Assembly (NCBI GenBank): GCA_000002445.1
Contig: CP000066.1
Coordinates: 544,001-608,000 of the forward strand
Length of the DNA: 64,000 nucleotides
Source of the DNA: Trypanosoma brucei
Taxonomy: Eukaryota
Direction of reading: 5' to 3'
In this document: in pieces, positions 1-64,000 of the stretch
How positions within the stretch are numbered: the first letter of the stretch is position 1
How the letters are laid out: every line of letters begins with the position of its first letter
The notes under the pieces: generated by a model
The model's input: the letters and a program-made list of their open reading frames with translations, nothing else
The model's database searches: none
What the model was told of the DNA's origin: nothing
Position numbers and translations under genes: made by a program

Positions 1-3000
1 TGGAGGCATGCATCACGCATAGTAGAAAGCAGCTTGTCACGTTCGGATGAAACTGAAAAGGCAGAGGAAGAAAAGAACCGTGAGAATATTTTCTTCGTCA
101 CCCTTGACCCACTGGGGCCATATACCTCATAACGACGGTCGACACATGGCGGTCCCACATTGGCGTGCACGTCGATAATTCGTACCGCCTCATGAGTGGG
201 AGTGTATACAAACGCACGAAGGTTAACCTGTTCGCCCTCCACATCAACGCTGGCCGAGCGAGAGTCCATTGCGTAAGTGTTTCTCTGCTGATTGAGACGA
301 ACGACAAAAAGAATGTCCGCATGTTCGCGCGGCCCCAAGTGGACTGTTGGGCACGACAACACATCAAGCGCATCAGTGGCTGCTGGGTCCACTTCCACAG
401 TGAATTGTAATCCCTGAGCAAATGGGTTCTGAAACGTTACGGATACCTGCTCTGGTCGGAAAGAGGCAACAGAAATGTAATGGTGCACGGTGAGGCGCTC
501 CATTAGAGCCTCGCCTATCTTCTTTGACTTAAGTTCGTCTCGCTGTTTCTCCAGATAACGTAGTTTAAACTCACAATCTGCATCTTGCGGTCGAGCCCCT
601 AAGTGAACCTTTGAAGATTGAATTCCATTGGCATAGAGCTGCTTAATATACTGCGCACGACGCCAGTGCATATCATTGTCCGGCACACTAGAGGCGGTAG
701 AAAAATCCACCCCCGCTGTCGGTCCATGTTGCTTCAAACCCGTCGTAGACCCCACGAGGGGTTGAGCCCCCGGGTACGGCACACCCGTTACTCCGCCCGT
801 TTCCGGACCCGAATGCACAGCTTGCTGCTCACTTGCGGCGTCATTAGCGGTGGTCATCAAGCCCTGCCGAGTAGCCTCCTGTTGCGGATGGTGCTTTGCC
901 TCCATAAGGTTTGTATGCGGTAACTTCCTCGCCACAACGACACGTGACACCTTCAGTGGCTCCACAACACGATTCTCACTCTGCTTCGGGAGCGGTTGAC
1001 CCGTGCAAATGCAAAAAAGGGTCACATGCAACGAACCAGCATCTCGCACTACGGGCAAAACTTTAGATGGTACCTGAATTTCAGTGAAGCTGAGATCACG
1101 GTACACAACCAAGTCCTTTGGAATGCGAGCGCTCTCAGCATTGTACGGACGGCGAAACTCTGAGAGGCGTACATTCGCACTGCAAACGTAAAACATGGTT
1201 AGTGCGTTATAGATGTGAACATAGAGGATTGCATTGTCGCGTTGCTTATGCTTGTGCAAAAAGGGATTGTTAGCGACCTCAAAGGGTTCATACCATATCA
1301 TACCGCCCCGCTGCTTTCCTTCATACAATTTAAATGTGCTCACGTGCAATGATTTATCGAGAGCTACAGCCCGAATGGGTCCTATGGTTTGGAAAGGTAG
1401 CGATCCAAAGGAAAACATGAAGCAAATATCCTTTGGTATAGGAATGGACTCATCTACAGTAAGTCCTTCGAAGCGAATACCGTACATCGACCCGGCGTTT
1501 GTACAACTAGCTGATGTGTGCTCATCGATGGGGACGGCGTGCAGCGGATGAAGAATGGGTTGCAAACCCTCCTCTAACTTACGGCGTGTCTCCCATGAAA
1601 TAGAAACGGCAGTTGGTGTGAAGTTAAGTACGGTGATGGAGTCGGTTGCGTCATCCAGCTGCTTACCGGACTCGCTGACTCGTTTCGCCTCAACAGCCCG
1701 TTGGCGGTGCTGTCGAGAAGCCTGCTCCTGCATCTGCCGCAGCCGGCGGGTTTCTTCCATGATGTTGCAGAGCATCTTAAACACGTCAGTGGAACGCCCC
1801 TCGAGAACGGCCCCCACCGCGCCGCCATCATCGGCGTAGTCTAACAAAGGGAATGATGCCGCACTGTGCCTTTTATCGGCAGCGGCAACTGGCGCCAACG
1901 CATCTGCCGTTGAAAGAATCTCCATCTGCCGCCTACGCATATCAAATGGAGTAGGGATCAATTTGGCACCTTCAGTAATGGAGAGTAAAGTTGTTTTCCC
2001 CTCCCCCTCAGCTGCACTCACACCGTCCCCCTCATCTCCCAGCCTACCGCGCCTGCGTCCCAGTCGCCCTTCGCCCCTAACACCCGGCCGTGATACGTCG
2101 GCAACAGTATCAACAACGCCGGTATCATAATATCCCACCACTAGTGTCACAACAACGGGAAGCTTCCCGTACGGTGATGTGGGTTCCAACATGAGCATGC
2201 GTTGATCTCGACACGAGAAAGGTCCCTGAAGTGTGGGAAGGTTCTCTATGCGGACATCACAATCTTTCATAGGCATCACACAGAGGGGAAAAACACAGAA
2301 CCCTAAGACGCGGAAATCGTCATCTATTTCCCTTTTTCGCCGTATTGCCAACACCAGCGAGGTGGCGGAATGGACCGGTAGGCCGTCAATCTCCAGCGGG
2401 GTGGCGGAGTGCAGCAGCTGCTCCTTTAATTCTATTTGCTCAGATTTCACAGGCAACGACGACAACGATAACGACAATGAATCAGAAAATTCTGAAACGT
2501 TTGATGGTTTGGACCCATCCCTAAACACTAGTGAAACCTCAGCCCCCTGCCCCAACTGCCTATAACCGTTGTGGGCCACGACGGCAATGCGCCACTCTGC
2601 TGAGCTGTCGCGCCATTCATCATCGTCCGCGGTCGGTACTATGTAAATATTCTGCAACACGCATCGGAAAATGTCGGTCGACGCCTGCGGGCAGTCGTCC
2701 ACGAAGCTACGCGGTACCATAACACCGGTAGGGACCAGCCGCGTCAACAGTTGGCGTGTGGTATCGTCCTCAATAATCACCGCACTAAACGTAATTGTGT
2801 GCTCTTCCCCCTCAGATGCAGGCCACGCCTTGCGGCCTAAAGTTAAAACGTGCGCGCTGCCACGGTAAAGCTTAACAGAGGTGCTGGAGGCCATCGCCGA
2901 CAGCTCAACATAACCCCAAAACAGTGCCTGCCGCCGCAGAACCGCGTCCGGAAGCGGAGCCGGGATCAGAATCTCCACAGCTAGAACCACATCGTTTGGC

Positions 3001-3281
3001 CGACCCTGAAAAAGAACCGGCTCCCGCTCATCTCCTCGAGGAACATCATACGTCGCACCCACAAAATGGGAAGTGGCAACGTCAAACAGCGTCATTCGAA
3101 GCGCCACAACATCTTGGAATGGTGGTTCGGAGGGGAGCGGGTCCCAATTCACCTGAAGCGTGAGTACTCCATCAGTGGCACCCTCTGCCGCTGTATTGCA
3201 TTCCCATGTATCATATCGTACAGCGCTGGAGAGCAGCGCCCGCGCAGTTTGCTCCGCCGACCGGCTTCGTCTCATTCCCAT
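1..3281 (-). CDS. Large conserved hypothetical protein, 3'-partial (more than 1093 codons, runs off window start). Contains beta-sandwich (MSP/ASH-like) looking segments, so possibly flagellum/cilium-associated.
   Basis: I reverse-complemented and translated the sequence by eye. ATG at 3281..3279 has an in-frame TAG three codons upstream, and I hit no stop down to position 1. The frame is consistent at both ends (3281 mod 3 = 2, last codon ends at nt 2). The many short plus-strand ORFs tiling 165-3369 are the antisense of this GC-rich gene. The ORF track does not list it because it has no stop inside the window. Confidence 0.6.
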   Translation of the reverse strand, partial: MGMRRSRSAEQTARALLSSAVRYDTWECNTAAEGATDGVLTLQVNWDPLPSEPPFQDVVALRMTLFDVATSHFVGATYDVPRGDEREPVLFQGRPNDVVLAVEILIPAPLPDAVLRRQALFWGYVELSAMASSTSVKLYRGSAHVLTLGRKAWPASEGEEHTITFSAVIIEDDTTRQLLTRLVPTGVMVPRSFVDDCPQASTDIFRCVLQNIYIVPTADDDEWRDSSAEWRIAVVAHNGYRQLGQGAEVSLVFRDGSKPSNVSEFSDSLSLSLSSLPVKSEQIELKEQLLHSATPLEIDGLPVHSATSLVLAIRRKREIDDDFRVLGFCVFPLCVMPMKDCDVRIENLPTLQGPFSCRDQRMLMLEPTSPYGKLPVVVTLVVGYYDTGVVDTVADVSRPGVRGEGRLGRRRGRLGDEGDGVSAAEGEGKTTLLSITEGAKLIPTPFDMRRRQMEILSTADALAPVAAADKRHSAASFPLLDYADDGGAVGAVLEGRSTDVFKMLCNIMEETRRLRQMQEQASRQHRQRAVEAKRVSESGKQLDDATDSITVLNFTPTAVSISWETRRKLEEGLQPILHPLHAVPIDEHTSASCTNAGSMYGIRFEGLTVDESIPIPKDICFMFSFGSLPFQTIGPIRAVALDKSLHVSTFKLYEGKQRGGMIWYEPFEVANNPFLHKHKQRDNAILYVHIYNALTMFYVCSANVRLSEFRRPYNAESARIPKDLVVYRDLSFTEIQVPSKVLPVVRDAGSLHVTLFCICTGQPLPKQSENRVVEPLKVSRVVVARKLPHTNLMEAKHHPQQEATRQGLMTTANDAASEQQAVHSGPETGGVTGVPYPGAQPLVGSTTGLKQHGPTAGVDFSTASSVPDNDMHWRRAQYIKQLYANGIQSSKVHLGARPQDADCEFKLRYLEKQRDELKSKKIGEALMERLTVHHYISVASFRPEQVSVTFQNPFAQGLQFTVEVDPAATDALDVLSCPTVHLGPREHADILFVVRLNQQRNTYAMDSRSASVDVEGEQVNLRAFVYTPTHEAVRIIDVHANVGPPCVDRRYEVYGPSGSRVTKKIFSRFFSSSAFSVSSERDKLLSTMRDACL

Positions 3282-4256
3282 TTTGTCTTCTTGGCACTAC
3301 CTTCGTTCGCAATGCACCTGCGAAGGGAAATCTTTTTTCCCTTCTGAGTGCCCGTGCCTCCGTCTCTAATTGAAGCACGCCAACAACCAAACTTTATGGA
3401 TGATGGCACTTCACGAAGTGCAGCAGATTTACTTGAGTCTTCCTAACTTCCACGCCCTCTATTCCGCTTCAAGCGAAACTGAAAAAGGCAACTCACAAAA
3501 GTCAGAGACACAATGTAAAGGCTAGTTGTCAGTAAATCATAGAGAAGAAAGTAGAAGAATGCCAACGGCAGGTACCAATAATGGTGCAATCTCATCGTGG
3601 GTGTCGAGTTGCGAAGGGAAGAAGCAAAGAACAGGACCAAAGTAATAAAGCGGTTTAGGCGCCCGTACGATATAAAAGACAGAAAACTCACCGACCTTAA
3701 GTGGCGGCAACACCACTATGCTCAAACAGAACTGCTGGTTTGGGTGATTATGGCCGTAACAGTTGTTATCACCATCGTGCCTCTCACCACCGTGTTACTG
3801 TTGTCATTACTTGCTTGCCTATTGAGAATAGCCCCAGCAAGTGAGCGGGCGGCAACATCGGCAAGTGCCTCAATTAAATTACATTCAAGTACCCCAACTC
3901 ACTCCTCCCACTGTTCTCCAGTAACTCCAGTTCCCTTCCCAATCCGACCTTGGTTTTAACACTCCGCGTGCGGGACCTCTCTCAAGGCGGTAGTCGGATG
4001 CCACAGGGACCAAGTCAGCAAGAAGAAAGAAATGCAAAGAAGGAAAGTGGTAGTTGCGACACGCCAGAGCCAACGGCGCTGTTGAGCAGCAAAATCGTGA
4101 TGAAGCCGCCAACTGCACCGTATGATGGCATGCGCAGCCCACCGTAAAACGCTAACGTTTGGACCGATAATTGATAAAGGCACCCCATTCATATTGGAAT
4201 AGTGTGTGCCCAGTTATACCAACGTAATAAGTGCATTAACAGGAAGCAGGCCAGGC

Positions 4257-5039
4257 CTACAAACCGAGTTCAGTGGGATCCCTCCCTGCCTTCTCAGCCA
4301 ATTCTCTTTTGTATTCTTCAAACATTTTCTCCATTCGATGTGATTCATTCACCACTAACAACACGAACATAAACCAAATGTAAGCGAGGGCCACCACCTG
4401 AGCCATGTCGCCCCACTTGTTCAGCTTATCAACAGTGTCGGTATCTCCAACAACGGCAGTCGTGTGATCCGTTACGTTAAACCCGAGACTCTGCAACACA
4501 TTCACTGCGTCAGGTACATAAGCCGGTGGAAGGATAAACATCAGTAAGCGGTTGTCTTCCGACGGGTGTGTGACGTACCTTTCTCCCACGATGTTAAGCA
4601 CGCGCCTCCCAACCCAGCTGTGAAACCTTTCACGATACATATTCGGTGTCAGTAGCAAAAGCAGCATTGGGGTTCGAATTGGCTGTTCGCGTGAGATAAA
4701 TTCACGCCGTGTGAGGTTAAGATCTATACAGTCGGGAAACCCCATGGGGTGAAAGTACGCGTAACCGGGGAAGATGTTTCGGCGCAAAAGAATGCGCGCG
4801 AGGTAAACGTGCGTCGGATTAAATATGTCGTTACTAACGTACAATTTGTGCTCCTTTGCGTAGGGTTGATAGACCCACTCAGAGTAATATGAATCTAAGG
4901 CATACCGCGGTGCAGGAACAATAACTATCTGTTGCTTTCGAAACGGGTGCGTCACCTTCAATACGCTTGCTAGGTATTTTTTTTCCTCAGTGCGAATGAT
5001 ATCCTGCACGCGCCACTTCTTCTTCGCGAAGAGTGACAT
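4257..5039 (-). CDS. Hypothetical protein with a C-terminal hydrophobic segment (AQVVALAYIWFMFVLLVV).
   Basis: Track ORF 4257..5093 starts on TTG. The first ATG is at 5039 (MSLFAKKKWRV...). It runs in the same direction as the minus-strand gene block. Confidence 0.45.
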   Translation of the reverse strand: MSLFAKKKWRVQDIIRTEEKKYLASVLKVTHPFRKQQIVIVPAPRYALDSYYSEWVYQPYAKEHKLYVSNDIFNPTHVYLARILLRRNIFPGYAYFHPMGFPDCIDLNLTRREFISREQPIRTPMLLLLLTPNMYRERFHSWVGRRVLNIVGERYVTHPSEDNRLLMFILPPAYVPDAVNVLQSLGFNVTDHTTAVVGDTDTVDKLNKWGDMAQVVALAYIWFMFVLLVVNESHRMEKMFEEYKRELAEKAGRDPTELGL

Positions 5040-5644
5040 GCTCTCTGGAGAAGATTCTGTCAGTTGGGCGGCACCCGGTGACTTGAGGCTCAACTGCCAC
5101 TAATACTGAACAGTTATCGCCTTCTCTCGCCTCTGCCCGCACCGCACGGTTCTCACGCTTCCGGTCCTGCGCGGGATATAAAAACACAGTTGACAGGAAT
5201 AACAATGAACGTGATAAAAAGAGACATCGATAATGAGATGTTGCCGAATGGACCGCCACAAACAAAGGAGAGGGTAAAATAACATAACAACACTTTGATT
5301 CCATTTTTTTTTTTTTAACGGTTAGCGCAAAAGAAAACGATAGCACTCTTCAACGACGAAAAAGAAAACCTTGGGTTACGAGAGCTCCATTGAACGCGCC
5401 CGGACACATTGTAGTAAGATAAACCAACATTTTTAAAGGTAAAAAGAAGACAAAACGGCGCCCCAACGTTGAAGATTCGTTCGACTACTCCGGAGTAACA
5501 GCTAAAGAAACATTTCACACACAAATACACGCGCGAAAGCAGGCATTCCTATGCACTGGTAACTGATAGTGACAAAACTATGTTCGTACCGCCATAAAGC
5601 ACAGCAATGTTTCAAGGGAACGAAAAGACGAAGTAGAATGCGAC

Positions 5645-5663
5645 ACCACCACCACCACCACCC
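5645..5663. repeat. (CCA)n microsatellite
   Basis: caccaccaccaccaccacc in the intergenic region. Confidence 0.9.
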
Positions 5664-5941
5664 TGGTCCCTATATATCTCAACGCGGTAAAAACCAGAAG
5701 CAGGTTTTTTAAAAAAAGGGGGTATTTATCACGTTGTTACCATAGGGAACGAAAAGAAAAAAATGAAAAGAAATGAAATGAAAAGAAAAGAACCGTTTCC
5801 GCAAAATAATATCCCTGTAATGGTGCACTCCAATACCTTCCCTCCCACCATCAGCTGTGAGCTCACATACCCATTCCTCATAATATTGTCTTCCTAGCGC
5901 CGGGACTGAAAATCTACAACAGTCTTATCCCATTCCCTACT

Positions 5942-5968
5942 CACACACACACACACACACATACACAC
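5942..5968. repeat. (CA)n microsatellite
   Basis: cacacacacacacacacacatacacac. Confidence 0.9.
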
Positions 5969-6051
5969 TGGGAAGCGAGCAGTGGCGCTAAGGAAGAAGC
6001 AAACAAGCACACACTCTTGAGAACAGAAGGGCGGCACCTAATTGTCACTCC

Positions 6052-7899
6052 TCAACAACCGCCCTCAAGCGCACAAAGTTCAGCTGTGTGGCGCTCCACG
6101 TACGCAAGTGCGCAACTGTCATTTACTCGACGTAAATGTGGAGTGAGGGCATCACGCACAGTGCGGTGGTAATCATTCACCAACCGCACCTCGTCAGCAG
6201 TTAGCATCGACACATCAATGAGATCTCGGCACAATGGCACCATCGTGAGTGCCTCAAACGTGAGAAACCCCTCTTGGCTGTGACGTGTCGGTGCCCGCAC
6301 GATTACCTCCAAGTTTTCAATACGTATGCCGTACTTTCCTGCTTTATAGTAACCAGGCTCATTAGACATAATCATTCCAGCAGCGAGAGTTGCTTCTGTT
6401 GGAGTGGGTCGATATCCAATACCCTGAGGTCCCTCGTGTACGTTAAGGAAAGACCCGACGCCATGACCCGTACCGTGGGCGTAGTCTAAACCATACCGCC
6501 AAAGGTGGACGCGCGCGAGTGCATCGAGCCGATGACCAGTCGTGCCTGTTGGCCACACCGCGTTGTGGAGCGCTAAGTGACCTTTCAAAACAAGTGTATA
6601 AGCCTGGCGCTCCTCATCAGAGGGTGGATTGAAACAAACTGTACGAGTTACATCAGTCGTACCATCAAGGTATTGAGCACCACTGTCCACAAGATAGAGT
6701 TGGTCCGGTACGATGGTAGCAGATCCCTCCTTGGGAGGGGTGTAGTGCACAACAGCACCATTTGGCCCAACGGAGGAAATAGTGGGGAAACTGAGCTGCA
6801 CAAAGTGCTCCTGCTCGCGGCGGAAACCCTCGACAACATCAGCACCGCTACACTCGGTGATAGTGGTGTCACCCTTCACAACAATCATGTCGTGTAACCA
6901 CGCGAGGTACCGCGTAAGTGCTACGCCGTCCCGTACGTGACAGCGGCGGAACCCTTCAATCTCAACGGCATTCTTTACTGCTTTAAGTCTCTGCGCTGGG
7001 CCGCATTTCACCCGATTCACTTTCATTTTGCATGACTCGAGCAGGGAGTACAGTCGTTGGCTCGTCTGGTATTCGTCGACCAGAAAGGCGGTGCCAGCGG
7101 GGAGCGCGCGGACATAATCCTCCAGCGCCTCATACGGGTGGAGACTAACTGAGACGACACTGCGGCCGGATTGGGTCAATTCCGCCTCGACAGGTGAAGA
7201 TACCTTCGCTGAATCCACAAAGAGCGCCACGGTCGGGTCGGGGGCGGAACGTACAAGAGCATAAGAATAAAATACCGGATTGTACGGAACGTCACTTCCA
7301 CGTAAGTTCGTGAGCCACGCTACCTCGTCAAGCGCAGAAAGGATCATGGCCTCACATTTTTGTCCCTTGAGCTCCTCCACAAGTGCCATCACCTTCTCCT
7401 CACGAGTTTGCCCACAGAACTGCTCAGGTCGGATGCTTAACATTTCCGCTTTCGCATCTGAGTTCTGCGGCATAAGTGGTCGAACAATCTCGGGGATAGG
7501 AACCAAATTAATAGCCTTCCGGCGCCTCTCCCACTCCGCGACAGTGGCAAGGTTATCATTCATTCCCACCAGCAAGTCTGGTTGAAGGTTAAGTCGGACA
7601 AAATCTTCCAGTGAGGGCACCCCCGGATGACCATCACGCATCAGTTGCCACTCCGGGTACAAACAATGGCCCGCCTCAAGCCAATAACGTCCATCCGTCC
7701 ATAAATACGCCTCCTCCATTGTTATGAGACACGTGCCCGCGCTTCCGTTGAAATTTGTCAAGAAACCACGGCACTTGTAACTGTCCATGACGTATTCGCT
7801 GTTGTGCGGATCGCTGGAGGGGACAATAAGAGCATTGATGGAGTGTAACTTCATGGCCTCACGCACGCGAGAAAGAATCTTGGCACTGTTGGTCGACAT
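6052..7899 (-). CDS. Xaa-Pro aminopeptidase (aminopeptidase P, M24B family).
   Basis: 615 aa, ATG start. M24 signature HGTGHGVGSFLNVHEGPQGIG. N-terminal creatinase-like domain plus C-terminal pita-bread fold (VDSGAQYLDGTTDVTRT). Confidence 0.9.
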   Translation of the reverse strand: MSTNSAKILSRVREAMKLHSINALIVPSSDPHNSEYVMDSYKCRGFLTNFNGSAGTCLITMEEAYLWTDGRYWLEAGHCLYPEWQLMRDGHPGVPSLEDFVRLNLQPDLLVGMNDNLATVAEWERRRKAINLVPIPEIVRPLMPQNSDAKAEMLSIRPEQFCGQTREEKVMALVEELKGQKCEAMILSALDEVAWLTNLRGSDVPYNPVFYSYALVRSAPDPTVALFVDSAKVSSPVEAELTQSGRSVVSVSLHPYEALEDYVRALPAGTAFLVDEYQTSQRLYSLLESCKMKVNRVKCGPAQRLKAVKNAVEIEGFRRCHVRDGVALTRYLAWLHDMIVVKGDTTITECSGADVVEGFRREQEHFVQLSFPTISSVGPNGAVVHYTPPKEGSATIVPDQLYLVDSGAQYLDGTTDVTRTVCFNPPSDEERQAYTLVLKGHLALHNAVWPTGTTGHRLDALARVHLWRYGLDYAHGTGHGVGSFLNVHEGPQGIGYRPTPTEATLAAGMIMSNEPGYYKAGKYGIRIENLEVIVRAPTRHSQEGFLTFEALTMVPLCRDLIDVSMLTADEVRLVNDYHRTVRDALTPHLRRVNDSCALAYVERHTAELCALEGGC

Positions 7900-8468
7900 T
7901 GTACCGTCTAGACGAAAATCCTTATTTCACCTTTGATAGACACAGCGGCCACCGTAAAAAGAGTGTGTCGTAGGTGCACGCAGGATGCAGATAATCGGTG
8001 GCTATACTAACGGTAAAATGAAAAGAAGCAACCGAATTTATTATTATTATTATTTTTTTTACTTTACCTTTCAAAGGCACGATGGCGAAGAAGTCAATTA
8101 GGAAAGAAAATAACGGCGAACCGTCACACACCAGGAGATTATTGAGCACGCAAGGGACAAATACCCTATGATATATATGCACACACAATCATGTGTGTGC
8201 ATATATTTGCGTGTGATGTGTCGTTATTGTTGCTAACGTTGCTTTTCTTTTTTTTTCATGAAAACTTTGTTACCACGCACGAGATTAAATTGTTACCAGA
8301 CAGCACGAAGACACAGGGACACATGAGAAAAAAAGAAGAAGAAAGGAGAAACGGATATAAAACACCGTATTCTCCCAAGTCTTCCACTACAAGGCGTGGT
8401 GTAACTGCCGTACTAAAATGGAGGGAAAAGGGAAAGAACGCTGTCGATTCACTCAGCGGCCCAGATGG

Positions 8469-8502
<34 letters not shown>

Positions 8503-8527
8503 AACGAGTAAGTAATAATAATAATAA
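8469..8527. repeat. Compound (CA)n-(TA)n-(AAT)n microsatellite
   Basis: cacacacacacacacatatatatatatatata...aataataataataa. Confidence 0.9.
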
Positions 8528-9024
8528 AACAAAAAAACAAAAGCACCCAGGTGGACCTACAACAAGTGGGGATCAACAGGCAGTCCCTGTCGCGTATCTC
8601 CGTCGGAGGCTTCCACTAGAGAGAAATAAACAAAAAAAAAGGAAAATGTTTTAACCCCCTCTCCAAACCTCACGCCCTAAACCCCTCCCTCCTTTTTTAC
8701 ATATAAATATAGTCTTACCTCCGTACTCGGCCGCTGTTGGCATTCACAATACATCAATTAATATTTCAGCACTCTGGCTATCAGAAAATTATATCACCCA
8801 GTGGAAAAAAAAAGCAGGTGGAAGGGAACTAACTAAAAACAAAAGATACAAGTACAAATAAGAAAGCGAGGGAGAAATGCATGTCGTTCCCCACTTTTCT
8901 TCTCCAACCAGTATTCCTTGGAAAGGTTATTTGTACAACTTCACTACCATTTCAGTCGCTACGGTATTTGCATGATCTAATTTTGTTTTTCCCTCTTTTA
9001 AATGAATCCTTCAGGGAAGCACAG

Positions 9025-9951
9025 TTACAACCCACCAGTAAGTAATATCACAGCTCTGCGCAGAGAAGTTTCGACATCTGCCGTCGTGGCGGTATCAATG
9101 CGATCCTTCAACTCTTCCAGCGCAGCTGCCATCACACGCTGGGCGGCACGGCGCTCACCCAACACGACGGGGTCCCCCAGCACCAACTCGAACCGCAGCG
9201 GCGTCGGAATAAAATCAAGAGTCTGCGAACGGCCCTCCAAAATGACATTATATCCGGCACATCGCAGTTTCTCCACAGCAGTTGCCGCAAAGCAGACAAC
9301 TTCACCTTGCATTTGTTGGGCTACAGTCGGTACAGCATTGTTCACAGCAGGAGACTTTAACAGCGTGTTCTCGATGTTTCGTACCTGTAGCTTCCCCTTA
9401 AGGACGATATCATATACGCCATTACCCAAGTCTTCAAATGTAACCTGTGAGTAAACACGCTGAATCACTTCCGAAGTCAACAACTCCGGGGAAAGGTCTC
9501 CCTTTAATTCCTCCAACAGAAGGTGCGTGTAACTTCGGAAGACGTTGCCGTTACTCCATGTGACGCAACGGGGAAGCGTTTGCTGCAGCAGCCGCACCGT
9601 TGTCCCCTTCCCCGTGCCGGAAAGTCCCTGCACAATAATGATTTTACCTTCCTTATCGGGGAGTTCCACCATTATCTCGTTAACCGCATCTTGTGTTGTC
9701 TTTGCTGACATGTCGATACGACGTCGCGGTGCAGGCGGCGGGTCTCTACTTTTGCGAAGAGTCCCTCGCTCCACCGCAATTTCTATTCCTTTCTCCAACT
9801 TTACGGAGTCCTCTTTATCACGCGCAATAATTGAGGTTCCCTCACTCACGCACAGAAGCTTGAATTTTTCATTGTCGTGTAGGAATTTAATCACCGCCCG
9901 GTTGCACGTGTCGTTCTGCTGCAGGAGCAGCTGTGAGGTAATAGTCGTCAT
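9025..9951 (-). CDS. Bacterial-type cytidylate kinase (CMK)-like P-loop kinase with a roughly 120 aa N-terminal extension.
   Basis: P-loop IIIVQGLSGTGKGTTVRLL...SNGNVFRS aligns with CMK ITIDGPSGAGKGT...DSGAIYR. LEGRSQTLDF..LVLGDPVVLGERRAAQRV aligns with CMK ADGRDMGTVVF..IFLDASSEERAHRR. Confidence 0.55.
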   Translation of the reverse strand: MTTITSQLLLQQNDTCNRAVIKFLHDNEKFKLLCVSEGTSIIARDKEDSVKLEKGIEIAVERGTLRKSRDPPPAPRRRIDMSAKTTQDAVNEIMVELPDKEGKIIIVQGLSGTGKGTTVRLLQQTLPRCVTWSNGNVFRSYTHLLLEELKGDLSPELLTSEVIQRVYSQVTFEDLGNGVYDIVLKGKLQVRNIENTLLKSPAVNNAVPTVAQQMQGEVVCFAATAVEKLRCAGYNVILEGRSQTLDFIPTPLRFELVLGDPVVLGERRAAQRVMAAALEELKDRIDTATTADVETSLRRAVILLTGGL

Positions 9952-10409
9952 GAGTCTGCGCGTTGTTTGCGGTACTCAGTTCCTCCTCGTTTCCTATTTT
10001 TTTTTTAAAAAAAAGATACTCCTTCGTTTATCTGATTTCCCCGTTTTGCTTCGTTTTCGCGTTACTACTGATTTCTTTTTGGTTTTAAAATGCTCCGATT
10101 GTTAATTTGTGACAATTAATTTACCGTGTTTTTTTGTTTTAACTTTTTTGTTGGTCTTTCGTACCCGGACTCTCTCACGTTACCGCTCAGCAACACGGAA
10201 GCAGTAAGGAAAGGAAGATGGTGGGGGGAGAGAAATGAGAATAGTAGCGAAGTTTCCACAAAATGAAGAATACAGAGAAACGAATAGTAAAATAAAATAA
10301 ATAAAAGCGGTAAGGAAATGAAACTTGAATGAGGGAGGGGTTGAGAGGAGGAGGAGGTGAAAGAGAGAGAGAGAGATGGAAGAAAAGAAAGAGAAAGAAC
10401 AATAGTAAT

Positions 10410-10429
10410 TTATATATATATATATATAT
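10410..10429. repeat. (TA)n microsatellite inside a 2.4 kb low-complexity intergenic region
   Basis: tatatatatatatatatat flanked by GA-rich and T-rich runs. Confidence 0.9.
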
Positions 10430-11520
10430 CATTAGAAAACAAAAAGAGGGGGAAAGGAGGAGAAATGACACCAACGGATAAAAATAATGTTTTAGCGTCC
10501 GTTCGGCAATTGGTCACACCACTCGTTAGGTGGCGCCCCATCACTTGCTTTTGTTTCTTTTCCTTTTTGGTATTGTTTTACTTTGCATACTGCATTATTC
10601 TTTTTGTTGATTTTATATCATTCCTCTTTATATATCATGTTGTTGTTGCCTTTTTTTATCACCCTTACTGGGATCTTTTTCCCCTTTTTTTTGTTTCAAC
10701 TTTACCTATTCTCTGCTTCTCCTTTAAGCATAATCTTGGCGGACTCGTCCGGTTTGATTTACAGTTAAGAACAGAAAAGAGAGAACATATATATATACAA
10801 AAATGTTATAATCATGATTATCATTTGGCACTTCCACCGGAAGCAGAAATCTCAAACCATATCCTTCAAAAACTCCCCTCCCCTTTGTCTTATTTGGCAT
10901 CGGTTTCCCTTCTTTTTATTTCTTTTTGGGTACCCCCCCCCCCGCCTCCATTCGGTTTTTTTTTCTTTTTCATGTAGAAAAAAAAAAAGTTGTTGCTGCC
11001 GCCGCTTAAGGGTGCCTCCGACATTTCACACAATAAACAATCAAACGAACAAAAAAAAAAGAGTTTGTTGGCCGCCCTCGCATCCGCCGAAACAAACACA
11101 AAAAAAGGGCATCACGAACGTACGCCACGCTAAACATAAAATGAAAAATTAAACAAAAAAACACAAAGATACTTCCGCTGTAAAACTTCCGGAACTTTCA
11201 ACAACTCAGTGGCCTCAGCTCTCACCGTTATTTTCCCGTTTAATACTTTCCATTTCTCCCCGCTCCCACAACACATGTCATCTTCATCTCCATCTTATCC
11301 TCATCCCATCACTCAGTATAGTTATGCATACATGTACGCATTTGCTCTCCATGCTGCGGGAAGGAAAAGAAAAGAAAAGGAAATGAAAGGAAAGGAAAGG
11401 AAATAAAATAAAGCCCTAAAATCATGCGAAGGGTCGAAAGGGACGAAAGGGGGAAAGGGGGGTGGTTAAGCTCAAAGACACATCGCTGGTACACTGCGGA
11501 AGCACAACGCACAAATACAC

Positions 11521-11538
11521 ATATATATATATATATAT
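11521..11538. repeat. (TA)n microsatellite
   Basis: atatatatatatatatat. Confidence 0.9.
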
Positions 11539-12357
11539 TAATATATTTTATTTCCCCATTTTTTTCTTTATTCTTCGCAAATATTCATCACCCCTGCATT
11601 TTGATGCCGTGTCGTTGCCTTTACCATCAGTGAGAAGGAAAGTAAAGAAAAATACGAGAAGAAGTGACGCGCCGCAAACTAAAATCAAAAAAACAACTAA
11701 AAAAAGAGGCACAGTACAACACAGCTGCACACAATAAGAGTGCCGAAAGCGGGCACAGCAACGTCGACTGCAAAACTGCAGGGCTGCGTGGTTGAAAAGG
11801 GGAAAGTAATAGTGATGAGTGAGCTGTTGAACAGAAAGGGGAAAAGGTAATCATGATGTTCATAGCCGTCCGAATCGTGCAGGCGCTCCCACCACGCATA
11901 CACGCACACACACATACACACATACGCACGGGCATACGTTGCGCTAATACCTCTTCCTGTAAAATGAACAAAATTAAAAAGAAAGTGTGATCCCGTCCGC
12001 CCTCGCTCACGAACAAATACACTCGCATAAAGTATGTTGGCAACGTAGAGAAACACATTTAGCCGAGTATGTATGCATCCATCCAAGTACATACAGTCCA
12101 ATTAACACAATAGCCATCAAATCAGGTTCACTAAATGATGACGATAACGCGGCCCACGTGCACACAAAAACACACCGCTGTGAGGGAAAAATGTAGAATT
12201 GTGGGAAGAGAAAAATAAACCGCCAGAACAGAGAACAAGAGTAAGATGTATGTTCATATGAAAAGGGTTATGAACGGGTTGACGGATGTGACACGAATTA
12301 CCCGCCCCCACTTAAATCTCGTTGCACACCTCAAGCTGGTGGTACACCGCCTCACCG

Positions 12358-13629
12358 TCAGTAATGCGGAGAGTTTTGTCTCGCTTGTTCCTGCTGTAAG
12401 TGAAGCACCGCATTGTATTGGTCTAATACAGTGTAAACCTCAGATTCCGCGGCGAGAATCTCCAACATGGGAATCAGCTGCTGCAATTCATTGTCGCCAG
12501 GGTCGTCAAACCAAGACGGAATTGGAATTGCATTACGCTGCTGAAATAAGTACGCCACAGGGCTATTGTCAATGATAGCGACACGATCCAGGTCCCGACC
12601 AAGCAATGAGAGGTCCTTCACGTAAGCGCCATTGAGAATACTGCAGTGCTCTCGGTAAAGTCGGAGGGAACCGAGTATATTGTCAGTATCAATTGCATCC
12701 ATCAGTTGGTTGCAATAAACCGAGACGGAGGCGGTGAATATAATGACCTCAAAGAGAGGTGCCACGGCCTGCAAGAATTCACGCATAAAGGGACGAAAAG
12801 CAACATAAACGGTGGTGGATGTGTTCTCCATTCGTACGTCCAGCACTAGATCGTGATGTCGCGACTGACTTGTGAGTGAGCTGTGTACAAGCGTCTCATC
12901 AAGATCTAATATAAGTGTGATCTTGTCACGAAAACGCGGAAGCTGTCGTGGAAGGAGGGATGCATGATTCTTCGCATTCACAGGTGAAGTGTTCTTTGGC
13001 ATCTTTTGTATCCGCCGCACCTGTTCTGAAACGGCATTTTCATAAAGTTTTGCCCTAGCCTGTTTGGTGTTACCACCATCGTCATTGTCACCACTACCGT
13101 TGATGTTGGTGACGTCATCCGTTCTTTCCCCGGGAGGCTCACCCGTATCCCGAATGCTATTGACACACCTATACGCTTCCACTAAGGAGGCCGCCGCACC
13201 TGTTCTAACGCTTTTGGACGCCGGTTCCTGCGCCTGCGTCATAATGATGCTGCTAACTTGTCGGAGTTCCTCCTCACTCTTTTCCCCTCTATGCTTAACA
13301 GGCGGACATGGTGTGCGGTTGCGGCGCGGACGGGCAGCGCTCTCTGGCACTTCAGCCTCAGGGCCTGACCACCGGGCCGAAACGGTGGGTTGCACCCTCG
13401 ACGGCAAAACAACAGGCGTGGAAGCCGCTTTCTCGTTCACAACGCTTTGTGTCGGCGGTGCTACGGAGGAAATTAACGGAGGTGGGGTTGAAGATTGTTT
13501 GGGTAATGCAATTGGCTGCTGTGGCTGAGCCTCCTCCTCTCGCCTACAGTGAGGTTTCTTCGTGCAGTTTCTCACAGTGCTGAGCCTGGCCGAGATGTTT
13601 TGGAAGAATGACATGGCATCGTGGTTCAT
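12358..13629 (-). CDS. NLI-interacting-factor (FCP1/SCP-like, HAD-family) protein phosphatase domain protein.
   Basis: 423 aa, ATG start. The C-terminal half has the DxDxT catalytic motif (KITLILDLDETLVHSS) and the rest of the NIF fold (IIFTASVSVYCNQLMDAID...YVKDLSLLGRDL...IIDNSP). The N-terminal half is low-complexity. Confidence 0.8.
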   Translation of the reverse strand: MNHDAMSFFQNISARLSTVRNCTKKPHCRREEEAQPQQPIALPKQSSTPPPLISSVAPPTQSVVNEKAASTPVVLPSRVQPTVSARWSGPEAEVPESAARPRRNRTPCPPVKHRGEKSEEELRQVSSIIMTQAQEPASKSVRTGAAASLVEAYRCVNSIRDTGEPPGERTDDVTNINGSGDNDDGGNTKQARAKLYENAVSEQVRRIQKMPKNTSPVNAKNHASLLPRQLPRFRDKITLILDLDETLVHSSLTSQSRHHDLVLDVRMENTSTTVYVAFRPFMREFLQAVAPLFEVIIFTASVSVYCNQLMDAIDTDNILGSLRLYREHCSILNGAYVKDLSLLGRDLDRVAIIDNSPVAYLFQQRNAIPIPSWFDDPGDNELQQLIPMLEILAAESEVYTVLDQYNAVLHLQQEQARQNSPHY

Positions 13630-14217
13630 TTTCTTCTTGTCTATTCACCTCCTCTCCTTTTGTCACTCTTTCCTCCTCGGACTGAGTTCAGTAGATACCA
13701 AAGTCCCCCTCAAGCTGTTCAATTTAAAAAAATAATACCGGGAACGACAGAAACGCGCAGCACCACTTCACACCGTCACCCACCACCACCACCACCACTG
13801 CTTACTAATTTCTTCTCCTCCCTTCCGCACACGCGTTCGCCGTCCTCGTTGTCCCTAAGACCAACCTCAATTAACAGACCTCAAAGGATAAAATATTTGC
13901 TGCTTCTATTCCTTGAACTAACGCTCCAAGTACGTGTCGTTTCGTTGGTGCATTTAAAGAATAAGAAGGAAGATCAATGAAGAAAAGAGAGAAGGTTGTT
14001 TAAAGAAAAACAGGCGATGAAGTGAAGTAATAGTGTGGCAACCTCAATTCTCTTCCGCAATTCCACAAGGGACTGATAAGAAAGACAGTTAATATCTGAG
14101 CGTAAAAAGTCCGTACGGACTGAAACAGTAAGTGCAAATGCACACCACCAGCACCCCCAAGGAGGGCACCCACACCCCCTCACAGTGCAACAAATACGGG
14201 GGAGAGAGGACAATATT

Positions 14218-15216
14218 TCATCCAATAAACGTTTTCTCGCCTGTGTCACGGTCGACGATTACTTGCGTTCGCGTATCAGGCACGACCCGTACCTCGTAAC
14301 GGCCCACGTAACACCGCAGATCCGCAAATACGAGCAACAAATTCACATTCACATTTCGACAACCCACACCACTAACAAAGAAACTCATCTCGATTCCTCT
14401 CACACCCTCTTCCGTCTGTCCCTCCTCTTTCGCAGTCGATAGCGGCCCGCGCAGCACCGTTGCATCAATTAGTGAGCAGTTCACATCCACGGAACCACCA
14501 AGGAGGGGCCCACATACACCTCGAACATCACCTTGAAGTTTGTCGAGATTAGAGATGTATTTATCTTTGAGAGAAGGCACCATCATCTCAACAGCGGTCT
14601 TTGGGGGCCGTTCGAAGAGCCTTTCCACAAATTTCTCAGCGAACGGTATGAAGTCATCAGTTTTCAAGAACTGTAATACATCGGACTTCACTTCCGTGTG
14701 TGGTTCAAAACGGAACGCTGTGACAAAAAAGCGCTTGCTAACCTCAGTCTTCGCGCTACTTTGATTCCGAGGGGCGGCTCCAGTGGTATGTCTCCACTTC
14801 CATGACATGCGACACTTCACCTGCTGTACCTTCTCGAAATCCACCAGTGCGATGATGTGCGCCTCGTCACCGTCATCCTTAACAAGAACGGCATCGCGCA
14901 TGATGTTCGTCACCTTTCCCAGCCGATCGCAAACCCATCGAACCATTGCTCGCACAACACCGCGTTCCACCCTAACCGTCAGCAACTCCGGATGAAACAA
15001 ATTCATGAGCTCCTTATCATAGCCAGCGGTGGCGCCATCAGTTAATACTTCTAAAAAGTGCGCCAACGGCGCCACTACCTCCGGTGGTACTTCACCAATT
15101 CGCTTTATCCGGTAGTAAAGATAGTAAAGTAATACTACAAACCATGGAACAACACTAACGATTATTACGCCCAACGTCGATGACGAGTCGAATAGAAGAC
15201 TATAAATAGCGCTCAT
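14218..15216 (-). CDS. Hypothetical protein with an N-terminal transmembrane anchor.
   Basis: 332 aa, ATG start. N-terminal hydrophobic helix LGVIIVSVVPWFVVLLYYLYY. I recognised no catalytic motif. Confidence 0.45.
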   Translation of the reverse strand: MSAIYSLLFDSSSTLGVIIVSVVPWFVVLLYYLYYRIKRIGEVPPEVVAPLAHFLEVLTDGATAGYDKELMNLFHPELLTVRVERGVVRAMVRWVCDRLGKVTNIMRDAVLVKDDGDEAHIIALVDFEKVQQVKCRMSWKWRHTTGAAPRNQSSAKTEVSKRFFVTAFRFEPHTEVKSDVLQFLKTDDFIPFAEKFVERLFERPPKTAVEMMVPSLKDKYISNLDKLQGDVRGVCGPLLGGSVDVNCSLIDATVLRGPLSTAKEEGQTEEGVRGIEMSFFVSGVGCRNVNVNLLLVFADLRCYVGRYEVRVVPDTRTQVIVDRDTGEKTFIG

Positions 15217-16388
15217 GTATAATGAGCCTTTGGATAATCCCCTTCACAATGCACCTCAGTCTAAAAGTGTGTAGCAATAGCGAAGCGCATAATAAATCGG
15301 AGCGAGAAGAAATCCTTTTGCAGTGCCCCAACGGAGCACCTTGTGGAAGGGACCTTCCCAAAAGTAGTGCCGTAGTGGAGTACATCTTTGGCACGTTTGG
15401 ATGCAATGTTACCAGTTAAATAACACTCGTGCACAATACAACGCATCAACAGCATCCGATAGTGGCATAGTAAAACGGGGGAAACATTGCAAATGGTCAT
15501 TCCCCACACGGCAGCAGCAAACTCACAGAAGTGTATGTACAATAAAGAGATGAGGCGGGGAGACGATATACGACACGAACAACAAAGGAAGCAACAATCA
15601 TTTCGACGACACCCACCGCTCCAAACCCATGAGCATCCGTTACACCTCACTCCGGTAACTTATGCGGTTCGTTGTTTTCGCGCGCAAACCCATTCGGAAG
15701 GCCTTTGGCACTACATCTATTGCTCGATCGCGTTTCTCCCTCCACATGCGGCTTCACAGGCTTCTCAAAAACAGTCTCCCCTGAGGGACGGCTGCAGTAG
15801 CTTCCCCATCGCACGGTCCGCTGTTGCACATAACCCGTCGACCCCTTCTGCAAAGCCTTCGGTGGCCTGACCGTCCAAGGTGAAAGTGACAGTGCCACGC
15901 AACGCATCAGTCAATCCAAAAAAGAAAAATGGGACGCAACCAAAAAAAAAAAAGATGGCGTTCCGGTGGGATGCGAGCCGTGCAATTTGGTTTGCACAGT
16001 CGCAAGCTATGGTCCGTAACTCGTACTATATTCTTCCCTCCTCCTCTCCCGGGAAACTCTTGGTATCCCGTCCAAATAAATCAACAAAGACACCACAACA
16101 AGGCGAAATAGAAGAAAACAATACACAACAAAAATGTCTCTTGCGTTCTCTGCTCTCTCAGGTTAAACAACAACCAAAGGTGAATGGTAAACGAGTTTAA
16201 GGTACATATACCCGCACTGTTCTTTTTTTTTTTAAAAAAAAGGTAAATCAATATTACAACGTACGGCTATAATCCAAGTGGGGGAAAGCACAGCAACCGA
16301 CTGATAAGCATGTGCGTGGGGCGACCTAACAACAATCACTTCGTGACGGAGCAGCACATCAAAAACATTCCTCGAAGGGAACCTTAGT

Positions 16389-18629
16389 TCACTCACAGGA
16401 CAGACGAAAAATGGCACTTCGCATATCCTCTGGCAACGGAGCGACACATGTGAGGACTTCGGCTGTACGAGGATGGACCACAGTGACAGAAGAGGCGTGC
16501 AAAGCCACACGCTGTAGGAGGGGGGAACAGCAAGCGGCCCCACCATGTTCCACGTCCTGCAATATGGGAAGTCCTACCGCCGCTAAATGCCGACGTATCT
16601 GATGCTTTTTTCCCTGCTGAATCCGGGCCTCCACGAGTGCCACGCGGAAACGCTTATAAAAGTGCACAATACGATACTTGGTTGTTATCTTCGCATCCGC
16701 CGGATCACGCAGGACCCCATTCAGTGGTATATTTGTGAGGTTTGACTCCACAACGGCACAAAGCGCAAGGTATATCTTACTGGACTGTGAATAGGCAGCG
16801 CTAGTCCCCATCTGGTGACGCAGCGACGACGCCGCTACGTCACTTTTTGCCATGATGAGACACCCGCTAGTTTCCGTGTCCAAGCGATGAACCTGGCCTT
16901 GGCGGAAAACGCGCCTCATCACATCCCCACGTTTCTTGCAGGTTAATTGCAATGAAACAATATCTGTTGCTTTATCATCACACAACTGAGAGCAGCTGAG
17001 GGCATGACGCGAAGTCGCCACATGCGGTGGCTTGTTGATGACCAAAAGATCATCATCTTCGTATACAACTGGGAAAATTGGCAGGGGGGATTTTAAGGGA
17101 TCTCCCGCACGCATTGTCTCGGCGGCTCTTACGCATTCGTGTTCGGGGGGAAGTCTCACTACTACACGCATATGGCCCTCCGGTGCGGCACCAATGTCTG
17201 CACACTCTGGTCTCTTCTCCAATAGCGTCCTCCAGTAGGAACAGTGCGGTGCTAGCGCGAGCAACTGCTCCATGACTGACCGGTCGGTCAGCTGCAGAAG
17301 AAAACTAATCTCCGCTGGTCGCTCGAGATCCGAGTGGGACTCACCACACTCTTCAATGAAGTGAGGGAAACTTGAGTGGCTGGGATCCAACTCACCCTCA
17401 CTCAACAACTTGGCATACTGAAGTAACAGGCGGTTGTCTACGAGGTTGCGCTTTGGATCTTTTAAAGCACACGACAATGCCGTGCAGTACACAACAGCTT
17501 CGTCAACATTCGTAGAAACTTCCCTTTCCGCCTGTGTATTTGTTTCACCAGCCCCACCTATGGCAAAGGCAGAGGAAAACCACGGCCGCTCCAGATCAGT
17601 AAGGCACCAGTTGCTCAGGCAGTCGACAGCAACACGGCGTGGAAGCAACCGCTTGCGACAGATCACATCTGTAATAACTTCTGCTCTCTCCAACGGCCAC
17701 ATAGTATCGCTAAGAAATTGGCAACTCCAGCGCTGAATGGCTGCAGCATCTGTTGGGAAAACTATACTGGGGTCAATGTTGAAACGACACGCCACGACAA
17801 TCGATTCGCGCACAGCTGTTCTCTCCTGCACTGCAGAGGCTGTGGCACACGCATCCGGCGCAGGGCTTGTCCTGGAGGTTGCGGTAGCCGTTGCATCTCC
17901 CAAACCCCACAGTCTGTTGCGCAATCGTATGGCCACTTGAGTGGCACATGTCTCTGACGCTGGTGCCACCTCATCCTTTGCTGCAAACCCCTCTAGAAAC
18001 GATAAAACAGCGGCAGGCTTATCAAGCCGTACCAGACGTGCCAGAGCCGTTGCTGCGGCACTCCCAAGTGAGGGGAGTTCCGCATTCATTGCCATGGCGA
18101 GTGCGGCAGCCGGATTAAGTTTAGAAAGTTCCTCCACAACACCGCGGTATTGTGCTATCTCATTATCGGTATACTTACCTCCTTTTTGCAGCAGTTCCTT
18201 GGTAAAGGCTTCCACAAGCTTGAGATCGTGAGCCATTAAACGTCCCTCCACTTTCGAGAGAAACCGTGACTGGCGACTCGCCAGCTCGGCAACCGCAGCA
18301 GCGGCGCTGCGCTTTACAAAAAGCGGCGCGCGCTGTTCCACATTAAACAATGCTTCCGTACCGAAAGTAAGGGACGACGGCGACAATGACGCCGCAGAGA
18401 TCCTCTTAGCCTCCCGTACATGAGCTAACGCTTCGGTTTTAGGGAGTTCACTCAGAACTTGTAATAACGCAGCAGTATGTAGTAGTTGCAACTTCACCCT
18501 TGTGCCTGAGCCGTCGATGAAGGAAGCATCAAGAAAACACGTCGAAACACCGTGTGGGGCGGATAAACCTTCCAATTTCCGAAGGATAGCGGTGGATGAC
18601 CGCCTCACGAGCCCACGAGCGTGATGCAT
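16389..18629 (-). CDS. RluA-family RNA pseudouridine synthase domain protein with a large N-terminal region of unknown function.
   Basis: C-terminal catalytic motif LLVINKPPHVATSRHA...HRLDTETSGCLIMAKS (the HRLDxxTSG of RluA/TruC). The track ORF extends to an ATG at 18875, but its first 82 codons translate poly-A/poly-T intergenic sequence, so the ATG at 18629 (MHHARGLV...) is the more plausible start. Confidence 0.7.
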   Translation of the reverse strand: MHHARGLVRRSSTAILRKLEGLSAPHGVSTCFLDASFIDGSGTRVKLQLLHTAALLQVLSELPKTEALAHVREAKRISAASLSPSSLTFGTEALFNVEQRAPLFVKRSAAAAVAELASRQSRFLSKVEGRLMAHDLKLVEAFTKELLQKGGKYTDNEIAQYRGVVEELSKLNPAAALAMAMNAELPSLGSAAATALARLVRLDKPAAVLSFLEGFAAKDEVAPASETCATQVAIRLRNRLWGLGDATATATSRTSPAPDACATASAVQERTAVRESIVVACRFNIDPSIVFPTDAAAIQRWSCQFLSDTMWPLERAEVITDVICRKRLLPRRVAVDCLSNWCLTDLERPWFSSAFAIGGAGETNTQAEREVSTNVDEAVVYCTALSCALKDPKRNLVDNRLLLQYAKLLSEGELDPSHSSFPHFIEECGESHSDLERPAEISFLLQLTDRSVMEQLLALAPHCSYWRTLLEKRPECADIGAAPEGHMRVVVRLPPEHECVRAAETMRAGDPLKSPLPIFPVVYEDDDLLVINKPPHVATSRHALSCSQLCDDKATDIVSLQLTCKKRGDVMRRVFRQGQVHRLDTETSGCLIMAKSDVAASSLRHQMGTSAAYSQSSKIYLALCAVVESNLTNIPLNGVLRDPADAKITTKYRIVHFYKRFRVALVEARIQQGKKHQIRRHLAAVGLPILQDVEHGGAACCSPLLQRVALHASSVTVVHPRTAEVLTCVAPLPEDMRSAIFRLSCE

Positions 18630-19493
18630 GCGTGAAAACGAGAAAAGCACACCCTGCAGACCCCTTTTCCGCCACCTCAAATGCTGGGAACATTTCAGCC
18701 CGTTTATTAGGCAATGTTCACGATTTAAAAAATAAAAAAAGAAAAGAGGCGGAATTTGCATTGGTAATGAAGCAGAAAAATCGATGGGCAGAGTTGACGC
18801 TGGAAGGGAAGGAAACGGAAAAGGCTTTAGAAAGTTGGATCGCAGCAGCACCACCACCTTTTTTTTAACAAACATTGCAAATGAATCGTGGAACCGCTGC
18901 GGCGAAGTTTTTGTCCACTCTCTATCGTTATTGCGCTCAGTTTAAACAATCAGGACAGAGAACGCCCCCCCCCAAAAAAAAAAATGAAGAAAAAAACGGG
19001 GAAACGAATAGAGGGAAAGAAAAATCAACTACAACAGGCAGCGGACGCACAAAAAAAACGTTAGAAATGACGCACTGCACAACAATACCAGCCCTCCCAC
19101 TCTTCACGTATCTTTTCGCCCCTAAAGCATTTAGCCTTTGCGCGACACACCTCGTGAGACACGTTGTTGTTGACCTGTGGCGTAGCAAATGAAGCGAAAT
19201 AAGCCAAATTTTCTAGCTTTTATCAAGCAGATACGGCTTAAAACTAAAGTGGTGTGAGCATATGTTAAAAGGATTTCCTCTTTTTTTTTGGTTCTGTTTT
19301 TTTTTTTTGAAATAAAAAAAAATCGACCAAAGGGGGGAAGAACCGACCACATTGGTCTTCTAGCGAAACCTGGTGGCACCGTCTACGAAAACGAGCTTGA
19401 CTGGTCGGGAGGAGAAAGAGGGGGAAACTATAAATTTTATGTAATCCAAATCCCCTGCATCGAATATCGTCCCCCCACACACACACCTCACCT

Positions 19494-30446: not shown

Positions 30447-31208
30447 TCAACCCTCAGATGCGGTGAGTGTTGCCAGTGACAAAGCCCTCCCTACCAGTTC
30501 CTCAACATGTGAATCAGTTATTTTCTTCTCATCGTTGTCCTTGAGCAAGAATTCTACTTCCACCTCGTATCCGGTAGTGTGTTTGTCGCGAACTCGGGTG
30601 AGATCATAGCGAAACAAACCATCAGTCACGCTCAAGCGGTCCTTGTGGCGCGTGTACCCCCTCGTGGGAGCGAAATTAGGGCTGGGTAGCTCTCCTGTAA
30701 TTTCAGTGCATGCAGAAAAGCGAATGTCGTATGCCCCAGATGGAACGGGAACATCCAAGACAAAAAGTCGCTCCTTTCTTATGCACGCGATGCATTCACT
30801 GGGCTTCCCAGAGGTGTAGGTGTAGCGCCATTGACCAAAGGAGACATCACGGGTAGTCGAACGGGTAACACTCCCTTCTTTACCCTTGTCAAGACAAAAT
30901 TCCTCAATTCGCTTGTAATCTTCCTCGGCAACACCAGGCATCACCTCCGTCCTGGTTTTGCGTGCCCTTCGGCCCTTCCACTCGCGCTCTGAGGAAGTTG
31001 ATCCAGACTTGTCACTCACTTCTGCGCGCCGGCACAGACGAGCTTCCAACTCCATATGCGTGTGGTCAAGGGACTGCAAACGCTGAAATAATTCCTCCAC
31101 TATGGTTCGTTTCTCATCTGTCTTCGCTAGTACCTCACAGTCATCACGCCTCTCGTCATTTCGCTCGTTACGCTCTCTCTTTCGCCTTCGTTCCGTCGCT
31201 TCCATCAT
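30447..31208 (-). CDS. CET1: mRNA-capping RNA 5'-triphosphatase of the triphosphate-tunnel-metalloenzyme family (Cet1-like).
   Basis: About 252-253 aa after trimming the TTG-initiated track ORF to the first ATG. Motif A-like ELEARL near the N-terminus and motif C-like YEVEVEFLL near the C-terminus carry the paired-glutamate beta-strands of the tunnel. The size matches the reported 252-aa trypanosome Cet1. Confidence 0.55.
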   Translation of the reverse strand: MMEATERRRKRERNERNDERRDDCEVLAKTDEKRTIVEELFQRLQSLDHTHMELEARLCRRAEVSDKSGSTSSEREWKGRRARKTRTEVMPGVAEEDYKRIEEFCLDKGKEGSVTRSTTRDVSFGQWRYTYTSGKPSECIACIRKERLFVLDVPVPSGAYDIRFSACTEITGELPSPNFAPTRGYTRHKDRLSVTDGLFRYDLTRVRDKHTTGYEVEVEFLLKDNDEKKITDSHVEELVGRALSLATLTASEG

Positions 31209-31547
31209 TCTATGGACTTTTCGCAAACTATTTGAGAAGTTTGAGCGTTTGTAGGTATTAGGAGTTCAGTGAAGACAATCTTGGTATATTATTTTGTTGT
31301 TGCTATCTCGACCCTATCGTTACAACCCCGGTTCTCACCCTTCACCCCGGTACGCACAAACACGTACACCCAGCAGCAATAAAAAATCACATTGAAACGC
31401 ACAGACACCGTTCTCATGAGTCGCGCAGAAGAGCCCATTGCAACAAACATCCGTCTGCAATTAGACCACAGACCCACCCAGCTATCAGAGCCAACTTCAG
31501 GATCCCACCACCTCCTCCACCGGTATCATGGTGCTTCGGATTCCACC

Positions 31548-32594
31548 TCATGAAGTGCGAGAGCGCTTGCGACGCAGAAGGGGGCACTCTTCCCGCGTGT
31601 GCCCACCGTCATTACAATAACTGCAGAGCACATATGAAGTTGCATGGGCACGTCCCCGGCTCCCAACCGCGTGCGTTGCACCCTCTGCGTTTTGCCTCTC
31701 TAGAATCTCCCTCACCTGTATCTCGCGTTCGCGCTCTCTCTCTTCCGTTGTCTTACAAGCCTCAGCAACCAGCTTCTCAACCTCCACCATCAAGTTCTTC
31801 GCTTCGCCGTGACTGGGATCCAGCTCAAGGCAACGCCGCAGTGCTGTGCAAGACTCTTGTGGACGCTTCAGCTGATGCTGTGCGCATCCCACTCGAAAGA
31901 ATGCCCTCGCGTACGTCGGATGTACCTCTATAGCTCTCATTCCATCCTTCAGCGATTCCGACCAGCGGCCAGCACGAGCATAAGCAGCACTTCGATTACA
32001 TAGTAAAACAGCCATATCTGCCGCTACGCTACCACCGCCATTCCCCCTGTTACTCTCCCCATTTGAGGCACATTTTGTATGAAGTTCAATCGCTTTGGAG
32101 AAGTGCCGCACAGCACTCAAATACTCGCCCTTCGTCATGGCTTCCTTTCCCTGCTCGATACCCTTGCGATAGTAGTAAGAGTCAAGGGTGTCCTTCGATG
32201 CGACACCTCGGCCACTGCGCATCAGCTCTAACACTAGCTGATGTTGTTCCTTATACAAAATAGTGTTAGGGTCCAACTCGTAGGCACGAGCATAGTGTCG
32301 CGAGGCCTCCTCGTAGTGCTTGAGCCCGTGGTAGGCTGCTGCCATTCGCCCATGAACTTTGCTGTTGCGGTCGTCCATCTGAAGGGCCTCCTTTGCAGCA
32401 CTAAGTGCTTCAGCGAATTGTTCTCGCGCAGCATAACAGGCGCTCATATTAGAAAATGCCCGTATCTTTTGTGCCACTGTGATGTGCTCGTCGGAGCTAA
32501 TCGTCTTGTACAAACCAATGGCGGCGATATGATTTCCTTCACGCACAAGGGATGCCGCCTTGACAAAGTTCTCCTCTAACGCTGCATTGGCCAT
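31548..32594 (-). CDS. TPR-repeat protein with a C-terminal CCHC zinc knuckle.
   Basis: Several 34-residue TPR units (A..Y..A...AL.LDP patterns). C-terminal CSYCNDGGHTREEC has CX2CX4HX4C spacing. The track start is TTG and the first ATG is at 32594. Confidence 0.7.
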   Translation of the reverse strand: MANAALEENFVKAASLVREGNHIAAIGLYKTISSDEHITVAQKIRAFSNMSACYAAREQFAEALSAAKEALQMDDRNSKVHGRMAAAYHGLKHYEEASRHYARAYELDPNTILYKEQHQLVLELMRSGRGVASKDTLDSYYYRKGIEQGKEAMTKGEYLSAVRHFSKAIELHTKCASNGESNRGNGGGSVAADMAVLLCNRSAAYARAGRWSESLKDGMRAIEVHPTYARAFFRVGCAQHQLKRPQESCTALRRCLELDPSHGEAKNLMVEVEKLVAEACKTTEEREREREIQVREILERQNAEGATHAVGSRGRAHATSYVLCSYCNDGGHTREECPLLRRKRSRTS

Positions 32595-33318
32595 TGTACC
32601 CAATAAACTTCCTCACATATACAAAAAAAAAAGTCTCCTCAGAGACAATTAATGTGACAAAAAGGGGGAGAGATGTCCTCAAAGGTCGTTGAGAAGAGGG
32701 AAGAAAAAACAGAATGCGCCACCAAAATGGCAATAGGATGTTTCAGCAGCACACGCCCATATGGGAAAATTATAATAGTATTTGAATGTGGTGCGCGGCT
32801 AAGAGTTGCAGGCAGATCGAGAAAACATCTCATCAATACAGACTGCAAGGAACCCCAACTACCTTTCAGCAACCACCTCCACAACCGGAACAGCTCAACA
32901 CCAAGTAACTCTTTAAGTGAACACTCCACCAGGCGCAAATTTTTTAATCAAACAAATCCCCTGAACCATGGAGAACCTCCACCCTCACATAGCAACTGGA
33001 GGGCAGCACGAGTCAGAGTTGTCACCACAAAAGGAAGTGAGGCATTTACACCTCGAATGAAATATCAGTCCTCACGCACGCCCAAAACGCAAAATGTCAA
33101 TATAACAGCTAGAGTAGCGATAATAATTCTATGAAAGCACAGCTACAAGAGACTAATAGCAGTCAACGCAGATATCAACAATGTGAAGATACACGTACGA
33201 AGACAAACAATGGCGCACGCAAATCGAATTAAAAAGACCTCCGAATGGGAGGCTGCTATTAAGCGACGATCGACAGAAACAGCGAACGCACCGGTTTAAT
33301 TTTACACTTCGTGTTCGC

Positions 33319-35103
33319 TCAAGCAGTACGGTTGTACACACGCAAAAGATCCCGTTGCTTCAAGGGTAACATATCTATCATTTCGCGAGACAGCTGAACT
33401 TCCTTCTCCGTTTCATCCTCCATAGGGTTTGCAGATGCAAAATCAACGGCCTTTTGAAACATTTGAATGGCAACCGAGATATTCTCGAACTCCTCTCTGG
33501 GATTTTTAAAAACAAATTTTAGCTGCAGCTGGGCAAGTCGCATAGCCGCCCTGAAAAATGGCATCCTGGACTCCGATTCGAGTACCTCAGGTACCACCCC
33601 TGATTTTGGATCTTTCCATGTATCACAGAAACGCCTGTAGAAGGACTGATTGACCCTAACGAGGGCGTTCAGGCTCTTGTCACTCAACGGTTTCTCACCC
33701 TCCACAGGGTCGCTTCTCTGACGGATGCGCAGCTCAACTACTTCCTCATGAATGACGCCGAGGTCAAATAACAGTTGCCTCACCAGTGTCGGGTACGCCT
33801 TGAAACTAAGGTCATCTGGGAATTTCTCTAGTAGTGTCACGCGACGCTGATGCATAGCAATAATACGATCACGGCCCGTCTCGAAATGAATAAGCACCTC
33901 ATACAAACGCGCCTTGTCCTTCATGATCTCGATGTGCTCAGTGCAGCACCCATCGTACACATAAAATTTAAGAGCTTCATTAAACCAGTTGGTCGCAGTT
34001 TTGAAACATTCACGGGCGTCGTCAAAAGTTTCGATAATAGGAGGGAATTCTGGTGGGGGGATGTCAAGGGGAAAATCTTCCCACCAGCCCTCCAATTCGT
34101 CCGGTAGGGGGGCACGTGAAGCACAACCACGCTTGACATCAGCATAGTGCTGCAGGCGATGCAAGTAGAACCTTCCGTGTGCCCACGCCACAACACCGAG
34201 GGTCTCCTCAGTTGGATTTTCCTTCGGCATTACGAAACGACCAGCACTGAGGCAGTGTAGCGCTTTACCGTAGTCGTAGTAACTACTGTAAAATGCACTC
34301 AGATGCAGGGCGTTCGTAGCCCAGTCCTTCTTGGAGAACTCCATCTTGTTGAGTAGCTGACTGTACAGCGTTCTGTGGCAGTAACGCGAAGCCATCGCTG
34401 TCATCTGCGATGCTGAATAAACCTGCGCCAAAAAGAAAAGTGTAGATGTAAATGCCGTATCCATTTCGTACCTTGCAGTGTATATTGCCAGTGCATCTGT
34501 GGATATGCTTTCGCGGTCAAGCCCGCCGCTTTCTTTAACAGGAACTTGTTGCATCACGCAACTTCCAGGTAACGATTCAAACCACTTGTTCCAATTGTTA
34601 TATCCCTTTTCGGCAACATGAAGAACCTGCTTGGCATCGTTGAGACGCAATGTCGCATCCCGATTAGAGAAGTAGAGCCCTAGTGCATTATGAACCCGCA
34701 GAAACTCAGTTGCGAATGCAAAACGGTGGGTCGCGTCTATGTAAGGTGCCTCGTTCTGCAGTATTAACTCTATTGGGTGGGGTGTGATGTTCTCAACATC
34801 GGCCAACAGTTCCTCCTTAGCACCGGAAAGAGTAACAGAGTATGCCTTGCGCAGCTCTGTCATGCCCTCCTCTTCTTCCGATGTTTCCAACATGTTTAAA
34901 CCAATGAATATACCACACCGGCAAACTTGACTAAGCGCAGTAAAACTAGGCGACTCTCTGTATGCATTCACAACAGAGTCCCTTAATGATTGCATTTGGC
35001 TCCTGGCCGTGAACTTGGGCTCTAGAACGTTACGCCTCGGTCCCTCCTCTTCACTTAGTTTTACGATGGCATCGTATGACAACGTGAACGCAGTGTGGTC
35101 CAT
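33319..35103 (-). CDS. KIFBP: KIF-binding protein (KBP/KIFBP/KIAA1279) homologue.
   Basis: 594 aa. LFFLAQVYSASQMTAMASRYCHRTLYSQLL...WATNALHLSAFYSSYYDYGKALHCLSAGRFV aligns with human KBP LYYLAQVYQHLEMFEKAAHYCHSTLKRQLE...WAINAATLSQFYINKLCFMEARHCLSAANVI. The C-terminal HIEIMKDKARLYEVLIHFETGRDRIIAMHQRRVTLLE aligns with HIEVVQDHSALFKVLAFFETDMERRCKMHKRRIAMLE. Confidence 0.8.
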   Translation of the reverse strand: MDHTAFTLSYDAIVKLSEEEGPRRNVLEPKFTARSQMQSLRDSVVNAYRESPSFTALSQVCRCGIFIGLNMLETSEEEEGMTELRKAYSVTLSGAKEELLADVENITPHPIELILQNEAPYIDATHRFAFATEFLRVHNALGLYFSNRDATLRLNDAKQVLHVAEKGYNNWNKWFESLPGSCVMQQVPVKESGGLDRESISTDALAIYTARYEMDTAFTSTLFFLAQVYSASQMTAMASRYCHRTLYSQLLNKMEFSKKDWATNALHLSAFYSSYYDYGKALHCLSAGRFVMPKENPTEETLGVVAWAHGRFYLHRLQHYADVKRGCASRAPLPDELEGWWEDFPLDIPPPEFPPIIETFDDARECFKTATNWFNEALKFYVYDGCCTEHIEIMKDKARLYEVLIHFETGRDRIIAMHQRRVTLLEKFPDDLSFKAYPTLVRQLLFDLGVIHEEVVELRIRQRSDPVEGEKPLSDKSLNALVRVNQSFYRRFCDTWKDPKSGVVPEVLESESRMPFFRAAMRLAQLQLKFVFKNPREEFENISVAIQMFQKAVDFASANPMEDETEKEVQLSREMIDMLPLKQRDLLRVYNRTA

Positions 35104-35398
35104 CTAAGAAAGTAGAGGTGTAAAAATTAAATTTCTTCCCCTGTCACAGATGCCAAAAGGTTCAGAAGCAATGTCAAGGATGTCAGCTGTAGGCAATAGG
35201 GGCTCAGTGGGTTAGCCCCAGGAGTGTATAAAACGCCAACCTTCAGAAAAGCAGCTAAACGAAGTAAATCAAAACAGAAATGGAGGGGCACATACTCGAG
35301 TTCAACAACCTACTATTCCGCCAACAGCGGAAAGACGTGAATCTTTAAGTTACCACCAAACAAATAAAAGCTAACCTTACTATGGGAAGAAATGCACT

Positions 35399-36061
35399 TC
35401 ACATAAAGTTGTCATCACCATCGGGAACGTTGGCAGCACCACCCTCATCCCCTATGGTGTCCAATCCCAGTGCATCTCCTGCTGAAGAGCCACCCTTTGC
35501 GGATGCCCCTTCCTTCCCCGGTTGCTCCCGCTTGTCACCCTTTGTTTGCTTCATTTTTCCTTCACAAACCTTACTTGCGTTTGATACCTTGTCCTTAATG
35601 GTCCTGAGGGTGTCAAGGGCGTTGCCTGACTTAAACTCACGGGCTATATCACGGAAAACGACAGAAAGGATTGAGTTGAAGTGTGGAGACTCAGAAAAGC
35701 TAAGAAGGCGGTCAGCCAATACGACACCGAGCGCCTCCGCCTCCGCGGCAGTGTTGACGGGCATGTCAGCGATGAGCTTTACGGCGTTCTCACTGTCTTT
35801 TACCACATTCAGGGCTTCCCCGGCACTGCTTGCCGTGCTTTTCATATCTTCAAGAGCCCTTGCAACGTCAGCGGGTAATAGCTCCTCCTCTTCAGTTCGT
35901 GCAGAAGCTCTGGCACGTCTTCGCTGCCTTTCCTTCTCCAGTAGGGCTTGTTGTTCTCGCAGTTTTCGCTTAAGGGCTTCCTCCTCGGCAGCTTCTCCTT
36001 GCTGGGCTTCAACCTCCCAGTCATCAGCAGCGTCGTCATACTCATGGTAGTCCTCCTCCAT
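35399..36061 (-). CDS. EIF3J: Translation initiation factor eIF3 subunit j (Hcr1) homologue.
   Basis: 220 aa and acidic. N-terminal DDWEVEA corresponds to the human eIF3j DSWDADAF motif. ILSVVFRDIAREFKSGNALDTLRTIKDKV aligns with FLEVLVRDVCISLEIDDLKKITNSLTVL. The C-terminal DGDDNFM matches the conserved eIF3j DYEDFM terminus. Confidence 0.6.
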   Translation of the reverse strand: MEEDYHEYDDAADDWEVEAQQGEAAEEEALKRKLREQQALLEKERQRRRARASARTEEEELLPADVARALEDMKSTASSAGEALNVVKDSENAVKLIADMPVNTAAEAEALGVVLADRLLSFSESPHFNSILSVVFRDIAREFKSGNALDTLRTIKDKVSNASKVCEGKMKQTKGDKREQPGKEGASAKGGSSAGDALGLDTIGDEGGAANVPDGDDNFM

Positions 36062-36930
36062 GGCTATAAGAAGCTAGTTTACCTTTATTTAAAAAAATCC
36101 CTGGCGCACGCCAGACGTTAAGTGGAATTCAAAAGTATCAAGTACAGCCACATACGCGTGCTTCACAGCACCATCACCATAAATTGAGAATAAAGAATAG
36201 TGTCGGGAACAGAAATAAACTTTAAGTGGTCGTTCATTTATTTCCTTCCGATTCTGACGCAGGCGAAATACTCATTTCTTTTTTTCGGTAAATGCCCTTC
36301 CCTTTTTAGACAAAAAAAAACATCTCACTCAACGAGGAGTCGAACAGACGCATCACGTATCGTATAGAAATGTGCAAAGAAACATAATCGCTATTTACTC
36401 CCGCTTACTCAGAGAGTGAAGAACTGCACAGCGAAGAAGAGTGGACCGCGTGCTGACAGTCCCACCACAGAAAACAATCCTATGCTGAGCTCTTTTTGTT
36501 GTTGCCGTTGAGGACTTGTAGCGGTAACATGACTTGAAATTGTGAATCAGTGTGTGTACGTCGCTACGTACATTTAGCACTGACGGATCATGAGTTCCCT
36601 CATCCAAGACGTGTCTCGCCCCTCCTCCATGTACAACCACGGTTTCCCACTCTCCCCCACACCCGTCCTTCTTTACCAAACGTTCCCCTTCCTCGATTTT
36701 TCTTTAACCCCACAAACCCAAGGGAAAAGAAAAAACGCTGCTCACACGTGCCGTTCATTGCTTTATTTGCTTTAATGCCCCCCCCCTTTTACCTTCAACA
36801 AAACATACTCCGTCTCGCTCACATTGCCCGAACCCTTAGACGTCACAAGGGGGGAAATTGTACCAAATTTCCCCTCAAGTTCCTACTGTATAAACAAATA
36901 AACGGAAAAGAAAAAAAGCGATATTGCGCT

Positions 36931-37836
36931 TTAGATTGCCCTCTTTTTCATTAACTCAGCCATCAGCGCCCCGAGCTGAGCGGGTGAATGGGCCACAACG
37001 GCACCTGCAGCTTCAAGTGCTTCCATCTTTCCTTTCGCAGTCCCCTGCCCACCAGAGACAACAGCCCCAGCGTGACCCATTCTGCGTCCTGGGGGGGCAG
37101 TGGCACCACCAATGAAAGTAACCAAAGGTTTCTTGATGGGATGATTCTTTATGAATTCTGCAGCCTCTTCCTCAGCAGTACCACCGATCTCACCAATGAG
37201 AATGATACCTTCAGTTCCAGGATCTTCCAGATACAACTTAACGCAGTCGATCATGTTGGTACCGTTGAACGGATCGCCACCAATTCCCACGCACAACGAC
37301 TGTCCAAGGTTGACGGCTGTTGTTTGGGCAACAGCCTCGTAAGTAAGGGTGCCACTTCGGGAAACCACACCAATGCAGCCCTTCTTGTGGATGTGGCCAG
37401 GCATAATACCAATCTTGCACTCCTCCGGGCGAATAATACCCGGACAGTTAGGACCTATCAGCCGGGTCTTGTTCTGGGAGAGAAGCATAGATTTTACGCG
37501 GAGCATATCCCACTGCGGAATCCCTTCAGTGATAACAACAACCAGGGGAACTTCGGCAACCAAAGCCTCCTCCACTGCTGCAGCGCAGTGAGGAGCAGGG
37601 ACATAAATAACAGTAGCGTCGGCCCCAGTGTTTTTCACTGCCTCAGCAACCGTACCAAAGACAGGCAGGTTAAGGTAGGTCGAACCCGCTTTCTTAGGGT
37701 TCACTCCGCCCACCATTTTGGTGCCATAAGCAATCGCCTGCTCAGTGTGGTATGTGCCGTGCTTCCCCGTTATACCTTGGCATATGACCTTAGTGTTTTG
37801 GTTAATCCACAAGCGGCGAACTGTCCTTGAGAGCAT
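36931..37836 (-). CDS. Succinyl-CoA ligase (ADP/GDP-forming) subunit alpha.
   Basis: 301 aa, ATG start. Canonical CoA-binding and phosphohistidine regions ([49 protein letters not shown]). Near-full-length match to SCS-alpha. Confidence 0.95.
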
Positions 37837-38245
37837 TTCAAATAATGTTTAACTTTAGTCACCTGAGAACACTTAAAGCGAACAAAGAAAATATGTTGTA
37901 TACGTTGTTGTGGGCATGTTAATAATCATTATTCACAGTTACTTACAGGAAAACATTGACCATCCTTTATCATGGAGGCAGAAAACATTAACAACTAACT
38001 TAGGCATGTCTGTATCAGACGAAAATAATGCGCCACGACGTGTGGTTATAATCTTGCACAACAATATATGTATGTGTGTGTAGGAAGAAGCCGGAAAGTG
38101 ATCAATATGACGAAAGAAAGGGAATAACCGCAACGTAATCAAGCGTTGAAAAGCGAGAGAAATTAAGAAGTAAAAACTCAACACAGCTTCCACTCAACCA
38201 ACTCCAAGTCTACTACATCGGCATTTTCACCGATTCCCCTCACTT

Positions 38246-39445
38246 TTAAACCCCAATAGAGATCTTAACTGGAGGACGCGCCACCGTTTGATGAGGGAAC
38301 GCCGCGGGTAATCTAATGTCCTTCTTTTGCGCAAGCACGGTGGGTGGAGGAAGCTCGAATGAATCTTCGGTTGCATTTGTGCGGTGCACCAAAGAGTTGA
38401 TTTTTCGACAGCGCTCAATATTTCTTTGAACAAAAATGCGGCAATCATCAACTAGTTCATCACCCCGAAATGGCAGCTTTTTTTTCTGTAAACCAGATGC
38501 CCTTTTTTCGGTGATGGCATTCGCCGCCAACAAATCAGACTGACTCGCAAGCCACAAACCGGCGGCAGGGTTGCTATCAAACAAACCACTGGAGGCATAC
38601 GAGTACGTTAAAGACTTGAACACATCAACCTTCAGCTTCACAAACGTCAGAACTTCATTGAATATGTTGTGATCGACTGCAACGCAGTTCAGGCCTACTT
38701 TATGAGCCTCTTCGTATATTTTAAAGGTTTGATGGAGGAGTCCCACGGTAAGCATCTTTCCTTCACTTTGTCCGTTTTCAGTGGATCTTGCTGACCCTAT
38801 CTCTTGCGCTTGACCTATGGCAACAAGGTGACAAAACTCCAAAACAGATGCCGAGACGTCCCCGGGTCTGGCGAGTCGTACGTCACCAACTACGTATAAT
38901 TCCATGTCATCAGAGATATCCTTGACAAGACAAAAATATCCGGCAGCTTGTAAAAGATAATGGTAGCATTCCTTCTGAAGGGCAGATGCGTGACCATGCG
39001 CCGATTGCCAACATACTAACCGTTCGCTCACATTCACCAGAATAACCCCGACGTTAAAGTACATGTTCTGTAAATCATAACGAAAGTCGTCAAAGTAAAT
39101 AGTCTCTTGTGGTGAAAGGCACGGAGTCCAACAATAATAATATCCATCTGCTAGGACGGGGTAGTGGTAGAGCAAGGCAGCTAGTTCCTTCGCATAGTCA
39201 TTGACAGCATCGACGACACAGTTGATCACCTTCTCACGCTCCTCAAAATTCTTCCAAAACCCAGTCGCATAATTATTGCTCTGCTTGAACTGGTCACGAA
39301 CCGAGCCAAACTTCGCAATGCACTCAGCTCTCCTTAACTCAAAACTCCTTTTCACGTTAGGAGGTATACTCTTCCAATTTGCATCAACTTTTTCACTAGG
39401 AACAACGGACTCCTTCAAGGCAAAAGTGACAAACCTAAGTAACAT
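38246..39445 (-). CDS. BRO1-like domain protein (BROX-like size).
   Basis: LQNMYFNVGVILVNVSERL, ALQKECYHYLLQAAGYFCLVKD and ASVLEFCHLVAIGQAQEIG resemble the BRO1 helical core. The track start is GTG at 39451 and the first ATG is at 39445. There is no CAAX box. Confidence 0.4.
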   Translation of the reverse strand: MLLRFVTFALKESVVPSEKVDANWKSIPPNVKRSFELRRAECIAKFGSVRDQFKQSNNYATGFWKNFEEREKVINCVVDAVNDYAKELAALLYHYPVLADGYYYCWTPCLSPQETIYFDDFRYDLQNMYFNVGVILVNVSERLVCWQSAHGHASALQKECYHYLLQAAGYFCLVKDISDDMELYVVGDVRLARPGDVSASVLEFCHLVAIGQAQEIGSARSTENGQSEGKMLTVGLLHQTFKIYEEAHKVGLNCVAVDHNIFNEVLTFVKLKVDVFKSLTYSYASSGLFDSNPAAGLWLASQSDLLAANAITEKRASGLQKKKLPFRGDELVDDCRIFVQRNIERCRKINSLVHRTNATEDSFELPPPTVLAQKKDIRLPAAFPHQTVARPPVKISIGV

Positions 39446-39616
39446 CAACACACTGATCTGCTGTTCTCAGCAGTGTTCCCAGGGGAGCCACACAAGTATG
39501 GGGGAAGTGCAAGCAATTTACTGTTCAAAACAATACATGCACATGAGCAGTAAGACAACCAATAAAAAAAATGATAGCAACTGTCACAAAAAATAAGGAA
39601 GTCGTGTAGGCGTTTG

Positions 39617-40513
39617 TCAAAGACATGCGGACGACAAATGCGCTATGTTCTCCTTACCCAAAACAGCTAGACACTCCGACAACAGCATTTCCATATCTTT
39701 GAAATATTCACCTTGCTCGCTGACTAGATTGGACACGGGGTTGTACTGGAGATATTCATCAACATCAGTACAGTCACTGGTAGGAAGGGTAGTTGCCCCT
39801 GACACGCATTTCTGAACTAAGGAAGGATCATCGGTATTAGGCACACACTCACACCGGTTCTCTAAAAGTGGCGATGTATGCTTCACGTAATATCCACGCA
39901 TCTCGCTAAGTGCCAGCATGACCACTTCATTGCGTGAAACATGTTCCTCATCCCATAGGAAGTTACGAACCTCCGTCTCCTGTTGAATTAACCGAGTAAT
40001 CGAATTACCGACCCGAATATCGTTGAGTCCTTGCTCCAGGATTCTTCGTGACGCTGCGAGATCCGCCAACTGTGTTGCAACCTTGTGAACGTTGGTACGG
40101 CAGCGGTCCAAGCGAACTGCCAAACATTCTAGCAATCTTTCCATATACTCTGATTTCTCTGCGAAATTTTTCGTCACATCTTTTATGCCCCGTCTAACCG
40201 ATACTAGCGTCGTGTCAGGTTCAGTCTGCGTGGATGAAGAAAATGTGAAACATTCCGTCTGCGTATCACGGTTTGTAGGTTGTTGAGCGCACTGGATCCC
40301 AACATCTTTCAGATATATGGAATGTTGCACACCTTTACTGAAGATTTTTGACTCTGTTTGGATAGATTTGGAAAACGAGCTTGGCGGGGCCACCACGGGT
40401 TTCCCCTCTATGCTGGGTTGTTGCAACTTATCCTTCCTTGGGTAGCCTTCTATGGACGCTATTACCTCATCGGCGATAGCCAATATACTTTCGGTCTCCC
40501 TCTTCACGGTCAT
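39617..40513 (-). CDS. Hypothetical protein.
   Basis: 298 aa, ATG start. It sits in the minus-strand gene block and is separated from the next gene by only 165 nt, which contain a polypyrimidine tract and AG. Confidence 0.4.
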   Translation of the reverse strand: MTVKRETESILAIADEVIASIEGYPRKDKLQQPSIEGKPVVAPPSSFSKSIQTESKIFSKGVQHSIYLKDVGIQCAQQPTNRDTQTECFTFSSSTQTEPDTTLVSVRRGIKDVTKNFAEKSEYMERLLECLAVRLDRCRTNVHKVATQLADLAASRRILEQGLNDIRVGNSITRLIQQETEVRNFLWDEEHVSRNEVVMLALSEMRGYYVKHTSPLLENRCECVPNTDDPSLVQKCVSGATTLPTSDCTDVDEYLQYNPVSNLVSEQGEYFKDMEMLLSECLAVLGKENIAHLSSACL

Positions 40514-40706
40514 TACGCCTTCGGGAAGAAAACCAACATATGATAGCAGAATTTTCTCTCACTTAGTTAAAAGAAAGCATGCACAGGATATTTCCATTTG
40601 TGCCACGTTGTAACAAAAGCAGAAGGTCGTCATAATCCTCTTTTACGAAGATAATCGAAATAAATCCCAATAATAACAATTCGGTGCCACAGTAAAATCA
40701 GACAGT

Positions 40707-41393
40707 TCATGAACTCTGCTTCATCCCACTATAATATGTCCTCCCAAAATACCCCTTTGGCCGAGCTTCGTAACGTGGTGCCAAGTTTTGTAGTGGCTGC
40801 ATCTCCATCTCTTTGTATGGACTACGCTTCACATCTTCCGCTGTTATTTCGTCCACAGTCCAATCCCTGGGTCTCTCATCGTCCCTGTGTAGCAAATGGT
40901 CGTTCTGTTCAATTGCGTCAATTTGTGATTGCTCTGTTACACCATATTCTCCTAACGTCTTTTGTGGGTCCAATTCTTTCCCATCGATAGCAAGATGAAA
41001 GGACGAAACACAAAGATAGGGAGACTGATTCTCAACGAGAACAAGATCCTTTACTTGTGCAATAGTACTGTCTTTCGGAGCCATAATCTGAACAACCTGC
41101 ATACGCTGCTCCCAGCCAGATGTAACCCAGGTAAATATTTTGAACCTTATTCTTAATGGAATTAGGTGCTGCACCCTCGGGTCGTCAGTTACTGCCCGCC
41201 AATAGTGCCTGTCAGTATCATGAAGAATGGACTCTAAGCTCCCCGAATAAAAGCGCGTATCTCCAGGTGTCGCTGCTCGGATGGGTCCAGGATATGTCGT
41301 GGACTCTTCAAACCGTTTTCGGGCTTCAAACGCCTCCTGCTGGTAGTGTCCAAGAAGTCCTGCCTTCAACAGAGAAAGGGCGCCGCGCCTCAT
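40707..41393 (-). CDS. Hypothetical protein with a presequence-like N-terminus and an internal ubiquitin-like fold candidate. It is the first gene of the minus-strand block.
   Basis: 228 aa, ATG start. MRRGALSLLKAGLLGHY is presequence-like. MQVVQIMAPKDSTIAQVKDLVLVENQ...IDGKELDPQKTLGEYGV resembles a ubiquitin-like beta-grasp. Confidence 0.4.
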   Translation of the reverse strand: MRRGALSLLKAGLLGHYQQEAFEARKRFEESTTYPGPIRAATPGDTRFYSGSLESILHDTDRHYWRAVTDDPRVQHLIPLRIRFKIFTWVTSGWEQRMQVVQIMAPKDSTIAQVKDLVLVENQSPYLCVSSFHLAIDGKELDPQKTLGEYGVTEQSQIDAIEQNDHLLHRDDERPRDWTVDEITAEDVKRSPYKEMEMQPLQNLAPRYEARPKGYFGRTYYSGMKQSS

Positions 41394-41504
41394 CTGCCGG
41401 CAGACAGCCCGATAACAAACTTTTGTGAAAGCGAGTGAAAATTAAAAAAGGCAGGTTTTTTCTTTTTAATGAGACACAGCGGTATATTGCAAGGTGTAAG
41501 CAAT

Positions 41505-41521
41505 CCCCTACCCCCCCCCCC
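41505..41521. repeat. Poly-C run (poly-G on the minus strand) at the minus-strand edge of the strand-switch region
   Basis: cccctaccccccccccc. Confidence 0.9.
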
Positions 41522-43743
41522 ATCTTAACAGGTGGAGTGCGCAGCTATATACACGCACACATATGTGCATATCCATGCCCGAAAAAGGCAAATAATCCTA
41601 GAGTCGCGGGCGCGCACGAAGAAACAGGTCTGGAAGCTTCCAAAACAACGTGCCAGTAGACAGCATACAATAGAGCAACAAAACGATAGCAGACAACTCT
41701 ACACGTTGTCTTCAAGGAAGGTTTCCACACTTCTGCAAAGCAGACAAGAGGAAATCGAAAGTGACAGGACCGAAAAGGGTTAATAAACCCAAAACACCAG
41801 TACAGCCAGCCCACCCACTGTCCGCCAAAACGGGACCACTGTCTAATGAAATTTAGACATCTGCAGACCCTCAGAAAACTACGGCCCCAAATTCCTCAGT
41901 AGTAGATGCGACCTTTTATCCCCGAAATAAATTTAAAAAGTGGAGGATAGCGCATACAATACTTACCATTTCCCCCAGCCAAACTTCCCGATGCGAAAGT
42001 CTGAGGACCCGCAGGGAACGGCACTGCACTCTGTCCTCTTTCTCAAATTGAAGGACGGAACAAGATGTTAGTAGACAGAATGATAGTTGTCCGGTTCTGT
42101 GGCTTTTCGGGAAACCGATAAATGACATTATTGAAGGAATGGCAGGATGATTTGAAAAATCGACCGTAAAAAAAAAAGAAAGAAACTACTGAGACATCTG
42201 GCGTTCGAAAGCTGGCCATCTCGGAACGAACGCAAGGCAGTGCGACTATACAGATGTCGGGGTGCTGCCACTAAACCTAAGAAACGCTACAGCATCTGCG
42301 AAAAGAAAGGGAATGAAAAGGCCAGAACTGTTAGCCCTCATGCCAAAGGTTGCGGTTGCCCCTAGAAACATCTTAGCTTAGGGGGGCCAAGCTTCGGTAC
42401 TGCACTCAACCGCCATCAGCCACAGCTGCATATGTTTTGTTGGTTATTTAAGCCTAGTGGTGCGTGTCGCAAAGCCCTTTTAGGCTTCCAGCTTCCATTG
42501 CCTGGGATATGCCCCTTATTTCTGAGAAGCATGGCGCGAGTCTGGTAACATTCCCAAATAATCAACAACGGCAAGACGACGTGCACAACACCCGTCTGCT
42601 GAGCGAGAGTGTGATTATAATAAAGAGGGCGGGCCAAATAACTCTGCTTGTGGAATCGCCCCCATGGAAGCCTCCTAGGGTGCCAGCGTCCCTCCAAGGT
42701 CGACCCGTTCTACGTTTGTTGTTTTTTTTTTCCTGGTTGGCAGCCGTGATTTTAGTTGCGTTTTCACATACACTGAACGGCGGCAGTGCAAGTGCAATGG
42801 CCAAGCGTCCGGATACACACAACTCTGTTTAATTACTTACAATCACCGTTCATGCAATACCGTTTTGTTTTTTTTTTGTGGGGAGAGGGTAACGGCCAAC
42901 AGTGACTCGAAGACGCAGCGCATGTTTGCACTTGCCTATCACAGTTTGCGCGTGTTTTGGTGCTGCCCGCGACACTCCATTTGCCTTGTCCGACAGTTCC
43001 TTGAACAAACTAGGCGTTTGGGGGCGAGATATTCTCAGGACGGTCCCTTCTAGCATGCAAGATTGCCCGTCCAAGCTTGACGCCGCGCTGGTGCAGCTTT
43101 CCCCTCCCACGCGCGCCGCCATTTCCGGGGTTTCAATCCTGTAGGTGGAGGTGACCTTCCGCTACACTCGTCCAAGAGTCCGGTGCAAATCTGAGCGGGT
43201 TTCTGTGGGGCCGTTGGGCCCGCCGCCGCTATGTTTGGTTCACTGCCGGGAGGAAAGTGCCCCCCTCCCCTGTTGCGGGTGTTCGGTGGCCTTCGGGTCA
43301 GTAGTGCGAACTTCCCACCCGGGCTTTGGCGTGTTCCCCTGTTGTTGTCTTGACCGGGGAGGTTACGCTCCTCTGTGTGCGTGCGGTTGCCATTCCAATC
43401 TTTGTTTGAAGGCGAAGATCTGCCGCGGCCACTTCGCGATCCGCTGCTGCAATGGAAGTGAGAGTGGAAGATATTCTTAGCAATGATGTGGTCTTTCGCT
43501 GCCCCTCTTAGTACCACCTTCCTATTATGTTTTTTTTACCGCTATCAAAGACACGTTCTTCAATTGTCACGTCACATACGAAACTGTGTTTTTCGTGCGC
43601 GTGCACACGCACGCATGTAAAAGCTGAGTTTGCTGACATTGTAATGCATACACTTTTTTATTACACTATTTCCAGACGATGCATCCCAAAATAGAAACGT
43701 TTGATCGCGTGGCTGGTTAGTTGTTGATTGGGGCGATTTTGTG

Positions 43744-43857
43744 CTTCACGACGCTTCTTGTTATTTTTTATTTGTATGGCTATTGTGTGATTCTTTCTCA
43801 CTCTTTTTCCCTTTTTTTCTTTGTTTTCCCTGTCACTTATTCTTACGAACAGGGGGT
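43744..43857 (+). promoter_or_regulatory. Polypyrimidine tract plus AG trans-splice acceptor upstream of the first plus-strand gene.
   Basis: About 100 nt of T/C-rich sequence (ttcttgttattttttatttg...ctttttttctttgttttccctgtcacttattcttacgaacag) ending in AG at 43849-50, 8 nt before the ATG at 43858. Confidence 0.6.
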
Positions 43858-45183
43858 ATGTCCGCCATAGAACAGGCTAACTTTCGCCTACAAGCAGGTT
43901 CCGAGTTAGTGGTTGTAGTGCCCTACAGCACCGAGCGTTGTTCCGCTACCTTAAAAGTGGTGTCTGGGGCCGGTGGCTTGGAGCCGCGGGTGGATGTGCT
44001 TGGCGCCCCAGTTATTGTAGATGTATCGTACAATCTTCCTCCTGGAATCACCTTTACAGTCTTTACATGGAGCAACGCTAACATTCGAATTGAAGGATCA
44101 AAACAACTCGTTCAGAACTGTTTTCGCTCAACAACCCATCCATTTGCCCGTTCCATTGTTGAGTACCACTGCTTAATTCATAACGCTCGTCTACTTGCTG
44201 ACAAACAGGGTTTGTTTGGACCGATGGTCCTTATATGCGGGCAAAATGACACTGAGAAGCATGCAATATCTAGGACTCTTAGCAGCTATGCCGCAAGAAC
44301 AGGATGGGCCCCTCAATTTGTTGATCTTGATTGTGGGATGGGTCAGTTATTAAGCACTCCGGGAACTGTTGCAGCATGTGTAAGTGAGTGTCCGATGACA
44401 TTAGACGAGGATACCAGCACTGGTCCCCTTTCGGTTGCTTTTTTCGTAGGCTCGACCGAACCGCAGGTAAAAGGTGTTTCTGGGGAGTGGAACATGTTTG
44501 CCCCTTATGTTCATTATTGCCGTTTGCTACTATCATGTGTAAGTGAGCGAATAGCAAGACACAAGGGCGGGGCTGGAGGATCTAGTGGTGCAATCATCGT
44601 GCTGCCTGAACTGAGAGGGAGCAATGGACTGCTTTTCGTCGTGGATATCATTCGTCAGTTCAACATTTCGCATATTCTATGCGTGGGTGACGATTTCCTC
44701 TTTTGTGGACTCCACGAGAGGATACCGAGGTTGCGTGAACATATGGCTTCGCGTGTTGGTGGGGATATTCGTCTTGATAAACTATCGGGATCGCCTCACT
44801 TTCCTTCGCCAGACACTCGAACCGAACGTCTTTCCTCCATAATGGAAAGATATTTTTTTGGTGGTGGTGCAGTCGATCTCCAACCTTCAGAAATTAATAG
44901 GCGGTATGCAAGCATTGAGATACTTCTCTTAAAGGAAGCTAACGGACAGGCGGTAGTTTCCCCAGTAGAGCAGGATGCACTAGAGGGAGTTGTTGGGTGC
45001 GTGGGGTCCTTGTTTGAGTCATCCGCCATTCATGAGAAAGGTGCTCTTTCTCTTGCCCCATTTGCTCTCGCGAGGGTGCAGGGGATCGACGCCAATGGAG
45101 TCAGCCTTCTTGTGAGCACGCACTCGGCAATTCCAGAGAGGCTAACCATGATCGTGGGAGCTTTCCGGTGGGTAACAAGTTAA
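43858..45183 (+). CDS. Clp1/Grc3-family protein (mRNA cleavage-polyadenylation factor / polynucleotide 5'-kinase-like) with a degenerate Walker A motif.
   Basis: VDLDCGMGQ matches the conserved Clp1 DLDxGQ motif. An N-terminal beta-rich domain is followed by a central P-loop-like fold, but the Walker A position reads GQNDTEKH instead of GxxxxGKS/T. The track ORF begins at GTG 43741 inside the polypyrimidine tract, so I trimmed it to the ATG at 43858 (MSAIEQ...). Confidence 0.45.
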   Translation: MSAIEQANFRLQAGSELVVVVPYSTERCSATLKVVSGAGGLEPRVDVLGAPVIVDVSYNLPPGITFTVFTWSNANIRIEGSKQLVQNCFRSTTHPFARSIVEYHCLIHNARLLADKQGLFGPMVLICGQNDTEKHAISRTLSSYAARTGWAPQFVDLDCGMGQLLSTPGTVAACVSECPMTLDEDTSTGPLSVAFFVGSTEPQVKGVSGEWNMFAPYVHYCRLLLSCVSERIARHKGGAGGSSGAIIVLPELRGSNGLLFVVDIIRQFNISHILCVGDDFLFCGLHERIPRLREHMASRVGGDIRLDKLSGSPHFPSPDTRTERLSSIMERYFFGGGAVDLQPSEINRRYASIEILLLKEANGQAVVSPVEQDALEGVVGCVGSLFESSAIHEKGALSLAPFALARVQGIDANGVSLLVSTHSAIPERLTMIVGAFRWVTS

Positions 45184-45442
45184 TGAACAGGATATATTTT
45201 TTTGCTGTGCAATTCCACCCATTTACGACATCGTGAAACGGCCGAAGGGAGGGTTTGTACTATTTAACGTATTTGCAGACATTTCCTGGAGTGGATAACC
45301 ACACAAATGCCCACACATGTATGTGATCGTGTGGCCACTACTAACGCGCGATTGCTATTTTTACACTCCGGCTTTGAAGGAGGCTCTTTCTGCTTCTTGT
45401 CGAACTCTCTAATATTTCTGTAACCAAAGAGTTCAAAGCTTT

Positions 45443-47236
45443 ATGAACCCTTTATGCGAAATCATTAAGCTTAGCAGTCTTCGCGATGCTATGGTTGAGG
45501 AGCTAACGAAAATTATTAAGGGTCCCAAGTCAACTGAAAGTGATACGAAGGTGATTTATGCGTCTCCTAATATCCACTCAACATTGGGGACTATTTTTCC
45601 GACTGAAGAAACACTTCATAGTGGCCTTGGGGTATTGGGAATATTTCCGTTAGGTGTTGAAGCTGACATCGTAGAGGCAGACCGGGGTGTCTTCTTGGTG
45701 AATGCGGACATCGAATCACTTCGAAAGCTAGAGGGAACTTTGCTTAAATTCGCAGAGACAAACCCAAACGCCCCGCTCCATACCCTTTTTGTACCGAAAA
45801 AAACTGTTATGATTGAAGAAATAATGGAAAACAGTTTTCAGTCACTACTCTCTAACCCGAAGTTGCAAATAGAAGAGTTTGATTGGGACGCCTTCCCGCT
45901 AGATGATGACGTTGTGTCATTGGAATTGCCCCTTTCTTTTAGGCAGCTGGTGGGCGATGGAGATCCGACGGTTCTCTTCTTGTGTGCGAGAATGGTACTA
46001 AAGCTCCAGACATCGTTCTTTGGTTCAATACCCATAGTAAGAGGTCGGGGAGCACATGCAGCAAAAGTGGTTCATATGCTTAAGAGGATGCGCAGCGAAA
46101 TTGGCAGTGATTCTTTCGTAGCTGTGGCACCCAAGATCGAGTCTTTGCTTATTCTTGATAGGTCGGTGGATTTGTTAACACCGTCGCTCACCCAAATGAC
46201 TTATGAGGGTATCATAGACGAATTTTTCTCCATAAGCTCCGGGGGCGTCACTTTATCGTTTGACGTTGGCGAAGGTTCAAACCTGTGCACAGGTCAACGC
46301 ATTCACTTGTCTAACGACGACAAAGTATTCAAAGAGATCCGTGACAAGAACTACACCCATGTCGGGTCCGTTCTCCACAACAAGTCGGTTTGGATAAAGC
46401 AATGTTACGACAAGCGAAAGGAACTTCAGCAGCTCAAGGAACTCAAGGATTTTATGAAAGGGTTACCTGAAATGCAGGAAATGCATCGTTTAATTGGAGT
46501 CCACACAGCGATAGCAACAGAGATTGGAAAGAGGACGCAGACCATTGACTTTAGGCGGCGAATCGTCATAGAGCATTATATCTTACAGCAGACGAATGAA
46601 CGAGAAGTGTTTGAGTACATTGAAGAGCTCGCCAACGACAGCGCGCCGATGGAAGATGTTCTCAGACTTCTTTCTTTGTATTCAGTTATAAATGGAGGCT
46701 TGAAAGACAAATTTTACGATCATTTTAAACGGGTTCTGTTACTTTCATACGGTATTCCTTTTGCTATGGCCACGCTAATGTGTCTTGAACGATGTGGTTT
46801 GATAACAAAATACGATACGAAGCATTCAAATTATTCGTCACTACAGAAGCAATTTAAATTATGGACATCCGAATTACAGAATCAGCAGCAGAATGACTTA
46901 GCACTTCCATATGGCGGGTACGTGCCTCTCTCCGTACGACTGCTTGAAAAGGTGATAACTCATCCCGAGTCGTGGAGCACACCTGGGAGTATGGGAGAGT
47001 CCAGTCCTGATGAAAAAGTTGAAATTCGCTACAATGAAGAGACACCTGAAGGCCCACCGGTAACGATGTTTCTTCTTATTGGAGGTATCACACGCGCTGA
47101 GATAAGCGCAATAAGGCTCCTGCAGTCGAAGTTGGCCGATGCCGGTAATCCACGACGCATTGTCGTTGCGACGACAAGTATTGTGAATGGGGCTACAGTT
47201 ATAACTTCAGCACTGCCCTATCCTTTGGAAGAGTAG
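45443..47236 (+). CDS. Sec1/Munc18-family protein, Vps33-like.
   Basis: 597 aa. SM signature LLILDRSVDLLTPSLTQMTYEGIIDEFF is closest to Vps33 (L.IDR..DL.TPL.TQLTYEGLIDE) rather than Vps45 or Sly1 (WTYQA). Confidence 0.6.
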   Translation: MNPLCEIIKLSSLRDAMVEELTKIIKGPKSTESDTKVIYASPNIHSTLGTIFPTEETLHSGLGVLGIFPLGVEADIVEADRGVFLVNADIESLRKLEGTLLKFAETNPNAPLHTLFVPKKTVMIEEIMENSFQSLLSNPKLQIEEFDWDAFPLDDDVVSLELPLSFRQLVGDGDPTVLFLCARMVLKLQTSFFGSIPIVRGRGAHAAKVVHMLKRMRSEIGSDSFVAVAPKIESLLILDRSVDLLTPSLTQMTYEGIIDEFFSISSGGVTLSFDVGEGSNLCTGQRIHLSNDDKVFKEIRDKNYTHVGSVLHNKSVWIKQCYDKRKELQQLKELKDFMKGLPEMQEMHRLIGVHTAIATEIGKRTQTIDFRRRIVIEHYILQQTNEREVFEYIEELANDSAPMEDVLRLLSLYSVINGGLKDKFYDHFKRVLLLSYGIPFAMATLMCLERCGLITKYDTKHSNYSSLQKQFKLWTSELQNQQQNDLALPYGGYVPLSVRLLEKVITHPESWSTPGSMGESSPDEKVEIRYNEETPEGPPVTMFLLIGGITRAEISAIRLLQSKLADAGNPRRIVVATTSIVNGATVITSALPYPLEE

Positions 47237-47398
47237 TGTACCGTTGCTGTGCTCACAAGTTTTTTTCTCCGGCGGCTAGTCGCGTTACCATAATTGTTTT
47301 TTTTTTAATTGCTGGAGGAAACAAGTGATCAAATATATGAGGTTCATTGGCTTTCTTTTGTCCCTTCTCTTTTTTCTTTGAACACACTTTCTCTCCAG

Positions 47399-48520
47399 AT
47401 GTCCGGGCCGCCTAAGCAGTGCTACTACGAGTTGCTTCAGGTTGACAGAAAAGCGTCATCAGAGGAAATACGCCAGGCATACAAGAAACAAGCACTCATT
47501 CACCACCCGGACAAGAACTATAGCAACGAACAAAGTACGATAGAAAAGTTCAAGGATATTCAAAATGCCTATGCCGTCTTAAGTGACCCTGATGAGCGTG
47601 CCTGGTATGATGCTCACCGAGAAAGCATACTAAATGGGGAGGACGCTGACAGTTCTCAGCATGAGGTTAACCTCTATTGCTACTTCACATCCAGGTGCTT
47701 CGATGGCTTTGACGATAACGAAGGAGGATTTTACTCTGTATATAGGAAGGTCTTCGACCAGCTTATCGAAGATGAAAGTGAGTATAGTTCAAATGCGAAA
47801 ACTTGGCCTCGTTTTGGTGACAGCGCGACGAGCTGGAGTTCTGTTTCCAAGTTTTACAGTCACTGGAGGAATTTCAGTTCCTGCAAGACGTTCGCGTGGA
47901 AAGATGAATATAAGGTGAATGAAATCCCTGACCGCGCATCTAGGAGAATGGCTGAAAGAATCAACCAAAAGCTGAGGACGTCGGCGAAAAAGGAGTACGT
48001 GCAAATTGTCCAGGGTTTGACTCGGTTTGTCCACCGTCGCGACCCTCGTGTGGCTGCGGAACTTACACGGCAGGAGGAAGAAAGACGACTGAAGGAAGAA
48101 GAGAGAGAAAAGAGGGAGCTTGAATGGGCGAAGAACCGTCGTGAAGCTAACGAGAAACTTTGGGCTGAAGCCGCTGAGAAGGAGGCCGAAGAGGAGCGGG
48201 CCAGAATTGAGCGGGGTGAGGCCCCCGATTCGTGCACTCTGGATCTTCTTTACGAGAAACAGAGGCAATGTGAAGAGGCGCGAAAGGTAAAAGGTGGGAC
48301 CAACTGTGGCTTTGCCATGTTGGAGGATGAGCATGAGGACAACTTACCCGAAAAGAAGCGTAGTTGTCCCGCGTGCAAGAAGCAGTTCAAAACTGATGCT
48401 CAGTACAAGGAACATGTGAACAGCAGCAAGCACAAAGCGAAGCTGCGGCAGCTGTCGGCAAAGGGTGTTGACATTGAAACCCTAATGAATGAGGAGAAAG
48501 ATATCAGTACCTGCGTGTAA
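47399..48520 (+). CDS. J-domain protein with a C-terminal C2H2 zinc finger (Jjj1/DNAJC21-like ribosome-biogenesis co-chaperone).
   Basis: J domain YYELLQVDRKASSEEIRQAYKKQALIHHPDKN with the HPD motif, then a charged central region, then C-terminal CPACKKQFKTDAQYKEHVNSSKHK. The track ORF starts at TTG 47309 and the first ATG is at 47399. A polypyrimidine tract plus AG sits immediately upstream. Confidence 0.7.
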   Translation: MSGPPKQCYYELLQVDRKASSEEIRQAYKKQALIHHPDKNYSNEQSTIEKFKDIQNAYAVLSDPDERAWYDAHRESILNGEDADSSQHEVNLYCYFTSRCFDGFDDNEGGFYSVYRKVFDQLIEDESEYSSNAKTWPRFGDSATSWSSVSKFYSHWRNFSSCKTFAWKDEYKVNEIPDRASRRMAERINQKLRTSAKKEYVQIVQGLTRFVHRRDPRVAAELTRQEEERRLKEEEREKRELEWAKNRREANEKLWAEAAEKEAEEERARIERGEAPDSCTLDLLYEKQRQCEEARKVKGGTNCGFAMLEDEHEDNLPEKKRSCPACKKQFKTDAQYKEHVNSSKHKAKLRQLSAKGVDIETLMNEEKDISTCV

Positions 48521-48646
48521 AACATTTAATTGTATGCTTTCATAGTTCTTATCAAGTTTTTGGGCACTCGTTCTTTTCTACCCCTCCCCAACACACTGCC
48601 AGTATGCTCTACACCTGACCTCTACACTTATTTGTTTAAGTAACAA

Positions 48647-49252
48647 ATGCTCCACACAGTGAGCGAGTTGGCGATGCGCAGGTGTTTGTGCCTGCGTGGC
48701 TTTCGTCCTCAGGTGGCGGTAAGCGCCCTTGGCATTGATTTACGGAGTTGTGGCGTGCGCTTTTGCGCATCGAAGCCTCCTGGGATTCATTTGACTCAGC
48801 GTACGTCCGAGGGCCCGGTCAGCGATGACCCCAGGCGGGGTGCTGTGAGGAACAATATCGAGGAGTTGGTAAAGAATCTCTCAGAGGAGGACCAAAGATT
48901 AATTCTCAGCGCTCTGCAGGATCCAGAGGCGCAACCCAGTTCGAAGATGGGTGGCCCTGGAATAGGCACAAAAACAGGTGACATGGTTGCGGCGTTCACG
49001 TGTGGGCAGTGTGAACATCGTATGGTCAAGAGGTTTAGCAAACATGCTTACACAAAAGGTATTGTAATTGTTCAGTGTCCCTCTTGTGAAGTGCGACATC
49101 TACTCGCCGACAACCTTGGCTGGTTTGTGGATGGGGCCAAGAACGTTGAAGAAATGCTCCGCGAAAAAGGCGATTCTTTTATTCGTGTGGGTAATGATTA
49201 TCAAGTTGAACCGACTAGTGTTGGGACTGAGCGCGACGGTAATAATAACTGA
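48647..49252 (+). CDS. ZIM17: DNL-type zinc-finger protein (Zim17/Tim15/Hep1, mitochondrial Hsp70 escort protein).
   Basis: CGQCEHRMVKRFSKHAYTKGIVIVQCPSCEVRHLLADNLGWF is the DNL zinc-ribbon signature. The N-terminus is presequence-like (MLHTVSELAMRRCLCLRGFRP). Confidence 0.8.
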   Translation: MLHTVSELAMRRCLCLRGFRPQVAVSALGIDLRSCGVRFCASKPPGIHLTQRTSEGPVSDDPRRGAVRNNIEELVKNLSEEDQRLILSALQDPEAQPSSKMGGPGIGTKTGDMVAAFTCGQCEHRMVKRFSKHAYTKGIVIVQCPSCEVRHLLADNLGWFVDGAKNVEEMLREKGDSFIRVGNDYQVEPTSVGTERDGNNN

Positions 49253-49474
49253 GTTTTCCTCCGTTTTCCCTTCCCACTCCCCTCTTTGGTTGTCAAACTA
49301 CCCGGTGAGGATACCAGATTTCACTAAAGCTACCCTGTTGAGACACTTGCTGGTTTGTATCCCCCTCAACATTTTATGCCGCACTTATACACTTCTCGTT
49401 AGGTTTTGGGGATACCTGCATCACCTGTAGCATAGTAGGACGATACACGTATATCAACGAGAAGTGTCACAAAG

Positions 49475-50377
49475 ATGAGTTACGAGATACAACCCATATT
49501 GAAGGGGACGAAACGCGACCCAGCAACGCGGAAGTACAACAGGGCAGCGGGAAAGGGTCCTTTTGGTGCCTTCCCCCCAGGCTACGCTCCCAAGCAGGAG
49601 AAGCCCAGCATCCCTATCGAGGGACCGGTAGCGGTGCAAGGTGTGCGCTTCGCGTATAAGGGAACCGTTCAGCGCACAGGTGGCACCACGACATCCTTGT
49701 ATAAGGGTCGCCAACAACATGAGAGTGCAGTCGCCTTTACTACCAACGGTGCCGGTGACAGCAAGCCACCCAAAGCGGGTGCATTCAAGCGTCGATTGAT
49801 ACCACCCACTGAGTTCCGTCGGTACTATGATCGTGGAGACTTGCCGTTGTCTGTTGCTCATGGAAACCGCCCCACTATTGACTGGAAGGTAGATGTGGAA
49901 AGGCTTGATTATCACCATTATCTTCCTATATTCTTTGATGGGATTCGTGAGACGGAGGAGCCGTATATGTTTCTTGCGAGACAAGGGTGTTTGGATCTGC
50001 TAAAGCGTGGTGGTCCCAAGATACTCCCAACAATCCCTCAGCTGATTATTCCCATAAAAACTGCTTTAAACACGCGGCACCCGGAGATCATTTGCGCAAC
50101 GCTTCGGATTCTTCAACAACTGATTGTCAGTGGTGATCTGATTGGTGAGGCCTTGGTTCCTTACTACCGTCAGATACTTCCTATGTTTAACCTCTTTAAG
50201 AGCCGCCACAAGAATCGAGCCCGTGGAGATGCCATTGATTTTGGACAAAGGAAGCGCGACGATGTCGGCGATTTGGTTATTGAGACACTTCAGCTGTTGG
50301 AGGTTCATGGTGGCGACGATGCGTATATCAACATCAAATATATGGTGCCGACGTATGAGAGCTGTATTTTCAGTTGA
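49475..50377 (+). CDS. PACRG: Parkin co-regulated gene protein (PACRG) homologue, a conserved axonemal protein.
   Basis: Collinear with human PACRG over about 200 aa. Matching blocks include [91 protein letters not shown] and [12 protein letters not shown]. Confidence 0.9.
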
Positions 50378-50908
50378 GCAGCGTGATGCCGGAGGAACGT
50401 CGAGAAGAAAGAATGAGAAAAGATGCGTTTTTTGAAGTTAGAAAAGAAAGCTCACCCCAACTATTGGTTGATTTGTATTCAAAGGCCCCATGATGTCCTC
50501 ATGTAATTTAGATAAGCCTTTTGTTACATGCAGCTGAATACAGTGAAGAAAGCAGCGGATGAATTCCAGGAAGGGGGCGCTCTTCTTCATTTACACCAAG
50601 CAGATAATTTTGTTTTGTTTTGATAGAGTGGCTGCAAGGTGAAGCATACGGTGCTTACCACATAAACATGTACGATGTTCTCCATCAGGTGAAGGTATAG
50701 CCGTGTGCATATACGCAAGGTGTAATTGTGATCATTACCCTTGTATCTTCTTCACCCTTCCATTTACACCATTGTGTTTATATTTCTATCTAATTTATTC
50801 TGCCGTTCCTTTTATTACGCCTCCTTTGGTTACGTAAGTTGGTCGCTCCTTTCAGCGTATACCTCACGGCTGCTTTTTCATTGTGTTGGTTAGGCAAAAG
50901 GAGCATTA

Positions 50909-52231
50909 ATGGAGGATTATTATTATTACGAAGACGACTATGGTGATGAAGAGGGTGAATCACAGGATTCAGCCCTTGGGGATGCCTACTCGACGGCCAA
51001 ATCGCTGATGGGCACAAATCCCCTTCAGTGCGTTGCCGGTCTCCTCGCTGTGGAACGCGACGATAGCAGTGGTGGCAAGTGGACATTTAAGTCTCTCAAA
51101 GCGCTGGTGAAGGTAAGTAGGCAGATGGGCGCCTACGAGGATATGCTCCGGTACTACGAAAGAGTCTGCACATTCAACCACAAAGATGTGGACAAGGGTT
51201 CGTTGCAGAAGGCCATGACGAAGTTCATCGACGAATCACAGCGTGTCCCCGTGGATTACCTGGGTCGCGCACTCAGAACGACAGCGGAAGTCACGTCACG
51301 AGACCTCAAAGCATACAGTAGATTGTGGTTCAACGCAAAAGTGAAGTATGCAACTTTGCTGTTGGATGCAAACGATGTTGGGTCAGTCATCAGTGAAATA
51401 GAACCTGTTTTGGCGTGGTGCAAAGAGGAAGATCCACTTGGCTTTAAGAAGGGTAGTCAGTTGTTTTTTTGCTATGCGCTGTTGCTTCAAGCATACACAG
51501 TCGGAAGAGACTGGAAAAAAGTGCGCGACATGTTTTTTTCCACCATTTCCATAGTTAACACCATTGCTCCATCTCGAGTTGTGGGAAGTGTACTGGAGTG
51601 TGGTGGTAAGATGTACGTTTGCTACCGTGACTGGCAATCAGCTTTCCAGACGTTTTCTGCTGCCTTTAGGTACTACAATGAAGGCGGTGATCCCCGAAGG
51701 ATTAACTGCCTAAAGTACCTTGTGCTGACATGTTTGCTTAGTGGCTCTGATGTTGATCTATTTGCCGCACCAGAGACGAGAGCGTATGAGGAAGTTGCTG
51801 AAATAGTACCCTTCTCAGGACTTGTGAAGGCTTATAGGAGGAATGACGTTCAACGATTCCTTAGTACTGCGGATCTAGTGCGTCAGTGCTTCACAGCAGA
51901 ACCTGCTGTGCTTGTGTGTCTTGACCTGCTGCTTGATAACCTTAGACTGCGGGCCCTTGTTGCTTTCGCATCTCCGTATGAACGGTTGTCCATGCAGCGG
52001 CTTCAGAGTGTGTTGCTTGTCGACAAGGATGAGGTGGATCGCCTATGCCTAAGAGCAGTGAGTGAGGGAGTGCTTCGTGCCAAACTTGACAACGAGAATG
52101 GTGTTGTTATTATGAACGGGGAGTCTGAAGTCGGGCCTGAGACGGAGAGGCTGCTAGCATTTGACCGGTGGGTCAATGCCCTCCATGAATTTAACAAAAG
52201 GTCATACAAGGACATAGAACGTAACCTTTGA
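50909..52231 (+). CDS. CSN2: COP9 signalosome subunit 2 (CSN2), a PCI-domain protein.
   Basis: VGSVLECGGKMYV...AFRYYNEGGDPRRINCLKYLVLTCLL matches CSN2 IMGVIRECGGKMHL...[26 protein letters not shown]. The PCI domain is in the C-terminal third. Confidence 0.75.
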   Translation: MEDYYYYEDDYGDEEGESQDSALGDAYSTAKSLMGTNPLQCVAGLLAVERDDSSGGKWTFKSLKALVKVSRQMGAYEDMLRYYERVCTFNHKDVDKGSLQKAMTKFIDESQRVPVDYLGRALRTTAEVTSRDLKAYSRLWFNAKVKYATLLLDANDVGSVISEIEPVLAWCKEEDPLGFKKGSQLFFCYALLLQAYTVGRDWKKVRDMFFSTISIVNTIAPSRVVGSVLECGGKMYVCYRDWQSAFQTFSAAFRYYNEGGDPRRINCLKYLVLTCLLSGSDVDLFAAPETRAYEEVAEIVPFSGLVKAYRRNDVQRFLSTADLVRQCFTAEPAVLVCLDLLLDNLRLRALVAFASPYERLSMQRLQSVLLVDKDEVDRLCLRAVSEGVLRAKLDNENGVVIMNGESEVGPETERLLAFDRWVNALHEFNKRSYKDIERNL

Positions 52232-52896
52232 CCTGATTTACCTTTGTTTTTGTATCGTACTGTTTTGCCTTTAGGCAAAGGGTGTTGTGTGAAACGTGCA
52301 TCAAAGGTGTTCGACGTTCACTGGGGGTTCGAATGGGAGCAGCGCACAACATTGGGGAGTGTTTCCTATAATATTATTTACCCGTTGCGCGTTTCTTCTC
52401 AACTTCCCATTTTTTCTAGCTCCCTCCTCATTCCTTTCCCGGTGCGAAGGACTTTCGTTTCTAGTTGGCGGCCCCTTTTTAGTACACGGTGTAATTAGAG
52501 ACTGTAGACGTTGTGCGGTCGGCTTTTTCGTCAATTAGATTCCACTATGTGGAGTTAGCCATTTGTCGGTCGATATATAAACCTGCACGTGGAAATGTAA
52601 CGCTTTCTTTACTTTTGTGTGTTGCCGTTACTGGTAAACACATTATTCGAAACTTTATTTGTCCAGACGGTAATAGAGGAATGGGTGACAACCCACCCAT
52701 CAGAATTGAGGAATCAATGACGTGTTGCTGTTGCATCCCATTTGTGCTGTGTAAATGGACCGTAACATCTCTTTTGCCTAGCTACTTGAGCAGTCATAAC
52801 CTCTTGTTGTGAGCAGAAACACTTGCGGGTAACACCGATCCGCCTCACACTGTGGCGTGCAATTATTAGTCACCGTCTCATCTCCGCCTTCTTTCT

Positions 52897-52931
52897 GGAG
52901 GAGCAGCAGCAGCAGAGAGAGAGAGAGAAAA
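52897..52931. repeat. (GCA)n-(GA)n compound microsatellite
   Basis: gcagcagcagcagcagagagagagagagag. Confidence 0.85.
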
Positions 52932-53682
52932 GCAGGAGGCGGGAATTACTAAAGTTGCTTGGGTGATTTTTAGCTTTGGTGCCACTGTAGATCCGTTGTG
53001 TTGCTGCCTTTCTTCAGTTTCCGATGACATAACTGGAAGTACACTGCTGAACTTGTGCTGGCACGACTACCGTTTTCTTTGTTATTGTTGGAGGAGGGGA
53101 ATGATCATAGGCTGTACCTCAGCTTTATCCTTTGGGAGTGGAGAGGGATAACAATATCTATCTTATCAGGGAGAATTGGTACCTGTGATTTTGTGGACTG
53201 TCACAGACTCTGCAGTCAAGTGTTCTTACTACTCTACTCGTGACAAATATCATGCTGGCAATGGCACTAGGCCCTTATGGTCGCTGCGAGCCCGTGTGAG
53301 TAGGTTCGTTTGTTTAAGTGCCTGAACGAACGTTGTTCGTTTGACTAAACAAATGTGCGTTGGTGGGTTTTCGATGCGTTTGTTAACAACGTGTCGTACA
53401 CGAACAGCGACTGTTCAGTTGTTGTTGTTTTTGAGTGCTACAGACCCCCAGATTTTTGGTGTGGAGAGTCTCCTGGCAAGGTTTCTCACGCAGAGGAGGT
53501 CGGTCTCCGCTCCTCCCCATTTTTTCCCCCTCCTTTTCGCAGCTGATTGAACAAAGCACCGCTGTATTACGGCATTTTAGTGGGTAGCAAGTAGCCGCTA
53601 TCCTTGCCCAACAATTTTAAAGTTTCATAGTGTTCTGGAAGAAAAAAAACATAGAAGGTGTTGGCACCAATAGCTATACAGA

Positions 53683-55539
53683 ATGAAGTCTCGACAACCG
53701 ACGAAGAATTGCATCAACATGCACGACATTGTTGCCCAGCCACTTGACGCGGTGGTGGGTGCCATCAACGCTACTTTACGGCGGCCAGAGGAACTTGACG
53801 ATGCCGAGGTCCGCAGTATTTTCGAGGAAACTTCGTTTATTTTGCTACGGGCTGAAGAGGCGCTGATGGCCTCTGAGGAAGCTGCATTTCGTGCTCTCTT
53901 CACGCTTCTCAACAAGGGGTTTGCTCATAGCGCCGAGTCATTTGGCAAGGGCGTGGAGGTGTTTAGTTCCCAAGTCATGCTGCTGGAAGTGTTGGAAAGC
54001 ATTTTTCATCGTGCCGTCAAGCTCCAAGTCTTCCCGCTGCAGGGCGAAGCCGTTGCAGCGCTGCTTTACACCGTTGGAAACTTGTGTGATGGTGATGGCA
54101 CTAAAGATTCCTGTGGTCGCCTCTTTATTGGTGGGCTGGCAAACATCCTTGTCCACATGTACAGCCAGGATGTTGAAGAAGCACACCAGCACTTTGTCAC
54201 GCAACGCGCTGCTGTAGGTGCGATGATTAAATTGATGAAGAGGTCCCCACGGAATAGGAAACTCATCACTTCGTGGGACTTTTTGGCGAATTGCTGTGCT
54301 TTGAGCGTCGACCCCTTCTTCCAATTGCAGTGTATTGAGTTGTTGTATCGTGTTTCCCGCTCTAACAAATCGATATTTAAGCAAATGAAGAGTCGCCTTT
54401 CGACTGAGGTTATAGAGAAACTCGCCTCCTTGACAAACAGTGCAACATTGATATCTGATATGATGGGCGTGCTTGCGGTCATAAACCGTGACCGAGAGAG
54501 TCTTCTGGTGTTTCCTTTGGGAGCTTGTGAAGTGGCTGGTGTAGACTTAAACGGCTCGATGACGTGCTACTTCGCACCGCACTATTTTGTGCTTATATCC
54601 TCCGATGCCGTTACGGAGAGTACCATTCCTTATTCATCCATTCGGTCCGCGAAGTTTGTGGAACCCAGCGGTGTCGCTATCCGTGTTCACGAATTTCCTG
54701 CAAGTTTGGTGGCAGGGTTATCTAGAAAAACTCCAAAAGGCGATACACTAACGCTCCGTGTGAGCAGGGAACAACTCCAACGATTTAAGAGCTCGTCGAT
54801 TCATTCATGGATTACCGCTGCTATGAAAACTAGAGAAGGTGCACACCAGACCCCCGTTGGTGCACCCGGGGCCGGCAACAATGAACGCTGGAGCTCTGGT
54901 GTGACTCCAGTGGCATCGGACCATCCCCAGGACGGCAGCGGTCGTAAGAGATATCGAGAAGAATCCGTACAATCAGCAGGAAGCGGTAAGCCTGGCACAA
55001 CTTCCGACTTGAAAAATGTTGGGTCTTCGGAGGGACCGACAAGCGGTATCATGAAACATTCGGCTGAAGCGGTGAAGTTGATGAGCGAGGTATTCCCCCA
55101 GAAGGTAACTTCAATTATGTCTGAATCGATAAATAAGATCCAGGAAGCAGTCGACGGTGCACGTGTAACGACCGATGGATACCGCAGTCACGTCAAGTCG
55201 GCTGTCGAGGGGGCCATTCAACTCGTGGAGGATTCCCTTATGGCATCGCATTCAAAGGCTGCGGCAGCGGTGGAGAAACTAAACCACGAGCTGCAGGAAC
55301 GAAAAGCAACCGATACCGCCTTTCATCAGCGGATCGCGTGCATAGAGATTGCCGCGCAGCAGGCCTTGGAGGAAAGTAGAGAGAGTGAGGTGAGGTCGCT
55401 CGATTCGATAAAAAAGGAATTCGAGCAGCATGCAGCGAAGTATGCGGCAGCACTCGATGATGAACTTATACGACTGTCGAACCCGGTGAGTACCCTTTTT
55501 AACATTTTTAATTCCGAGGGTAACCAAAGCATTTGTTAG
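53683..55539 (+). CDS. Conserved hypothetical protein with SYCP2-like architecture (helical armadillo-like N-domain, PH/Spt16M-like beta module, C-terminal coiled coil). Candidate kinetoplastid kinetochore protein of the KKT17/KKT18 type.
   Basis: 618 aa. Residues 1-300 are helical. A beta-rich module follows (CEVAGVDLNGSMTCYFAPHYFVLISSDAVTE...GVAIRVHEFPASLV...LTLRVSREQL). After a disordered linker, a C-terminal heptad-repeat segment runs AVEKLNHELQERKATDTAFHQRIACIEIAAQQALEE...DDELIRL. The assignment rests on this architecture plus its position relative to SCS-alpha and PACRG. It does not rest on a residue-level match. Confidence 0.4.
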   Translation: MKSRQPTKNCINMHDIVAQPLDAVVGAINATLRRPEELDDAEVRSIFEETSFILLRAEEALMASEEAAFRALFTLLNKGFAHSAESFGKGVEVFSSQVMLLEVLESIFHRAVKLQVFPLQGEAVAALLYTVGNLCDGDGTKDSCGRLFIGGLANILVHMYSQDVEEAHQHFVTQRAAVGAMIKLMKRSPRNRKLITSWDFLANCCALSVDPFFQLQCIELLYRVSRSNKSIFKQMKSRLSTEVIEKLASLTNSATLISDMMGVLAVINRDRESLLVFPLGACEVAGVDLNGSMTCYFAPHYFVLISSDAVTESTIPYSSIRSAKFVEPSGVAIRVHEFPASLVAGLSRKTPKGDTLTLRVSREQLQRFKSSSIHSWITAAMKTREGAHQTPVGAPGAGNNERWSSGVTPVASDHPQDGSGRKRYREESVQSAGSGKPGTTSDLKNVGSSEGPTSGIMKHSAEAVKLMSEVFPQKVTSIMSESINKIQEAVDGARVTTDGYRSHVKSAVEGAIQLVEDSLMASHSKAAAAVEKLNHELQERKATDTAFHQRIACIEIAAQQALEESRESEVRSLDSIKKEFEQHAAKYAAALDDELIRLSNPVSTLFNIFNSEGNQSIC

Positions 55540-55845
55540 ACTGCCAATTCGTATTTACTGGCATGTTTTACTCCGACTTGTCCTTCCACGCTTGTATATA
55601 AATCACTTCTCGCGTGTATGCGGCAAACCATGGATCGTTCGTTGCCATGGCTGAGTAATGACGTAAACAGTAGTGAGCGTGCATGAAGCAATCGTTCGCA
55701 TGTACATGGGTCGATACTGCAAGATAGTTGTTTGGCATGGCTCCCTCATCTTCGTTCCCGTGTCCCTTTCCCCTTCCCCGCGTTATATTCTGCAGGGGAA
55801 GATATAAGAAAAAAGTTTTTTTAAAAAGGCATTAATACCACAGTC

Positions 55846-56844
55846 ATGGCTTGGATAACTGATGCTGCCGTTTCGCAGTTCCCATTGGCCACGGTCCTGA
55901 AGCAGCAGGGAGCTCTTCCCACATCCAACATGTTTACCGCTCTCCCCGAAAACCGAGTGCTTCGCATCTTTCAGCTCAATGCACTGACGACACAGGAGGA
56001 GGTTGTAGAGATCCTTCGTGGTTATCTGTTAGACATATTCAACATAGGAGCTCTTCAATCATACCGTTATGTTTACCAGGACGAGTTTAGCTTTCTTCTC
56101 GACGTCATTCTCTTTTTCGGGTCGACTTGGAGGTGCGGTCAGTCCGTGGGAGATCGTATGCAGAACCTTGTTTTACGCAATGAGATCAAAGCACTGGAAT
56201 CTGGGCAGAGCGACGCTGTACAGCTGGTCCATTCACTCGTGCCAAGCCGCGCTCGTCTTCTTTTGTATGGGGTACTTAATCTCTTCGTACCTTATTTATT
56301 CCGAAAACTGCAGCGGCGGACCTTGGAGGAAGGTTGGGAGGACGGGGGCGCAGGCGTTGTTAAGCGTAAATTGGCCAAACTACTGAAGGCTGTATCCGTT
56401 TCGTGGATGATCATCTCCCTGCTACACACCCTGCACTTCCTTGCTACAGCGCAGTATCGCACGCCTGTGGAGAGAATGCTTTCACTTCGGCTAGTATACG
56501 GTAGCCAGGATACTCGGAGGTTTACGAACCTTATCTACTTGAACCAACACATATTTTGGCAGATATGGAGTTCTTTCATAAGTGTGCTCAATATCGGCCG
56601 ATACACCTCAAGAGTAACTCGGTTTCTGCAAGCTTTCACAGCGAAGCCGGGAAATCCCTCTTTGACCGATAATGCATGTTCTGCATGCCACAATAAGCCA
56701 ACACTCCCACAACGATCAAACTGCGGGCACTTGTATTGCTATTACTGCATCAAGAGTCGCCTGTTAGGTCCTGGCTCCGCAAAGTCGTTTAGATGCTTGC
56801 GTTGCGGAACGGTTGTAAGCACAACCACCCCATGGGCACAGTGA
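55846..56844 (+). CDS. RING-finger peroxin of the PEX2/PEX10/PEX12 family (glycosome/peroxisome matrix-import ubiquitin ligase component).
   Basis: C-terminal C3HC4 RING CSACHNKPTLPQRSNCGHLYCYYCIKSRLLGPGSAKSFRCLRC. The N-terminal roughly 270 aa carry several hydrophobic helices, consistent with a Pex2_Pex12 membrane domain. Confidence 0.5.
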   Translation: MAWITDAAVSQFPLATVLKQQGALPTSNMFTALPENRVLRIFQLNALTTQEEVVEILRGYLLDIFNIGALQSYRYVYQDEFSFLLDVILFFGSTWRCGQSVGDRMQNLVLRNEIKALESGQSDAVQLVHSLVPSRARLLLYGVLNLFVPYLFRKLQRRTLEEGWEDGGAGVVKRKLAKLLKAVSVSWMIISLLHTLHFLATAQYRTPVERMLSLRLVYGSQDTRRFTNLIYLNQHIFWQIWSSFISVLNIGRYTSRVTRFLQAFTAKPGNPSLTDNACSACHNKPTLPQRSNCGHLYCYYCIKSRLLGPGSAKSFRCLRCGTVVSTTTPWAQ

Positions 56845-57320
56845 TCTATATGCAGTGGATAAGATGATGGTTGGGCAGGACGGGGATGGAGGAGTAGTGC
56901 TAAACGGACTGAAGCAACATCAAACGCTGGAAGGGGAGGAGCGTGTAAATTTAAGTGTGTGTTCATGCGTATGAACTCTGTCATTCCAACTTCTTCCGAC
57001 TCCGCGTGTGTGTTTGCTGAGGTGGTATTGCGCGTAATCCCGCAGTTCGGTGTTGAATATCCTTTTCTTTTACTTTGATCTATGCAAAGGCAGAACCACA
57101 GGCTTCTCCGGCTTGAATGTAGTAGGCAACTTGCGAGCGCTTACTCGCTTTTTTGAATTTCTCAAATAAAGTGACCAGCCCTCTATGGTCCATCTGCCCC
57201 TTTGTTTTTCTCACCGTCCGCATCTTTGGTTATTATTAATTTTTTTTTTGCGTTTTGTTGCCCTCCATCCTCGCTCCCGAATTACTCTTTGGAGTATCGT
57301 AGACTTTCTCCCTTCAACAT

Positions 57321-57842
57321 ATGGATCCGGCGGTAGGGGTCTTCTCCCCTTTCCACAGCGTCCTTGACGGGAAGAATAGCCGGATAAACCAAGCATTGGA
57401 GCTGGCGACAAAGGTGACCGTAAAAGAGGAACCGGACACTGAGAACGGCGGTGGCAAGGCAGCGATCATCAAGACACCGAAAGAAAATGGATCAAACCCC
57501 AACGGAACGTTGTGTGGCGGCTGCGAAAAGGTTTACACAACGAAAAAAATCCCTAAAGGGGGGACTTACCTTTGCAAACAGTGTGGGGAGAGGTACATTT
57601 CCAAATCTGCCGCCGGTCATTTCCCACCAAACACGCTGAAGTGCTGTCCTGCTAGTGTTACGGAGGGTACCGACGGTGTTGTACGTTGTTGCGCATGCCA
57701 CAGCTGGTACCATTGTGCGTGCTTGGGTATAGTTGATAAAACGCTCAAAGAGTATATCTCGTTGTCTACTACTAAGTGGTATTGCATGGAACCCGCTTGC
57801 TGTGAAAAGGTTCTGTGCGAGAAATTGAAGCGGAAACGGTAG
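57321..57842 (+). CDS. Small Cys/His-rich (PHD-like) zinc-finger protein.
   Basis: 173 aa, ATG start. Contains CGGCEKV...CKQCGERY and RCCACHSWYHCACLG...WYCMEPACC clusters. Confidence 0.45.
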   Translation: MDPAVGVFSPFHSVLDGKNSRINQALELATKVTVKEEPDTENGGGKAAIIKTPKENGSNPNGTLCGGCEKVYTTKKIPKGGTYLCKQCGERYISKSAAGHFPPNTLKCCPASVTEGTDGVVRCCACHSWYHCACLGIVDKTLKEYISLSTTKWYCMEPACCEKVLCEKLKRKR

Positions 57843-58104
57843 AAAAAGATTAACAGGGGGGGATACCGACCCGAACTGTGGTCACCCCCAGCGTTTCCAA
57901 GTCGATTTTATTCTTTTGTTGGTTGATCTATTTGTGGGGAAAGCGCTCCGAAGTTGCGTGAAGACCCGTCAACCCCCGCTGCTATCCGGTGTGGTGTGTG
58001 GTTTGTATCCTCCCTTTTTTTATCAACGTTCCTCTGTCTTTGCTTTATTTAGCACAAGTAACGTCAACAGAGCAAGGCGATTAGTGCACGCGTGATCATT
58101 CGCC

Positions 58105-59532
58105 ATGATTCACTTCGTCTTACTATGCTATCTCCTTTTCCCGCACGTACACCCGCAAGCCGCACCACTTCTCGAAGCGCTGGATCATCCGCTGTACTTC
58201 AGATCCAGCATGATGGCACAAAAAACAGATATTATAAATGGCAGTGTAATGAAGAAGCTGTTGGATTGGTACGTGGTCCGCGAGGCAAGTGAGTTGGGCT
58301 TTCGTGTTGCTACACTATTACAGACTGAAAACATGACACACTCAGAGCATGCAGAACCTTCCCTTGTTGCTCTTGGCCATGTAGTCACACGATGTAAACC
58401 CGTTTCAATGCCATCGTCTGCACCTGACGCTGCTTCTGTTGCATTACAGACATCACCTAGAACTATAAGGTTCTTTTATATCTGCAGCGGGTGGTCCTCC
58501 GCAACTCTTCGTGCCGTGGTTGCCCACTGGCGGGAAGGGACACTGGAGACAGTGGTGGACGAACCAGTCCTTTCGCTTGGTGCAGCGCGGGGGTGGCATT
58601 TGCCTATCAGCGTCCCAGATACGCCTCAACATTTGCTCTACGTTCTTGCGGCCGATGGGAAAACAACGGCAGTGCTGATCGAGGCCGATGAGTCTCCCAC
58701 AAGTGCACAACCCACTCGCATAACGACCCTACGCTTACCTCAGAAGTCGGCCGCGGGCGACACAAGATTAGTGTCATCTTGTTACCTGCCGAGCGTTGGG
58801 CTCAGTGGTCTCGTGCACCATTCAGAGACAGATGGACACTCGCACTTTGAACTGCACCGTGTCTTTTCCTCTGCACAGTCAGCAGAATTGCTACTGGAAA
58901 CATCAACGAACATCTTTACTGAACTCAGCGTGGAAGAGCGGCTTCACTGCAGCCTCTCGTCCCGCGTCACTTTCACTGACTGTAGCCTCACCTTCTCCAA
59001 TGAGGCGGTGTCTCGTGTGGACGTAACGGTTACCGCCCTTGTTGAGTCTCCAGTCGGAAGCGGTGGACACACAGTCGATGAGTGGATTTTGTGTGGCAAA
59101 ATAACACTTTCAGGAAACGCTGTGGTAAAAGAAAGTGGACTAAGAATTCAAGTGGCTCCTTTGCGCCGAGAGCGATTTACACCTGCGCGAACGACTCTTG
59201 AGCACGTTGCGCGCTTGGGATCGAACGGAAGTATCACGGGCCACATGAGGCGCTGTATTTTTTACCACGCTGGCGGTGCCGCCAGAGCTGAAGGTGGCGG
59301 TGAGGAGGTCGTGAATTGTAGCAGTGCCACAACCCACTTCCGCAGCGGTCGCCGCGGTGTTTCCAAGAGCTGCGTGGCGTTGCGGGTGTGGTGGAGACAA
59401 GAAGAGACCATCAATGGATATTTGTGCAATAAATTTGGTCTCTCCACCACCGAATTAAGCTCCGTTTTCTTTGTACTATTCACATCATTATGCGGTCTCC
59501 AACTTACCGCTTATTTTTTTTGTTCAACCTAG
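58105..59532 (+). CDS. Predicted type I membrane / surface protein.
   Basis: 475 aa, ATG start. Signal-peptide-like N-terminus MIHFVLLCYLLFPHVHPQAA and a single C-terminal transmembrane helix LSSVFFVLFTSLCGLQLTAYFF. Confidence 0.5.
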   Translation: MIHFVLLCYLLFPHVHPQAAPLLEALDHPLYFRSSMMAQKTDIINGSVMKKLLDWYVVREASELGFRVATLLQTENMTHSEHAEPSLVALGHVVTRCKPVSMPSSAPDAASVALQTSPRTIRFFYICSGWSSATLRAVVAHWREGTLETVVDEPVLSLGAARGWHLPISVPDTPQHLLYVLAADGKTTAVLIEADESPTSAQPTRITTLRLPQKSAAGDTRLVSSCYLPSVGLSGLVHHSETDGHSHFELHRVFSSAQSAELLLETSTNIFTELSVEERLHCSLSSRVTFTDCSLTFSNEAVSRVDVTVTALVESPVGSGGHTVDEWILCGKITLSGNAVVKESGLRIQVAPLRRERFTPARTTLEHVARLGSNGSITGHMRRCIFYHAGGAARAEGGGEEVVNCSSATTHFRSGRRGVSKSCVALRVWWRQEETINGYLCNKFGLSTTELSSVFFVLFTSLCGLQLTAYFFCST

Positions 59533-59855
59533 AGGCGGTTCTCTCTTAAGAGCATGAGGTCCTCGGTTTTGATCCCGTACAATATCCTAGTTTGTTTGTT
59601 GTTATTGTTCGTTTGTTTGTTTTACGTTTGTCTGTTCTGTTTGCTGTCTATTTTGTATAATTTTTACTATATTGTGCCACTTTCATTTTTGTTATCTTTC
59701 TCTCCCACGTACCTCCCCTCTCCCTACTCCCATGGAGCGGTGCACCGCATTTTGTGTGAATTTATCACATATGTTCGCTCCCACAGGTACATGTTCATCT
59801 GCGTATATTTTTCTTCCTTTTCCCTCGCCTTTGTACTTCGTGGAGCGAGTTAAGG

Positions 59856-60260
59856 ATGAACAACAAGGCACCGGGCACGCCGCCCCGTCCGGAAGGGTAT
59901 GAAACGGCGGGAGGTGCTGCAACAAATGAAAATTTTTTCCACCCCAAACGTAAGATGACGAAAAGCATTCAGCGAGCGGGGTTCCGCTCTGCGCGGCGCC
60001 TAATGGTGTGCTTTTCGGTAGTCATCGGAACAATTGTTATAGCGCCTTCGTACTTGGGACCATTTTATGTAAACTACGTGGCCGGTAAGAACTGGTTAGA
60101 GCGGGCGAGCAAGTCCATTTGGACCCGACGTAACGAGAAGGATTACGACCTCTACATGACGCAGCGCAAGAATGGGTGGTGGGAGTATTTAGGACTCAAA
60201 CACTACAACATTGGGGGTGAAACTAATGTTGGCGAGATCCAGACATACCGAAGCAAATAA
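59856..60260 (+). CDS. Small hypothetical protein with one predicted transmembrane helix.
   Basis: 134 aa, ATG start, hydrophobic segment LMVCFSVVIGTIVIAPSYL. It is in the correct orientation for the plus-strand block and is preceded by a T-rich tract. Confidence 0.35.
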   Translation: MNNKAPGTPPRPEGYETAGGAATNENFFHPKRKMTKSIQRAGFRSARRLMVCFSVVIGTIVIAPSYLGPFYVNYVAGKNWLERASKSIWTRRNEKDYDLYMTQRKNGWWEYLGLKHYNIGGETNVGEIQTYRSK

Positions 60261-60366
60261 AACCATGAAGCCAGCATATGGAGGGAATCAGGGGAAAGCA
60301 GGTTTTGCTGTGCGGGTGCAAGTACCTATTTAGTCGTTGGTTCTAGCGTACGTAGTTGTTTCTTTT

Positions 60367-60386
60367 TATATATATATATATATATT
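60367..60386. repeat. (TA)n microsatellite
   Basis: tatatatatatatatatata. Confidence 0.9.
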
Positions 60387-60764
60387 ATTTTTGAATTTAG
60401 TTTGTTTCATGTCAAGTTTCCCCTCCCTTTTCCCTTTTTTTTTCCTTTTGATCACATTTCAGCCTTTATATATGGTTTGTTGTCTGGCTCATAGAAGGCG
60501 TGTGTGGAGCTCTTGGCGTACCACAAATGGACTACCATTAGGCAGACAACAATCTGCTTTGGCTTTACCGGAAGCCGAACAATTGAAGGGCTTATTGTTG
60601 TTTGCGAAGTTTGGGGGACACCACACTCGATTTGCATGTGTTTCTTTTTTTTTTCTTTTACCTTTTAGCGCTTGACCTTTGGCTTATATAGCCCCCACTT
60701 TCCCCGTTATAATGTTGCGGACCTTCATCATCCTCTTTGCCTTTTTATAGCATAGCAAACGCAT

Positions 60765-61085
60765 ATGGAAAAAAATGCGCATGGGCTACTAGCCGATGCA
60801 GATTCACCGAAGGCCCATCGGCACATACGCAATACATTGAAAGTGAACAAATTGAGTAGTGCGCTTATGTTTATGGCAGTTGTTACGCCCGTAATGGTTT
60901 TGGTTTCGTTTTACAGCGCAAAGCTTGAAGCAGTGCGGGAAAAGTGGGTGGATCCGTATGAGTTGCCACCCGGCTTTAATCCCAAAACGGGAAGGTTTAT
61001 GTCTGACAGTAAACCTCAAGGGGTAACGGAGCCGCCGGCGCCACTTCTGCTGCGGGGCGCTGTGCCAGGGGCAACACGGCAATGA
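60765..61085 (+). CDS. Small hypothetical membrane protein.
   Basis: 106 aa, ATG start, hydrophobic segment LMFMAVVTPVMVLVSFY. It could instead be non-coding. Confidence 0.25.
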   Translation: MEKNAHGLLADADSPKAHRHIRNTLKVNKLSSALMFMAVVTPVMVLVSFYSAKLEAVREKWVDPYELPPGFNPKTGRFMSDSKPQGVTEPPAPLLLRGAVPGATRQ

Positions 61086-61627
61086 GGCAATTAAATCATA
61101 ACTAATAAGAGACACCGGCTGAATGTCAAAACAAAAAAATTCCAATCGGAACATGTACATTTGGGGCTTTTCCGCCTGAAGAATATGTGAGCGTTCGACA
61201 CCCACGAGTTTGTTTTGTCTTTTTGTGTGTTTTGATTTGCTTGACAGGACGAATGGCACGCGTTTGTCGTCAGCTGGGCATGCAATGGTGTATATTAGTG
61301 TCATATCTTGGGTATTTTATCCTAGTTTAGCCTCTTTTATTTGTGTTGGTGTCCGACTAAACTGCATGCCACAAAATTGTCTTGAATTTTTTTTTCACCT
61401 TTTTTTTTCTTTTTTGTTCTGTGTTTTCGTAATACTCAAGACCATTGGGAGCTTTTTGTACCTCTAAAAAAAAAAAAGCTCACCCGACGCCATTTGATTC
61501 ATATCCCACTCCTAGTGGTGGCATCGGCACAGAACTTTGTTTGTTTTGTTATTTTCTTTGTATTTAGTGGCTGGCACATATCGTTTGTGTTTGGAAGCCC
61601 ACGTAGCTGAATGTGATACGGCCCTTC

Positions 61628-62956
61628 ATGAAAATATTACGCGATGTTTACAGGCAAACCTTCCCAAAGAAATTGCGATTCGACAAGTCTTCCCGAATTC
61701 TTTACGCCCAGATATATGTGATAGCGAGGCGCCACAAGCATCGGAAATACATACCGAAGGAGGATATCGAAGACGTCCTTAACAATTACACAACGCTACC
61801 GGGATCCCCATGGTTACAGCTTCCGATAATCCGACATGTTTTGCTGATACGACAGATAAATGGGATCCGTGGCTTCTTTGGGAAACGCTCTTGGCTTCTC
61901 AACCGGGCTGTGGAAGAGGAGTTTAACAAAATTGTGCGGTGGATGAATGCGCAGGAGCAGTTAGTATTGAGGACGGGAGCGGGTAGATGCGCTGCAAATC
62001 TTGTGCTCCGAGAAAAGTTTGTAAAGGAGGTACTGGACGTTTTTCACGTAGCCACGGCTTACCAACGTATGGTGCGTGTTGGGGCCCTTTTGATTGTTAT
62101 ACTTTTACTTCTTCTTATCGTTATGGTAAATGTGGATCGTTTCGTGTACGTATACCTGGTACACTGGTCGGGCATGTGTCGCACGGAGGTGATGGAGTGG
62201 TTCCGTGAGATAACTGAGCAGCACGCCGTAGCGGAGGTGCCTCCGGCGTATCGAAGTTTGTTGCCACCTCCCTGTGTGATGCGTGTCGCTGAGGATGGCC
62301 GGGTAAAGTATGAATTAAAAATAGCTGAACTTGTTTCTAAGGATGAGAATATCATTGTTCTTGCGGTCCCCTGCCCACAGGTTGGGACAAAGTCGTTTTT
62401 TGCTGCACTGGGAAAGACGGTGGGGCTATGCGATGCTGTTCTCATGGAGGGGGTATCATTTGAGTATATTGATCGTATTGCCCCTGCATCCCTGTTTCCC
62501 CTGCGTGATGACACATTCCCCGCCCTTGGTGTGCATCATCGCTTTCTCGACATTCTTCGTGACTCGCGTGAGCCACCGTTTTTGTACCCTGCGGGCACAG
62601 AATTGAGCTGGTCGGCTTACTTGCAGCACCTTCTAATTCCATTTGAAGTCAAGTGTATTTATTGGCCCACATTCTCCTCTGCGTCAAAAGGGGAGGCGCG
62701 GGTGGGTTGGGGTCGATTGAGGGAGCTCATTGAAAAAGTAACTGTGGAACAAGAACGAGCACAATTAGGAGAGGATAAGAAAGAGCTGAAGCCGTATGTT
62801 ATTTGCTTACCGTGGACAGTGAACCAGATAGTTAATCTGGAGGCTAGCTTAGTTAAATTGGGGTTTCGCGTGAGAAGGGTGTTTCCATTGGAGTGGATCG
62901 ACCGCGACCACATGGGCGAGCATTTCTGTAATTATTACAGCCTTGTTGGGGAATGA
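61628..62956 (+). CDS. Hypothetical protein with one internal hydrophobic helix.
   Basis: The track ORF 61613..62956 starts at GTG and the first ATG is at 61628. Segment VGALLIVILLLLLIVMV is hydrophobic. I recognised no domain with confidence. Confidence 0.45.
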   Translation: MKILRDVYRQTFPKKLRFDKSSRILYAQIYVIARRHKHRKYIPKEDIEDVLNNYTTLPGSPWLQLPIIRHVLLIRQINGIRGFFGKRSWLLNRAVEEEFNKIVRWMNAQEQLVLRTGAGRCAANLVLREKFVKEVLDVFHVATAYQRMVRVGALLIVILLLLLIVMVNVDRFVYVYLVHWSGMCRTEVMEWFREITEQHAVAEVPPAYRSLLPPPCVMRVAEDGRVKYELKIAELVSKDENIIVLAVPCPQVGTKSFFAALGKTVGLCDAVLMEGVSFEYIDRIAPASLFPLRDDTFPALGVHHRFLDILRDSREPPFLYPAGTELSWSAYLQHLLIPFEVKCIYWPTFSSASKGEARVGWGRLRELIEKVTVEQERAQLGEDKKELKPYVICLPWTVNQIVNLEASLVKLGFRVRRVFPLEWIDRDHMGEHFCNYYSLVGE

Positions 62957-63467
62957 ATCACATCTAAACTTCTTTTTGTTAATAAGGGAAGGAAGCACAC
63001 CCTTCAAACGAGCAGAGGTCCCCGTGCATGTGTACGAGGTGCCGGTGCCGTTGTGTGCTTAGGTGTGTGTGTGTGTGTTTGAGGACATTTTTGAAGTTCT
63101 AAAGTGCGTCACTCACATCTCCCTCACTCCATTTTTGTGTTTGAATATGTTTTTTCAAACGGCTATGTTGTATTTTGTTTGTTGATTGTAGTGCATGGTC
63201 TTACCATAACCCTTTTGCCTTTAATGTTAGCCTTGTAGTGCAAAAGAATCATCGTCGGATGAGATTTGGAAAATAGAACAACAACTTCAACGTTTCTGTG
63301 GCGCTATAGTGTAGGGTCTCATGCTCAGCTTTCTTTCCCCCAAACGTGCTGGCGCCATCCGAGTTTGGCGCAATGGTGCGTTTTGTGTGGGACCCAACTA
63401 TATTTTCGCAGCTTCATGTTTTCTTTCCATTATCGCTGTGTCTACTGCTTCTATCGCGCTTAACAAT

Positions 63468-64000
63468 ATGCTGATGTTACGAATTTTGTGTGGTACCTCA
63501 GCCTTTCTGTCTCTAGGATTCATGTGGCTCTGCTCCACATCAGATCCGGGAATTTGCCCATGGCGTACTCGTGAGGAAATGGAGCGCGATACAAAGAATG
63601 GGGTGTCAAAAGGAAAGGATGCGGAACTCGTTACGTTTATTAATAAAAATGGTGAGGAAGAAAGCGCCTTGCTGCGTTGCAAATGGTGCTATACCTGTAA
63701 TCAGTTTCGGCCTCTACGTGCAGTTCACTGTAGTTACTGCGGCGTTTGCATCTTACGACGCGATCATCATTGTCCTTGGGTTGGTACATGCGTAGGGGAG
63801 CGCAACTACCGCTTCTATTGGTTCTTTTTGTGGTCTGTGACCTGCCTTTCCTTAACAGTTTTAGTCAGTGGGGTTTGGGGGATCGCAATTCGGGTTGCGC
63901 GACTCTGTGGCACCGTGTTCTGCACCGAGAAGAGCATGTTTGTTTCAGCATTTGGGGAAACGCACTACATTGAACCAACAATTTCATTAGTTGCTCTCAT
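63468..64000 (+). CDS. DHHC-type protein S-acyltransferase (palmitoyltransferase), 5' portion. The CDS runs off the window end.
   Basis: Manual translation from the ATG at 63468: MLMLRILCGTSAFLSLGFMWL...CKWCYTCNQFRPLRAVHCSYCGVCILRRDHHCPWVGTCVGERNYRFYWFFLWSV. This is the canonical DHHC cysteine-rich domain. There is no stop before 64000. The ORF track does not list it because it lacks an in-window stop. Confidence 0.8.
   Translation, partial: MLMLRILCGTSAFLSLGFMWLCSTSDPGICPWRTREEMERDTKNGVSKGKDAELVTFINKNGEEESALLRCKWCYTCNQFRPLRAVHCSYCGVCILRRDHHCPWVGTCVGERNYRFYWFFLWSVTCLSLTVLVSGVWGIAIRVARLCGTVFCTEKSMFVSAFGETHYIEPTISLVAL

Follow-up and report, generated by a model that had tools for sequence, protein, structure and literature searches.

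The kinesin repertoire of Trypanosoma brucei is large and highly divergent, and its motors power cytokinesis, the building of the flagellum and the remodelling of the cytoskeleton. The trans-acting regulators of these motors are poorly known, and a conserved inhibitor acting on the motor domain would be a concrete candidate regulator. In a 64-kb window of the T. brucei genome (the whole stretch of 64,000 nucleotides analysed here), one open reading frame had been singled out in a first-pass annotation as a homologue of the human KIF-binding protein (KIFBP, or KBP; KIAA1279), which shuts down kinesin motors. The locus raises two questions: whether this ORF encodes a genuine KBP, and whether its product could be expected to act on kinesins as the human protein does.

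Gene model and annotation status

On its minus strand, the window contains a 594-aa ATG-to-stop ORF whose limits are exactly 33319..35103, just as first described. Its translation is identical to the T. brucei brucei TREU927 protein XP_843815.1 / AAZ10256.1 (UniProt Q582T4). On the basis of the ORF, of this identity and of the Pfam KBP_C match presented below, the interval is taken as the complete CDS (594 aa plus stop) of the T. brucei KBP/KIFBP orthologue, here called TbKBP. The ORF at 30447-31226 carries an mRNA triphosphatase domain and corresponds to CET1 (Tb927.3.2190), and that at 35399-36061, with an eIF3-subunit domain, corresponds to eIF3j (Tb927.3.2220), both the ORF and the annotated protein being 220 aa long. 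Because two genes stand between CET1 and eIF3j, we infer from position that the KBP gene is Tb927.3.2210. It belongs to a minus-strand polycistronic unit in which its neighbours are unrelated housekeeping genes, and neither kinesin nor tRNA genes were found in the 64-kb window. Genomic context was dropped as a functional clue, since the neighbours are unrelated and no kinesin gene is present in the window.

Residues 1-36, comprising HP1a and the Loop-1 motif, are conserved in all kinetoplastids, which supports the 594-aa gene model. The T. b. gambiense DAL972 record (XP_011772173.1), which shows two substitutions relative to TREU927, is only 558 aa long and starts at the equivalent of Met37 (33319..34995 in the window). 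This annotation is probably truncated at its N-terminus, because HP1a and the conserved Loop-1 motif are missing from it. Upstream of the CDS, direct reading of the 295-nt intergenic region (35104..35398, minus strand) reveals pyrimidine-rich tracts followed by AG. From what is generally known of mRNA processing in trypanosomes, this region likely holds a trans-splice acceptor and the 5' UTR, and the mRNA of eIF3j, the gene upstream, would have its 3' end there as well.

It had been suspected that the protein might be annotated only as a conserved hypothetical. That is true of GenBank, where the TREU927 and gambiense records read 'hypothetical protein, conserved', but not of UniRef, which already names it 'KIF-binding protein'. 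Records from T. equiperdum, T. melophagium, Lotmaria and L. lindenbergi carry KIF-1-binding-protein names. The identification is already known in the sense that automatic pipelines (UniProt, Pfam) carry it. In the searched literature, no paper links KIFBP/KBP to trypanosomes or studies Tb927.3.2210 / Q582T4; one paper mentions Tb927.3.2210, merely as a ChIP-seq example. The gene ID does not appear in the supplements searched for TrypTag and for a structure-based kinetoplastid re-annotation, and a 2026 review on KIFBP does not mention non-metazoan homologues.

A full-length member of the KBP family

The sole Pfam family found at E<=1 is KBP_C (PF12309), with E=1.9e-58 and a score of 199 bits, where the gathering cutoff is 29.5; the best-scoring stretch covers residues 357-582. 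When the protein was compared by phmmer with 177,635 distinct PDB sequences, human KIFBP was the only match at E<=1 (E=1.3e-43). Two stretches contribute to this match: residues 211-294, aligned with human 202-282 (E=2.1e-10), and residues 359-584, aligned with human 388-612 (E=2.7e-31). The two KBP-like blocks reported in the first-pass annotation are therefore real. The motifs quoted for them are the human ones, and the trypanosome versions read LFFLAQVY..CHRTL..CLSAGRFV and HIEIMKDK..HFETG..HQRRVTLLE. The homology itself had been understated, as it extends over the full length rather than over two blocks. A family profile built from 33 homologues aligns with human KIFBP in one stretch (human 132-615, E=1.2e-86), and in a MAFFT alignment the KIFBPs of bat, starfish and mite run collinear with TbKBP from the N- to the C-terminus, that is from Loop-1 to HP9b. 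Conversely, when bat KIFBP served as a tblastn query, 34704..33358 was the only match in the whole window (E=6e-42), and the starfish, jakobid and Chlamydomonas KBPs likewise had the ORF at 33319..35103 as their sole significant match there. Each kinetoplastid species contributes one cluster, corresponding to a single orthologue. Trypanosoma orthologues are 66-73% identical to the T. brucei protein, and those of Leishmaniinae 44-47%, over the full length. Taken as a sequence-based assignment, the T. brucei ORF is clearly a KBP/KIFBP orthologue, a single-copy, full-length relative of human KIFBP.

The protein could also be a generic TPR protein with a chance similarity to KBP, or an L-ribulokinase, and there is next to no likelihood of either. 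Models such as Pfam TPR_1, TPR_2 and TPR_8 gave no match at E<=1, nor did any sugar-kinase family, KBP_C being the only one; a best match to another TPR family, the outcome that would have spoken against the initial proposal, was not seen. The precomputed Pfam content of the orthologues consists of PF12309 only, nothing besides KIFBP matches among the PDB sequences, and the adjacent canonical TPR protein (31548-32603) bears no similarity to the KBP ORF. The Pfam, PDB and neighbour comparisons thus exclude a non-KBP identity. The name L-ribulokinase (FGGY sugar kinase) was rejected on the same Pfam results for the ORF and its orthologues.

This name is found in GenBank, as 'putative L-ribulokinase', for the orthologues of T. 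theileri (P0005), T. grayi (P0007) and T. rangeli (P0010). These proteins are 66-68% identical to TbKBP and carry PF12309 only, and their name looks like a propagated misannotation. The TPR gene mentioned above lies directly downstream of the KBP gene (31548..32603, minus strand); its product matches 13 Pfam TPR models and has a C-terminal Cys/His tail resembling a zinc knuckle. Since the two proteins share no detectable similarity, the adjacency of their genes appears coincidental.

At E<=1e-3, an exhaustive search retrieved the representatives of 724 clusters (50% identity), and 436 of these were matched at E<=1e-10. Named members come from Lacrimia (diplonemid), Ploeotia (euglenid), a mite, a bat, a starfish, Stygiella (jakobid) and Chlamydomonas schloesseri, the last called 'KIF-binding protein' in UniRef. 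A word-indexed profile search with the diverse alignment A2 found no taxa outside Euglenozoa and Schistosoma. The sequence distribution shows the KBP family to be ancient: it reaches across Opisthokonta, Discoba and Archaeplastida at the least, and to find it in a kinetoplastid is expected rather than surprising. The searched literature contains no experimental study of the KBPs of Leishmania, Lacrimia, Ploeotia, Stygiella or Chlamydomonas. In the Ploeotia vitrea transcriptome we noted two differing KBP-like proteins (P0181 and P0063; 587 aa and 811 aa), which suggests KBP paralogy in euglenids as opposed to the single copy of kinetoplastids.

Predicted fold and segment map

[quoted passage not shown] An AlphaFold2 model of TbKBP computed from the family alignment (mean pLDDT 92.7, pTM 0.86) is all-helical and has the same layout, with eighteen helices forming nine pairs; a long helix (299-324), followed by a loop (325-359), breaks the series. 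With Foldseek against the PDB, the top match is KBP 6ZPG, at a TM-score of 0.60 when normalised by the query and 0.74 when normalised by the target; the other apo-KIFBP model (7RYQ) reaches 0.57/0.63, and all other TPR proteins reach at most 0.30 in query-normalised TM. Kinesin light chain and other TPR solenoids (KLC1/2, LGN/Pins, APC/C subunits) fall in this last group, with TMq <=0.30, much lower alignment coverage and no detectable sequence relationship to TbKBP. KLC differs also in function, since its ligands are the kinesin tail and cargo peptides rather than the motor domain (PMC7746232). TbKBP, of about 68 kDa, is predicted to be an all-alpha, TPR-like right-handed solenoid in which a linker helix divides the nine helix pairs.

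All segments described here are encoded on the minus strand. The N-terminal subdomain (residues 3-291, HP1-HP5; 34231..35097) is collinear with mammalian KIFBP and comprises predicted helices 3-17, 28-50, 54-73, 77-95, 131-146, 151-176, 205-231, 235-252, 258-274 and 278-291. Near its start, the A2 alignment and the alignment of 141 sequences place Loop-1 and the beginning of HP1b at residues 20-34 (35002..35046), where EGPRRNVLEPKFTAR corresponds to mammalian NPEKEPYKSKYGAR. Between HP2b and HP3a, an insertion of about 35 aa (residues 96-130; 34714..34818; A2 columns 134-166) is shared by the kinetoplastid, diplonemid and euglenid sequences and is missing from the three metazoan sequences in the alignment. 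No other segment of the protein is so poorly conserved (mean conservation 0.13 against 0.36 overall). Residue mapping assigns the predicted groove for the kinesin alpha4 helix to HP4a-HP4b-HP5a, residues 205-274 (34282..34491). The linker helix and linker loop, delimited from the AF2 model and from alignment gaps, occupy 34027..34209; judged from the gaps relative to bat and starfish, the loop falls far short of the mammalian length, and pLDDT falls to 66 around residues 331-340. The C-terminal subdomain (residues 360-593, HP6-HP9; 33325..34026) is delimited by the AF2 helices and coincides largely with the Pfam stretch (357-582) and with the second PDB-aligned one (359-584). From the alignments, it includes the equivalents of loop L12 (D384-G385-C386, human DGY; 33946..33954) and of loop L14 (D431-L-S-F-K-A-Y437, human DLNPQY-Y; 33793..33813). 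TbKBP also lacks the mammalian acidic insert that follows HP1b, and its L10 is much shorter. Human KIFBP and TbKBP are both KBP_C proteins collinear over their full length, while being only about 24-27% identical.

Conservation of the kinesin-contact elements

In the human complexes, the alpha4 helix of the kinesin is displaced by about 15 A, leaving the motor to lodge in the HP4a/HP4b/HP5a groove (Solon et al., PMC8604404). Atherton et al. reported that alanine at Y213/Q216 (HP4a) or at Q238 (HP4b) strongly cuts the binding and inhibition of KIF15 and KIF1A, that a T255/Q258 (HP5a) mutant has a weaker effect, and that loops L12 (DGY) and L14 (DLNPQY) contribute too (PMC7746232). On the kinesin side, motor domains that bind KBP are marked by an L8 of five residues and by a consensus over L11-alpha4-L12-alpha5-L13 (PMC7746232). 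Solon et al. stress Loop-1 and L14, Loop-1 being required for KIF15/KIF18A binding (PMC8604404). Mutation of L14 lowers kinesin binding and inhibition in both studies (PMC8604404, PMC7746232), which disagree on the importance of L1 (PMC8604404 versus PMC7746232).

Conservation was scored on 141 full-length family members taken from the exhaustive HMMER search. Of the contact residues, the HP4 glutamines are the best preserved. Human Y213 and Q216 correspond to F224 and Q227 in T. brucei, the glutamine being identical and the tyrosine conservatively replaced (this position is F or Y in most of the sequences shown), and Q238 corresponds to an identical Q249. No other position in the protein is as conserved as Q227, present in 141 of the 141 sequences (100%), and Q249 (99%), and the HP4a-HP5a region contains 12 of the 45 most conserved positions where 5.3 would be expected (p=0.003). 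The same groove glutamines are found in Leishmania, Lacrimia, Ploeotia, Stygiella and Chlamydomonas. The situation differs for HP5a, in which the W-A-x-N-A motif is common to human and T. brucei, but T255 and Q258 are replaced by H267 and A270. The Q258 position is G or A in the jakobid, in Chlamydomonas and in all euglenozoans, i.e. in every non-metazoan examined, and the TLSQ contact motif was seen only in metazoan sequences of the family alignment. As TLSQ is a metazoan rather than a family-wide feature, its absence is no argument against function in trypanosomes.

At the level of segments, conservation in the family is highest in L14 (mean 0.615); HP5a, HP6b, HP4b and HP7a also belong to the best-conserved group, and the loops and insert 96-130 to the least conserved one. 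The T. brucei L14, DLSFKA-Y, retains the D, the L and a small polar residue of human DLNPQY, so that D-L-(N/S) is common to both. L12 keeps the D and G shared with human KIFBP, and its aromatic residue is replaced by cysteine. The complete D-G-aromatic pattern is kept in the euglenid, the jakobid, Chlamydomonas and the bat, and has degenerated in kinetoplastids: Trypanosoma species have DGC or DGS, whereas Leishmaniinae, with ES or ET, have lost D-G. In Loop-1, comparison of bat NPEKEPYKSKYGAR with T. brucei GPRRNVLEPKFTAR shows that the closing K-(Y/F)-x-A-R is preserved; A33 is invariant in A2, and P22 and R34 are nearly so. The charges of this loop are partly maintained, since human K36 and K30 correspond to K30 and R24 in T. 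brucei, and the K26 and K34 positions are occupied by glutamate. As far as sequences can tell, HP4a, HP4b and L14 would be the core of the contact motifs known from human KBP, and the HP5a TLSQ, the acidic insert and the long loops would be metazoan additions.

A probable inhibitor of trypanosome kinesins

By analogy with human KBP, TbKBP probably binds and blocks a subset of the trypanosome kinesin motor domains. In the mechanism that we propose, it would bind the tubulin-binding face of these motor domains, as human KBP does. The alpha4 helix of the motor would be caught in the HP4a/HP4b/HP5a groove, and its beta5-L8 region would be clamped between loops L12 and L14; a motor held in this way could not attach to microtubules. 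The strong conservation of the groove glutamines from animals to euglenozoans and green algae provides independent evolutionary support for the capture of alpha4. The partner kinesins would have to differ from those of human KBP, because the trypanosome repertoire is so divergent.

Two other readings were weighed. The protein could be a true KBP homologue whose function has diverged in kinetoplastids, where it would serve a non-kinesin partner or act as a general scaffold, kinesin inhibition being a metazoan speciality. The restriction of TLSQ to metazoans, the degenerate L12 of kinetoplastids and the merely partial conservation of L14 and L1 would fit such a divergence, as would the fact that the functional data on KBP all come from vertebrates. 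However, the Q216/Q238 equivalents rank first in conservation across Metazoa, Euglenozoa, the jakobid and Chlamydomonas, with L14 as the top segment, a pattern that is hard to explain without selection on the same surface since the common ancestor. We consider this divergence unlikely. It is also rather improbable that TbKBP binds motor domains mainly as a positive factor, for instance as a holdase, as a stabiliser or for the delivery of soluble motors, instead of inhibiting them. Loss of KBP reportedly reduced KIF1B-alpha-dependent transport in the original 2005 report, which we counted in favour of such a role. Two independent cryo-EM studies nevertheless found that KBP covers the microtubule-binding face of the motor and displaces alpha4, a state in which the motor cannot be motile (PMC8604404, PMC7746232), and the groove responsible is precisely what the family conserves. 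Inhibition of motor domains is thus the reading that we prefer.

A broader and more tentative proposal is that KBP was already a kinesin motor-domain inhibitor at the time of LECA, and that its original and still central job is to keep the kinesins that build flagella or serve cell division, such as the IFT kinesin-2, inactive in the cytoplasm. We hold it to be possible but doubtful. The link to flagellar and division kinesins is proposed because the named non-metazoan carriers (kinetoplastids, diplonemid, euglenid, jakobid and Chlamydomonas) are all flagellates. If this were true, T. brucei would become the first genetically tractable unicellular system in which the core function of KBP and its selectivity rules could be approached. 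The T. brucei KBP gene is in any case a reasonable, if unremarkable, candidate for experimental follow-up.

Other features of the window

A divergent strand-switch region lies at ~41400..43740, with all long ORFs on the minus strand to its left (up to 41393) and on the plus strand to its right (from 43741). The GC skew changes sign at ~42 kb in the window, and the region is likely a polycistronic transcription start region. A homologue of PACRG (parkin co-regulated gene), a flagellar axoneme protein, is encoded at 49475..50377 on the plus strand (Pfam ParcG, E=1e-77). It lies about 14 kb from the KBP gene and in the opposite transcription unit, and no functional link is implied. At 35382..36050 (222 aa) and 36988..37830 (280 aa), the plus strand carries two long antisense ORFs that are nearly exact mirror images of the eIF3j and succinyl-CoA ligase alpha genes; these ORFs are most probably spurious shadows. 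No Pfam match at E<=1e-3 was obtained for five ORFs of 278-475 aa, which encode uncharacterised hypothetical proteins; three are on the minus strand (4257..5093, 14218..15216 and 39617..40513) and two on the plus strand (58105..59532 and 61613..62956). Finally, 10001..12000 has the lowest GC content of the window (39.4% versus about 45-53% elsewhere) and contains a single ORF of at least 200 aa, at 10357..10977, which is on the plus strand within an otherwise minus-strand unit.

Follow-up and report, generated by a model that had tools for sequence, protein, structure and literature searches.

A divergent RNA polymerase II start region on Trypanosoma brucei chromosome 3 whose GT-richness reflects sense-strand composition

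Gene arrays and contents of the strand-switch region

The window analyzed here, a 64-kb stretch of DNA, belongs to T. brucei chromosome 3, and its coordinates equal those of Tb927_03_v4 minus 544,000, an offset that is constant, with three start codons and three splice sites agreeing by sequence check with Table S12 of Kolev et al. 2010. Chromosome 3 of T. equiperdum and T. b. gambiense is 99.4% and 98.8% identical to the window, respectively. Long open reading frames (ORFs) occupy the minus strand as far as 40707-41393, and those from 43858 onwards are on the plus strand, forming two arrays on opposite strands that point away from each other, and the gap between them (41394-43857; 2.46 kb) is a divergent strand-switch region. 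The first coding gene of the minus array, Tb927.3.2260 (40707-41393), specifies a 228-aa ubiquitin-like-domain protein (Pfam ubiquitin domain, E 1.2e-6), and that of the plus array, Tb927.3.2270 (43858-45183), specifies a Clp1-like polyribonucleotide 5'-hydroxyl kinase with the Pfam domains CLP1_N and CLP1_P, the orthologues of which bear the name Clp1. The original prediction had singled out this gap as the only place in 64 kb where coding orientation flips, and this is borne out by the ORF map, the gene identities and the nucleotide skew, the cumulative (G+T)-(A+C) curve tracing one V whose lowest point overall is at 42424.

The accompanying claim of a divergent Pol II start region in a trypanosome is likewise upheld by Table S14 of Kolev et al. 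2010, where the units Tb927.3.2260->1510 (minus) and Tb927.3.2270->2490 (plus) are both designated 'Divergent' based on 5'-triphosphate RNA-seq enrichment. Hence, the gap is an already mapped and catalogued divergent Pol II transcription start region of chromosome 3, with the evidence for initiation coming from those published data rather than from the present analysis. Both genes feature in the tables of Kolev et al. 2010 and go unnamed in the articles found by our literature search; the supplements of the SPARC paper hold no entry for the gap between them.

Two other kinds of content were considered for the gap and rejected. A small-RNA gene does not explain the gap, since tRNA and Rfam searches returned nothing for either the window or the gap, including a permissive scan of the gap at E<=1. 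A hidden protein gene or a retroelement remnant is rejected because none of the gap ORFs of 58-155 aa matches Pfam, and a 107-aa ORF from the T. b. gambiense annotation would be disrupted by a frameshift in T. equiperdum.

Processed RNAs and splice sites

On the minus side, Tb927.3.2260 is preceded by a 5'UTR (41394-41419), a trans-splice acceptor AG (41420-41421) and a polypyrimidine tract (~41425-41455); the acceptor reads cctgccttttttaattttcactcgctttcacaaaAG up to the splice point and tttgtt beyond it on the minus strand, and the mapped splice sites (585416/585419) fall exactly after AG. Kolev et al. 2010 (Table S12) give a splice site at chromosome 3 position 585419 and a 5'UTR of 26 nt, which therefore places the ATG at 585393, i.e., window position 41393. 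Farther into the gap lies Tb3.NT.24 (41600-42295, minus strand; 586295->585600 in Kolev Table S7), a trans-spliced and polyadenylated transcript of 695 nt with no recognizable coding content (its ORFs have no Pfam match) and a low abundance of 0.48 RNA per cell. Its splice site, 586295, is present in Table S12, and it is served by an acceptor AG (42296-42297) and polypyrimidine tract extending to 42322 (ggccttttcattccctttcttttcgcAG followed by atgctg, minus strand); it follows that the primary transcript begins at some position above ~42322.

On the plus side, the corresponding RNA is Tb3.NT.25 (43291-43718; 587291->587718 in Table S7), a processed transcript of 427 nt and very low abundance (0.04 RNA per cell). 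Its 5' end is approximate, since the splice-site dispersion table lacks this transcript and 43291 is not directly preceded by an AG, the closest AGs being at 43300-43301 and 43303-43304. The novel transcripts of Table S7 are described as trans-spliced and polyadenylated (Kolev et al. 2010); this particular 5' end, lacking a canonical AG, may be imprecise or a primary end. Downstream, Tb927.3.2270 has a polypyrimidine tract (~43741-43850), an acceptor AG (43851-43852) and a 5-nt 5'UTR (the whole spanning 43741-43857), consistent with the published splice site 587853 and 5'UTR of 5 nt (Kolev et al. 2010).

The splice sites at window positions 41419, 42295 and 43853 each follow an AG with an upstream pyrimidine tract, and the first genes on both sides are released at such polypyrimidine-AG sites. 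The splice site following the poly(A) site is 181 nt away for Tb3.NT.24 and 135 nt away for Tb3.NT.25, a spacing expected for coupled processing. Neither RNA folds into a significant structure (z -1.49 for Tb3.NT.24 and +0.32 for Tb3.NT.25).

GT-richness and the flagged blocks

The original prediction rested on three blocks, 41520-41560 and 41766-41830, GT-rich on the outgoing minus strand, and 43290-43440, described as strongly GT-rich on the outgoing plus strand, which it read as a mirrored pair of sequence-encoded promoters. A broad mirrored skew does exist: GT on the plus strand is 0.34-0.41 over 41500-41999 and 0.50-0.63 over 42700-43499. The proposed mirroring does not extend to the G-run of the minus strand, as the plus strand has no run of at least 8 G in the gap. 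Searches for repeats and tandem repeats returned only low-complexity A-run/T-run matches and no true inverted repeat, so the 'mirror' is compositional only.

When ranked against equal-size non-coding windows inside both gene arrays, the three blocks fare differently. The block at 41766-41830 (GT 0.738, minus strand) falls in the top 2.7%; its minus-strand companion 41520-41560 (0.585) is ordinary, with ~40% of such windows matching or exceeding it. The same is true of the plus-strand block 43290-43440 (0.596; ~33% equal or above), which is A-poor and GC-rich (GC 0.583, G-skew 0.02, T-skew 0.43) and forms the right shoulder of a GC-rich island (see below). The most GT-rich stretch of the gap is the splice region of Tb927.3.2270, with GT 0.76 over 43699-43798. 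Across the window, 31, 125 and 718 non-overlapping blocks are equally or more GT-rich on the sense strand at the thresholds of the three blocks (31 being the figure for 41766-41830), with 4, 5 and 30 of these, respectively, lying in the gap, which makes up 3.8% of the window. Even more GT-rich blocks sit inside the arrays, where Kolev et al. 2010 list no internal start site; 59592-59656 and 16067-16131 are examples of array-internal intergenic fragments that equal the flagged blocks in GT-richness. The proposal that the promoters here are directly visible in the primary sequence, accordingly, founders on specificity.

The sense-strand GT content of the two gap halves (0.567 and 0.557) is close to that of other non-coding DNA (0.564), with coding DNA at 0.524. 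Hence, the mirrored GT-richness is what transcribed non-coding DNA in these arrays ordinarily shows on its sense strand and not a discrete promoter signal; its sources are the polypyrimidine tracts and a general bias of G over C and T over A, the sign of which flips with the direction of transcription. As ordinary intergenic DNA has an equal composition, the positions of promoters in these genomes cannot be deduced from sense-strand GT-richness alone.

The view that the three blocks are orientation-dependent GT-rich promoters of the two arrays draws on the finding that the 5' ends of T. brucei start regions have an excess of coding-strand GT/G-rich 10-mers, and that synthetic GT-rich elements give directional transcription and H2A.Z deposition (Wedel et al. 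2017). Within the gap, it is favored by the high rank of 41766-41830 and by the ~3.4-fold over-representation in the gap of blocks at that threshold (4/31). However, neither 41766-41830 nor 43290-43440 contains an exact 10-mer of the published set (Dataset EV1 of Wedel et al. 2017), and with one mismatch allowed their densities (15 and 33 per kb) are below the background of 51 per kb in non-coding array DNA, as is that of the whole gap (37 per kb). Further, these two blocks lie inside Tb3.NT.24 and Tb3.NT.25, respectively, and are therefore downstream, not upstream, of the 5' ends of these RNAs. The ordinary composition of 41520-41560 and 43290-43440 and the more GT-rich blocks inside the arrays also speak against this view, as does polymorphism: 43288-43427, covering most of the plus-strand block, differs at 11 sites within 140 bp when three T. 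brucei-group genomes are compared, making it the most polymorphic stretch of the region, and both other sequences are less GT-rich over it. Since the activity reported by Wedel et al. 2017 was obtained with synthetic concatenated 10-mers and large fragments, moderate GT-richness could still contribute; even so, we regard the three blocks as improbable promoters.

A G-run and its TG-rich neighbor

The original prediction had also noted a C11 run, and this is present at exactly 41511-41521 as G11 on the outgoing minus strand. Together with a TG-rich stretch (gcacatatgtgtgcgtgtatatag, 41545-41568), it forms an element (41511-41570, minus strand) that is situated between the poly(A) site of Tb3.NT.24 and the splice site of Tb927.3.2260. 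Among the flagged items, this alone fits the published GT/G-rich class: G10 is the top-ranked start-region 10-mer in Dataset EV1 (132 coding vs. 17 non-coding; Wedel et al. 2017), the element has two exact 10-mer matches, and 41511-41560 is the only stretch with 10-mer enrichment (140 per kb vs. 51 per kb in the background, one mismatch allowed). T. b. gambiense has C11 here as well. The element may supply extra initiation or directionality immediately ahead of the first mRNA.

Conservation of the gap and a GC-rich island

The gene order BRO1<-hypothetical<-UBL followed by Clp1->Sec1->zuotin->ParcG is retained in T. melophagium, T. rangeli, T. cruzi, T. theileri, Leptomonas and L. infantum. 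Comparisons of the gap with the orthologous gaps of six species by blastn recovered no significant similarity outside the T. brucei group, and the 8-10-mers shared among orthologous gaps are at chance level, except for pyrimidine-tract words, with no common motif; T. grayi, whose contigs break off within this region, was left out. Within the T. brucei group, compared here as the window and two other copies, the gap diverges by 2.0-2.4% vs. 0.2-1.2% for the coding neighbors. This variation is uneven: 42900-43450 is hypervariable among the three genomes, and 41560-42160 is near-invariant, with only two variant sites.

Such a lack of nucleotide conservation or a shared motif, despite synteny from Trypanosoma to Leishmania, and the faster divergence of the gap are what one would expect if initiation depends purely on chromatin (H2A.Z/H2B.V, H4K10ac, SPARC, etc.) lasting at an ancient array boundary, with no sequence element of the gap being of consequence and its composition, including the GC-rich island described below, being a by-product of transcription, processing signals and mutation bias. 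No common motifs were found under CRD1/RPB1 peaks (Staneva et al. 2022), and all start-region fragments tested by Wedel et al. 2017 had similar activity. Nevertheless, in the latter study inverted start-region fragments lost 3- to 5-fold activity and synthetic GT elements were directional, and sequence-specific 75-bp promoters have been reported (Cordon-Obras et al. 2022, as cited by others). The GC-rich island, whose position is constant in six Trypanosoma sequences that lack identity, is also at odds with a purely chromatin-based account, which we consider unlikely.

This island (43081-43330), just upstream of and overlapping the 5' end of Tb3.NT.25, is non-coding and the most GC-rich 250-nt stretch of the window, with 64.8% GC against a non-coding background of 43.4% +/- 4.6% (maximum 56.8%). 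It is the most distinctive sequence feature of the gap and went unmentioned in the original prediction. Its CpG observed/expected ratio is 0.84, i.e., CpG is not enriched. In five further Trypanosoma species or subspecies (T. b. gambiense, T. melophagium, T. rangeli, T. vivax and T. theileri), the orthologous gap likewise contains the window of highest GC content in the fetched locus; the island of T. cruzi is weaker, ranking second at 150 nt and being surpassed by 10 windows at 250 nt. The gaps are compact in T. melophagium, T. rangeli and T. theileri and clearly comprise a minus-sense GT/pyrimidine arm, a GC island and a plus-sense T-rich arm.

At this single orthologous locus, retention of the island's position, between two pyrimidine-rich arms, in six Trypanosoma sequences without sequence identity suggests selection on composition. 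We tentatively raise the possibility, still a doubtful one, that the landmark of the gap is not the GT tracts but a non-coding GC-rich island of 150-250 bp (64-70% GC), which could be a CpG-island-like core of bidirectional initiation selected for composition only. If so, the T. brucei lineage would have enlarged the minus-side arm by ~1.5 kb and gained Tb3.NT.24. Were the island general across strand-switch regions, it would offer a candidate landmark that is cheap to test.

The central zone and a model for initiation

A central zone (42330-43080), lying between the innermost processed RNA 5' ends of the two strands, has a flat cumulative GT skew (GT 0.526, G-skew -0.02). It has two plus-strand T-rich elements (42711-42730 and 42858-42877), a direct repeat (D1) 147 nt apart, which contain exact published 10-mers; such 10-mers lie at 42719, 42863 and 42865 on the plus strand and at 42584 and 42412 on the minus strand. 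From the positions of the processed RNAs, we infer that this is a zone of dispersed bidirectional initiation.

An alternative is that the architecture of the gap mainly reflects replication, as an ORC1/CDC6 site or origin rather than a promoter. Of the divergent strand-switch regions in T. brucei, 70% bind ORC1/CDC6, and such a region lies at the center of 19 of the 42 early origins (Tiengwe et al. 2012). However, ORC binding accompanies transcription start regions without replacing them, the sense-strand skew switches with the direction of transcription, and processing signals explain much of it; consequently, we hold a chiefly replicative function to be very improbable.

Our preferred reading, which we consider very likely as a whole, is that the gap is a bidirectional, dispersed Pol II transcription start region of the kind usual for divergent trypanosomatid arrays, in which initiation takes place in the inner zone and the GT skew is not a promoter signal. 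Pol II would start within the inner ~1 kb (42.33-43.33 kb), comprising the skew-neutral zone and the 65% GC island, and travel outward on both strands. The first processed product on each side is a short, rare RNA with no recognizable coding content, Tb3.NT.24 (minus) or Tb3.NT.25 (plus), followed by the first mRNA, encoding the ubiquitin-like protein or Clp1, with all of these freed by trans-splicing at polypyrimidine-AG sites with coupled polyadenylation. Additional downstream start sites, e.g., between Tb3.NT.24 and Tb927.3.2260, would be compatible with dispersed trypanosome initiation and could explain why the Tb927.3.2260 mRNA (5.7 per cell) exceeds Tb3.NT.24 (0.48 per cell). The useful outcome is negative and practical: GT-richness is non-diagnostic, and the mapped processed RNAs narrow the initiation zone of the locus to ~1 kb.

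Comparison with known systems

Siegel and colleagues are said to have characterized, in 2009, the divergent strand-switch regions of T. brucei as Pol II transcription start regions. Such regions are, as a general rule, enriched in H2A.Z/H2B.V, H4K10ac and BDF3 (Wedel et al. 2017; Kolev et al. 2010; Tiengwe et al. 2012). Trypanosomes have very few recognizable promoters, and how Pol II start sites are chosen is debated, the contenders being chromatin only, GT-rich dispersed elements and 75-bp core promoters. The gap resembles the GT-rich dispersed promoters of Wedel et al. 2017 in its sense-strand G/T bias on both outgoing strands, its minus-strand G11 and TG-rich stretch and its plus-strand T-rich elements with exact 10-mers (42719-42874); it differs from them in that the 10-mers are no denser in it than in ordinary intergenic DNA and are absent from two of the three flagged blocks. 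A pair of opposed core promoters of the type reported by Cordon-Obras et al. 2022, as cited by others (75 bp, unidirectional, sequence-specific and located at Pol II ChIP peaks), would suit the two-armed layout of the gap, although the orthologous gaps have no motif in common.

C/G runs recur at this locus in Leishmaniinae, with two C9 runs in the Leptomonas gap and a C10 run in that of L. infantum. On chromosome 1 of L. major, bidirectional initiation was reportedly found by Martinez-Calvillo and colleagues in 2003 in a short gap between divergent arrays. That strand-switch region is likewise a short divergent gap, on a different chromosome and at a different locus. The parallel drawn by Kolev et al. 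2010 with the CpG-island bidirectional promoters of mammals extends to this gap in its dispersed divergent initiation without a TATA-type motif and in its discrete GC-rich island amid AT-richer non-coding DNA; unlike in those promoters, CpG observed/expected is 0.84 in the island, which is only a candidate start site. Being a start region already on record, the locus introduces no element of a new type. It is one of the T. brucei Pol II start regions of Kolev et al. 2010, with diverging arrays and low-abundance RNAs nearby, and differs from them in nothing essential, being compact, with 2.46 kb between its first coding genes as against the 5-10 kb given for such regions in an mBio 2024 paper.

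The locus and its genes

In the ORF map of the window (~48% GC overall), minus-strand long ORFs extend as far as 41393 and plus-strand ones begin at 43858, which bears out the original prediction of a single flip in coding orientation. The intervening gap is flanked by genes for a ubiquitin-like-domain protein (40707-41393, minus strand) and a Clp1-like kinase (43858-45183, plus strand). Farther out, BRO1 and succinyl-CoA ligase follow at one end, and Sec1, zuotin and ParcG at the other. A T. equiperdum contig encodes the exact Clp1 protein, and the T. b. gambiense chromosome 3 copy is 99.5% identical; at the DNA level, these genomes show 99.4% and 98.8% identity to the window, respectively. 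Splice sites and 5′UTR lengths are available for Tb927.3.2250,.2260,.2270 and.2280 (Kolev et al. 2010 Table S12; PMC2936537), from which we derived start codons at chr3 584513, 585393, 587858 and 589443, respectively, all four equaling the window coordinate + 544,000 exactly. In the window sequence, AG dinucleotides with preceding pyrimidine tracts stand directly before the mapped splice sites. The start-codon offsets, splice-site AGs and matches in the relatives therefore identify the gap as the divergent strand-switch region between Tb927.3.2260 and Tb927.3.2270, a previously catalogued bidirectional Pol II start region.

Scans of the gap recovered no tRNA, Rfam match, true repeats, Pfam domain or significant RNA structure. 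The T. b. gambiense annotation features a 107-aa hypothetical ORF (L002, the fetched locus of that genome, 4650-4973; ~window 42508-42832, plus strand), which is probably not a gene; it lacks any Pfam domain, and T. equiperdum has a 1-nt insertion at window 42721 that would shift its reading frame.

GT skew and the published promoter class

The original prediction took mirrored GT-rich tracts at 41520-41560 and 41766-41830 (minus sense) and 43290-43440 (plus sense) to be bidirectional promoters. The broad skew flip is real: the plus strand of the gap is AC-rich to the left and GT-rich to the right, and the cumulative (G+T)-(A+C) curve forms a single V, with its 64-kb minimum at 42424 and a flat floor from ~42300 to 43200. 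However, GT does not rise above the local non-coding background, sense-strand GT being 0.567 and 0.557 in the left and right halves of the gap, 0.564 in the other non-coding DNA of both arrays and 0.524 in coding DNA. The tracts have GT contents of 0.585 (41520-41560), 0.738 (41766-41830) and 0.596 (43290-43440), which are equaled or exceeded by ~40%, ~2.7% and ~33% of equal-size non-coding windows, respectively. Across the window, 718, 31 and 125 non-overlapping blocks reach these respective GT levels; 30, 4 and 5 of them lie inside the gap, which constitutes 3.8% of the window length. The highest GT values in the window belong to ordinary intergenic stretches (e.g., 59592-59656, 16067-16131 and 11072-11171), and the table of Kolev et al. 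2010 (PMC2936537) lists no start sites internal to either array. The mirrored GT-richness is thus what transcribed non-coding DNA, with its pyrimidine tracts, generically shows on the sense strand.

The GT-rich promoter class is defined by 10-mers whose coding-strand enrichment in start regions is six-fold or more; G runs, T runs and (GT)n predominate among them, and G10 ranks first (132 vs 17; Wedel et al. 2017, PMC5579346). We scanned the whole window with all 157 listed 10-mers, exactly and then with one mismatch allowed. The gap has eight exact matches on the plus strand and seven on the minus strand, and none of the 157 10-mers occurs exactly in 41766-41830 or 43290-43440. With one mismatch, the gap reaches a sense-strand density of 37 per kb, compared with 51 per kb for other non-coding DNA and 8 per kb for coding DNA; the density is 15 per kb at 41766-41830, 33 per kb at 43290-43440 and 140 per kb at 41511-41560, where a G11 accompanies gtgtgcgtg. 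This G11, flagged in the original prediction as a C11/G11 run and found as a plus-strand C11 at precisely 41511-41521, supplies two overlapping G10 matches on the minus strand. Hence, among the flagged elements only the G11 plus TG-rich element at 41511-41560 matches the published class, and nothing singles out two of the three flagged blocks as promoters. Overall, the observation is partly confirmed and its promoter interpretation partly supported. G runs also occur outside the gap: the window has four G/C runs of at least 9 nt (10933-10943, 18965-18973, 36778-36786 and 41511-41521), every one of them in the minus-strand array, where it reads C on the plus strand and hence G on the sense strand; three are internal to that array, and the plus-strand array of the window has none.

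Separately, the central zone contains a pair of similar T-rich plus-strand elements, TACGTTTGTTGTTTTTTTTT and TACCGTTTTGTTTTTTTTTT (42711-42730 and 42858-42877), spaced 147 nt apart; both harbor exact Wedel 10-mers, and their T-run lengths differ among the three T. brucei-group genomes.

Processed RNAs within the gap

Two novel transcripts fall in the gap, from a table whose transcripts are stated to be trans-spliced and polyadenylated (Kolev et al. Table S7; PMC2936537): Tb3.NT.24 on the minus strand (chr3 586295->585600, window 42295->41600; 695 nt, 0.48 RNA per cell) and Tb3.NT.25 on the plus strand (chr3 587291->587718, window 43291->43718; 427 nt, 0.04 RNA per cell). By these coordinates, the blocks at 41766-41830 and 43290-43440 lie within processed RNAs, and the G11 sits in the processing spacer from Tb3.NT.24 to Tb927.3.2260. 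Table S12 confirms the Tb3.NT.24 splice site, as does the sequence on the minus strand, ccttttcattccctttcttttcgcAG directly followed by atg; the 5′ end of Tb3.NT.25 is approximate, as it has neither a splice-site table entry nor an AG directly before 43291. Their poly(A) sites precede the next splice sites by 181 nt and 135 nt, respectively, spacings that fit coupled processing, as expected. RNAs spliced at 42295 must start above ~42322 and Tb3.NT.25 precursors at or below ~43291; from these two ends, we infer that at least part of initiation would be confined to the inner ~1 kb, with dispersed initiation farther out also possible.

Variation within the T. brucei group

Among the three mosaic genomes compared (Tb927, T. 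equiperdum and T. b. gambiense), the gap diverges from the two other copies by 2.0-2.4% and coding DNA by 0.2-1.2%, with most intergenic DNA at 1.6% or less, the exception being one 165-bp spacer (4.85%). Variant sites are uneven: the Tb3.NT.24 body (41560-42160) has 2 in 600 bp, a coding-like level, and the right-hand 1.25 kb that includes the GC island (42200-43450) has ~50, with 11 in the 140 bp at 43288-43427. Possible sources of this unevenness are constraint, the local mutation rate and haplotype mosaicism, three mosaic genomes giving no firm reading. In 43288-43427, the alleles of the window exceed in GT content those common to the other two genomes, and the variability of this stretch argues against the flagged plus block being under strong sequence constraint.

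A GC island and a conserved layout

The window's GC maximum falls in the gap, at 43081-43230 (150 nt, 66%) and 43081-43330 (250 nt, 64.8%), against a non-coding background of 43.4% +/- 4.6% (maximum 56.8%). The flagged block at 43290-43440, which is A-poor, GC-rich and without G-over-C skew, forms its right shoulder. The top GC window of the fetched locus likewise lies inside the orthologous gap in T. b. gambiense (L002, 5181-5430), T. melophagium (L003, 7571-7830), T. rangeli (L005, 7561-7810), T. vivax (L006, 2546-2795) and T. theileri (L009, gap positions 150-399, reverse-complemented); the islands are non-coding, with 62-70% GC and no sequence identity. In T. cruzi, the gap's GC window ranks second at 150 nt, and in the Leptomonas and L. 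infantum gaps, no GC island stands out. The island is the most distinctive and positionally conserved sequence feature of the gap and a candidate core of the start region.

Gene order around the gap is kept in T. melophagium, T. rangeli, T. cruzi, T. theileri, Leptomonas seymouri and Leishmania infantum. The T. brucei gap, at 2.46 kb, exceeds those of the two Leishmaniinae (1.4 kb), T. cruzi and T. theileri (0.9-1.0 kb) and T. melophagium and T. rangeli (~0.62-0.63 kb). Outside the T. brucei group, we found neither nucleotide similarity nor shared k-mers above chance among orthologous gaps. It is the layout, rather than the sequence, that is conserved within Trypanosoma: a minus-strand GT/pyrimidine arm (0.66-0.74 in T. 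rangeli, T. melophagium and T. theileri), the GC island and a T-rich plus arm (0.60-0.72).

The additional DNA of the T. brucei gap, mostly to the minus side of the island, encodes Tb3.NT.24, a processed RNA specific to this lineage. The T. theileri gap has a tandem duplication of ~170 nt in its Clp1-side arm (L009 ~529-700 and 796-970, reverse-complemented; copies ~270 nt apart), including a T31 run. In T. vivax (CAEX01002004.1, 500-3969), a type-I DnaJ gene replaces the ubiquitin-like gene as the divergent Clp1 neighbor, the latter gene being on a separate 3.6-kb contig, which reflects either a synteny break at the strand-switch region or a short-contig effect. Assemblies tend to break or have N runs within this gap: the upstream sequence in the T. 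grayi contigs (L007, L010) stops after 190 nt for Clp1 and 56 nt for the ubiquitin-like gene, and Ns occur in T. equiperdum (L001) around window 41489-41510, adjoining the G11, and in the GC-rich part of the T. cruzi gap (L004, gap positions 573-581).

Comparison with other start regions

Published work also bears on roles that such regions may have instead or in addition. No common motif could be found under SPARC/Pol II peaks (Staneva et al. 2022), and ORC1/CDC6 binding is found at 70% of T. brucei divergent strand-switch regions (Tiengwe et al. 2012). As described in papers citing Cordon-Obras et al. 2022, their model places two oppositely oriented core promoters between divergent arrays.
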